Positions 1 to 64,000 of a stretch of DNA of 64,000 nucleotides are shown one piece after another. Under the pieces are notes generated by a model. It did not search any database and was not told where the DNA came from. It saw only the letters and a list, made by a program, of their open reading frames with translations. Location of the stretch: positions 10,912,001 through 10,976,000 of the forward strand of contig CM022677.1 of the NCBI GenBank assembly GCA_012295275.1. Reading direction: 5' to 3'. Numbering within the stretch: the stretch's first letter is position 1; each line of letters starts with the position of its first letter. A program made the position numbers and the translations under genes. The DNA comes from Chrysomallon squamiferum. Lineage: Eukaryota; Animalia; Mollusca.

Positions 1-319
1 AAACTTAATATTTATTCATTCATACTATTCAGAATAAAAATAAGAATTTAAATTTATTACGACATTCCATTTTGATACGTGAAAATTTGTATATATTATT
101 TATTATAATTAGAGAAAGAGAGATTTGGGTTTCACTACGACTAAGATTGTACGTTTTCATGAAAATTTCATTTCACTGTAAAAATGTAGCATAAAAATTT
201 CAATTACATATAAATACTGTTTTTCTGCCATTTCATACTGACACATTTAAATTTCACAGATATAATGATTTCTAGAGCGCGGAATGTAACATCAATTCAG
301 GTGTTTAAAAGTGTAATTA

Positions 320-368
<49 letters not shown>

Positions 369-600
369 TCTTTCTTTCATTTTTGTTTGTTTTTATTTTT
401 GTTGTTGATATTATTGCTAACACTGTTATTTTTTTTACTGTGGTACATAATTATTACTATTTTTATTATTGTTATTATTGCTAATATTGGTGTTATAGCT
501 GTTGCTTTTGCTGTTGGTTAATTTTGCTTTAGGCAGAATTGATAAGTTTGTGTGGAGAGAAGAAAGCGAGTTACAGAGAGAGTTAGAGAGAAAAAGACAG
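1..600 (+). repeat. Direct paralog of 17538-18360
   Basis: aaacttaatattt..cattcat..ctattc, agagaaagagagatttgg and aaatttcacagatataatgatttctagagc recur at 17538-18360, giving an approximately 17.5-kb period. Confidence 0.85.
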
Positions 601-962
601 AGACAGAGAAAAACACATGGAGAGAGATACAGACAGACAGACAGACAGACAGAGAGAGAGAGAGAGAGACACAGACAGATGTCAGAAAGACAGAGAGAAA
701 AAAAGTGAGTCAGAGACACATAGAGAGTCAGAGAGACAAAGAGAAAAGACAGTGAGAGAAAAGAGAGAGACAGACAGAGATAAAGAGAGAAAGAGACAGA
801 TAGGGACTGAGACAGAGGGAGAAAGAGACAGAGAGAAAAAGAGACAGGGACATAGGGAGAGACAGAGAGAGATGGAGATAAAGAGATATAGCAGAGAGAA
901 AAAAGAGATTCAGAACAGATAGAGACAGAGAGAGAAAGAGAGATTCAGAGAGAGACAGAGAC

Positions 963-994
<32 letters not shown>

Positions 995-1055
995 CAGAGA
1001 GATAGAGAGAGAGAGAGAAAGAAAGACAGAGAGAGAAAGAGAGACAGAGAGACAG

Positions 1056-1113
<58 letters not shown>

Positions 1114-1233
1114 AAAGAGAGAGACAGTGATAGAGGGAAAGAGAGACAGAGAGAGAGTCAGACAGAGAGAGATAGACACAGAGACTGAGAGAGAGAGAGA
1201 GAGAGAGACAGAGAGAGAGAAAGAGAGAGAGAC

Positions 1234-1282
<49 letters not shown>

Positions 1283-1287
1283 TAGAC

Positions 1288-1330
<43 letters not shown>

Positions 1331-1350
1331 AAGAGAGAGAGAGAGAAAGA
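555..1350. repeat. Compound (AG)n/(AGAC)n microsatellite
   Basis: Direct inspection. Confidence 0.95.
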
Positions 1351-2328
1351 GACTAACCATTAAGAAAATACTAATCATTAACCAAATACTAACCTTTTAA
1401 CCAAATACTAACCATTACTAACATCCCCTACGTGTACTAAACCTCACCGTGGTGTATGTGTGGCAACATTTCCAAAGGGAATGGCTAATTAGTACATTAA
1501 TATAATAACATTATTTTGGTTAGATAGATAGACAGATAGATAGATTATGATAGATAAATAGAAATACCTACATACAGATATAGTTACTGAAGATAGATGA
1601 ACAGATGGATACATAGGGTATTGCTACTTTTTCTAATTTTGAATACAGTGTCATTACTTTGAAAGCTCTTTCTATATACAGATAGACAGACAGGCCAACA
1701 GAGCATAGACAGAAGTGTATGTACTTAAGAATAAGTTATGACATATTAAATATCTCCCTCTGGCTTTCTTTCTCTCTCACTCTCCAAATTACTCATCCTT
1801 ACTTACCTGCATGTTTCTATCTATCTATCTGTCTATCTATATATTTGTTTTATTTCATCATCAATTTCTCTGGCTATTTGTCTATCTATGTATCTGTCTG
1901 TTTGTTGATCAACCTGTGGTATAGCTTAATCTTATTACCTGTCTAGCTAACCATTCATTCATCACTATATCCATTTACCTATCTGTCTGTCTGTTTATAA
2001 CTATAACTATATCTATATATATCTATCTATATATCTATCTATATATATATATATATGGAAAAATAATTATTATTTCTATTACATTTTATTATTGTATCTA
2101 CAGGAAAGACAAGATTCTGGAATCAGCTTCAGTTACAAGAATAGGGAGAAAAATTTAAACAGATGAGGTGTCTACTGATATGGAACAATTATTATTCACA
2201 AAAGATGGATTTTTCTTTCCAAAGCAGTTTCCTAACCTATCAATCTATTTTTCAAGCGATCAATACGTCTAACTATCTCTACATCAAGCTATCTTACCCT
2301 CTCGGTTACAAATAGCACAGTCTATTTT

Positions 2329-2382
<54 letters not shown>

Positions 2383-2607
2383 TTATGTATACACTCTCTC
2401 TATTTATATCATATTTAATTATTTAAATACATTCTTTTTATCTATTTATCTATCTATAAATATATTTATTTATCTATCTATTTATCCCATATACATAAGC
2501 AACAGACTCGGTCTTTCTTACAGGATGCAGTATATACTCATGCCTCCTTGCATCTATCTAGCTTTCTTCTGTCTATCAATTTACCTCTCTATCCACCCTT
2601 TTTTAAT

Positions 2608-2650
<43 letters not shown>

Positions 2651-2699
2651 CTAATCATCTTTAAACACACAAATAAATTATCATTACTATACACACACA

Positions 2700-2738
<39 letters not shown>

Positions 2739-2939
2739 CCATTTCTTAACACACGTCTATCTATATGTCTGTCAGTCTGTCTACAAATCAATCTACCAAA
2801 CTAGTAACATACCTACATATCAGTTTATCTCTCTAGCTTATACGTCTATTTTTCAATAACCATCTATCAATAATATGTCCAGCTCCCTGAATATCTAACT
2901 ATATACTACTTCAAACCTTGCTATCTTGCTGAATGTCTG

Positions 2940-3240
2940 TCTATATAATCTATCTGTATTTATTTCTGTGTGTGTATTTATACAGAGATAAATAGTTACA
3001 TATTTCTGTATTTATATCTTTTATCTATATAATCTATCTGTATTTATCTCTGTATATCTATCTGTATAATCTATCTGTATCTATCTGTATTTATCTTTAT
3101 ATCTGTCTGTATAATCTATCTGTATTTATCTCTGTATATATATAATCTATCTTTATTTATTCTGTATATCTATCTACATAATCTACCTGTATTTATTTAT
3201 ATATATATATATATATAATCTATCTGTATTTATCTCTGGA
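2940..3240. repeat. Degenerate short tandem repeat (ataatctatctgtatttatct)
   Basis: Motif repeated with variation. Confidence 0.75.
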
Positions 3241-3589
3241 TATCTACCTTTAAGTTATCAGTTCATCACTAACTCAAACACAGATCCAATCCTTTCTGTT
3301 TTCTGTCTGCCTCTGTGTGTATTTATCTATGTACATATACATGATCATATCCACTTTACCATCATATATGCTTACACCTATCTATTTATCCATCCATCGA
3401 ACTCTAAGGAAATGCCTCCCTATATATATTTCTCTATCCATCAATAACAATCCCTTGAATCAGCTATTCATCTTCCTGACTATCTCCCTAAATTATTATA
3501 ACTACGTTTTATATCTATCTTTCTGTGTTACTGTCCATTTATAACTCTCATTCACAATTCCCATATTTAGCGATCCTTATCAATCACTG

Positions 3590-3629
<40 letters not shown>

Positions 3630-3899
3630 TCTATGTCACCTATCTATATGTATCTCTATATGTATATCTAAGTACACAATTTCTCATTCTATCTACATAA
3701 TCAACCTACCTAACAGTTTATATATCAATAACATCTATCAGTCATTTAAACATCTTCTTGTCTACATACCTTCAAACCTCCCTATAGTTCTGTATGTTTG
3801 CACACATATTTACTCAATATATTCACTCTTCAAAAAAGACAAGTGACTTTTCCTTCTATATACTATTCTCTGCTCCAGCTTACATACCTACACCTGTAG

Positions 3900-3940
<41 letters not shown>

Positions 3941-3999
3941 GTCTTCCACATTACCATCATACCTGCCTACACCTATCTGTCTGTCTGCTACATAATGCT

Positions 4000-4640
4000 C
4001 TACATATATCTACATATCAACCTACTGACCTATTGACCTACCTACCTATCTGTCCCTCTCTGTGTCTGATGTCTGTTAGATAACTATCTACATATATCTA
4101 CATATCAACCTACTGAACTACTGACCTACCTATATGTCCCTCTCTGTGTCTGATGTCTATTAGTTAACTATCTACATATATCTACATATCAACCTACTGA
4201 ACTACTGACCTACCTACCTATCTGTCCCTCTGTGTGTCTGTTGTCTGTTAGATAACTATCTACATATATCTACATATCAACCTACTGAACCTACCTACTA
4301 CCTATCTGTCCCTCTCTGTGTCTGATATCTATTAGATAACTATCTACATATATCTACATATCAACCTACTGAACTACTGACCTACCTACCTATCTGTCCC
4401 TCTGTGTGTCTGATATCTATTAGTTAACTATCTACATATATCCCTACTGAACTACTGACCTACCTACCTATCTGTCCCTCTGTGTGTCTGATATCTATTA
4501 GATAACTATCTACATATATCTACATATCAACCTACTGAACTACTGACCTACCTACCTATTTGTCCCTCTCTGTGTCTGATATCTCTTAGTTAACTATCTA
4601 CATATATCTGCATATCAACCTACTGAACTACTGACCTACA
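4000..4640. repeat. Minisatellite, about 85-bp unit, 7-8 copies
   Basis: Unit tacatatatctacatatcaacctactgaactactgacctacctacctatctgtccctctctgtgtctgat..ttagataactatc. Confidence 0.92.
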
Positions 4641-5099
4641 TACCAATTTGTTTATCTATCCACATTATCACAGATCAATAACCATCCATCAATCATATAT
4701 CTAATTCCCTGTCAAACTACCTACATACATAACTAACTATGTCTAGATAGCTACATTACAACCTATGTATTTTACTGTATGTCTACACTCTCAGCCTGGC
4801 ACACAAACACACATGACAGAAAGAAGAAAACACAGAATAGATAGATAGACACTGACATGTTTAACTATCTGCCTAAATTCATCTACATCTATGAATTCAT
4901 TTGTTAACTTCTACTGATCTAACTGTCTATCAGTCTATCAATAATATCTCCCTCTTTTCTTTCTGTGTATCTCTTTACCTGTTAACCTCCCATCAGACAG
5001 TCAGTCTCATATCTCTGTCAATCTTCTCTCCTTTCCTTTAAATCACTTATAGTTGCTCTAAACTTGCTAATATTGTCTATGAAAACAACATTAAGCTGG

Positions 5100-7850
5100 A
5101 ACCTGCTTGTTGTCTATCTGTAAATATCATTGCTCCACATATTTTCATTTCTTCTATAATTTGTAATGTAGAAACACACATAGCTTTTGCAGTGTCATTA
5201 GTCATTACAGTGGAAGTTTTTTGTTCCCTTCCATAATAACCAAGAATCATCCACTGTTAACTACTGGAGAATAATCAATCAACACTGATGTGTACTGTCA
5301 ACATTTTCTCTGGAAACTGCTTTGGAAAGAAAAATCCATCTTTTGTGAATAATAATTGTTCCATATCAGTAGATACCTCATCTGTTTAAATTCTTCTCCC
5401 TATTCTTGTAACTGAAGCTGATTCCAGAATCTTGTCTTTCCTGTAGATACATAATAAAATTTAATAGAATAATAAGTATTTTTCGATTGTGTTTAATTGT
5501 CTGTAATGTTAGAAAGAAATTATTATAAATAAACATCATCTGTCTCTTATTGTAATAGATTTTAATAATAAATCACAAATAATTTAAACAAAAAATATAT
5601 ATCTATGAAAAAGTATCACTACAAATTTTACATTCTTGTCAATTTAAAAAGAAAAATTGTCTTTTATAACTAAATTCATAAACATATGTGAAAATATTTC
5701 TTTATGAAAGATTTTCTAATACTAAACAAGAATGCATTGATTAGATCAAAATATTTTAAAGTTAAGCAATACAAACATAACATGAAAATGTAATAATAAT
5801 AATAATACAAATACCACTAATATTTCTCAAAGCTGAAATCTATAAAATTGTGAATACTCCTCTGAATCTTCAGCACTGACATGCCTTGTACTGTAAGGGA
5901 GAGCGAGAGATCTGAAAAACTCTGTCTTTGACCAAGTCTTTAAAAGAAATACAAAATCTGACATGGAATTGACAGTTTCCACCTGTAAATTGAAAAGAAT
6001 TCATTGTCACCAGCCTATAAAAATATCTAATTGATAAGTTCTGGCATTTATTAGTTTACTAATAGATACCAAAGCTTTTAGGTTCTAATAACAAACTGTT
6101 GATGTCACTCTCCACTAGGTATGTGAATTCAGTCATTTTGATTACAAGCTGCATTACTTTTTTGGAACACTTAGAACTGATTCTATACATCTAATTTTAG
6201 ATTTCATTTAAAATTTAAGTTAATAATCTGGCTACATTTATCCAGAATAATAATCTTTTAATCCCAAAAGATCAAGAGAATTCCAATTAATTACAAATAT
6301 TTAACATTTTAAAATGTGATGATATAATTAATTCAAACCATAAAAAAGTCCTTTATACCTTCAGATCTTTTTGTTATATTTAAGAAAAAAGATAAATATA
6401 TTTTTATAACATTAAATTACAGCTGAATAAATTCTTAAAAAAATAAACATTATCTGTGGAAAATTTTGTGGATTTTGTACATTCCCCTTTTTTTAGACAC
6501 ATACATCTAAATAAACAAATATAGAAAGAAAAATTAATAAAATAAAAATAAAATAACAATAAATAAAAATAAGCATCATGTTTATCATTCTAATCTTAAA
6601 TTATTTAAATGACTAATTTTTTTTTACCTATTTCAGGCTAGGAGCATTTGATTAATTTCACAAAGATTAAAATCTTTTGGAAGAAAAATTTCAGTCATGG
6701 AAAAATTATTATTAAGAATTATACTTTAACAATGTTTTAATACTGACTCTATTTATCTGGATATAGGTGTGAATTACTGAGAACAAAATAAAGAGAATTC
6801 TATCATTTTAACTAAGTCTGTGTGAAATAAATATTTCCCATAAAACAATTATTAGTGGCTCTTGTTTTAAAACATATGGAACGAAAGAAACAGTTGCCCA
6901 AATAATTTTATTATTAGTTATTATTATAAAAGATATCGAGGCCTCTTACTTCAGAACAGTTTTCTGTTTGATTGAATTCCTCTGACTGGCTAGTAACAGT
7001 ATCAGAAGAATTTGTCATCTTCAGGTTTTTTTCTCCAAATCACCTGCAAAACCAGAAAGAGATTTCACTTTAATGTTTTTCTTTGCCTGGTTTTAGCACG
7101 TTCAAGTTTTTTCTCCCTGATATTTGACTGTTGAGATTGGTGACCTGGTGTAAGACTCTCCAACTTAAGAATTGTTGTAGGTCTGACGTGGTCGGCTTCA
7201 ATGTCCAGGTCACCAAAATTGAGCTCTTCATCAGCAGAACTTTGAACAACTCTGAGTCAGAGTCACATTGGTGGGTGCACTGCCTAGTTTGAGTAAATAA
7301 ATAAATAAATAAATAAAATACTGCTACTATTACATTTACTGCAACACAACATGCTACTTTTATTACCATCATTACTGTAACTAATATTTACTATTATTCC
7401 TTATTCAACTGGGGTTACTGTTATTAAAATAATACTCCTATTACTAAAATTACTATCCATTAATAATAAAAGTGATATTTTTGCTCTCTTCATTATTAGT
7501 GCTAAGCCTTATTTCTTTATACTAATATTATTATAATTACTACAACAACAACTATGACTACTATTACTACCACTATTGCTGCTATTACACAACTCTTCTT
7601 GTTACAATTTCTCTGAAAACAACTGCTATTAGTACTGCTACCACCACCATTACAACCAGTAATTTGACTACAAACAGTTTTTTTAATCACCATGAGTCTC
7701 ACAAGATACATTACTATTACACAGCTATGGACATCAGCTAAAACATCACCAAAATTTTACAACATTACTATAACAAGTAGTTTATTATTAATACTGCTAC
7801 AAGAATTAATGCTGTAACAACTACATTACTACAACAATAGATAGACAGAC

Positions 7851-7904
<54 letters not shown>

Positions 7905-9200
7905 AGGGAGGGAGGGAGGTAGGTAGGTTTAGAATAATTCCAGTGGCAGCAAACTTTATCCTCAGTGCTGGACAGCACCTTCTATCGAAACAACTTCACT
8001 AGCCAACATCAGCAAATCAATTAGACCTGTATGTGTATTCTGAAAATAAAAATATACAAATAAAATAATTAAAATAATAAACTGTTAAAAATAAATAACT
8101 AATGTTTCTGTTATTATTTAAATTTTACTGTTATCAGTTGCTGGATTATTCAGACACAAAGGGATGTGTGATATTTTTGATATATTTTGTATAATCATTA
8201 TAATGATAATGATAATAATGATAATAATTTAAATAATCAACAAAACAATAGCAAACAAATGATTATTATTATGCTATTTTACAATCAGTAAAGAGTTGTT
8301 ACTATAAAACTTATTTTATTTGCTAAGAAATAAAAGTAAGATAAAAAAACTTACAACTTGGAATTGTGTTGTCTGAATCAGGTATAGGACTAGCTCAATC
8401 CTTCGAACTATCAATGTAGCTGACATCACTCTCATGAATGTTGCCTTCCTGAGTCTCATCTTGTTCTGCTGCATCTACAGACTTTGTTTTCTTCTCTCTC
8501 TTTTCTTTATCTTCTCATCCAGCTTCATTATCAGAGCAGCAAGCTCAAATATCACCTGCTGCTCAACTTCCTGGTTGTTTTCTTTGCCACAGTCATGCAC
8601 ACGTCATCAGGCAGCATAGCAGATGATGTGTTTTTACCAGCATCAGCTTGTTTTCACAAAACTGCAGAATTCAATGGCTCTTGGCCCTTTTCTTCTTGTT
8701 CCTGTCCATGCTGAATGTAAACCATCGATATATCTATAGTATTCCAGCAGCACTTGCACTCTACAGTGTGGTTCTGGTCAGTGATTGTGTAGCTGGATGA
8801 GAAATTCATAAAATATTTCACTCGCATCTGATTTTTCATAGAAACATTCTTTAAATTCATTTGGAACATTTTCTCCTTATACATTCTGCATTATCCATGC
8901 CACTGATGATTTTAATTTGTCCTGGAAAACATCAAAAATAAATAAATATTAGTAATGATATGAAAAAGCAAATGGATAATAATAATAAATACCTTATACA
9001 TTCACAGGTTTATACTGTATGAGTTGAACATTTTGTAATACATATAGGTGTGTTGAAGCAATTATTGTCAACCAGGTACATTATCCGTAGATACAGATGT
9101 AAATAGTTTTGGATGCCGTAGCATTAGTCATATTATCTGCATACAATTTGCAGTGATTGGTAACACAAAATTAAGACTAAACAATTCTTCTTTATGCTGT
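5100..9200 (-). pseudogene. Decayed multi-exon gene, copy 1
   Basis: Exon-like blocks with acceptors/donors at about 8355-8921, 6950-7290, 5860-5983 and 5100-5441. The 8355-8921 block encodes ..IDGLHSAWT..AIEFCSFV.., similar to the + strand exons at 53672-54160. Stops and frameshifts are present. Confidence 0.5.
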
Positions 9201-9349
9201 TCACATTAGAAAAAAATAAAAAAAATAAAAAATAAAAATTGATAAAAAATATTAAAATCAATAAAATCAATAATAAATAAATAAATATTATTCGCTAATA
9301 AAAAAAAATAATAATAAATAAATAAATAAATAAATAAATAAATTAAAAA

Positions 9350-9915
9350 ATATATATTATTTCCGAATAAGATGGCTACCATCAGGTTGCTGTGACGTTT
9401 AAATTATACTTAAATAAAATCAAAAAAATCCAAACTCATTAACAACTATAATAATAAATAGTACTACCTGTCTGCTTCACAAAATGAAATACTTTAAGCA
9501 ACTTTTTTGTTGCATGATAATGCGATTACACCAATTCTGTAGAAGATTCTTCGAACGTCAAACAAAAAATTAAATCCGTCAAGTCTCGACAATCATCCCG
9601 CATTTTTCCGAAAATACAATCCTAAAAACAAGAAATAAAAAGAGTTCAAAATAAATAAATAACATAAAGGAACATAACAACTTTTATTAAAATATACTCG
9701 ATGTGGTTCTTTTTTTTTAATTATTATTATTTGTTGCTTTTTTTTTAGCCAATCATCGAAGTAAACTTCAAAATAAACGGTGTTGTTCTTTTTTTCCCCC
9801 TACTTTTTCTTTCTTCTTCTTTTTTATTTATTTATATTTATGCACCAAATAAAATCACAAAGCTTACAGTTCACACTACAATAAAATGGTACAACATTTA
9901 TTTATCTTAAAACAA

Positions 9916-9969
<54 letters not shown>

Positions 9970-11597
9970 TCAATGTTTGAACCTGTTCTATCAGTTCTAT
10001 TATCAGTATCAAAGTGGAAACTAATCAAATGAAGGGTATATTTCACCTTTTCGGACGACTTCTCCTGGTGTACTGAAATGTTAAATAAAAACATGTGAAA
10101 GTAAATACAACAAACAGGAAAGTAAAAAGGATATGTACTTAAGAGAAAAAAGAGTGTGGCTGACTAGATTGATTTCGATGCCTATATTAATGTTCATAAA
10201 TTGATAGATTTGATTAGTTTTGATTAGATTTGATTAGTTAAATAGAAAAAAAGTAGAAACATCTAGCAAAAAAAAAAAAAAAAAAAAAAAAAAAGAAAGA
10301 AGTAAACCAAAAATAAATAAATCACACTTCACGTTCACAAGCAGGTACCTGCATTGTCTCTTGTATTGTTTTCCGTATTTCCTAATTTTCGTTGCTTGTA
10401 AAGCAATGAAGTTCTTTTGATAAAAAAAACTATTAAAATAAGTTATAGTTTTCTTCAAAACGATTGCGTTTTTCAGCCATTGATTTCAGTGTAAAAATGA
10501 CGAAACAATTTTCAACAAAAGATTTACAGTGACTTAGAAGATCGGCGGGAAATATAAATATGTCGACTAGACATATCTCATATCTATCTTGAAAAAAGAT
10601 CAAACCCAACGGTAGGCCTATAATTCCCACATTTCTAACTACCGCCAATGTTTTGCACGCACAGTCATATACTAAGATTGTTTTAAGAAATATTTATGTA
10701 TATATATACACAGATCATGATCATAATATCTGTATGTCAAATCAGTTTAATGTGAAAACGTAGTACAATAATTCTTCTAGTACTTCAAATAGTATATTAT
10801 TTGTTTTGAGATACTACTGCAGCTGTTATTTAAGAAGCTTTACAAGACAACTTAGAAATGTAATAGATCCGTAATTATCCGCATCATTTTTAATCAGCCT
10901 TAGAAAAAGAATGGGAATTAGTGAATGCAAAATGGGCTATAGACATAGAGATTTCAGCAGTTGTTATCTACATCAAAATATCCACACACACACATTATTT
11001 ATATATGTGATTGTTTTTTTTATGTGTTTATGCATATACTTAGAATTAGAAAACGCGTTGGCTTAAGAATTTTATTGTCAAAAATAATCATTTTCTAATT
11101 TCATTCGAATTTAAGTCCAATTCGCTGGTTTTCCACTGTTTTTACTAAACATTTATTCAACAACATAAAACTTTTTAAAATTGAATACAGAAGTATTCTG
11201 GATTGTACGGAAATACACTTCTAGAACAATGCATATAAATATTTTTAAAACATTTCAAAAACTGTTTACATAGTATCCTTTTTTCGATATCTATAAATAA
11301 AAGTGTAACCTCTCAAAACATTATTTTTCAAATCATTACCGCACTGGCTGCTACACCATCATATTTTGTATCTTATTTTGTATAAACAAGAATGTATATC
11401 GCCAAATATATCAATATCGTTATTAAATCTACTCTTTTTTTTCTATCCATAAGTTCGCCTCATTGAATGATCTTGTATCGAATGTTCTGTTACAGTTGTC
11501 CCCGTTCGCAAAGATGCAATTAATTTTTTGTATATATATACATACTAGTGGTAATATAGGCAATGTCGATGAACATTATTAATTAATTAATGTATTC

Positions 11598-11638
<41 letters not shown>

Positions 11639-13744
11639 TAATTATTAAACTAAATCATGTTGACTGTCTAAAACATTTTTATGAGTACGCTAATGATCTA
11701 CCTTTTAGTTTTTATGTGAACCCCTTCCAATATTTCTTGTGGGGATGGATAGGATAAAAGCGGGTGAGTTTAGGGTCCCAGACAGAGAGGGTGAGGTGTA
11801 CACATGCCCTCCCGCCCTACACCGGAAGCTTCTTTCTTCCTTTCATTGTCTTTCCCTGTTCATAAAGTTTATATGCATAATTATGATTCTTAGGTTTAAA
11901 CAAAGCAGTTGGTTTTTGCCTTGATGCACATTGAAAGGCTCACATATTGAAGTGTTTTTAATAAGAAGTGTTTTTGGTAATGTCAGTTTTTGTTTATTTC
12001 AGTGTGTGAGAGAAAGAAAAAAGTGTTATATAGTAAAGGTGTAAAAGAACATGTGGGGTATTTTCTCATCACACAAATATGTTAACACACCACACCCTAG
12101 ATCTGTACCTGCTGTCTTCTGTACAGAGAAATATCTATTTAACTTACTGTTTAGATGTTATAATTACTAATGTTGATATTTATTAAAATAAATATAATTT
12201 TTTTCATTTTCTGTTGTTGCCTAGTTTTTCATTATCAATGCATTTTAAGATAAATTTGAGTGAACTGTTACGAATGCAGTAAACATCTCTACCAAAAAAT
12301 TTTAACGCATTTTTGTAACGGGAATCTAAATATTCGAATGAAGAAATTTGTGAATGTTGTTTATAATTTCATTACACTTTATTAATATTGAATTCGGTCG
12401 TCCCAGAAAAACAAGCTGTGTTGGTTAAACAAGTGCACACTTCAGCATCAAACCTATCAGAAAATGTATCTTTTTTCTTAGAACATGATTATTGTAAACA
12501 CTGATGTGAAAACATCTGTGATTTCTTCAAGTGAGGATAATGTAAATTCTCTTAACCCACCTGATCGCTGAATGTTAATCATAAAACAAACGACCTGAAT
12601 TGATATAAGGAACACGTTTTTGTTAGTTTGCGTACATTTCAATAAAACTATTGAGTCCTTTTTCACATTCGCAGTTTACAAAAGGCATTTTTCTTACACA
12701 TTCATATTCACAAAATAAATTTAAATAGGATAATTTTACATATTTATACAGACAGATAGATATGGACACACACACACACACACACACACTCACACACACA
12801 CACATTCACTGCGTATATACATTTTCCTCCTAGATTTTTCGGTGATAATATTAAAAAGAACCCTTGAATTAATGTTTGGTCTTTATTCAGAAACCTATTA
12901 ATGTCGATGTTCCTGCCGTTATTTATGTATTCCTTTTCGTTTTTTATTGGCTGTTATTCTTATTTTCTGACCGTGCCTGTCATATATGAAAATATATCAT
13001 TATTACCTGTATTAATGTCGTTGTAATGGCGTTACTTCACCCTGTTAGTTTGCCTTTTATTAAGTATTGCAATTAGTGTCCACATCCTACGTTAAAAAAT
13101 ATCATTAATATTTCTATTAATGAGGCCGTCATTGCCGTCGTTCCAGTATTGTTCTTAACGTCTTGGTTTACACCTGATTACTGGGCGGATGGGGAAATGG
13201 ATCACTGAAAGTTAAGATTGATATTCATCAAACACAGAGACACACACAGATACAGAGACCAGGATGAATTACATTTAGCTGTAAACTGACGGACATGTTG
13301 GATGCAGGGAAAGGAATCAGAGATGGTTTGATGCATTTTTGTTCAACGGATAGATAGACCAAACAAGATACCTTCATATAGATTAAAAGACGACAGATAT
13401 AGATTTATAGATAGATGGAAACAGAGATAGACAGATAGATAGATAGATATAAAATGAAAAAGGCTAATATGGCTGGGTCATATTGTGTATTCAGTCTAAC
13501 ATAATATCAGCGTCCACTCATCTTTTCCTTTATATCTTACGTCTCATACAGTTTTAGAAAAGATTATTAACCTTTACGTTTCTCTACATTCTTACCTTCT
13601 GCTAAAACGCGAGAAGTCGCAATATTAACGTCATAAATTAAGATTAAAATGATAATTTCAAGTAAGAAATCGATTACAGAGAATACCTAGTATATTGGGA
13701 AATATAGAGCGTACTTTCAATTTATTTTTATTTTTTTTATTTTA

Positions 13745-13783
<39 letters not shown>

Positions 13784-16700
13784 TATAAATAATAGAAGAA
13801 TACTTAAATGATATTCCGTTATGTAAACAGAGCTATCACGTTTATTTTGTAAAACGAGCGCAGTTTACTCTATAAATCATATAAAATAATTATAAACAAG
13901 TAAAAATAAAGTGTTATTTTTAATTAAGGATACCGCTGTTTACACGAATAAATCATATAACATCACATAATTATAAGCAAGTAAAAATAAGGTTTTACTT
14001 AAGGATACCGCCACTTACACTGATAATTTTACCAGACTAAGACAGATATTTCATTAGCAACTTTCGAGGTTATAGTGAAAATATGATAACGTGTGATATT
14101 AATGTGATATTTCCCCATCGGAATTTATGTTGTGTTTACTACATTAATCAGGTCAGAATAATTTGAACTCAGCAAAAATAACGTAGTGTTTTTGTTAAGA
14201 CAATACACTATTTACATTGATAATTTTCCGCTGCTAAATTTTATATATATATATATATATTTTACGTCTCACCTAGAAATTAAAAGATGAATATCACTCC
14301 ATATATAATTCATTATTTGCTAATATTTGGCAATATAATCTCAGGTATTCAATAAACACCTGTCTAGAAAAAGAAAATCAATATTTAATTATCAATACAA
14401 TCTGAGGTACAGCTAAAAAATAATCCTGATTTTGTTAGTAACAGAGAATTGGAATCTGGAAGTCCTCTTTATTTCTGAATTTCTCAGCTATCCTTCTTGA
14501 ATGAGATCACATTCAGTTAGTTATACGACAAATTATACTGAAAATTACAGGTATGATTTCATTGTGAACCTTCAGAAATATAGATGGAACTTCAGTGTTA
14601 TGATGTTTTTATTAATAACAGTAGCTTTACATGTGATGTCAAATATATATCGCGAAATAAAGAGGGCGCATCTAGTGTGATATTTTATAAACACCAGAAC
14701 ATGTTTCACTGAAAAAGTAGGATTAACTTTACACGGCGTTATGAAAACGACACTTGAAGTTTTAACGCGCTTTCACTAGTTATATTAGACGTCATTAGTT
14801 TCTCAACAGAGGTGTAGCGGTAATATTAACACATTGTTTTGGAAAATACAGCGTCCGTTCTTTTTAAAAAAACAATGTTAGAGATTATACGTGACAAAAG
14901 AACTTTGTGTAACTAACTTGAGATACCGCTACGAAATGTCCGTTTTAGTATAAGTAACGTGATATTTTACTTTGATAATTCTAAATCGTATAACAGAAAG
15001 GTGTAAAACTGGCAGCTGTAAGTTATAATTCTATGGCGTTATGAAAATATACTGCTTAATTACCTGCAAACAGAAAAAGGTGAGAATTAATTGCTGGATG
15101 AGCGGTGATATTTACAGTTAAGTATGTTGAGAAATGTAAATGTCAGATTTTGTTAACACTCTACAGGTTACATTTAAAAGTCTGAGAGTTAATTCCCTGG
15201 ATTCACGACAGTTTTTTGATTAGCTGAGAACAAACAAGATTAACACGTTATTTTATTACGCGAAATTTTGTTTTTCTTTACATTCATTAGAAAATGTACA
15301 TTAGCGGACGTTGTATATATTTTACTATTCTGATTACACCATAACTTCTATCCGCTCCCCAGTAATTATCAGTATGTCAGTGAAATAGCATCATATTTGT
15401 CACAATCCTTGCTATATGGGATATTAAAATTATATTAATTACAGATTATCGATTATATTATTGAACAAATAATCTGGAATTTCATTCTAGGTTAACTTAC
15501 TTTTCTCAGTGGTTTTAAAAAAAAAAAATTTGGTATATTCTTAGTTACATAATTAGATAAATAAATTTTAGATAAATCATGTAATTTCATGTAGGGAGAT
15601 ATGTAAATTGTGTCGCGGAATGTCATGTTACTGCGGTCATAAAACAAAGTATCACACTGTGACACTGAAAGGTGCACAGTTAATTTTCAGTAACATCAAT
15701 ACAATAATAAATACAGTATTCATCAAGCACTTCATGTGTTTCTGTATAGTCTTATTATTGTTAATAATAAAATAACTTAGCATATGATAAGAAGGACACT
15801 GATTTTTTGGGGAAAAAACAGATGTGTTTTTCAATGTTAACTTAACTTTTGCTATCAGTATACTGAGTTGTATTCCTAATAACATTACCGAAAAAATCAT
15901 TTTTTTTTCTTTGATAACTGTACACTAATTGTACAATAATAAAAAATAAAATTTACAAACATCAGCATAATTTTAATATTAATAAAGAAGATATTCATAT
16001 TTAGATGTGGAGCGGAGATATTAAGCTTCTATCTTACGTCAACTTTACAAAGTTATTCAAAATATGAAATTATGAAAATATAACGTTAATGTCGTTTATA
16101 ATAAAATATTTCCTTTTTCTGATCCCTGAAATTTTCAGTTGTGTCGTACAAACGGCCGTAATGTGAGCTGAAGGCGTTTTTCTTTCTTATTTTTTTTTCT
16201 TTGGTTTGTTTGTAAATCAGAAAAGCAGAGATCATTTCAGTTACATACACTCAGTGATATTTACAGGTGTTGCTTAAAATCAAGAAATACTGAGATATTT
16301 TCTTTTATTTGTTAATGATCATATTAGAGTGTACTCTAATTCTCGTACAATTTGATACAATATCAGGTTTCTAAATAAAGACCAAGCATTAATTCTAAAA
16401 GCAAGGGTTCGTTTTAATATTATCACCAAAAAATATAGGAGGAAAATGTCCCTGTGTGTGTGTGTGTGTGTGTGTGTCCATGTGTATTTGTGTAAAAATG
16501 TAAAATTATCCTATTTAAATTTATTTTGTAAATATGAATGTGTAAGTAAAGTGCCTTTTGTAAACTGTGAATGCGAAATAAGGACTCAATATTTTTATTG
16601 AAATGATTTACAGTCAGCGATCAAGTGGGTTAAGAGAATTTACATTATCCTCACTTGAAGAAATCACAGTTGTTTTCACTCGAGTGTTTAAAGTAATCAT

Positions 16701-16940
16701 GTTCTATGAAAAAGGATAGATTTTCAGAGATAGGTTTGATGCTGAAGTGTGCACTTGTTTAACCAACACAGCGTGTTTTTCTGAGACTACCGCGTTCAAG
16801 ATTAATAAACTGCAATGAAAATTATAAACAACATTCACACATTTCTTCATTCGAATATTTAGATTACTGTTACAGAAATGTGTTCAAAGTTTTTGGTAGA
16901 TATGTTTATTGCGTAACAGTTCATTCAGATTTATCTTAAT
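9350..16940 (+). repeat. Segmental-duplication module (direct paralog at about 41960-47310; inverted pieces at about 59560-61930)
   Basis: 10430-10950 matches 43870-44400, 14640-15400 matches 44990-45630, 15420-15780 matches 46060-46410, and 16500-16940 matches 46680-47125. 14080-15000 is inverted at 60470-61320. Confidence 0.85.
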
Positions 16941-17756
16941 TATTCTTCGTACATTCTGAGCGGGCGCATCACGTATTAAAATATATTATTTTAGTTTCTA
17001 TTAATGTCGCCGTCGTTGCCGTCGTACAGGCATTGTTCCTAACGTAGTTATTAGTGTAGCTCTCATTATTATTCTTTGCTTTTTATCACCTAGTATTATT
17101 ATTTCTGAGCGTGCGCATCCTGTATTAAAATATATTATTAAACACATCTTTATTATTAGTGTTAGCGCTGGAGACGTTGCTGTCGAAACCCGCGTTGTCC
17201 TTCACGGCTTGGTGGACTTCTCATTATTCTTACTTTCTTACAGTGCACATCCTATTTTGGAATATACTTATTATTACTGATATTACTACTAATCTCCCAC
17301 TTCAACAATACCACTGACATTACCACTAATTTGTTTTGTTGTTGTTAATGCTGTTATCCATTATCATCTTTATATTCATTCCTATTATTAACGGACAACA
17401 GAGTTATTTCCCTTAGACTATTTAGACTATGAAATTGACTAGTATTATTAGTAGTAGCAGTAGTAGTAGTAATAGTAGTAGTATCTGGTTGTGCATTCTT
17501 GATTTATTTAATATATTTCAAATGTTTCTTTACTAAAAACTTAATATTTCTTCATTCATGCTATTCAAAGTAAAAATAAGATCAAGAATTTAAAGTTGTT
17601 ACGAAATTCCGTTTTGAGACGTGAAAATTTCTATGTTATTTATTATGATTAGAGAAAGAGAGATTTGGATTTCACTACGACTGTAAGTATGTATGTTTTC
17701 ATAAAAAATTAATTTCACTATAAAAATGTAGTAAACAAATTTCAAATGTAAATCCT

Positions 17757-18032
17757 GTTTTTATTTTTCTCACTCATTAGTATCATTTGAAATATTTTTT
17801 CTTGTTTAAGACTACTGCAGACTTGTCTGTACTTGGTGCTGCGTCTGGTCAAACATTTTTCTCACTGCTGTGACTGACTGAAAAAAGAGGCAGAACTGAA
17901 TCCAGCATGAGTTTCATGATTTCTGAATCAGTCTGGCATCAACTATCAAAACTTTGATAGCAAAAACTCAAATCTTCATCAAACTTGGCCACAGATTTTA
18001 ATTTCTGCTTTCACATGTCTCCATCAAACCAT
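17757..18032 (+). repeat. Near-identical direct copy of about 19393-19666
   Basis: ttttctcactcattagtatcatttgaaatattt..ctccatcaaaccatc occurs twice. It is absent from the paralog at 200-260. Confidence 0.9.
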
Positions 18033-18349
18033 CATATTGACACGTTATTTAAATTCACAGATATAATGATTTCTAGAGCATGGCATGTAACATCAATTCA
18101 GCTGTTTAAAAGTTTAAGTTTGTGTGTGTGCGTGTGTCTGTGTGTTTCGTCTGTCTTTAATTTGTGTTTGTTTTTGTTTTTTTATTGTTGATGTTATTGC
18201 TAACATTGTTATTATTGATATTATAGTACATAATTATTACTATTTTTATATTTGGTTGTTGATATTACTGTTATAGCTGTTGCTTTTGCTGTTGATTAAC
18301 TTTGCTTTACGTAAAGTTTTTAATTTTGTGTTGAGAGAAGAAAGCAAGT

Positions 18350-18350
<1 letters not shown>

Positions 18351-18428
<78 letters not shown>
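18351..18428. repeat. (AG)n microsatellite
   Basis: Direct inspection. Confidence 0.95.
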
Positions 18429-18431
<3 letters not shown>

Positions 18432-19439
18432 GTCGGAGACAGACATGGAGAAACAGAGACAGAGAGGCAGAGAGACAGACAGATAGAGAGACAGAGAGCA
18501 GAAAATTCAAATAATCTTATAGACCTTCTAATTAATATACTTATGAATTTATCCATTTAAATAAATTTACTTAATATAATAACAGAAGAAATTATGATTA
18601 TTACGTACGTTATTTGGGTTAATATATCAAAACAATATAAATAAGAATTATCCTCATCACAATAGAAATTTGTTTCTCCATTATGATAATGCTAGCTAAA
18701 ATTGTATAACTGGAAACAAAATAATTTATAATATTTATTTCAACAAAAATACTTTTTCATATGAAAAATATAATTTATGAAAAACTTCTAAAAATTATAA
18801 AATTTCTGATTTATCTGGTAAAACTATAATAATAAAATATACAACATGAAATAAAAAAGAATACGAAGACATTTGTTTACAAAAAATGTTTTAAATTAAT
18901 ATATAATTTGACAGACAAAGTAACCTGCAAATTACTAATTAAGTAAATTTCTAATTTCTGAGTTTATGTTCCGAACAACAAATACATGCATATATAGGTT
19001 TACATATTTCCTTCCATTTTCTATTTTATTAACATATTTTTATTGGGTAAATATTTACCACAAGTCTTATATTTGGATTACATGATTAAGCAGATTATTC
19101 TTTCAGAAAAAACAACAAAAAAAAAAAAAAACCCACTTAAAAACATGAAACAAGAAATATATTTAAGAAATAATAATATAAAACAAATAAAAAGTCTTCC
19201 TTGAAATGAACACTTTTTATTATAAAACCTTTTTTGTTTCCTTTTTTTAACCAGTAACAAATGATTTCTAAGGTCAATCATATTCATCTTCTTTTCATAT
19301 TTGTATCATAGGAATTAATCTCATGTTTTTCACCACTGTTTGAAATACACTTTGAAATAATTATCATTTTGCCTGTCATGTATTGTCTGAATGTTTTATT
19401 TTTCTCACTCATTAGTATCATTTGAAATATTTGTCTTGT

Positions 19440-19674
19440 TTAAGACTGCTGCAGACTTGTCTGTACTTGGTGCTGCGTCTGGTCAAACATTTTTCTCACT
19501 GCTGTGACTGACTGAAAAAAGAGGCAGAACTGAATCCAGCATGAGTTTCATGATTTCTGAATCAGTCTGGCATCAACTATCAAAACTTTGATAGCAAAAA
19601 CTCAAATCTTCATCAATCTTGGCCACAGATTTTAATTTCTGCTTTCACATGTCTCCATCAAACCATCCTATAAA

Positions 19675-19735
<61 letters not shown>

Positions 19736-22700
19736 AACACCACCAACAACAACGATAATAATTATGATATTAGCAGCATGAATAACAATATTAATACAAT
19801 AAAGTAACACACTCTATACATATACTTGCTGTCAGGGCTAATTCATTTACTGCTTCAAAACTTACTTATCTATATTTTGCATGAATTTAATTGAAAATAT
19901 TAAGTAGCTATTGTTCATTGAAATGGGTAGACTTTTTTTTTTTAAATCTCTTATTAAGAAATATGTAGAAATCTGACTTCCACAGTTACATCAATGACAC
20001 ACGAGAGACAGACTTTCACTGGAATTGTTTCATTCAGGATGATATTTCTACCACCTGAATCAAAGTGTATAATTACTTGTTGTCTGCCATGTCAAGTCTA
20101 CTATTTCAAATTAGTGGAACCTCAAGTCTCAGATCCTAGGTTGCTTAGGTTTGTAAATTGTAATCTTTATTGTAGAGGTATCATGTACTGTTATTTATCA
20201 TATCCATTATTGATAAAAAATGAATTTATGTAGCTATTCATGATCTTGCATTTTACCAGCTAGTGGTAACCAGTTTTCAAATGCTGTACTTGGTCACAAC
20301 CACAAACCTCTATCAATTAACTGAACAGTGTAAAAAGGAAATGTCTAAAATTGATGTAACTGGAACAATTTGAAGATTATTTTTGATTATGATTCAATTA
20401 TTCAGACACTTGAGAACACCAATAAAATACTTTTCCTCCCAGTGAATTATTAATACATTTTATTTAAGGGAAATAAATGATGTTCCATAAGCCTACTGCA
20501 AAATGTGGTCACATGGTCACTGAATAAAAATGGAGGCAAAATGTATTTCCAAGTGATAATATAAAAGATTAAAAACAAATGTAGACTAACTTTAGTAGAA
20601 AACAGTGATTATTTCATGTATCACCAGACTGCATGAACCATATGTGTGTGTGAAATACTAACAGTCTGCTGGATTCTGTTATCTGCAACCTGTTGATGAG
20701 TCCTTCCATCAACACTCTACCAGTCAAAGTTTCTCTTGTGAGATCTCATGTATCAAAGTTATACAAAAACTAGACTGTAAAATACACCAACACTGACACC
20801 TGTAAATATTAACAGTAAAATAAATTTCAAATTTAAATTCTTCTAAACACACACACACACACATGCACACACCTCACAGAATGAAAACAAAAGTGCAACA
20901 GAAAATATTTGTTTTTAGAATCTGATGTAGTAAACAAATATTTGTGACCATCCAGCACAAAATGGGTTCCTTTCATAAAGTTTACATTTTATGTTTTTAA
21001 CTTTTCTAGATGAGCTTTGTCTTAGCAGTGAAAATTATATAAAAATTAAAATGTAGTTTCTGAGATATTAGTGATTGAACATTCTAACATTTAAAGACAA
21101 TGAGGATTGTTAAAACATTTTCCATACCAACAACTATCTTAATTTCATTACTGAAACTACACAATGTGATATCTGACTCATATCATGCTGGCTAGTCACG
21201 TTTGATGTTTCTTAAAAATTAACATACTACTGTACTATTTAATTTCTTATTAGTTTAAAAATTATTATTACAATAAATAATCGAAAGATGCGCTAATAAA
21301 AAGAACTGTAAAATAAATTTTAAGTTTGTGATTTAATAAAAGAAAGAAACAAAACTCAGATGAACTGGTCACCTGTAGACTGCACACACAACACACCAGC
21401 TCTGCATGTCAGAGTACAAGTCTGTGTGTAAAATAAAGTTTAAGTTTGTGAATTAATAAAACAAAGAAACAAAACTCAGATGAACTGGTCACCTGTAGAC
21501 TGCACACACAACACACCAGCTCTGCATGTCAGAGTACAAGTCTGTGTGTAAAATAAAGTTTAAGTTTGTGAATTAATAAAACAAAGAAACAAAACTCAGA
21601 TGAACTGGTCACCTGTAGACTGCACACACAACACACCAGATCTGCATGTCAGAGTACGAGTCTGGAAAATTCTCCCTCATCTTCTACCATTAGCACTTGT
21701 GTGACCTTTTTCTCTTTTCTAAAAGTGTGAAACTGTTTTGAGATAAATCCCTTTACCATGATTAACACATTATTTTTATTATGTACAAGCAGTTTCAAAC
21801 TTAAATAAGCATGTTAAATACTGCAACTTTTTTTCCTACATTAATTAATAGTTTTACATTAAAGGGAAGTGCAAAAGGTTAATTATAAAATTTTTACTTC
21901 TTCAAAAATTAAGAACTAAAATGAACAAAATATTTTTTTTTACTAAAACTTTATAGAGCTGTCCCACAATTAACAATTGACCATAAAACCCAATATATTA
22001 TAATTTAGAACATTCACTTTTCTTTTGAAAACCAAGTTATTGTCATAAACACAATTAAAAACTAATTCTTTGCTTGGATATGTATACCATTTTAAATGAG
22101 ATAATAAGAATAACAAAAAAATAAAAACTATTTAAAAATCTGTTTTTACAAAATACAACATTCATAAATGATGAATTGCTGCTATCATTTTACTGTTACT
22201 GACTGTTATCTCTGTCAATAGAATAACATTAAAACTATTTTTCTGAAGAATCTAAATCAAATACAACAAGGTGTAACAAAGTACCTGATGTAAATGAAGA
22301 TCTTATAACAGAGCTGGGATCCTTCCTCCAGTTTGTTCAGATTGTAGTCAGCCAATGATTCACCAGAAATCTTCACAGTCAGGTAGACTTGTAGTATCTC
22401 ACACCAGAGAACTGTGTGAAATAAGAAAAATATGTGATATAGAGACATTTAAAAAACAATCATATTTAGCCATCATCACAGAAGCCATAAAACAAATATT
22501 TATAATAATAACAATAATAAAAAATAAATAACAATAATGATGATGATGATTAAAAACAGATAAATAAGTTATAATAATAATAATGATGACAGTAACAAGA
22601 AAAACAATAAACTGCAATCATAAATAAATAAATAATCCATTTAATGAAGGACCCTGTTCTATAATAAAGGTTATTTCATGATTTTATCTTCTCATTTTTT

Positions 22701-25475
22701 TCATTATTTTCCCCATTCCTTGACTTTGAAGACTACTTAATTACTGCATACATACATTAAATTCCTCATAAATGTTACACTGAAATAAAACTTTTGCCAC
22801 ACACCAGAGGAAAGTGATTTCAGCTTTTTTTTCAGATAATCCTCACAGGTTCCTTCTTGATAAAACAAAATTGGCATCTATGAAAAGAAAAAATCAGAAC
22901 AAAAAATTGTATCTGATCATTCCTTGAAGCTAAACTTTATATCAAACAACATTTATAATTAAAATAAAACATATATCTGTGATACTTAAGGACTGTCATT
23001 CTTATAAACTAAATACAAATTAAAAAAACAAAAACCTCTAACCTCTGAATCCAGTGAAAATCACATCACCAATAGCAGATCAAAATGCTGAAGAAGGATT
23101 TCCACTTTCAACAACAAGTAGTCACAGTTTCTGAAATATTGAACATAGAAAAAACTGAGTTGTATAAGCATATAACAAAATACAGGCATAAAAATACAAT
23201 AAATGGTTATAGTAAAAAAACATTTATCTAATTATATATTTCTCTACATAAACTATTTAAATAAACCTATTTAACAATAAAAAGAAAAAAAAATTCCTGA
23301 CTATAAGACAGTTATCTCTCTATTATTTGAAATGTTAGAGATCATACATTACTTTACTTTTCATATTACAGAAACACAGGCAAGGAAATTCTAATGCTGT
23401 GTAAATGAATAAATACACATATTATTTAGTATATCAATACATTTTCTTTGTGGAAATTTCTTACAAATCCCCAGTTGGAAATGAAGCTCAGATTATTTGC
23501 ATATAATGGATGCATATAAATAATCATAACCATAATGCAAAATAGATTAAATTATCAAGTTATGAACTAAACCAAGTAAAACTATCTAAAACATTTTAAC
23601 ATTCTGAATATAACAATATCTGTGTCTTAATCTTATATGTGGCTCTTACTACAGAAATGGGGTTTATGGTCTTTCTGACAAGCCTAGCTCCAGTTTCTTC
23701 AGTACACTCCTGTACCTCATCATGCAGCTTGAAGACTTTGTAACCTACTTAAACACTGCACAATCTGATCAGACTGAGTGAATGTACACTCTGATCTTAC
23801 AATGGTAAGCCCTGTTTCTGCAGTCAGAACCACACATAACAATAACAACCCATTTTTCCAGTTAAAGGACACAACTGATTCATACGTTTGTCAATGTACA
23901 GCCAGCTTTACAATCTCATCAACCAGTGACAGTGAGTCTTCTGATTCCTCACTGATCAAAAAGTCAAGTGGAAAGCTTTCCCTGCAGCACAGTGTATTCA
24001 TTCTTCCTAAGACCAATCACTTGTTCAAGATGAATCTAACATGGTCAGATTGTCTCGACATCCACAGACAGTGATGTGAAACACCATCAGTAAACATGGG
24101 ATTTGTTCATTTACACACACAGCAATGTCAGACTCAGTCTGCTAATACAAAGACTCCTGGAAGAAGTTTATTCAATAAAATACAATCAAAAATATGTTTT
24201 GTTGTTGTGTTTGTATGATGTCCAAGACTGTGCTCATTAAGATTTTTAAGACACTATATAAAAAGTTTAGAACAATCTGTTACCACTACTGTCTTCTGAT
24301 CAAAGTGTTTTCTGACTTCTAGAGGCACTGTTTTTCAGGATTAATGTAAAATGGTATATGTCCTTTACCTCACCTTGACATTGACCTACATAATTTTCAA
24401 TTATCCTTGTGTTAATGGAGATCATACTGAAATTACACTTACTGGTTCATCTGGTGTTGGGATTCAGAGAAACGGTGGCTTCCAGTTATCTCCCCTTGAC
24501 TGGAAATACATCAGCTGTGGTGGGAGATGTTTGAGGAGGTTTCCTAGGCTTTGTTGGAGATGTTGTCCTCTTTCTGGGAGTCTCGTCTCTTTCCTCTGCT
24601 TTTCAATGATTTAAGTGTTTTTCTTTGGCTGGTTTTACCTCAGCTGGCATTAAAGGTTCAAATTTTTCTCCATGATCACTGACATTTGACTGTTGAGACT
24701 GGACACCTGGTGTAACACTCTTCAACTTCATGCTGTCAGAACCGTTGTAGTTCAACATGGTTGGCTGCAGTGTTGGTGGGTCTCAAGGTCACTAACATTG
24801 AGCTGCTCATCGGTAAAACTTTCACACAACATTAACCAAGAAAGTGGACAACTCACTGGTCTGATTCTGATTGGTGGGTGACTTGTCTGAGTAGATAAAT
24901 AAATAAATAAACAAATCAATAAATCTCTCAATAAATCTCTCAATAAAATACTGAATCAAATATTAAATAAATAAACAAACAATCAAATAAACAAATCAAA
25001 TATTAAATAAAGTATTAATCAGTTTTCTTTCTTTTTCCCCCAATTCAACAAAGAAATCTATTATTTTATACTGTTATTGTTATAATTACTACAACAAAAA
25101 CAACAACTGCTACTACTACTACAACTACTGCTCCTGTTACCACATAACAATTTCTCAATTAACTGTTATATACTAATTACTATTAGTACTGCTACTACTA
25201 CAACTAGTAATATGACTACAGCTAGTATTTTTCTGACCATTAGTCCCACACGATACATTATGATCACAAAGCATCATCAGCTAAAATATCACTGCAAACA
25301 AGAACTATTATTATCAAGTACTTATGCTATAACAACTACAACAATGGGTTGTACTACTATTACTGCTATTACTATAACAACAACAACAACCTCTGCAGAT
25401 GCTCCTGTTTCTACCAGGTTAGTAGATTCTTTGATGACATTTCTGTGCTGTGGCAACCTCACAGAAGCAGTTTCT
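19440..25475 (-). pseudogene. Decayed multi-exon gene, copy 2
   Basis: Exon-like blocks at about 24370-24887 (homologous to 7070-7290), 23650-24156 (a long frame broken mostly by TGA stops), 23043-23130, 22790-22877, 22284-22411 and 20590-20799. Confidence 0.5.
21308..21664. repeat. 120-bp tandem repeat, 3 copies
   Basis: tgaactggtcacctgtagactgcacacacaacacaccag starts at 21361, 21481 and 21601. Confidence 0.95.
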
Positions 25476-28400
25476 GAAAAACACCAGTCTTTTATTTATT
25501 TATTTATTTATTTGTACTTATCTAACATATTTCTCTTTCTGCAGATACATATATTTATAACTAATGTTTTATTCTGATATATTTTTTTTTGGAAACTACT
25601 AAATTTCGAAATATATTAAGTTCTTAGAATCACCAAATTACAGTAAAAACAAAGGCAAAACTAATGTTTAAACTTTCAAATCAAAACAAAATAAAGTAGA
25701 ATGTATTCTGGCAAGTTCAAAAGAAAACAAAAAATGATTATTTGTTGTTTTAACGCACACCCATTTTTCATATATGAGACACCTTACCCAGACTACACAG
25801 TTTAAAATGTGAGTTCTAAACTTTGTCATTTTATTTGGTGCATTAACATAAATAAATTAAGAAGAAAGAAAAGGTAGGGGAGGCGGAAATAACAACACCG
25901 TTTATTTGACAAAAGAACCACATCTATTTATAATTAGTACGTATATTTTAATAAAGGTTATTATATTCCTTTATTTGTTTTATTTGCATTGAACTTTTTT
26001 TTTAGTATAGTATTTGCGGAAAAATGCGTGATGATTGCCGGTCTTTAGGGATTTACAGTTTTATTTGATGTTCGAAGAATCTTACACAGAATTGCCACAT
26101 GATGGCTGCTATCTTGTTCGAGAACAATAATTATATATACATAAAAAATAAACAGTGTCAGAAATTTTGTAGATAATCAGATGTAAATCTTGAAACTAGA
26201 TGCCTTCAGCTGTTATTCATTATTACAAAAATACAGATAAATTACATAGTTTTATAGTTTGAATTTAAAGTAACAATGGATTCTCTGAACAGCATCATGA
26301 CTGAGAGACCAAGCAGAAATGATCTCCTTTAGTGAAGACGAAACAAAATTTATTTTCCTAAAATCTGAATATTTCCACATTGTTTGACTGATGTATAAGA
26401 TACAACGTGAACTAAAACTGGATATAACTGAAATTTGTCATGTTGACTTATATCTTCAACACAGTGAGGTCTCCTAAAAAAGAAAAAAGAAAAACATTTT
26501 ATTGTGAAATTAAGTGGAGGCATTGTAGTATTTTAGGCAATATTGAAATCTGTCTTCTCTCTTTTACACAGATTCATTCAAAGACTTGCAGATTATTCAA
26601 ATATAAGGAAGACATTTATCAGTTTAGCTAAATCTTATGTAAAGCTGTCTCTTTGCTGCTGCAAAGGTCAACTCATTTTTGTAATCTTAATTTCCTTCCT
26701 TGAAAGGGTTTTCCTCAGTTGTGTTTCTGTTTTGCTATTATTTTCTAAAAAAAACAACAATATCATGATGTATTATATATATTCAGCTTCATTTTCATAT
26801 TTGTTTCTAGATATGTGAACAACTGAGAAATGACAGACAAGTTTATAGTTTCCTTTATACTCTGCCAAATTTCATAACGAAATAAATGAACTAACAGCTA
26901 CTTAAATTGGGAAATTAATAATTAAACAGTGAGGTACATCTGAGTTATTTAGTGCAATTAATTAAAATTTGTTAATTTCTGCATCATGCTTTAAAATACT
27001 GTAATAAAAATAACAGTTTTGTGGATAATACTGTAGAGCTTTAGAAATCATCATTTTGATATAAAACGTGTGTATACTGGTTTGAAACTGTATGAGATAT
27101 TCAGTATTCTGTTTCCCAAATGACTGAAACGAATCTCAGATTTTCCACAGATTATGAAGGAAAAATACCAAGCAAATTTTATTTAGATAAAAATTCGTTA
27201 CTTCCTTCACATCAATCATGATATTTTCGAGTGATTTTAATCTCCTTTTTATTTTTTATTTTTATTTTTTTCTTGTCATTGTATAGTTATAAGTTATATA
27301 GTTTAAAAGATAATTATATTTTTGAAAATACTATTACACAGCTGCTAAATAAAATTATATAATAATTTAAATGAAAAGCAAAATATAACTGATTACTCTG
27401 TTGAGTGATCAATAAAAATGCAGCAAAATTTCTGAAGAAAAAAATTACACTCGAGTCTTGTGACAAGATTCTACATCGTATTGTTTAATAATTCATTATC
27501 GGTTATCTGCCCTTGAAAACTTTCCATAAAGCAGACGTCGAAACATTTTACAAACTAAATTACAAACATGTACTCCAAAGTATATAAAGAATAAAAAAAA
27601 AAAAAAAAAAAAAAAAACATTTCATACCTGTATATATAAAGAAATCAACTCTTCATGATTCTTAGAATCTACATTTAACTGAGAAAAACCATAAATAACA
27701 AATACCGCAAATAAAAGTAGAAATCCAGCATCCCCCCGAAATAAAAAATTATATGAGAGTAATCTCCCTTCAGCTGTAGTTTCTTTCTTTCTTCTGTTTG
27801 TGGCGTTCTCGTCATTGCACACCACAGAAAATCGCTGATAACGAAACGTCGTATAAAGCTGTATAATGAGTAATAAACGTAAATGTGTAGATACGTTCCA
27901 GGAATATCAATTTACATACTATAAACAATACACCGTATCTATCAATTTATGTGATAAATAACTAAAATATAAACAATAAAAATAAATACAGTGGACGCTG
28001 TCAAAACCGGATGATTCATTGAGACCAACGTGATATACCGTTTTAGACAGAGTGCAGATTTCTAAAGACTAAAATAACATAAAACTGGAATATTTTATTA
28101 TTACAAATGTTAATGGTCTATCAGTTGTCAGAGGATGAAAAGTCTGTCATTGATGACTGTTAGTAGAATAAAATGTACGTGAATTTATCAGTATTTTTTA
28201 TGAAGCAAAATAGAGGAAAATATTATAAAACATCACGTTATTTTCACTCAATATCAATTTATAATAAAAACGTCGCTGGTTTTATGTATTAACGTGAAGT
28301 AATGTAATCTGTTCTGCTGTTAATCAAATATCACATTTATATGGATCTGACCTTTTATTTTATAGTGGCATTCAGTGATGAACTTCCAAATTCAAAAATA

Positions 28401-30722
28401 AATAACTTAATGACTAGATACACAGGGGAAGCAATCTTTTGCAAAATATTTTTCTGTTAAACTGAGTTACAATTTCTTCTCAAGAAAAAAAATAATATAT
28501 ATATATATATATATATAGATAAAATTAATACTGAACACGTGAGAAGTTACACTTTACTTGAAGCACACAATTTAAGTTTGCAAAGCAAAGGACATTAAAA
28601 TTAAAATTCACAGAGATAAGCTAAGTTTTCTGTTTTGTAAAACGCGACGTAATTCACGTTTTATATATAAAACCTGCGACGTTTATTGATACTTAGTGAA
28701 AATAAATTGATGTTTTATTATGTTTTATCTCTATTTTGCATCATAAAAATACAATCTTACCTGAAGCTTTTAAAATATCAGATTAAACTAGCCCATCTCA
28801 AATACATATATAATGGTACATACTATTAATATCCAACATCCATTATATAAATTGTGCAGTCGGTATTAAAATTAAAATTATATTTATTTATTTATTTATT
28901 TATATATTTATTTATTTATTTCAATTAAAGATAATCAGTGTAAATAGAGGTATTCATAATATTTCAAGCTATTTTTGGATGGATCTCAGTTTATAAAGCA
29001 GAAATCTTGTTAATTTATAGAACGTTAATTCCGTCCAGCAATTTGTCCATAGAAAACTACACTGTACGTCAAAGTTTCGTGTTTCAGTAAATACTCAAAT
29101 ACGATTTGTATCATGACATGACTTTTGGAAGAATAAAACTGGACAGCAGAATTTTTACTGAAACACGTGTTATCCAGTACACGTCAGCTACACGTCTGCA
29201 CAGCCCGACTTGTCTTCACACGTTTCAACCAAACGTTTCTTTACAAAACACTCGCCGTTGTTTAGGACTAGAAGTACCACATTTCTTAAAATATTCTGGT
29301 TAAATGCTAACTCGCTATGTATCAGTTCTACAGCTACTGTTGAAAAAAGGGTACATAACTCTATATTATGCAGCATATTATGTTCTGTTTTTGATTTACG
29401 GTTTTAGAGATTTAGTTTTATCTGTAATAATAATGTGATTTTGTTTCTTGTATAATCTCTAATACAGTCAATAAAAAATGACGTTAATCCACAAGCGCGC
29501 GCTATAAGTCTCATTATCCACTGATCTTCTATAAAACAAAATATTTATCTTGCGCATTCTGCGTTAGTAAATTTAAGTAATGTGTCAAGTTATAAAATCT
29601 CATATTATTAATCTATCCTCTTCTCACCTTTCCAAGTATAATCATACATTGGTGATTAAAAAAAAATAAAAAATAAAACTCCAGAAGCCCATTTAATATG
29701 TTCAGTACACCCCTCTCACCTACATACTAAATTATAAAAAAAATGTTTTTATTATACGATGTAAATATTTATTTATTTATTTATTATTATTATTATTCTC
29801 AAATAATTGTCTCGCTCATTCTCTCTTTTTTTTAATGTTCTGTTTGTCAATAAAGAGGAAATGTAGATTGGGCTATTTATATTACATGTTTTATGTAACA
29901 GAGGCGTAAAGGTAATATTATATATTGAAAAATAGAGATATTGGTTTTTAATTAACAATATTAGATCATTTTATTTTGGATAATAAATAAATAATAAGCT
30001 TAATTTTTCATTAACAGGTATAACGTATCTAACAAGTTGAATCATGAATCAACGTTTATTCTGTTTGTGTTTTTGTTGTTGTTTCTTTTTTCTTTTTTTA
30101 TTAAGATAGTAGAATTGCAGTTGAGAGGTGAGAGGCTAGATTAAGATGAATTAACATCACCATGTTACTGATATTTGCAAGTGCATCTTTCTTAAGTGCA
30201 TCTACTAGAAAAGTCTAGAATATAGAGAAACATTAATAGACGTTTTTATTATTAAAAGTAAAGTGAAAAGGCGAGGATGCGCGAGATGAATCTTGTTTAT
30301 TATAACACAAGTTCTGTAAATATACTGCGCTATTACATCAATGTATCTATCTGTCTGTTATTTAACTATATACATAAACACCATCTCACTGATATGAACT
30401 TTCGTATATAAATATCCTCTAAGGCAAACACGTATACCAAGCTATTTCTTTTCTATGTGTGTGTGAATGTGTATGTGTGTGTGTCTATCTCTCTATCTGT
30501 TTATTTGTTGATAATTTTTCTTTATTTATAATGACGACTGTAATACTGACATAACGACATTAACGATAAAAACAACAACACTAATTGCAATAATACTACT
30601 TAAAATGATAAATATAATAGTAATTTGGTCCTCAAATTTGTTGGACTGATTATTGCTATATAATCATTGTTTACTACTAATAATAATTAGTCCTAATCAT
30701 AATACAAGTCACATTCAATAAA

Positions 30723-31195
30723 CTACACTCCTTGACAAACATCACACAAGAATGCAATATCTTTAAAGTCTGCACCAGCTGGGATTTCAAGATTTGCGCA
30801 AGAAACAAGACAATACCAATTTGGGCACCCGTCACATTCTATGAACTCCTCAGAATTTATTCCATCATCCATTCTGCCACAGAGTTCACATTTTTCTTGT
30901 GTATCTTCTACACAAGTGTCTTCTAGTTCAGACTCATCACCATCAACGTTTTCTCTGGCTGCATCCACCGGTTCTGCTGTAGCTTTCAAATTGAACTGCC
31001 GTTTTTGATTTGGTATCTTCAATTTTTTTTTGTAATTTTGCCTCTAAAACATTTGCTTTCTTTGCCTTTTCTTCCTCCTCCTTCTTCTTCTCTGCCAATT
31101 CTTCTTCATACCTCTTGACACTTTCTTCTTCTGTCAATTCCTCGGCAGACCTCATCCTTTTGATTGTATTGCCCCCAAGTAATGGAGTAAAATAA
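30723..31195 (-). pseudogene. Charged coil plus PHD-type zinc finger; probable C-terminal remnant of a pogo-like DDE transposase
   Basis: IKRMRSAEELTEEESVKRYEEELAEKKKEEEEKAKK, a frameshift, an acidic linker, then CELC..FIECDGCPNWYCLVSC..FLCDVC*. No DDE core is visible. Confidence 0.6.
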
Positions 31196-31880
31196 AAAGC
31201 ATATTTCTTGCCTAATTATCACATATTAATCAAGTTTCTTCAAGCTGAACTTAAAAACCGATTATATTTACCTGTTATAATTTATCACTAACCTTATGTC
31301 TATAGGACTAAAAATTAACACTCACTTTTGAAACTTCAAAATGCAGTATAGCGGCTGCAAGTCATAATATACCTCGGAGGCCAGAATTACCCCAAATTAG
31401 CTTTAAAAAAATAATTTGAATGAATCTAGTAAATTCAGTGAATGATCTATATTCAGGAGACTTGAATTATTTTATTTTATTTTTACATTTTTTTATCTTA
31501 CTCAACACTCAATCTTATTTGTATATTTACCAACGTGCGTGTTAAATAGAGTTGTTTCTCTTAGACCACGAACTTCTGAAATAAATTACTCCTCGCACTG
31601 GCGAGGTAACGGTAAATTAGATTTGTTGCTTTTAGATGAAAATAACTAATTCTGTATAGTGTTTTGGTTTATTTAACGTGATATTAGTATTTGATGAATT
31701 GCCATTTTATTTAATTTTATTTATTTATTTTATTTATTTATTTCATTTATTTTAGTTGTAAAAATAGTTAGGAAAGGCACAAGAGATCACAGTTTTTTAA
31801 TATGAACAACCATCTTTATCTTGTAAATCATAAAACGTTCAGAAAATAGACGTAAAATAATTGTATTTGGAAGTATAAAA

Positions 31881-31930
31881 ACTTCCGTGACCTCACGGAA
31901 CCTTCCGAGCGAAATCCAAGATGGCAGCAA
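31881..31930 (+). promoter_or_regulatory. Putative YY1/ETS-type core promoter (mirror copy at about 36014-36063)
   Basis: ACTTCCGTGA-CC-TCACGGAA dyad containing ETS-like TTCCG/CGGAA cores, followed by CAAGATGGCAGC (YY1-like). Confidence 0.4.
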
Positions 31931-33640
31931 CGAACGCCGATCAATATTTACACACGTTTAAACATGTAGACCTTTATAATGCAATAATTCTACATGGATC
32001 ATGAAAAGTAATTTGGAGAAGAAAGTCATATAACCAATGTCTTTTATACATAGATGGCTAATACTCTGTAGCAATTACTGAAAATGTGGTAACATTTCTT
32101 TTTTATTCTTTTTATTTTCTGACGTTGACGTAATATATCACTACGCACCCATTTCGTACTATTTTTTATTTTTTTTTCACTTTTTATTACGATATCGTCA
32201 GCCAAGACAAAATAAATACCAAAATTTAAAAAATAAGTAAATAAATAAAAGTAAAATAAAATAACTGAAATAAAATAAAGTAAAATAAAATAACTGAAAT
32301 AAAATAAAGTAAAATGAAATAAATAATTTTCACTGACGCTGGTTGGAGGGATGAATCTCTCCATATAGATATACACACATACATACATACATATATACAT
32401 ACACACACACGTGTATAGGAATAATAATGTATTTGTATGTTTAGAAGTTGATTAGCACGTATATGTATATAAAAGGATAAGTAACTACGTGTGTGTATGT
32501 GTGTGTGTGTGTGTGTGTAAAAAGGGTGGATAGATGGTAGATGATAACAGACAGGTAAGTTTATAGACAGAAGAAAGGTAGATAGATCACTAGAACTAGA
32601 TGCAAGGATGAATGAGAATATACCTGCACATCTGTAAGAAAGACTAACTCTGTTCCTTATGTATATGGCATAAATAGATAGATAAATAAATATATTTATA
32701 GATAGATAACTAGATAGAAAGAATGTATTTAAATACTTAAAAGGATGTAAATAGAGAGAGTGTATACGTACTGTGTGTGTGTGCGTGTGAGTGCAAGATA
32801 GACTGTGGCTATGTATAACTGAGAAGGTGAGATAGATTGATATAGAGATTGTTTAGACATCGCTTCAGAGATAGATTGATGTGTTAGGTAGACAATAATT
32901 AGGTACATATATAGATAGATATATACAGCTAACATAGATAAATTGATTTGTATGTGTGTGTGTGGATAAATATGTGTCAGAGAGAAGGGGCATACAAATG
33001 TGTGTCAGAGATAGTGTGTTTTTGTGGATTTTTTGAAAGAGTCAGATGATTGATAGAGAGATTAAATATAAATAAATACTTGAGCGAATATATTTATGTG
33101 TGTATATATATATGTGTGTTACAGAGGTAGAATATAGTATGGATGGACACACACAAACACATTCACATAGTGATATACAACATAAACAGATACACATACA
33201 TACATAGGTTAATAATAATGATTATTTGTATTTATGTTAGAGGATTGGTATATAACTGAATGTGTGAAATAAGAGAATGTTTATATGTGTATTAGATAGA
33301 TTATAGATAAATGGCTTTAGCCTGAGAGAGACTGATATGTAGGTGTGGTTCTACGTGTTTGTGTGTTAAGAGAGAGAACAGGTATTGCCCTCATTATGAA
33401 ACAGAAGTATGCCATGTGTGTATGATTTTTCAGAGAATGAGAGATGATTATATAAATAAATACAGATATACACAGACAGACAGAGAGAGGAGTGATGAAT
33501 AAATGATTAGCTAGACAGGTAATGGGCACATGTATATGAGTAAAAAATCATATTTCTTCATTAAAGTCTGTTTCTAATAACTATGTTAGAAAGAAGTGAG
33601 AGCAGGTGCGAGTTTAAAAGCACCGCAGGTTGACCAATAA

Positions 33641-33840
33641 NNNNNNNNNNNNNNNNNNNNNNNNNNNNNNNNNNNNNNNNNNNNNNNNNNNNNNNNNNNN
33701 NNNNNNNNNNNNNNNNNNNNNNNNNNNNNNNNNNNNNNNNNNNNNNNNNNNNNNNNNNNNNNNNNNNNNNNNNNNNNNNNNNNNNNNNNNNNNNNNNNNN
33801 NNNNNNNNNNNNNNNNNNNNNNNNNNNNNNNNNNNNNNNN
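33641..33840. other. Assembly gap (200 N)
   Basis: Run of 200 N. Confidence 1.
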
Positions 33841-34341
33841 AGAAAATATTATAGACACTTCTTATCTGATCATATTTACCTTCTAATCAGCAGATGAAGA
33901 CTATGCTTTCAGATTTCCAGATTAATGTCCTCTTCATAAACAATACTAGAAATCACTAGTCTCTCAATAACAATTTATTGGTACCTCCAGTCGTGCCTCC
34001 CTCCTAACTCCACATATTTGTCATCATAAAGATTATAGATCAAGCAAATTCCATTGATATATCACTCAATCCATGGGCCTACAATTTGGACCTTACGTGT
34101 TAACAATGTGATAAAGTCTGAAAAGTAATTGCTCATCTAATAAAAAACCTTTCAGTCCATCATTCCCTCTTTTTATCTTTTTATTATTTTCCCAATTCTT
34201 CCTTGCACCAAAACTTTCATCCATCTAACATTCCATCCATCCTTACTTACCTGCATGTTTCTATCTACCTATGAGTCTATCTATATATTTGTTTTATTTC
34301 ATCATCAATGTCTCTGGCTATTTGTCTATCTATCTGTCTCT

Positions 34342-37300
34342 TTATTGGTCAACCTGTGGTGTAGCTTAAACTCGCACCTGCTCACCTCTTTCTAACATAG
34401 TTATTAGAAACAGACTTTAATGAAGAAATATGATTTTTTTACTCATATGCATGTGCCCATTACCTGTCTAGCTAACCATTTATTCATCACTCTCCTCTCT
34501 CTGTCTGTCTGTGTATATCTGTATTTATTTATATAATCATCTCTCATTCTCTGAAAAATCATACACACATGGCATACTTCTGTTTCATAATGAGGGCAAT
34601 ACCTGTTCTCTCTCTTAACACACAAACACGTAGAACCACACCTACATATCAGTCTCTCTCAGGCTAGCCATTTATCTATAATCTATCTAACACACATATA
34701 AACATTCTCTTATTCACACATTCAGTTATATACCAATCCTCTAACATAAATACAAATAATCATTATTATGAACCTATGTATGTATGTATCTTTTTATGTT
34801 GTATATCACTATGTGAATGTGTTTGTGTGTGTGTCCATCGATACATCTATATCTACCCTCTGTAACACACACATATATATACACACATAAATATATTCGC
34901 TCAAGTATTTATTTATATTTAATCTCTCTATCAATCATCTGACTCTTTCAAAAATCCACAAAAACACACTATCTCTGACACACATTTGTATGCCCCTTCT
35001 CTCTGACACATATATTTATACACACACACACATACAAATCAGTTTATCTATGTTAGCTGTATATATCTATCTATATATGTACCTAATTATTGTCTACCTA
35101 ACACATCAATCTATCTCTGAAGCGATGTCTAAACAATCTCTATATCAATCTATCTCACCTTCTCAGTTATACATAGCCACAGTCTATCTTGCACTCACAC
35201 GCACACACACAGTACGTATACACTCTCTCTATTTACATCCTTTTTAAGTATTTAAATACATTCTTTCTATCTAGTTACCTATCTATAAATATATTTATTT
35301 ATCTATCTATTTATGCCATATACATAAGGAACAGAGTTAGTCTTTCTTACAGATGTGCAGGTATATTCTCATTCATCCTTGCATCTAGTTCTAGTAATCT
35401 ATCTACCTTTCTTCTGTCTATAAACTTACCTGTCTGTTATCATCTACCATCTATCCATCCTTTTTTACACACACACACACACACGTAGTTACTTATCCTT
35501 TTATATACATATACGTGCTAATCAACTTCTAAACATACAAATACATTATTATTCCTATACACGGTGTGTGTATGTATATATGTATGTATGTATGTGTGTA
35601 TATCTATATGGAGAGATCCATCTCTCCAACCAGCGTCAGTGAAAATTATTTATTTCATTTTACTTTATTTTATTTCAGTTATTTTATTTTACTTTTATTT
35701 ATTTACTTATTTTTTAAATTTTGGTATTTATTTTTTCTTGGCTGACGATATCGTAATAAAAAGTGAAAAAAAATAAAAAATAGTACGAAATGGGTGCGTA
35801 GTGATATATTACGTCAACGTCAGAAAATAAAAAAGAATAAAAAAAGAAATGTTACCACATTTTCAGTAATTGCTACAGAGTATTAGCCATCTATGTATAA
35901 AAGACATTGGTTATATGACTTTCTTCTCCAAATTACTTTTCATGATCCATGTAGAATTATTGCATTATAAAGGTCTACATGTTTAAACGTGTGTAAATAT
36001 TGATCGGCGTTCGTTGCTGCCATCTTGGATTTCGCTCGGAAGGTTCCGTGAGGTCACGGAAGTTTTTATACTTCCAAATACAATTATTTTACGTCTATTT
36101 TCTGAACGTTTTATGATTTACAAGATAAAGATGGTTGTTCATATTAAAAAACTGTGATCTCTTTTGCCTTTCCTAACTATTTTTACAACTAAAATAAATG
36201 AAATAAATAAATAAAATAAATAAATAAAATTAAATAAAATGGCAATTTTACAATAATTCATCAAATACTAATATCACGTTAAATAAACCAAAACACTATA
36301 CAGAATTGGTTATTTTCATCTAAAAGCAACAAATCTAATTTACCGTTACCTCGCCAGTGCGAGGAGTAATTTATTTCAGAAGTTCGTGGTCTAAGAGAAA
36401 CAACTCTATTTAACACGCACGTTGGTAAATATACAAATAAGACTGAGTGTTGAGTAAGATAAAAAAAAGTAAAAATAAAATAAAATAATTCAAGTCTCCT
36501 GAATATAGATCATTCACTGAATTTACTAGATTCATTCAAATTATTTTTTTAAAGCTAATTTGGGGTAATTCTGGCCTCCGAGGTATATTATGACTTGCAG
36601 CCGCTATACTGCATTTTGAGGTTTCAAAAGTGAGTGTTAATTTTTAGTCCTATAGACATAAGGTTAGTGATAAATTATAACAGGTAAATATAATCGGTTT
36701 TTAAGTTCAGCTTGAAGAAACTTGATTAATATGTGATAATTAGGCAAGAAATATGTTTTTTATTTTACTCCATTACTTGGGGCAATACAATCAAAAGGAT
36801 GAGGTCTGCCGAGGAATTGACAGAAGAAGAAAGTGTCAAGAGGTATGAAGAAGAATTGGCAGAGAAGAAGAAGGAGGAGGAAGAAAAGGCAAAGAAAGCA
36901 ACTTTTTAGTTGAACCGGTGGATGCAGCCAGAGAAAACGTTGATGGTGATGAGCCTGAACTAGAAGACAGAGATGTAGAAGATACACAAGAAAAATGTGA
37001 ACTCTGTGGCAGAATGGATGATGGAATAAATTCTGAGGAGTTCATAGAATGTGACGGGTGCCCAAATTGGTATTGTCTTGATTCTTGCGCAAATCTTGAA
37101 ATCCCAGCTGGTGCAGACTTTAAAGATATTGCATTCTTGTGTGATGTTTGTCAAGGAGTTTAGTTTAATGAATGTGACTTGTATTATGATTAGGACTAAT
37201 TATTATTAGTAGTAAACAATGATTATATAGCAATAATCAGTCCAACAAATTTGAGGACCAAATTACTATTATATTTATCATTTTAAGTAGTATTATTGCA

Positions 37301-40300
37301 ATTAGTGTTGTTTTTATCGTTAATGTCGTTATGTCAGTATTACAGTCGTCATTATAAATAAAGAAAAATTTTCAACAAATAAACAGATAGAGAGATAGAC
37401 ACACACACATACACAGTCACACACACATAGAAAAGAAATAGCTTGGTATACGTGTTTGCCTTAGAGGATATTTATATACGAAAGTTCGTATCAGTGAGAC
37501 GGTGTTTATGTATATAGTTAAATAACAGACAGATAGATACATTGATGTAATAGCGCAGTATATTTACAGAACTTGTGTTATAATAAACAAGATTCATCTC
37601 GCGCATCCTCGCCTTTTCACTTTACTTTTAATAATAAAAACGTCTATTAATGTTTCTCTATATTCTAGACTTTTCTAGTAGATGCACTTGCAAATATCAG
37701 TAACATGGTGATGTTAATTCATCTTAATCTAGCCTCTCACCTCTCAACTGCAATTCTACTATCTTAATAAAAAAAGAAAAAAGAAACAACAACAAAAACA
37801 CAAACAGAATAAACGTTGATTCATGATTCAACTTGTTAGATACGTTATACCTGTTAATGAAAAATTAAGCTTATTATTTATTATCCAAAATAAAATTATC
37901 TAATATTGTTAATTAAAAACCAATATCTCTATTTTTCAATACATAATATTACCTTTACGCCTCTGTTACATAAAACATGTAATATAAATAGCCCAATCTA
38001 CATTTCTGAATGTACACAGTGTTTTCGCAGTAAAATCAAACCTGTAATGTTTACTATAATGCTACAGTACACACATAAAACAACAACAACAACGACAACG
38101 ACAACGACAACAGCAATAGAAGAAAATAAAATTTTAATCTTTATTGATTTCTTTACTTCTCAATATCCATAAGACTTCAAACGTTAACATCATCGCTCCA
38201 GTCTGGATGTCAATATATTTTATGACGTAGCTATAGCTTCACACAGACAAGTATACTGGAGATATCCACTTTTCAATCCTCTTTTTTGACAAACAGAACA
38301 TTAAAAAAAAAAAGAGAGAATGAGCGAGACAATTATTTGAGAATAATAATAATAATAAATAAATAAATAAATATTTACATCGTATAATAAAAACATTTTT
38401 TTTATAATTTAGTATGTAGGTGAGAGGGGTGTACTGAACATATTAAATGGGCTTCTGGAGGTTTTTTTTTTTTTTTTTTTAATCTTGGAAAGGTGAGAAG
38501 AGGATAGATTAATAATATGAGATTTTATAACTTGACACATTACTTACATTTACTAACGCAGAATGCGCAAGATAAATATTTTGTTTTATAGAAGATCAGT
38601 GGATAATGAGACTTATAGCGCACGCTTGTGGATTAACGTCATTTTTTATTGACTGTATTAGAGATTATACAAGAAACAAAGTCACATTATTATTACAGAT
38701 AAAACTAAATCTCTAAAACCGTGAATCAAAAACAGAACATAATACGCTGCAGCGAAATATAGAGTTATGTACCCTTTTTTCAACAGTAGCTGTAGAACTG
38801 ATACATAGCGAGTTAGCATTTAACCAGAATATTTTAAGAAATGTGGTTCTTGTAGTCCTAAACAACGGCGAGTGTTTTGTGAAGAAACGTTTGGGTGAAA
38901 CTTGTGAAGACAAGTCTGGCTGTGCAGACGTGTAGCTGACGTGTACTGGATAACACGTGTTTCAGTAAAAATTCTGCTGTCCAGTTTTATTCTTCCAAAA
39001 GTATTTGAGTGTTTACTGAAACACGAAACTTTGACGTACAGTGTAGTTTTCTATGGACAAATTGCTGGACGGAATTAACGTTCTATAAATTAACAAGATT
39101 TCTGCTTTATAAACTGAGATCCATCCAAAAATAGCTTGAAATATTATGAATACCTCTATTTACACTGATTATCTTTAATTGAAATAAATAAATAAATATA
39201 TAAATAAATAAATAAATATAATTTTAATTTTAATACCGACTGCACAATTTATATAATGGATGTTGGATATTAATAGTATGTACCATTATATATGTATTTG
39301 AGATGGGCTAGTTTAATCTGATATTTTAAAAGCTTCAGGTAAGATTGTATTTTTATGATGCAAAATAGAGATAAAACATAATAAAACATCACATTATTTT
39401 CACAAAGTATCAATAAACGTCGCAGGTTTTATACATAAAATGTGAATTACGTCGCGTTTTAGAAAACAGAAAACTTAGCTAATCTGTGAATTTTAATTTT
39501 AATGTCGTTTGCTTTGCAAACTCAAATTTTGTCATTCAACTTCTCACGTGTTCAGTATTAATTTTATATATATATATATATATATTTTTTTTTTTCTTGA
39601 GAAGAAATAATAACTCAGTTTAACAGAAAAATATTTTGCAAAATATTGCTTCCCCTGTGTATCTAGTCATTAAGTTATTTATTTTTGAATTTGGAAGTTC
39701 ATCACTGAATGCCATTATAAAATAAAAGGTCAGATCCATATAAATGTGATATTTGATTAACAGCAGAACAGATTACATTACTTCACGTTAATACATAAAA
39801 CCAGCGACGTTTATATTATAAATTGATACTGAGTGAAAATAACGTGATGTTTTATAATATTTTCCTATATTTTGCTTATTAAAAAATACTGATAAATTCA
39901 CGTACATTTTATTCTACTAACAGTCATCAATGACAGACTTTTCATCCTCTGACAACTGATAGACCATTAACATTTGTAATAATAAAATATTCCAGTTTTA
40001 TGTTATTTTAGTCTTTAGAAATCTGCACTCTGTCTAAAATGGTATATCACGTTGTTCTCAGTGAATCATCCGGTTTTGACAGCGTGAACTGTATTTATTT
40101 TTATTGTTTATATTTTAATTATTTATCACATATTAATAGATACGTTATATTGTTTATAGTAATTTGATATTCCTGGAACGTATCTACACATTTACATTTA
40201 TTACTCATTATACAGCTATATACGACGTTTCGTTATCAGCGATTTTCTGTGGTGTGCAATGACGAGAACCCCACAAACAGAAGAAAGAAAGAAACTACAG

Positions 40301-42361
40301 CTGAAGGGAGATTACTCTCATATAATTTTTTATTTCGGGGGGATGCTGGATTTCTACTTTTATTTGCGGTATTTGTTATTTATGGTTTTTCTCAGTTAAA
40401 TGTAGATTCTAAGAATCATGAAGAGTTGATCTCTTTATATATACAGGTATAATATTTTTTTTTTTTTTTTTTTTTTTTTAATTCTTTATATACTTTGGAG
40501 TACATGTTTGTAATTTAGTTTGTAAAATGTTTCGACGTCTGCTTTATGGAAAGTTTTCAAGGGCAGATAACCGATAATGAATTATTAAACAATACGATGT
40601 AGAATCTTGTCACAAGACTCGAGTGTAATTTTTTTCTTCAGAAATTTTGCTGCATTTTTATTGATCACTCAACAGAGTAATCAGTTATATTTTGCTTTTC
40701 ATTTAAATTATTATATAATTTTATTTAGCAGCTATGTAATAGTATTTTCAAAAATATAATTATCTTTTAAACTATATAACTTATAACTATACAATGACAA
40801 GAAAAAAATAAAAATAAAAAATAAAAAGGAGATTAAAATCACTCGAAAATATCATTGATATGATTGATGTGAAGGAAGTAACGAATTTTTATCTGAATAA
40901 AATTTGCTTGGTATTTTTCCTTCATAATCTGTGGAAAATCTGTGGAAAATCTGTGGAAAATCATTTCAGTCATTTGGCAAACAGAATACTGAATATCTCA
41001 TACAGTTTCAAACCAGTATACACACGTTTTATATCAAAATGATGATTTCTAAAGCTCTACAGTATTATCCACAAAACTGTTATTTTTATTACAGTATTTT
41101 AAAGCATGATGCAGAAATTAACAAATTTTAATTAATTGCACTAAATAACTCAGATGTACCTCACTGTTTAATTATTAATTTCCCAATTTAAGTAGCTGTT
41201 AGTTCATTTATTTCGTTATGAAATTTGGCAGAGTATAAAGGAAACTATAAACTTGTCTGTCATTTCTCAGTTGTTCACATATCTAGAAACAAATATGAAA
41301 ATGCAGCTGAATATATATAATACATGATATTTTTTTTTTTTTTTTTAGAAAATAATAGCAAAACAGAAACACAACTGAGGAAAACCCTTTCAAGGAAGGA
41401 AATTAAGATTACAAAAATGAGTTGACCTTTGCAGCAGCAAAGAGACAGCTTTACATAAGATTTAGCTAAACTGATAAATGTCTTCCTTATATTTGAATAA
41501 TCTGCAAGTCTTTGAATGAATCAGTGTAAAAGAGAGAAAACAGATTTCAATATTGCCTAAAATACTACAATGCCTCCACTTAATTTCACAATAAAATGTT
41601 TTCTTTTTTCTTTTTTAGGAGATCTCACTGTGTTGAAGATATAAGTCAACATGACAAATTTCAGTTGTATCCAGTTTTAGTTCACGTTGTATCTTATACA
41701 TCAGTCAAACAATGTGGAAATATTCAGATTTTAGGAAAATAAATTTTGTTTCGTCTTCACTAAAGAAGATCATTTCTGCTTGTTCTCTCAGTCATGATGC
41801 TGTTCAGAGAATCCATTGTTACTTTAAATTCAAACTATAAAACTATGTAATTTATCTGTATTTTTGTAATAATGAATAACAGCTGAAGGCTTCTAGTTTC
41901 AAGATTTATATCTGATTATCTACAAAATTTCTGACACTGTTTATTTTTTATGTATATATAATTATTGTTCTCGAACAAGATAGCAGCCATCATGTGGCAA
42001 TTCTGTGTAAGATTCTTCGAACATCAAATAAAACTGTAAATCTGTAAAGATCGGCAATCATCCCGCAATCATTTCCGCAACTAATACACCAAAAAAAAAA
42101 AAAAAAAAAAAAAATGCAATGCAAATAAAACAAATAAAGGAATATAATAACCTTTATTAAAATATACGTACTAATTATAAATCGATGTGGTTCTTTTGTC
42201 AAATAAACGGTGTTGTTATTTCCGCCTCTCCTACCTTTTCTTTCTTCTTCTTAATTTATTTATGTTAAATAAAATCACAAAGTGTAGAACTCATTTTAAA
42301 CTGTGTATTCTGGGTAACGTGTTTCATATATGAAAACTGTGCGTTAAAACAACAAATAATC
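34342..42361 (+). repeat. Right arm of an approximately 8-kb inverted duplication
   Basis: Starts ttattggtcaacctg (mirror of 33626-33640) and ends gtgcgttaaaacaacaaataatc (mirror of about 25735-25757). It carries an extra approximately 270 bp at about 38006-38277. Confidence 0.95.
36760..37163 (+). pseudogene. Mirror copy of the PHD-finger transposase remnant
   Basis: Same peptide as 30723-31195 with an additional deletion near 36900. Confidence 0.6.
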
Positions 42362-44642
42362 CTGGCGTGTTGAAATGTTAAATAAAAACATATGAAAGTA
42401 AATATGTTCTAATATATTTGTGAAATTTGAATTGTACTGTAGTAACATTTCTTTTGATTATTAATATTAATGTGTGTGCGTGTGTCTGCGTGTCTGTTTT
42501 AAACTGTATTAAAGAGTGATTAAAGTGAATCAAGAGAAACGTGACACAATGTAATGAAATAATGAGTCAAGACAAACACATTTATGTTGTTAGGATATGA
42601 AATGACTAAATACATGAAGATTAACAATGATAAACGATTTTATTACAGCATATTTCTATTGTGTTAGGTCTGTAAAGATAAAAAGGAGTAAAGGAGGTGA
42701 CTAGGGAAATGTTTCTCCACCTCAGTGTGGTCAGACAGTCAGAGCTGTCATAAAACTGACAGGAACAAATTAATTTTAAAAATCAACTTACAAATACTCC
42801 TTTTTCTACTTTACTAGAATGGTCACTTTTGTTAATTAATAAATAAATAAACAGATGAATTAAACCTTTATAATTCATAATCACTGAATGTAGATGCAAA
42901 TATTATGTCTTTGTAGATAACATTGAATATCAAATTACATTCTAATTTTTCATAATGTAAATATTATTCCAGTGTTTAAATCGAATTGTCATCATTTTAT
43001 TATCTTTATACGTCTTTCATATCTAGTATCATTTACTATTACTTTCTTTTACAAACCCCCCCAAAAAAATTATAACATATTTCTGAATTGTTATTTTTAA
43101 AGGTAAAATTTAAAAGATTATTTTAACGTCGTTTTTAATTTACTTTTCGTTTTCGTTTTCTTGGACGAATTCGTTCTGAAAGACAAATGTGAACTAATAA
43201 GATAGGTGTATCTAAGATACTCTGATGAAAACTCACTAACGTATTTTTAAAAGCAAAAGTTTATTATTTGGTTCTTTTTCATTCAAAGACGTATACAAAA
43301 TAACGCATACTTAGTTCACCTCTATACAAACATCTTTTAAATAATTTTATCATAACAAAAATCCTAGGATGAGCCATGTCACTAATCTGATTTATGTTTG
43401 TGGGCGTCTTTTTATTCCTCTTTGTTTTTCTTTTCCATTTGTGCCTAACACTAACGGCATTTCAGACATTTGAGACAATTTCAAATTAAATAAATTCAAA
43501 TAATAATAAAAATAAATGATTCTTGTCTCACCTTTATCAGGATGTTTAGCATTTTTTCTGTTGTGATTTTAATTCGGTAGCTTTAAATTAAAATTAAAAA
43601 ATAATAAAGAAAAACAACAACAATAAAATAATAAAAACGACGCACACACACACACAGATACCCTAAGCTAACATTTATTTTGTTATAAATACAACAGACA
43701 GGAAAGTGAAAAAGTTATGTACTTAAGAAAAAAAAAGAGTTCCGTGTGGCTAACTAGATTGATTTCGACTGCCTATATTAATGTTGAGAAAACTGTTAGA
43801 TATCATTAGTTTAATTCAGCAAAGCAGTAAAATAGAAAAGCGTGGAAACCTCTGCGAAAAAAGGATTTGATTAAAAACTACTAAAATAAGGTATAGTTTT
43901 CTTCAAAACGATTGCGTTTTTAAGTTTTTGATTTCAGTGTAAAAATGACGAAACAACTTTCAACCAAAAAAATCCAGTGACGTAGAAGATCGGCGGGAAA
44001 TATAAATATGTCTACTAAACATATCTCATATCTATCTTGAAAAAAGATCAAACCCAACGGTAGGCCTATAATTCCCATAAATATTTCTAACTACCGTCAA
44101 TGTTTTGCACACACACGCTCACGCACAGTCATATACAAAGTTGGTTTTAACCAAGATTTATTTCTATACATGATCATAATATCTATATATGTAATATCAC
44201 TTTAATGTGAAAACGTAGTGTACAGTAATTCTTCTAGTACTTCAACTGTTGTTATTTAAGTTGTTGTTATTTAAACTCCAGCTGTTATTTAAGAAGCTTT
44301 CCAAGACAACTTAGAAATGTAATAGATCTGTAATTATGAGCATTATTTTTAATCAGCCTTAGAAAAAGAATGGGTAGCGAATGCAAACTGGGCTACAGAT
44401 ATCGCTATTTTCATTTGTCACCAGTAATCTATGTTTAATTACAACGGGAAGGTCTACGTTGTTCAAGGCCACCGAGAGACGTCCTGTCCGTCTCTTTACA
44501 TTAATCTCTTACATCTACAAATCGTGCTAAAAACATTATCACATGAATCATATTTATTTTTAATTTTCTCGAATAGAAAATTATATTCACTTTAACAAAA
44601 TATAACTTAATGACAATGGACAGATGCAATATCAGATGTATA

Positions 44643-44759
<117 letters not shown>

Positions 44760-45898
44760 TGATATGACCCTGTCATAGTTTGTATTCAGTTAATAAAAAA
44801 TAAGGCGATATTTTTAATTAAGGATGCCGCTATTTACACTATAAATCAGATAACATCACATAATTATAAACAAGTAAAAATAAGGTGTCAGTTTTACTTA
44901 AGGATAACGCTATTTACACTGATAATTTTACCACTGAGTTACAAAAATAAATTTTAATAACGTGTCCACTATTTCTGTAATAGACGTGAAACATATATCG
45001 AGAAATAAAGAGGGCGCATCTAGTGTAACATTTTATAAACACCAGAACATGTTTCACTGAAAAACAAACACAGAACTTTGTGCAACTAAATTCAGATACC
45101 GCTACGAAGTGTCCGTTTTATTAAAAATAACAAGATATTATATTTTACTTTGCTAATTCTAAATCGTATAATAAAAAGATGTAATTGTACTGTTCGTGAA
45201 CTTAAATATTATATACACTACAGAAAATACTGATAACCACAGTTATTACTGACAGTTATAAATGATAATTCTACATGGCATTATAAAAAGAAAAAGATGA
45301 GAATTAATAATATTTACAGTTTGTAAGTTAAGTATGTTGAGAAAGGTTAATATCATATTTTATTAATATCGTATGTTTATATAAGGTTATATTTAAACAT
45401 ATCAGATTTAATTCTCTTGAATCACGATAGTGTGTACTGATTAGCTGAGAACAAAGAATGTTATTTTATTATGAGAAGTTTATTTTTTTCATTTCATTCA
45501 TTAAAAGGTTGTATAGTTAATATACTTTACAATTTTTATTATACCTGAAGTTCTCTTATTACATTATATATTAATATCCGCTCCCCAGTAATTATCAATG
45601 AGTCAGTGAAGCAGACACCATAGTTGTCACAGTTCTCTGTCAACAGCTAAATAACAACAACAATAATAACACCTTAATATTTTAATTTTTATTTTGTTTT
45701 TATTTTTCTGTAAAAATGGAAGCTTCCTATATATGTCTGATGCTATTCTCTTAGTTTCATTAGAACTGTTCTGAGTGCGGATATAAAAATTACTTCGAAT
45801 TTTTTATTAGGCCTCGTAAAGTTATCAGAGAAATCAGATTTATTCTTAGTGTATTGTTTCTGTCGAGATAAAATCTAAATACTTCTTTTAAAAAAAAG

Positions 45899-45939
<41 letters not shown>

Positions 45940-47309
45940 CAATTGAACTTTTATAAAATCACATTTAACTAAAGAATATCGCTGTTTACATTGATAATGT
46001 TACTCATCGATAACAAAATAAAACGCAAGTTTTATAACATCTGTATTATTTATATGAGAAATTAAAATTACATTAATTAGAGATTATCAATTATATAATT
46101 GAATAAACATGGAATTTCATTCTAGATTAACTTACATTTCTCAGTGTTTTAAAAAAATAATCTGATATATTCTTAAATACATAATTTGATAAATTTGAAT
46201 TTTAGATTAATCATGTACTTTCATGTAGGGAGAGATGTAAATTGTGTCGCGGAATGTCATGTTACTGCAGTCATAAAACAAAGTATCACATTGTGACACT
46301 GAAAGGTGCAGAGTTAATTTTCAGCAATATCAATACAATAATAAATACAATATTCATCTAGCACTTCACGCGTTTCTGTACAGTCTTATTATTGTTAATA
46401 ATAAAATAACTTATTATTAAAGACCATAATTTTTCAATATATAAGGAGGACATTAATTTGGGGAAAAACATAATAATATTAATATTAATTGTCGTTTATA
46501 ATAAAATATTTCCTTCTTCTGAGGCCTTGAGTTGTTTTTGATCAGAGGACTGGTAAATTTCAGATTTGTCGTATATGTAATGTTAGTTGAAGGCGTTTTT
46601 CAGGTTTCCAAATAAAGATCACACATTAATTCTAAAACCAAGGGTTCTTTTTAATATTATTTTGTATTTAAATCTATTTATGTGTAAGTAAAGTACCTTT
46701 TGTAAACTGCGAATGTGAAAAAAGGACTCAATATTTTTATTGAAATGTACGCAAACTAATAAAAACATGTTCCTTATATTAATTCAGGTCTTTTGTTTTA
46801 TGATTTAGAGTCAGCGATCAAGTGGGTTAAGAGAATTTACACTTGAAGAAATCACAGTTGTTTTCACACGAGTGTTTACAATAATCTATGAAAAAGGATA
46901 GATTTACAGAGATAGGTTTCATGCTGAAGTGTGCACTTGTTTAACCAACACAGCATGTTTTTCTGGGACGACCGAGTTCAAGATTAATAAACTGTAATGA
47001 AAATTATAAAGAACATTCACAAATTTCTTCACTCGAATATTTAGATTACTGTTACAGAAATATGTTCAAAGTTTTTGGTAGCGATGTTTATTGCATTCGT
47101 AACAGTTCATTCAAATTTATCTTAAAAATGCATTACTAATGAAAAACAAGGAAACAAAAGAAAATGAAAACAATTATATTTATTTTAATAAATATCAACT
47201 ATTAATTTTAATAATTTTAAACAATAAGTTTAAGATAAACAGAAGACAGCAGGATACAGATCTAGGGTGTGGTGTGTTAACGTATTTATGTGATGAGGAA
47301 ATATCCCAA

Positions 47310-47448
47310 ATGCTCCTTTGGGCGCAGCCTTCGGGTGTTAAAGTGTATTTGGTCAAAAAGCCAAAAGCCAGTATGTGTAACTTTGGGTTTTTTCACACCA
47401 CAAGAGTAAGGTTGAAATATATCGTGATTTTCACACATACATTTTTTT
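47310..47448 (-). repeat. Viral terminal repeat / half hairpin, left copy
   Basis: atgctcctttgggcgcagccttcggg..aaaaagccaaaagccagta..cacaagagtaaggttga is the diverged reverse complement of 51090-51217. Confidence 0.85.
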
Positions 47449-47746
47449 CTTTGCCATCATCAATATATCACATGACTAATTTTTATTATAAATATACAAC
47501 ACTACTAAAATATTTCATTTGCAAATTAATATTGCATGAGATAACATGTTGATAGAAACCAAGCTAATTGAATGTGCATTGGAATTGGAATTTGCAACTG
47601 ATGCATCAACAGTATTAGAATCAACAGTACCAGCAGTACCAGCAGTAGCAGAAGTCATTGGCGCTGATAATATATTTCTCGACGAAGCAACTGGATTAGC
47701 AGAAACGGTTGTTGAATATTCAATAGAATCTATTGCAGATTGTAAG

Positions 47747-47860
47747 TTACGCTGCGTATTAATGCAGTTAAGAGTATTTTATGTTATACTTAACGTCACG
47801 TGTTTTTACGTCACTTTGATGACGTAATATTAATTTGCTATAAATAAAGCTGACTTTCAA
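47747..47860 (+). promoter_or_regulatory. Viral promoter copy 1 (CRE-like ACGTCA, E-box CACGTG, TATA)
   Basis: CACGTG at 47797-47802, two further ACGT motifs, TATAAATA at 47839-47846. Conserved in three copies. Confidence 0.7.
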
Positions 47861-48031
47861 ACGTTCTCTTGTTCGTCGCAGACGTGCTTCACAACAGCTT
47901 GCTCTGATTAGCACGTTAATTTTTTTCCAATTCCAATTCCAACGTTCTCAGTCGTTCGTCATTAATTGAAATGTAAAGATGTTCCGAATATTAAAATACT
48001 TTATATAAAAGCACTAATTGAAAAATAGATC

Positions 48032-48430
48032 AACATAGGTCCCAAGGACTATGATTTCGTCCATCCACAGTATCTTACAGCAAGAGCCCTTGCTAAAGAC
48101 AAAGATGGCAAATACGTAAAAAACTACATCAAAAGCTATATGATGGACCGTCAAGGTATGCTAGACAAAACAGCTGACCACTGGTCAACTCCACTCACAG
48201 AATATCTACAAAAGGGTCATCACAGAAATAAAAACTTTGCTCAGAAACAAGAATTGGAAGTGATAGCCAACTACCCGAAGGATCAGATCAAACAGGCAAT
48301 TGAAGAATTTCCTACCATTATTGAAGACGCAAACACATCTGAAAAGCATATTAATAATAAAGAACAACAACAACAAAAACAAGAGGAAGAAGAACACGTA
48401 AATTATATGAATATATATAAACCTATTTAA
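48032..48430 (+). pseudogene. Viral leader ORF A (unknown function), copy 1
   Basis: Reads NIGPKDYDFVHPQYLTARALAKDKDGKYVKNYIKSYMMDRQGMLDKTADHWST..., downstream of promoter copy 1. It is homologous to 50214-50630. Confidence 0.65.
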
Positions 48431-48729
48431 TGAGAAAAAGATTGCTTGATAAAAAAGAAGTGACACGTCTTTGGGCTATAGCAAAATCTAAAGCCGTTAG
48501 TATACTAGAACATCTGAATGTGCCTAGGGATAAAGCTAAAAAAAAAAAGTGGTTACAAATTCGACGTAGATATCCAAATCTACAAATTCCTAATTCAGAT
48601 TTCTGTTCGGCAAAACATAATCTTTGGGAAGAGTATAACGATCCTAAAAATTCGGACGAAGAAGACCGTTTTGATTCACCTTTATACTCAGAAGAGCAAC
48701 AACAAGAACAAACAGAACCAACAAAATAA
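48430..48729 (+). CDS. Viral ORF B (99 aa, unknown; possibly a VP N-terminal extension)
   Basis: ATG-initiated open frame between ORF A and VP, joined to both by TAATG stop/start overlaps. It has a basic cluster (KAKKKKW) and an acidic tail. Confidence 0.5.
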   Translation: MRKRLLDKKEVTRLWAIAKSKAVSILEHLNVPRDKAKKKKWLQIRRRYPNLQIPNSDFCSAKHNLWEEYNDPKNSDEEDRFDSPLYSEEQQQEQTEPTK

Positions 48730-49930
48730 TGCAGGCACAGAAAAGAAAAAATACAGAGGAATCCTTGAATCCGCCACCTGATAAACAACGGAAAAATAAT
48801 CCAAAATTATCTACAACAGAATCGGAAGATGTAGTGGATAACAGCGAATCTAAAGAAACCTACTTACAACCAGAAGAGAGAGTAATGGATACAGATTCTG
48901 TGTCTGGAAATGAAATTACTGACACTGGTGGTAGCGAGGCTGTTCAAGGAGCACCTATGGCATCTGCAACAGGAAACAATGTGCTTTACCAAGGTTTCGG
49001 AGGAACTACCAAAGGTACCGGTCCTAGGTACATTAAAGTAAAACGTACAATTAAACGGACTTTTACTAGTGTACTTACTAGATCCTTGTATTTGTAAGTT
49101 TGTTTTCAATCACGGTGGTCATATTATACCATACTGGTATAAGCAAGCCAGTACGAAACCTGAAGACTGGAATTTGCCAGATGAATGTGTAGGTTACAGA
49201 ATAAACAAATTTGGTTTCAATATAAACAACATGATGATTCATGTGGTAAATAACAGCACATCAGATTCTAATGAATTTCCTGTTATGTCTCCAACTAATG
49301 CTAGAGTGTGGACGTTTACTGATATACATAACGATTACGGTATACCAGATGACGATGATAATAAAAAAAGTCACAATGATTTATTTAGAGACGAAGAATG
49401 TATGAATCATACAGCTAATAGAGCTATATCGAAACAACCTGATAGAAACATTTATCTACCAGGTGATATAGGTATTCAATTACTGAACAATGCTTGGAAA
49501 AAAAGAAGTGATTTAGAATATGAAGCAATTACACCTTATTACATATATGTAACATGATGGTTTACAGAGAAACTGTGACCAGTGCAGGAGGATTTGCATT
49601 AGATTACACATGCAAAGATGCTCCTTTAGTATTGTTTCCAAGAGAAACCAGTCATAACTTAGCATTTACTCAAGTAACGGGCAATGTAAAGAAAAGCAAC
49701 TATCAGTGTAGTAATGAGAACTCGGAAACTTTAGAAGTATGGCCTACTCACGAAATAACTGTGACTAATACAACACAAGATTCAATGGGAAGTGTAATGA
49801 CCAGTTACTTCAATCATCAATATAGAAATATTGATTACAAAGCATGCTTTCAAAATTTAGCTGGTGAACAATTAGGTGTACCAGCTATGGCATAACGGAA
49901 AACCTGGTTGACTTTTCATATCCTATTTAA
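48729..49930 (+). pseudogene. VP: Parvovirus capsid protein (VP), frameshifted and internally deleted
   Basis: Three consecutive ORFs (48729-49097, 49069-49557, 49554-49895). A Gly-rich N-terminal stretch (GFGGTTKGTG) is followed by HIIPYWYKQASTKPEDW..GYRINKFGFNINNMMIHVV..NARVWTFTD..YGIP, which parallels the parvoviral jelly-roll pattern SPxDW..GFR..FKLFNIQVKEV..QVFTDxxYxLP. After a frameshift it ends ..ITENLVDFSYPI* at 49930. Confidence 0.85.
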
Positions 49931-50019
49931 ATAGTTAAAATTAGTTAATAATTATTATGTTTACATATATATGTTTATTGTTTAAGCAATTTATTATATT
50001 GTTAATGAACTATTTGTTG

Positions 50020-50110
50020 TTACGCTGAGTATTTATACAGTTATAACGTTATACATAACGTCACGTGTTTTGACGTCATGTAAATTTGGGTATAAATAAA
50101 GGTTGCTCTT
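50020..50110 (+). promoter_or_regulatory. Viral promoter copy 2
   Basis: CACGTG at 50062-50067, TGACGTCA at 50071-50078, TATAAATA at 50091-50098. Confidence 0.7.
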
Positions 50111-50213
50111 AAATGTTTTCAATGTTTTCAGTCGTTTGTCCGTTAATTGAAATAATAAAACAAAGAAAAAAATAAAAATAAAAATAAAAAAAATAAAAAA
50201 CCTGGAGAGATAT

Positions 50214-50637
50214 TTGGACACAAAAGAAGACATGCATTATTACTCGATTATTATCGGTTATAAGGATTATGACATGCTCCATCCTAACTTTCTTACTGCT
50301 CGAGCTCTCGCCAAGGAAAAAAACTGGAAGTATGTTTATGCGTTTGGGAAGAACTACATAAAAAGTTTTGTTATGGACAGTCAAGACATGTTAGACAGAA
50401 CGTTGGACCATTGGTCCACCCTACAAACAGAGGTCAAGATCGCGTTGTCATTGAAGTGAAGACATTGCTAAGAAACAAAAATTCGAAGGTCCTCGTAGTC
50501 TTTCACGATAAATCGTGCAGTATGCACCTGAATATACCAACATACGGCAGTCTCTTGCACATATTGCGGAATACTACGATGACGACTCCGAGCCAAGATC
50601 GCCAGTACCGGAGACATCACAGGGCAGTTTAAAATAA
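50214..50637 (+). pseudogene. Viral leader ORF A', copy 2 (frameshifted)
   Basis: Reads IIIGYKDYDMLHPNFLTARALAKEKNWKYVYAFGKNYIKSFVMDSQDMLDRTLDHWST. Homology to ORF A continues in shifted frames (IAKKQKFE..IVQYAPEYTNI). Confidence 0.65.
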
Positions 50638-50647
50638 GAAAGGCTAT

Positions 50648-51094
50648 ATGAAGATACGAAAACTGAGACAGCCGAATCTTCTGATGAACCAAGAAAAGGA
50701 ATGGTTAAAGGAAGGCATGAATATAAACGCAGATAACTTGTTTGATGGAGAAGCTGTGGACAAAGACATGCGCCACTGTACAGTACAGCCTCCAAAGAAG
50801 AAGATGACCGTCCAGGAATTTCTGAATCGAAATAACAATGTTCTGGGACAAAATCAGAATCAAAATCACGGGCTAGGAGAAACCGTTCAAGAAGCTAGAA
50901 ACAGTGAAGTAACTTTAATTGATGATGATTGTGATGAGCACATTGAAACAATGGATCAGAATAATCAATCAGACAACTTAGCAAAAACTCGCATTCCTAC
51001 TTACCTCTTGACAAATAAATCGGCGGGAACTTTCGACTTCTTCTACAAATTAAAAAAAGTATATAGGGTGGGGGAAGTGAAAGACAAGACGTGA
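50648..51094 (+). CDS. Viral ORF truncated by the terminal repeat; possibly the NS1 N-terminal region
   Basis: 148-aa frame with an NLS-like PPKKK that runs into the terminal repeat at about 51060. No HUH motif is visible, so the NS1 assignment is positional inference only. Confidence 0.4.
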   Translation: MKIRKLRQPNLLMNQEKEWLKEGMNINADNLFDGEAVDKDMRHCTVQPPKKKMTVQEFLNRNNNVLGQNQNQNHGLGETVQEARNSEVTLIDDDCDEHIETMDQNNQSDNLAKTRIPTYLLTNKSAGTFDFFYKLKKVYRVGEVKDKT

Positions 51095-51219
51095 TATACT
51101 GTCAACCTAACTCTTGTGATTTGTAAAAAAATCAAAGACCCTCATTACTGGCTTTTGGCTTTTTCACCAAATGTACTTTTAAACCGAAGGTGCTTTCGCT
51201 TCGCCCGAAGGAGCATAAG
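51064..51219 (+). repeat. Viral terminal repeat / half hairpin, flip isomer
   Basis: tagggtggggg..ggcttttggctttt..aatgtacttttaaa followed by ccgaaggtgctttcgcttcgcccgaaggagcataa. Confidence 0.85.
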
Positions 51220-51247
51220 AATATAACGTCATAACGAAAAGGGAAAT

Positions 51248-51501
51248 AATGTCATCTCAAAATAAAGCAAGTAGGGTGGGGGTAGTGAAAGATATATTTC
51301 AACCAAACTCTTGTTATTGTAAGAAAAACAAAGATCTTCACTAGTTGCTTTTGGCTTTTTTGATCAAGAGACGAAATGTACTTTTAACCCGAAGGTGCTT
51401 TGGCTTCGCCCGAAGGAGCATAAGTTAAAAGTACATTTGATCAAAAAAGCTAAAAGCCACTAGTGAAGATCTTTTTTACAATAACAAAAGTTTGGTTGAA
51501 A
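51248..51501 (+). repeat. Complete viral hairpin telomere (about 200-nt imperfect palindrome), flip isomer
   Basis: Stem 51297-51388 pairs with 51424-51501 around the asymmetric tip 51389-51423. It is preceded by AATAAA and a GGGTGGGGG box. Confidence 0.9.
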
Positions 51502-51640
51502 AGTTTGGTTATTAACATTAAAGTTGTAAATGTTGAATTTTAATAAATTGCTGTTGTAATAATTAAAATATTAATTAAATATTTATTGTTTTAATATACC
51601 TAGTTTTTTTTTTATATTAATTAAATTATATTTCTTAATT

Positions 51641-51824
51641 ATGTCATCTCTAAATAAAAAATGTAGGGTGGGGGGAGTGAAACGTAAGACGTGATATATT
51701 TCAACCAAACTCTTGTTATTGTAAAAAAAAAAAAAAGGTCTTCACTAGTGGCTTTTGGCTTTTTTGATCAAAAGACCAAATGTACTTTTAACTTATGCTC
51801 CTTCGGGCGAAGCCAAAGCACCTT
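51641..51824 (+). repeat. Viral terminal repeat / half hairpin, flop isomer
   Basis: The same stem (..aatgtacttttaac) is followed by ttatgctccttcgggcgaagccaaagcacctt, the reverse complement of the tip in the other copies. Confidence 0.88.
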
Positions 51825-51838
51825 TTTTATTTGACCAG

Positions 51839-52527
51839 CTAAAACAAAAAAAAGACAAAAATTAAACAATGTTGCGATGTGTTATCGAAACAGACATTAA
51901 AGTATAAATATTTACAATCAATACTTTTATCGTCTATTAATGGATTCTTTTTATCTATGAAATATTGTCTCTCCTTTTCCAACGCGATGATCATTTCATC
52001 TTCTGTGGGTTCAGTGCACATCGAAAATAGTTTTGGGTGAAGAACATTGACCAAGAACGTCACTTCTTTTCAGATCTTCTATGAAATAAAGTCTAGTTTT
52101 CATTATACTCATCTGAGATGATGTCAAGCCATGTCCGAAAGGTATATTGCTGTTAAGCAAGCAAATGCTCGCCTTACAATAGACTGGCGTTGTCCCTTTC
52201 CTCTAGCATGTGACTTTGCTTCCACTCAAAAGGTCTTTATATTTGTCTATATTGGTTTGTGTTAAAGATATTTCCTCGCCGAGTACGATCTTTTTATCTG
52301 CCAGGGAAAATTATCTTTTGCACTTTTCCCGACAGATGTCATTGTTTCGAATAAGCTGGAACTAAGCATCGTTTTCCCACTGTCACTTTCTCCTTGTAAA
52401 TAGATACCAATTTTTTCTTCCCTTTCCCTTTTAGTAAAGTGTTTATTAGGACACAGAGCCATCTTTCTGTGATCGACTGTTCTTTACACCAGGAATTAAA
52501 CATTTTGACCCAATCTTCTGGTGTCAT
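51839..52527 (-). pseudogene. NS1: Parvovirus NS1/Rep SF3 helicase domain, 5'-truncated, with frameshifts and a stop
   Basis: Minus-strand translation across frameshifts gives Walker A IYLQGESDSGKT (GESDSGKT at 52370-52393), then FPWQ, Walker B KIVLGEE, motif B' KDLLSGSKVTC*RKG, motif C ICLLNSN and a putative Arg finger KTRL. Confidence 0.93.
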
Positions 52528-52534
52528 ATAGTTT

Positions 52535-52645
52535 TAAAGTCAGCTTTATTTATAGCAAAATTAACGTCATCAAACTGACGTCGAAACACGTGACGTCATG
52601 TATAACATTAAAGACTTTTAACTGTATCAATACGAAGCGTAATAA
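52535..52645 (-). promoter_or_regulatory. Viral promoter copy 3
   Basis: TGACGTCA at 52591-52598 overlapping CACGTG at 52587-52592, and TATAAATA on - at 52547-52554. It points into the NS1 fragment. Confidence 0.7.
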
Positions 52646-52744
52646 CAAATAGTTCTTTAAATAATAAATTAATTATAACAATTAAAATATATAACTACAA
52701 CAAGTATTAATAACTATGAATACTTTTTTAAGAAGTTAAACTAA

Positions 52745-52948
52745 TTAAATAGGATATGACCAATCAGTTTCATTTTCGGTGACAGGTACAGTTCTGTCAC
52801 CATATGTTCCAAGTATGGGCCAAACAACTCGTCTTCTAGATTTTTGTCTGCCCCAGTTATCCCATATTGGTGCATCTAATCTTAATTGCCATGCTTTCTT
52901 TATTCTATCATGATCTTTCTTCTTTGATACATACACACATAAGCACAT
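52745..52948 (-). pseudogene. C-terminal fragment of a second viral ORF copy (probable VP end)
   Basis: Ends VTENETDWSYPI*, matching ITENLVDFSYPI* at the end of the + strand VP (49892-49930). Both are followed by a similar AT-rich spacer and promoter. Confidence 0.6.
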
Positions 52949-53149
52949 AAATGTATTTCTTTTATTTATTTTTTATTTATTTTTTATTTGTTTGTCATCC
53001 ATTTTGCAATCCAGTGCCTGCTGTGAGCATTATTAGAGATTTTAAAAATTAACTTTGTAATATGATTTTAAATAATTACATATATTTATCTTGTCAAACA
53101 CTTTATAGTTGGTAAACAATTTAAGCAAATACTTTCAGGTATACATACT

Positions 53150-53426
53150 TTTGATCAATAACCTGCCTTATAACGTAATCGGTATAACATGAATTCATAT
53201 ATAATTTTATATACCTGATCAATAACCTGTCTTATAATGTGATCTGTATAACATTAATTCATAGATAATTTTGTATACTTCATCAATAACTTGCCTTATA
53301 ATGTGATCGGTATGACATTAATTCATATAAAATTCTGTATAACCTGATCAGTAACCTGTCTTATAACATGATCAGTATAACATTAATTCAAAGATAATTT
53401 TCTACACCTGATCAGTAACCTGTCTT
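53150..53426. repeat. Tandem repeat, about 64-bp unit, 4-5 copies
   Basis: tgatcaataacctg(c/t)cttataa..g..atc.gtataacattaattcata recurs at about 53152, 53216, 53280, 53345 and 53408. Confidence 0.9.
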
Positions 53427-53671
53427 GGAATTGCATGGCACAAAATCATGTATTGACAGCAGCAGACAGTATTGACAGAACAACTGAAACACTCACTAAG
53501 CTTTGAGCAGGCAAGTTAATATTTTATTCAATTTCTACATAAAAGAAATTCATTTTAATACTAGATTTCAAGCACAATTAAAATGTTTTTAATTTTAATT
53601 TTTAAATTATTTATTAAAATATGTTTTTATTTATTTATTATATATTTATTTATTTACTTTCACACTTACAG

Positions 53672-55103
53672 TTGATGGCTTCTTGTCTGCATGGACACTT
53701 CAGAGACTGGGTAGTTGTAGTGAATCATGTGGTAGAGGCACTAGAATAACATATGAGATACGAACATGAACAAAACATGTGAAACAAATTTCGTATGTCC
53801 AGATAACAAGCAATAATTAAATCAAATATATTCATAATTTTCTTTTAAACAAATTATGTACAGACTGGTATAAGGTTATTTAACAATCTAGCTGATATAT
53901 GTATCACATTATGGTATATGCATGTTTGGTTTTTTTCTGTAGAAAGATGTACATTAGAAAAATAGTTTTAGTTGCTTGTTTAAAAGGATGTCACTTTATA
54001 TTGCAGAAACAGGGTTTCTTTTTCATTATCTGTATAGTTAGTTACCTTTTAAGATATTAAAAATGGTAAAAAAAACATGCTGTGTATGTCTTAAATAAAA
54101 TATTTCTTCTTTATTTTAGATTTGGTCTGTTTCTGCAGTATTATTAGTGACCAGCTTGAAGTGAGTGTTTATTAAATCAATAAATATAATGCTTGTACTC
54201 TGTCAGACCAGTTGATTTAATATTGTGTTAAGATGCTGTAAAGCTTCTTTTTACAATGTGAATATACAGTCCTAGTTATCTATATTTTTATTTAATTCCT
54301 TTACACATCTTTCCTTTCCTTTTGTTGCTACTTCTCTTTCAGCCTGGAGAACATCTCATCAGACTGATGAACATGCTGGATCCAAAAGGTGTTGATCCTT
54401 TTCTTGAAAAGTACATTAACAAGAAGATCATCAAAACAGGGATTCTTAACAATGTGAAAGGGTAATAACTTAATGAATCAAAAAACACACAAAAACACAC
54501 AATTTACACTCTTATCTTATAGAATAATTAAACAATAAACAGATATTTTGAATTTATTTGAATATTTCATTTACAGAATTTACAACTATTTGAATAATGT
54601 AAAATGCTACTTCCACTATATTTTATGATTAGTTTATTAATGAATATTATATTTTGTTGTAGGATCCTAGACAACAGATTCAAGCTGCCTCAGCCAACAT
54701 TTCAGTTGAAAATGTTGTAAGACACATTTTTTTAATTTTTTTATCCTGTTCATTTTATTTGAAGAATTATAATTTTTTTTGTATTATTATTGTATGTATG
54801 TGTATTTATATGTATTTATTTTATTTTATTATTATAATTTTAATTTAAATTTTGATTTACTAAATAATTAATTAATTAAGTGCTGAAACAACTCTGACAA
54901 AAGAAAAGAATTTAGTTTCTTTTGGTAAGGGTGACAGCATGGAAGATATTGAATCTCAGCTGCAGGAAAAGTTTGACTCGACTGACTAATCTTCTTGTGA
55001 AACTGGAGTTTTTGTTGAAAGAAGCCAGACCAAGACTTAAACTGCCACAAGCTTTACCACCTAGTCACTTAGTCAGATTTTAAAACCTTTAAAAAATATT
55101 CAG
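53672..55103 (+). pseudogene. Multi-exon host gene remnant, possibly death-fold/CARD-like
   Basis: AG/GT-bounded, phase-compatible exons 53672-53710, 54120-54160, 54343-54461 and 54663-54716 splice to DGFLSAWTLQRLDLVCFCSIISDQLEPGEHLIRLMNMLDPKGVDPFLEKYINKKIIKTGILNNVKGILDNRFKLPQPTFQLKM. The next exon (about 54881-55103) has three in-frame stops. Further exon-like pieces occur near 55880, 57108 and 57454. Confidence 0.6.
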
Positions 55104-56003
55104 GTAAATATGTCTGTAAATATGTCTTATTCTATCTGTCTGTTTCTCTTTCTGTCTGCCTCCCTATTTATTTATTTTATTTCTATCTCTCTCAGCTTTT
55201 CTGTGTGTATTCGTTTCCTTCAAAATGTTCAGATAAATATGTTTGTCTTTCTGAGAATCTGTCTATATACCTATGTATCTACTTACTATATACTTATCTG
55301 TTTGTCCTTCTGTATGTCAGTCTGTATCTTTATATCATTTCTTATTTGTTCCTAATTAGCAAGTTTCTTTCTTTTTTCTTTCTTGCTTTTCTTTATGATT
55401 TTTAGCTATTACTGTCAAACTTGTAATATTTTTTGAAGTATAACAAAGAAAGAAAATATTTTATATAATCTTTCTTTAAGTTCTCTTTTGATAATTCTGA
55501 ATATAAATAGCTTAAGAATCAGTTATTTAAATAATTCTAAATTTATTTATAGTTTTAATTTATAAAAATGCTCTTAAAACAAGTTTTTGTAGACAGTTGA
55601 TTATTTTTATTTTTTTATAAATCTTTCTATCTTTCTTCAGTGTATCTATCTAATGTATGTATCTATCTATCATTTATTTATATATTTATTTAATTTCTTA
55701 TTATTTTTAATTTATTTAAAATATAATCATACTGAATTACATAATATTGGATATATAACATTATTAATTTTTTTTATTATTTTATTTAATATTACAACCT
55801 ACTGAATAATTTAGTATTCTATATTTTCATTAATTATTAATGCCTTCATTTTTGTTTATTTATTTATTTTTTTAACTAGGTTTAGAATTTATCAGGAAAC
55901 AGTCTTGGAATCTAGGCTTTCCAAACTGTGTTCTAATACAACAGACACTGAGAGTGCTGTGAGTAAACGTATTTGTAACTGTTAAAAAATAATAATAATA
56001 GTG

Positions 56004-56051
<48 letters not shown>

Positions 56052-56151
56052 CCCAGTAACAAGAAATTTTTTTTATATTAATATATGTATAACTGTGAAA
56101 CACATATTCTTATTTTCTCTTCTTCACCATTTTCTTCTTCTTCTTCTTCAT

Positions 56152-56182
<31 letters not shown>

Positions 56183-56479
56183 TTATTATTATTGTTGTTG
56201 TTGTCATTATTAATATTATTATTGTTATTGTTATTGTTATTTTTATTAGTAGTATCTAATTCTCCAGTAGTATCAGTTAGCTACTAATATTGCTACTTCT
56301 GTTCCTGTCACTGTTATTCTATTACTGAAAAGACTAGTAACAGTGACTTTCAACACACTAAAGTTATTACCAATAATTATATATCTATTATATATCTATG
56401 TATCACTATGTCTCTTACTGCTATTTCTACTGTTACTACTTATACTAAATATGTTAATATTATTTTACTACCATTATTA

Positions 56480-56930
56480 CATCTACTACTGCTACAACTA
56501 CTACTGCTACTACTACTACTACTGTGGTGGCTCCATTTATTTACTACCTCTTCATGTTGTATTTACTACTACTATACAACCTAAACTAATTCTACCACAG
56601 TTACAACTACTAATACTATAACTATTACTACTACTAGTACTATTAATACTAAAACTATTACTACTTCTAGTATTGTTACAACTAATAGCACAACTACGAA
56701 TTCTGCTGCTGCTGTTACTACTAATATTACAACTACTACTACTACTACTACAGCTGCTACTACTGCTACCACTGCTTTTGTTACTAATGTTACTAATACT
56801 AAACCTACTACAACTACTGCTCTGTCAGCTACTACAACCAACTGTACCACTGTTACTACTAGTTCTATTGCTAGTTTTACTACAACTACTACAACAACTA
56901 CTACAGCTGTTCATACTATTACTACTGTTA
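56480..56930. repeat. (ACT)n-rich low-complexity tract
   Basis: Degenerate actact/ctgcta trinucleotides. Similar tracts occur at 7320-7830 and 25070-25390. Confidence 0.85.
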
Positions 56931-57207
56931 AAACATTATGATGTGTTCTACTAACTACATTTTAATAACTAATAAATTACTTTCTGCTTTTGTAGATTCT
57001 ACATATTGTAAATTATTATTATTATTATTATTATTTGTTATTATTTGTTTTTAAGACCAGCTGAGATCACTAAATTTTGATCTCAGTTTTTGTCTGCTGT
57101 TTTCAGTCATCCAAAGATGACTGCTTTTCATCTAAATGATGCAAAATTTAACAACCAAACACTTACTGTTGATGGTTAATTTAGATTTGTATATTATTAT
57201 AAGATAT

Positions 57208-57210
<3 letters not shown>

Positions 57211-57296
<86 letters not shown>
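57211..57296. repeat. (TC)n(TA)n microsatellite (similar TC tracts at 58693-58762 and 59356-59434)
   Basis: Direct inspection. Confidence 0.95.
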
Positions 57297-57299
<3 letters not shown>

Positions 57300-58689
57300 C
57301 TTACACACACACGTGTGTATTTCATTTTAAACTATTTAGATTTGACAAATTTCTCATTATTGTATTTTTTCTTCTTTTTGCTTTTTTCTTTTTCTGCTGA
57401 TACTTAAAATACAGTTGCCATGTTTCTTTATACTATTTTTTCAATTACTTCAGATATTCCATAATCCAAACCAGACACAAGTTCTCTGCAGGAATTAAGT
57501 CTGAACTCCAGTTGTTTATTAGGTATGTGTATTAAGTATTAAAACAAAATTAAAATAATCAGACAACTCTTGGTTGAGACAGTAAAAGTTCAGTCAGTTT
57601 TAGAATATGGATTTAATATTTTATATTGATCCTGAATTCTGCAGTATTTTGCTTAGATTTTTATTCTTGTTTACATACATGAATAACCTGCAAATTTATA
57701 TGTAAAATTAATTAAGGTACAAAACCATGCTTATAATTTACAAGAAAACACAAACATATTTTTCCCTAATATATATATTTTTTTTACTTAGTTTATTACT
57801 TATTATATAAAAATACATGCAGTTTATATTAACAGAAAAAAATATAAAAAAAAGAAAGAAAGAAAAAAAAGAAAAAAGAAAGCCAAACAAAAAGAAGAAT
57901 TAACTGCCATATATAAACATTAATTAAAATAAACTATATTCTAAACTAAAATTATAACATCTTTCAAGTAATTATATAATTATTTTTTATTATTATTTTC
58001 AATTATACAACTATTATTATACATTATGGAGGATTATAATTAATTTTTCTAAATCACTTTTATAACATATATAAATTTATGTAATCTTGACAGATAATTA
58101 TTCAAAATATTTATTAAGTACAAAAAAAAAAATCTAAATTTTTCCAGCACTAAATAAAATTTGGTATTGGTACATTGTGTTATTTTCAGTAACATATTTT
58201 ATATATTTTTTTTTACATATACATGTCTGGTTTAGACAAGTGTCCTCTGTACCCAGCTCCATGTGATAAATAGTAAAAAAGTATACAGTTAATATACCCT
58301 GCTAATCTAATAAATATTTCTCAAGCAAAATATATAAACAAAGCTAGTGAACATAAAAAGCAAGATAATATCTATAAAAAAAAAATTAAAAAATGTTCTG
58401 CTTACAAAAACAAAAATAATAATAATAATAAAAAAATAAATAAATAGAGGCAATTATAAAAAAGAAAAAAAACAAGACAAATAAAACAGAACCAGAATAT
58501 AATTTTTTTCTAAATTAAAAATGGTGACATTAGCAAGTAGTTTCAAACTGAACTTTATGAAATAAATAACATGATGGCAAGAAGAGAGCAAGTTTTTTTT
58601 TTTATTATTCTTGCAGATATTCCTCTCAGTTTATATCAGAGATTAAATTGATGTATTATTCTAATCAGACTATCAGAATATTGGAATGT

Positions 58690-58778
<89 letters not shown>

Positions 58779-59349
58779 TGGTGTTGGTGTTTGTGCGTGT
58801 GTTAAAAATTTACACTTAAAGCTTCCAGGATTAATAGATAAAAAAAATAAAAAAAATATCTGTCATGGAAATAGTGAGTATACAGTTGAGAATTAAACTA
58901 GTATCGGCAAAATTGACAAAATAAAATAAAAAAATGAAATGTCGGACTCGATTCAAATGTTGTTCCACAAAAATGTTTTGTCTCAGCAGGATCAGTAATG
59001 AGCGATTTTTTTTCTTTTCTTTGCTTTTTATTGCAAATAATCAATTTTATTGATCTAATTCAAACAAAGATTCAAATTTTAATATTTTGAACACGACGTC
59101 AGGTGCCCCGAATCATTAGTTTAACCATCTGACTGGTTAAACAATATAGATGTATTTATTTAAAAATGGTACTAATTATCAGTTAAATATTATTTTCTAA
59201 AGAGATACTGTATATTTTGTGTCTTATTATCTTTGCTAACAATAAATATTTTGATCTGATATTGTTATTGTAAAAATATAGTCTAAACACATTTTAGATT
59301 TTCAACGTATCACTCATATTTCTGTTTCACTTGTTCATATTTTTTGTCT

Positions 59350-59437
<88 letters not shown>

Positions 59438-61440
59438 CTTTCAAAATACCATAACATTCTATGACTATCTATTTTAGTAATTTTGCTTGTTAATTGAAAA
59501 ATTATATTTATTTGAGGCAGCTGTGTTTTACTACCAAACTTTGAACATACACTTGTTATTTAGATATTATAATTACTAATGCTGATAGTTTTAAAAATAA
59601 ATATAATTTTTTCAATTTGTATTGTTGGCTTGTTATTCGTTATTAATGCAGTTTCCAGATACATTTGAATGAACTGTTACGAATGCAATAAACATCACTT
59701 CCAAAAACTTTGAACACATTTGTGTATCAGTTTGCCAGAAAATCTTCCGCTTGTGAATGTCACTTGTATAATGAATGTTCACTCGACCTGTCGATTCAAC
59801 AAAAAGCCTGGGAACTACTGAATTAATTATCACGTCGAGAGTGGTTCTTGTTTCACAGAATGATCTGGCGACAGACGTCTAGCGGCAAGGTTCAACACGT
59901 TGCTAAATAACGCGAGTTTCTTTTCTTTCTTATAAAAGCCCAGATAATTTTTTGATATGGCAGAACTGTGGATTAATGTGACAGACAACAATATTTCTAT
60001 TCATCTGTATTGAATGTTCAGTGCTAGTGCTAATACAGTTTTTGAGAATAGTATTTATAATTTTCATTTCGGTTATTATTAATCTTATATTCAGTCGTTT
60101 CAGAAAAACATTTGGTTAAATAAGTGCACACTTCAACATCAACTCTATCTCTAAAAATGTATCCTTTTTCTGAGAACTTCATAATAATTATTGTAAACAC
60201 TCATGTGAAAACAACTGTGATTTCTTCAAGTGAGGATAAGGTAAAACCTCTTAACCCACTTGATCGCTGACTGTAAATCATAAAACAAAATACCTGAATT
60301 GATATAAGGAATATGTGTTTTATTAGTTTGCGTACATTGCAATAAAAATATTGAGTCCTTTTTTCACATTCGCAGTTTACAAAAGATACTTTACATTTAT
60401 ATTCACAAAATAAACTTAAATAGGATAATATTTTCTTTAGTGTATACAAATATTTAAGTTGCAGTAAAATTGCAGTAAAATTACGCCTTTTTATTATACA
60501 ATTTAGTATTAGAAAGTAAAATATCACGTTACTTTTAATAAAATGAACGGTTCGTATCTTATCTCACGTTAGTTGCACAAAGTTCTGCTGTATATTCATA
60601 CAGTTCTTTTTATAATATTGATAATTCAAAAAGAACACCCGCTGTATTTTCCAAAACAATGTGTTAATATTACCGCCGCACCTCTGTTGAGAAACTAATA
60701 ACATCTAATACAGATAGTGACTGAGGTGGTAAAAAAGTTAATCCTAGTTTTTCAGTGAAACATGTTTCTGGTGTTTGTAATTTGTCACATTAGATGCGCC
60801 CTCTTTAGTTCTCGATATATTTTTGACGTCACATACAAAGTTATTGTTATTTATAAAAAAACAAAACAAAAAAACAACTACATTATAACACTGAAGCTCC
60901 ATCTATATTTCTGAATATAAACAAGTGAAATCATACCTGTAATTTTCAGTATAATTTGTCATTATAGCACCTCAGATTGTATTGATAATTATATATTGAT
61001 TTTCTTTTTCTAGACAGGTATGTATTGAAAAGGTGAGATTACATTGTTAGATAATAGCAAATAATTAATTATATGTTAACTCATATTCATCTTGATATTT
61101 CTAGTTGAGAAGTACAGTGAATATTGAGAAATAAAAATATCCATACCAGATAAAACGATATTTCTTTAGCAGCTGTATTAATGTGATATTTCTCAACGGA
61201 GTTTGTGTTGTTTACTACATTAAGACAGAATAATTAGTAATCAGCAAAACTAACGTAGTGTTATTGTTAAGAAAATACACTATTTACACTGATAATTTTA
61301 CGGTGCTTAATTTTTGCACATCATAACTGTCTAACTAGTATTACTTGAGCCACAGAATATACTGAATGGTATCCTGAAAGATGACAGTGGATTCTTCAAT
61401 AGTCCAGTCAGGCTGCACGAGGCACTTCATGTGATCCATA

Positions 61441-61504
<64 letters not shown>

Positions 61505-61969
61505 TCTTTTCTTTTTTCTGAAGACATATCCAAAATCAAATTTATTCGTGTAAACAGCGGTATCCTTAATTCAAACTATCACTTTATTCTTACTTGTTTA
61601 TAATTATGTGATGTTACATAAAGTATTCGTTTAAATAGCAGTATCCTTAATTAAAACTATCTTCTTATTTTATGATTATGTGATGTTATATGATTTATAG
61701 TAAAATGCGCTCTTTTTTATAAAATAAATTGATACCTTTGTATACATAATGGAATATCATTTAAGTTTTATTTTATTTTTTAATAGTAATAATAATAATA
61801 ATTTTAAAAATTAAATTAAATTCTATATTACGCTCTATATTTCCCAAAATACAGGTATTCTCTATAATCGATGTTCTTACTTGAAATTATCATTTTAATA
61901 TAAAGTGATATAAAATTTATGACGTCAATGTTGCGCCTTCTGACGTGTTCTGCTTCTAGACGGTAAGTA

Positions 61970-63010
61970 TCAGGTGATTCGCCTGCTCAGAAAGTATGAG
62001 GAATGATTCATAAAAAGCGCTAAAGAATAATGAGAAGGACGAAAGCTAGAAATAACGCCGCTACGACGGCAACGATGGTGATATTAATAGAAATGTAATA
62101 ATACATTAAAGAATAGGATTTGAACTCTAAAAATGTATTTTTAAATATTATCAGTATATTTTAATACAGATGGGCACGGTCAGAAAATAAGAATAACAGC
62201 GAATAAAAAACGAAAAGGGATAATGAGGAGTTCACCAATAACATTAGCAACAACGCCGGAATGATGGCAATGAAGCCGATATTAATAGAAATATTAATAA
62301 AATACTTTAATATAGAATGCGCACGTTACAAAATAAGAATAACAGCGAATAAAAAGCGAAAAAGAATAGTGAAGTGTACACCAAGATGTTAAGAACAATG
62401 CTGGAACGATGGCAATGATGGCTTCATTAATAGAAAGAGTAATGATTTTTTTAGTGTAGGAAGTAACACTGATTGCAATAGTTAATAAAAGGCAAAATAA
62501 TAAGGTGAAATACACCGAGAGCATTAAGAACAATTCCGTAACGACGGTCATGATGGTGTATTAAAAGAGATAACAATAACATATTTTTGTATAGGTGATG
62601 CGTCCGCTCAGAAAGAATGAGGAATAATTAGTGAAAAGCGCTAAATAATATCCAGAATATATTCTAATATATGATCTGCGCACTAAGATGGTAAGAATAA
62701 TATAAAGAGTAAGAGAATAATGAAAAACACCAAAATCTTTAGGAATAACCAGTTTACGACGGCAACGACGGTGACATTAATAGAAATCGTATTCATATTT
62801 TTAACGTGAGCTGTGGACACTAAGAAAGTGTGAAAAATAGTTAATGAAAAGGAAAATAAAGAGGAGTACACCCAGAATGTTGAGAACAACGTCGTTATGG
62901 CGGCGACATTAATATAAATTACAACAATATATTTTAATAGGTGATGTGCCCGCTGAGAAAGTTTGAGGAATAATTAGTAAAAAGCTTTAAAGAATAATGA
63001 GAAGTATGAA
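61970..63010. repeat. Degenerate tandem repeat, about 130-150-bp unit (another copy at 63480-63660; inverted at 12880-13175 and 16930-17275)
   Basis: Recurrent acggcaacga(t/c)ggtga.attaatagaaa..gcgc(a/c)cg.tcagaaa..aagaataa. Confidence 0.75.
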
Positions 63011-64000
63011 TAATAGTTAATAAAAAAAAAAAAAAGATTGTGAGAATTAAGTGAAATATGGCAAACGCGGAGGCACACTCCATCGTTTCTGATCATGATC
63101 CGAAGGTCAGCGAGTAGAACGTGAAAAGTCTACTCAGCAACCGAACAGAATCAAGAATTATCTTAAACAGCAAGACTCTGCGCTTTTATTCTTTCATAAT
63201 ACTAATTATGTATTTCAATATATATTAATTCCATAAATATCTCATAAATAAAATGTTTGCATAGTACGGACTTATCAAGGGTACAACACTGAAATAATTG
63301 TTTCGAGCTACAAAAATTAAAATATTTGACAAATAATAATAATAACAACAACAACAATAATAATAATCATAATCATAAAATCAACAAATGTTATTCAGTG
63401 TTAGTACTAAATAATAATTTTCCTTAAACGTTTTTCTTTCGCGTTCGATCTGAATAATTATATAAAATTATTCACTTCGGACGTTGAAAACAACGCTGTT
63501 ACGTTGGTAATCACGGCGACATTAATAGACATATTAATAATATAGGATGTACACACTGAGATGGAAAGAATAATAGCTGATAAAAAGAGAAAAAGAATAA
63601 TGATAAATACACCTAGAACATTAGGAACAACCCCTTTCCGACGGCAACGACGGCAACTCTACTGTTCATACAGATGTTTAACCGTTACATGCATAAATGA
63701 ATATCTCTAACAGTCATATATTTTATTTTATTTATTATTATTGTTATTATAAATATTCGGTGCGTGTTTTCTCTCTTTAACTTTCAAACCTGGCTACGCC
63801 TCTGATGGGTGCTGAGGATATAAAATAGACTTAATTGTATAGTCTACATGTTCATAACTTGAAACCCTGTACTTACGTTTTACTAAGTCTCATACGCCAG
63901 TCGTGAAATACAGTTTAATTAGTGAAGACAGAAAATGATGCTGCCCGACTGAAATAACAATGTAAAGACAAATTCAGGTAATTGTTTATTTTTTATTTAT

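What the first reader, a model, noticed from the sequence alone, without database searches (positions are those of the whole stretch)
47310..52950. Endogenous parvovirus with an apparent capsid-before-replicase, duplicated-promoter genome layout
Seen: between inverted terminal repeats (47310-47448 and 51064-51219) the order on + is promoter, ORF A, ORF B, VP(..SYPI*), AT spacer, second promoter, ORF A', truncated ORF, telomere. A second, diverged copy on - again reads ..SYPI*, AT spacer, promoter, then NS1 helicase. So in two copies the capsid-end sequence runs straight into a promoter with no hairpin between. Known: monosense Parvoviridae place NS first, next to the left hairpin, and ambisense densoviruses transcribe convergently from the ends. 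Inference: the source virus was ITR-[P-A-B-VP]-[P-A'-NS1]-ITR. Alternatives are a fusion of two segments of a bipartite densovirus (as in Acheta domesticus segmented densovirus) or a circular/concatemeric form. I do not recognise this organisation.
Basis: partly seen in the sequence, partly recalled or inferred. Interest (0 to 1): 0.9.

Follow-up and report, generated by a model that had tools for sequence, protein, structure and literature searches.

The report
Parvovirus fossils with capsid gene first
Several different fossil copies of a parvovirus-like virus in this host's DNA carry the end of the capsid gene directly in front of the replication gene's predicted promoter, likely reflecting a virus with the reverse of the usual gene order, while the doubled gene block seen at this one site is likely a patchwork of broken copies.

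Summary
The element is real: a 5.6-kb mosaic of defective endogenous parvovirus-like copies with four hairpin telomeres, one in flop orientation. Against intact unnamed relatives, ORF B is the VP N-terminus, A' plus the 'truncated ORF' is NS1 aa 17-309, and ORF A is a second, decayed NS1 5' end from a sister lineage. Other copies join straight across the promoter-A piece, so the duplicated-promoter genome is not supported. The core observation holds and is stronger than stated. SYPI* is the VP C-terminus. VP end, short AT spacer, promoter with no hairpin appears in both window copies and in up to four further sequence variants in read contigs. Other copies link left telomere, a small acidic ORF (L) and VP. 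Best reading (0.55): a linear, monosense parvovirus ordered ITR-L-VP-promoter-NS1-ITR, the reverse of described monosense genomes. It rests on overlapping short contigs; no intact NS1-end-to-telomere junction was seen. Main rival (0.28): ordinary NS1-VP units in hairpin-less head-to-tail arrays, with L as the NS1 tail.

The parts
46647..47319 (.). Host interspersed repeat forming the left flank; runs into the tip of telomere T1 with about 10 nt of microhomology, no target-site duplication found
   Evidence: 85% to window 12728-12043; junction comparison
47310..47450 (-). T1, left telomere (partial hairpin, inverted relative to T2-T4; lacks the G-rich inner motif of T2-T4)
47487..47494 (+). TATA-like box, predicted left promoter for L and VP
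   Evidence: motif scan only; function inferred
47546..47743 (+). ORF L, 5' part (small acidic ORF, ATG start)
   Evidence: adjacent to the telomere in another copy (X5 record 19, 47363-47716); joined in frame to 48283 in other copies
47747..47862 (+). P1, promoter-like copy (ACGTCACGTG, TATAAATAAA), start of a piece absent from other copies
   Evidence: joint 47741-48283
47875..47927 (+). 3' end of a very abundant host repeat, likely a retroposon, inserted in the P1 leader between 9-nt direct repeats at 47860 and 47941
   Evidence: depth and loose ends; direct repeat; no Rfam match
48029..48260 (+). 'ORF A' 5' part: decayed NS1 N-terminal fragment of a sister lineage (aa 33-115 of P0022), frameshifted and cut off
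   Evidence: tblastn 50%, E 5e-16; 162 of 230 nt identical to A'
48261..48430 (+). ORF L, 3' part; its stop overlaps the VP start codon (TAATG)
48430..49930 (+). VP gene, broken: 'ORF B' = aa 5-56, then aa 103-203, 230-384, 392-501 in shifting frames; about aa 502-684 missing; ends SYPI*
   Evidence: tblastn with P0002, 50-62% identity, E 2e-117; VP-like by Atlas, score 0.94
49931..50018 (+). AT-rich spacer, no hairpin, no telomere similarity
50019..50112 (+). P2, internal promoter-like sequence upstream of NS1
50202..51052 (+). NS1 aa 17-309 (A' plus 'truncated ORF'): nuclease region and linker, broken by frameshift, stop and deletion, cut off at T2
   Evidence: tblastn with P0022, E 5e-54; X7 record 26 carries about 95 more letters at 50674
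51052..51219 (+). T2, right telomere, inner arm and loop (flip)
51245..51501 (+). T3, telomere with full hairpin 51297-51501 (flip loop)
   Evidence: (z -15)
51637..51824 (+). T4, telomere inner arm with flop loop, preceded by 135 nt of AT-rich DNA
51875..52530 (-). NS1 aa 379-603, SF3 helicase region with Walker A, broken by frameshifts and a stop
   Evidence: tblastn with P0022, 74% over aa 458-543, E 6e-49; P0022 hits PF01057 above cut-off
52531..52654 (-). P3, promoter-like copy joined directly to the helicase region by a deletion
52745..52909 (-). VP C-terminus, aa 637-690, ending SYPI*, followed by an AT spacer (52744-52655)
   Evidence: tblastn with P0002, 50%, E 4e-16

Best explanation
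The locus is a chromosomal patchwork of broken copies of a parvovirus-like virus whose linear genome likely ran, on one strand, left telomere, small ORF L, capsid gene, short spacer, internal promoter, NS1, right telomere. Shown: the gene identities, the flip/flop hairpins, and each adjacency from telomere to L to VP to promoter to NS1 in window or read contigs. Inferred: that these adjacencies describe one molecule of roughly 5.5-6 kb; that it replicated by the rolling-hairpin route with NS1 as nickase and helicase; that NS1 was made from the internal ACGT-box promoter while L and VP were made from a TATA box beside the left telomere, with VP translated by stop-restart at the TAATG overlap; and that NS1 bound at the telomere switched on that left promoter late. 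Also inferred: this site arose when defective or concatemeric DNA of at least two virus lineages recombined and integrated by end joining (microhomology, no target duplication), which brought in the extra P1-NS1 fragment, and then decayed.
For: VP end to promoter with no hairpin in up to six sequence variants: window copies 1 and 2 (contigs in 4 of 5 non-RNA runs); a ~96% paralogue (X6 record 20, 49892-50674-51098, with 657 further letters on the VP side; X7 record 25); an 86% variant whose 1029-nt contig has only 189 letters beyond the VP end, 88 of them matching the promoter side (X2 record 6, joint 52674-52742; 2 of 4 runs); a 25-letter-spacer variant (joint 52634-52745, 6 of 6 runs, but only 24 letters on the short side); and an 82-85% family (joint 49892-50071, side 31, 2 of 6 runs). 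None of the 15 joints shown in either call links VP end to a telomere or a telomere to a promoter (45 and 22 rows not shown). Telomere to L in another copy (X5 record 19); L 5' to L 3' (4 of 6 runs); L 3' to VP in the diverged family (joint 48323-48454, side 51, 4 of 4 runs). T2-T4 share a G-rich inner motif and T3/T4 have AATAAA just inside, while T1 has a TATA box and ATG inside. The two NS1 5' copies diverged under selection: 24 of 41 differences at third codon positions, p 0.0008; 34 of 48 residues kept versus 21.7 expected, 0 of 2000 simulations, so the variants look like replicating lineages, not decay of one insertion.
Against: No single contig or read spans the unit; the order is stitched from short contigs of different copies. 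Both NS1-to-telomere junctions in the window are truncations (aa 309 and aa 603), so an intact NS1 end beside a telomere was never seen. L 5' resembles the acidic C-terminal tail of relatives' NS1 weakly (17 and 35 of 2000 shuffles in a post hoc test on the last 130 aa; 7 and 28 of 500 on whole proteins, with an equally good hit elsewhere in P0030; L 3' 219 and 252 of 2000), which would make L-VP the usual NS1-VP junction. The selection test covers NS1 5' ends, not the junction. Two of the joints have short sides, which the tool flags. Depths are not copy numbers. The one distant locus found, L001 (24% identity), has NS1 upstream of a large ORF on the same strand, the usual order. No promoter was tested.
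Confidence: 0.55

Rival explanations
1. The virus had the ordinary order promoter-NS1-VP. What is seen are head-to-tail arrays or circles whose junction lost the hairpins, L is the NS1 C-terminal tail, ORF A is an internally deleted NS1, and telomere-L junctions are deletion products amplified in the host.
For: Weak L-to-NS1-tail similarity at the expected position. The A-to-L 3' junction is then one intragenic deletion, shared by the ~96% paralogue (X6 record 17, X7 record 21). Relatives' contigs hold several NS1 and VP copies each: three VP C-termini on contigs of length 297,455. Head-to-tail or circular forms are reported for PPV4, PPV5, AAV and bocavirus (PMC3676418, passages), and jumbled parvoviral EVEs in shrimp (PMC8982415, passages).
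Against: Needs the hairpin to be lost at the same junction in up to six variants with different spacers, with no telomere trace in the two window spacers, while no telomere-to-promoter or VP-to-telomere joint shows up among the rows listed. L has its own ATG and TATA-like box. The similarity test is post hoc and not significant for L 3'.
Confidence: 0.28
2. The virus was bipartite like Acheta domesticus segmented densovirus, and the window shows a VP segment and an NS segment fused at integration.
For: Each cassette has its own promoter-like start. A bipartite parvovirus exists (PMC10267136, abstract and passages).
Against: AdSDV segments each carry hairpins at both ends; here the fusion point has none in any variant seen. 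A fusion old enough to be in all variants is the same as the best explanation.
Confidence: 0.07
3. One reading: one source genome with two promoter-ORF A blocks, ITR-[P-A-B-VP]-[P-A'-NS1]-ITR.
For: The P1-A-L 3'-VP arrangement is also in a ~96% paralogue, and A differs from A' mainly at third codon positions.
Against: A is a frameshifted NS1 fragment and B is VP. Other copies skip P1-A in 4 of 6 runs. The paralogue has a different lesion in A. P1 interrupts L.
Confidence: 0.05
4. The VP-before-promoter order is a one-off rearrangement at this locus, or an assembly error.
For: The locus is heavily rearranged, and jumbled EVEs are known.
Against: The junctions are in read contigs of three studies, and the same order is in copies at 82-96% identity, including a run that lacks this locus's right flank (X6, depth 0.58 at 52876-53050).
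Confidence: 0.05

Closest known systems
Monosense Parvoviridae (Parvovirinae, Hamaparvovirinae and the invertebrate subfamilies split from it)
   Same: NS1 with HUH-type motif and SF3 helicase (PF01057; AAV Rep is the closest solved structure, E 9e-10), a VP on the same strand, hairpin telomeres, size range. No PLA2 motif in VP, as stated for hamaparvoviruses (PMC11357303, passage).
   Different: PMC11357303 section 1.1.1 (read) states that all parvoviruses carry NS genes on the left and VP on the right. Here VP precedes the NS1 promoter on the same strand. No named close relative was found; subfamily not determined.
SwaBA megaparvovirus-like lineage (PMC13426907, sections 1 and 3.3.1 read)
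   Same: Likely homotelomeric invertebrate parvoviruses with extra ORFs between the left telomere and NS1, and complete EVEs.
   Different: There the upstream ORFs are a PLA2 protein and an unknown protein, and NS1 and VP are the two 3' ORFs; here the capsid gene itself is upstream of NS1. Sequence relationship not tested.
Acheta domesticus segmented densovirus (PMC10267136, abstract and passages)
   Same: NS and VP cassettes have separate promoters.
   Different: Two segments, each with hairpins at both ends; here no hairpin between VP and NS1.
Head-to-tail or circular parvovirus forms (PPV4, PPV5, AAV, bocavirus; PMC3676418 passages) and the jumbled IHHNV EVE of Penaeus monodon (PMC8982415 passages)
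   Same: VP end can sit before the NS promoter in such forms; integrated parvoviral DNA with repeated partial termini and promoters matches this locus.
   Different: Those are by-products of genomes with the typical order. Here the junction recurs across diverged variants and the telomere abuts ORF L.

Membership tests
Parvoviridae | NS1 with SF3 helicase domain | tested here: met
   Window 52530-51875 aligns with P0022 aa 379-603; P0022 PF01057 32.9 bits vs cut-off 20; profile hits AAV Rep at E 9e-10. The window fragments alone gave no Pfam hit above cut-off.
Parvoviridae | N-terminal HUH endonuclease in the same protein | tested here: met
   At motif level only: H-x-H and a downstream Tyr in 6 of 6 relatives; Atlas hits are all Rep/HUH-type but score under 0.9; no usable fold. 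Window 50432-51052 covers this region in decayed form.
Parvoviridae | Parvovirus-type jelly-roll capsid protein | tested here: inconclusive
   Atlas best hits are parvoviral VP clusters, 0.94, 210 of 256 features, but no Pfam or PDB sequence hit and the single-sequence model failed, pLDDT 31.
Parvoviridae | Terminal palindromic hairpins | tested here: met
   T3 hairpin z -15; flip and flop loops; four copies.
Parvoviridae | Linear ssDNA genome of about 4-6 kb packaged in T=1 particles | not testable with these tools
   Only integrated, broken copies and short contigs are available.
Described monosense parvovirus layout | NS cassette next to the left telomere, VP next to the right | tested here: not met
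   VP end is followed by the NS1 promoter in all variants seen; no telomere-promoter or VP-telomere joint among rows shown. The NS1-end side remains unseen.
Bipartite parvovirus (AdSDV type) | NS and VP on separate segments, each with its own hairpins | tested here: not met
   No hairpin or telomere similarity between VP stop and promoter.
Any named subfamily or genus | SF3 phylogenetic placement with named members | not tested
   Homolog searches returned only unnamed proteins; no tree was built.

The most novel reading that the evidence does not exclude
A circularly permuted parvovirus lineage: the telomeres moved into the acidic tail of NS1, leaving nuclease and helicase at the right end under an internal promoter and the detached tail (L) at the left end as a leader gene still coupled to VP by its stop-start overlap. 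The permuted form replicated long enough to diversify and colonise the host germ line many times.
Probability: 0.2. Interest if true: 0.85.

Novelty: new variant of a known kind. Interest (0 to 1): 0.6.

Why it matters
NS-left, VP-right is treated as a family-wide rule for parvoviruses (PMC11357303). A lineage with VP first would show that the rule is not a mechanistic requirement, and it would reverse which promoter sits at the telomere, which bears on how NS1 times capsid expression. It would also give a natural case of genome permutation in a linear hairpin-ended virus. The proteins are far from any named parvovirus in the searches run. If the rival holds, the finding drops to an ordinary rearranged EVE of a divergent lineage.

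Tried and rejected
No host genome is held, so other copies could be seen only through read contigs. Searches for loci with context: 8 of 8 viral-contig scans gave none; 2 of 2 genome-contig scans none; the one metagenome scan gave one distant locus; one VP alignment was too patchy to search with. Pfam on 15 window frames gave nothing above cut-off. PDB sequence searches with the window helicase piece and with VP gave nothing. Both AlphaFold jobs were single-sequence and unusable (pLDDT 31 and 33), so no fold search was run. Rfam found nothing at 47200-48100. A minus-strand reading of 47518-47778 as a VP piece was dropped: no tblastn hit with P0002, and the plus frame has the coding-like bias. 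L as NS1 tail: inconclusive. Transposase-type insertion: no target-site duplication and the flanking repeat does not resume on the right. Expression: VP-family contigs are present in one RNA library (X7), but contigs cannot show strand or level and DNA may be present, so transcription is not claimed. 6 of 11 listed runs were laid; X4, X8-X11 were not. The host was not identified. Literature: ten searches found no report of a monosense VP-before-NS1 parvovirus; the library lacks most subscription journals and phrase matching is literal. PMC9896142 and PMC5013282 were seen as passages only and added nothing on gene order. No supplements were opened. Earlier scan findings: none on this family.
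Full report
Observation. Self-comparison finds the inverted repeats (47310-47423 vs 51216-51093, 77%), three promoter-like copies and the A/A' similarity. There are four telomere copies. T3 folds into a 205-nt hairpin, -70.4 kcal/mol, z -15. The loop of T4 is the exact reverse complement of the loop of T3 over 33 nt although the arms are in the same orientation; such flip/flop forms are the mark of rolling-hairpin replication (established knowledge, recalled). The two spacers after SYPI* do not fold better than shuffles (79 and 52 of 200 as good).

The locus is not an assembly error in the parts that matter. Eleven runs were listed and six laid. Contigs at about 99% identity cover 48204/48399-50150 and 51795-52915/52946 in X1, X2, X3 and X5, from three studies; one may be the window's source. 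No listed contig spans the whole element, and the 47741-47750 junction is not bridged in the rows shown. A host repeat inside P1 and host repeats on both sides show a chromosomal location. No genome is held and the host was not identified.

Gene identities. A search with the VP fragment found one unnamed cluster with intact 690-aa members. Against P0002, ORF B is aa 5-56, the following frames are aa 103-501, about aa 502-684 are missing in copy 1, and 52909-52748 is aa 637-690 at 50% identity, E 4e-16. So SYPI* is the VP C-terminus. The Atlas places this protein with parvoviral capsids (0.94, 210 of 256 features); Pfam, PDB and folding gave nothing. A search with ORF A found one protein, part of a family whose full member P0022 has 724 aa with an HUH-type motif, Walker A/B and motif C, PF01057 above cut-off and AAV Rep as closest solved structure. 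A' and the 'truncated ORF' are aa 17-309 of this NS1, the minus-strand piece is aa 379-603, and ORF A is a second NS1 5' end, aa 33-115, frameshifted. A and A' share 162 of 230 nt, with 24 of 41 differences in 48 codons at third positions (p 0.0008) and 34 residues kept versus 21.7 expected: two lineages that diverged while coding.

The duplicated block. Past 48260 ORF A reads into a sequence unrelated to the NS1 N-terminus. In 4 of 6 runs other copies join 47741 to 48283 with 10 letters between (sides 30-31), which by position keeps the frame of the ORF starting at 47546. So a small acidic ORF, L, lies between the left telomere and VP, and here it is interrupted by a promoter-plus-NS1 fragment. 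X5 record 19 links telomere to L in another copy, and a diverged family links L 3' to VP (joint 48323-48454, side 51, 4 of 4 runs). L has a TATA-like box at 47487 and its stop overlaps the VP start as TAATG. The P1-A piece is shared with a ~96% paralogue (X6 records 15-17, X7 record 21), so it belongs to a small defective subfamily rather than to this site alone.

Capsid before replicase. Beyond the two window copies, VP end runs into the promoter in the ~96% paralogue (X6 record 20, from a run that lacks this locus's right flank), in an 86% variant whose contig leaves at most about 100 letters for the spacer (X2 record 6 with joint 52674-52742, side 88), in a variant with a 25-letter spacer (6 of 6 runs, side only 24, which the tool flags as weak), and in an 82-85% family (joint 49892-50071, side 31, 2 of 6 runs, letters between not given). 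I infer that no telomere lies inside these joints, since a telomere-like piece would have been laid on T1-T4. Among the 15 joints shown per call none links VP end to a telomere or telomere to promoter; 45 and 22 rows were not shown.

How it likely worked. The simplest unit fitting all adjacencies is telomere-L-VP-spacer-promoter-NS1-telomere, about 5.5-6 kb by adding part sizes. NS1 would nick and unwind the hairpins. The internal promoter with ACGT boxes would be the early NS1 promoter and the TATA box by the left telomere would drive L and VP, with VP made by stop-restart; these steps are inference, with no promoter tested. The locus would be a recombined set of defective molecules of at least two lineages, joined to host DNA by microhomology without target duplication.

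What is against it. The order is stitched from short contigs of different copies. Both NS1-to-telomere junctions here are truncations, so the right end is unseen. L 5' resembles the NS1 acidic tail weakly: 17 and 35 of 2000 shuffles on the last 130 aa of two related proteins, post hoc, and 1976 of 2000 for a third; on whole proteins 7 and 28 of 500, matched by a hit of 10 of 500 elsewhere in P0030; L 3' is not significant. If L is the NS1 tail, L-VP is the ordinary junction and either the genome is circularly permuted (novel case) or the copies are hairpin-less head-to-tail arrays (main rival), as reported for PPV4/PPV5 and AAV (PMC3676418, passages) and in the jumbled shrimp IHHNV EVE (PMC8982415, passages). 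Relatives do occur as several copies per contig, but their order could not be read. The one distant locus with context has NS1 first.

Comparison with what is known. A review states that all parvoviruses have NS on the left and VP on the right (PMC11357303, section 1.1.1 read). The megaparvovirus lineage has extra ORFs before NS1 but keeps NS1 and VP as the 3' ORFs (PMC13426907, sections read). AdSDV has two segments with hairpins at both ends of each (PMC10267136, passages). Ten searches found no monosense VP-first parvovirus, within the limits of the library. The element works like a parvovirus and meets the NS1 and hairpin criteria; capsid fold is inconclusive, subfamily untested, and the usual layout is not met.

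Verdict. Observation partly confirmed, interpretation partly supported. New variant of a known kind, interest 0.6: VP-first linear genome 0.55, head-to-tail arrays of a standard genome 0.28, the rest small. Gene order on one natural long molecule would decide it.

Noticed in passing
window 47875-47927: A 53-nt piece of a very abundant host repeat (summed depth 12,000-76,000 in its bin) sits in the P1 leader between 9-nt direct repeats; loose ends show a conserved upstream continuation and variable A/T-rich tails, as for a 5'-truncated retroposon. It shows the element is chromosomal.
   Followed up: partly
window 47839, 50091, 52554: All three promoter copies have the TATA box fused with AATAAA (TATAAATAAA), and neither VP spacer has its own AATAAA on the coding strand; the VP polyadenylation signal may lie inside the NS1 promoter.
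   Followed up: no
run X6 against window 52876-53050: This run of the same organism lacks the right flank junction (depth 0.58) but holds paralogues, so the insertion looks polymorphic.
   Followed up: partly
P0001-P0027 (public contigs of 8,418, 60,905, 297,455 and 452,437 nt): A related family with intact 690-aa VP and 724-aa NS1 reading frames occurs as several diverged copies per contig in another assembly.
   Followed up: partly
P0029, P0030: Related NS1 proteins of 1014 and 982 aa with long C-terminal extensions, on contigs of only 4,301 and 4,224 nt.
   Followed up: no
L001 150-1187, 3129-4757: Distant parvovirus-like locus: NS1 helicase ORF (PF01057), two small ORFs, then a 542-aa ORF with no Pfam hit, all on one strand.
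   Followed up: partly
window 36849-37160 (+) and 31043-30726 (-): Two near-identical frames with a PHD-finger-like match below the Pfam cut-off, and another duplicated frame at 40168-40449 / 27906-27625; likely inverted arms of a host repeat.
   Followed up: no
window 53149-53431: Tandem repeat with a 64-65-nt period just right of the element.
   Followed up: no
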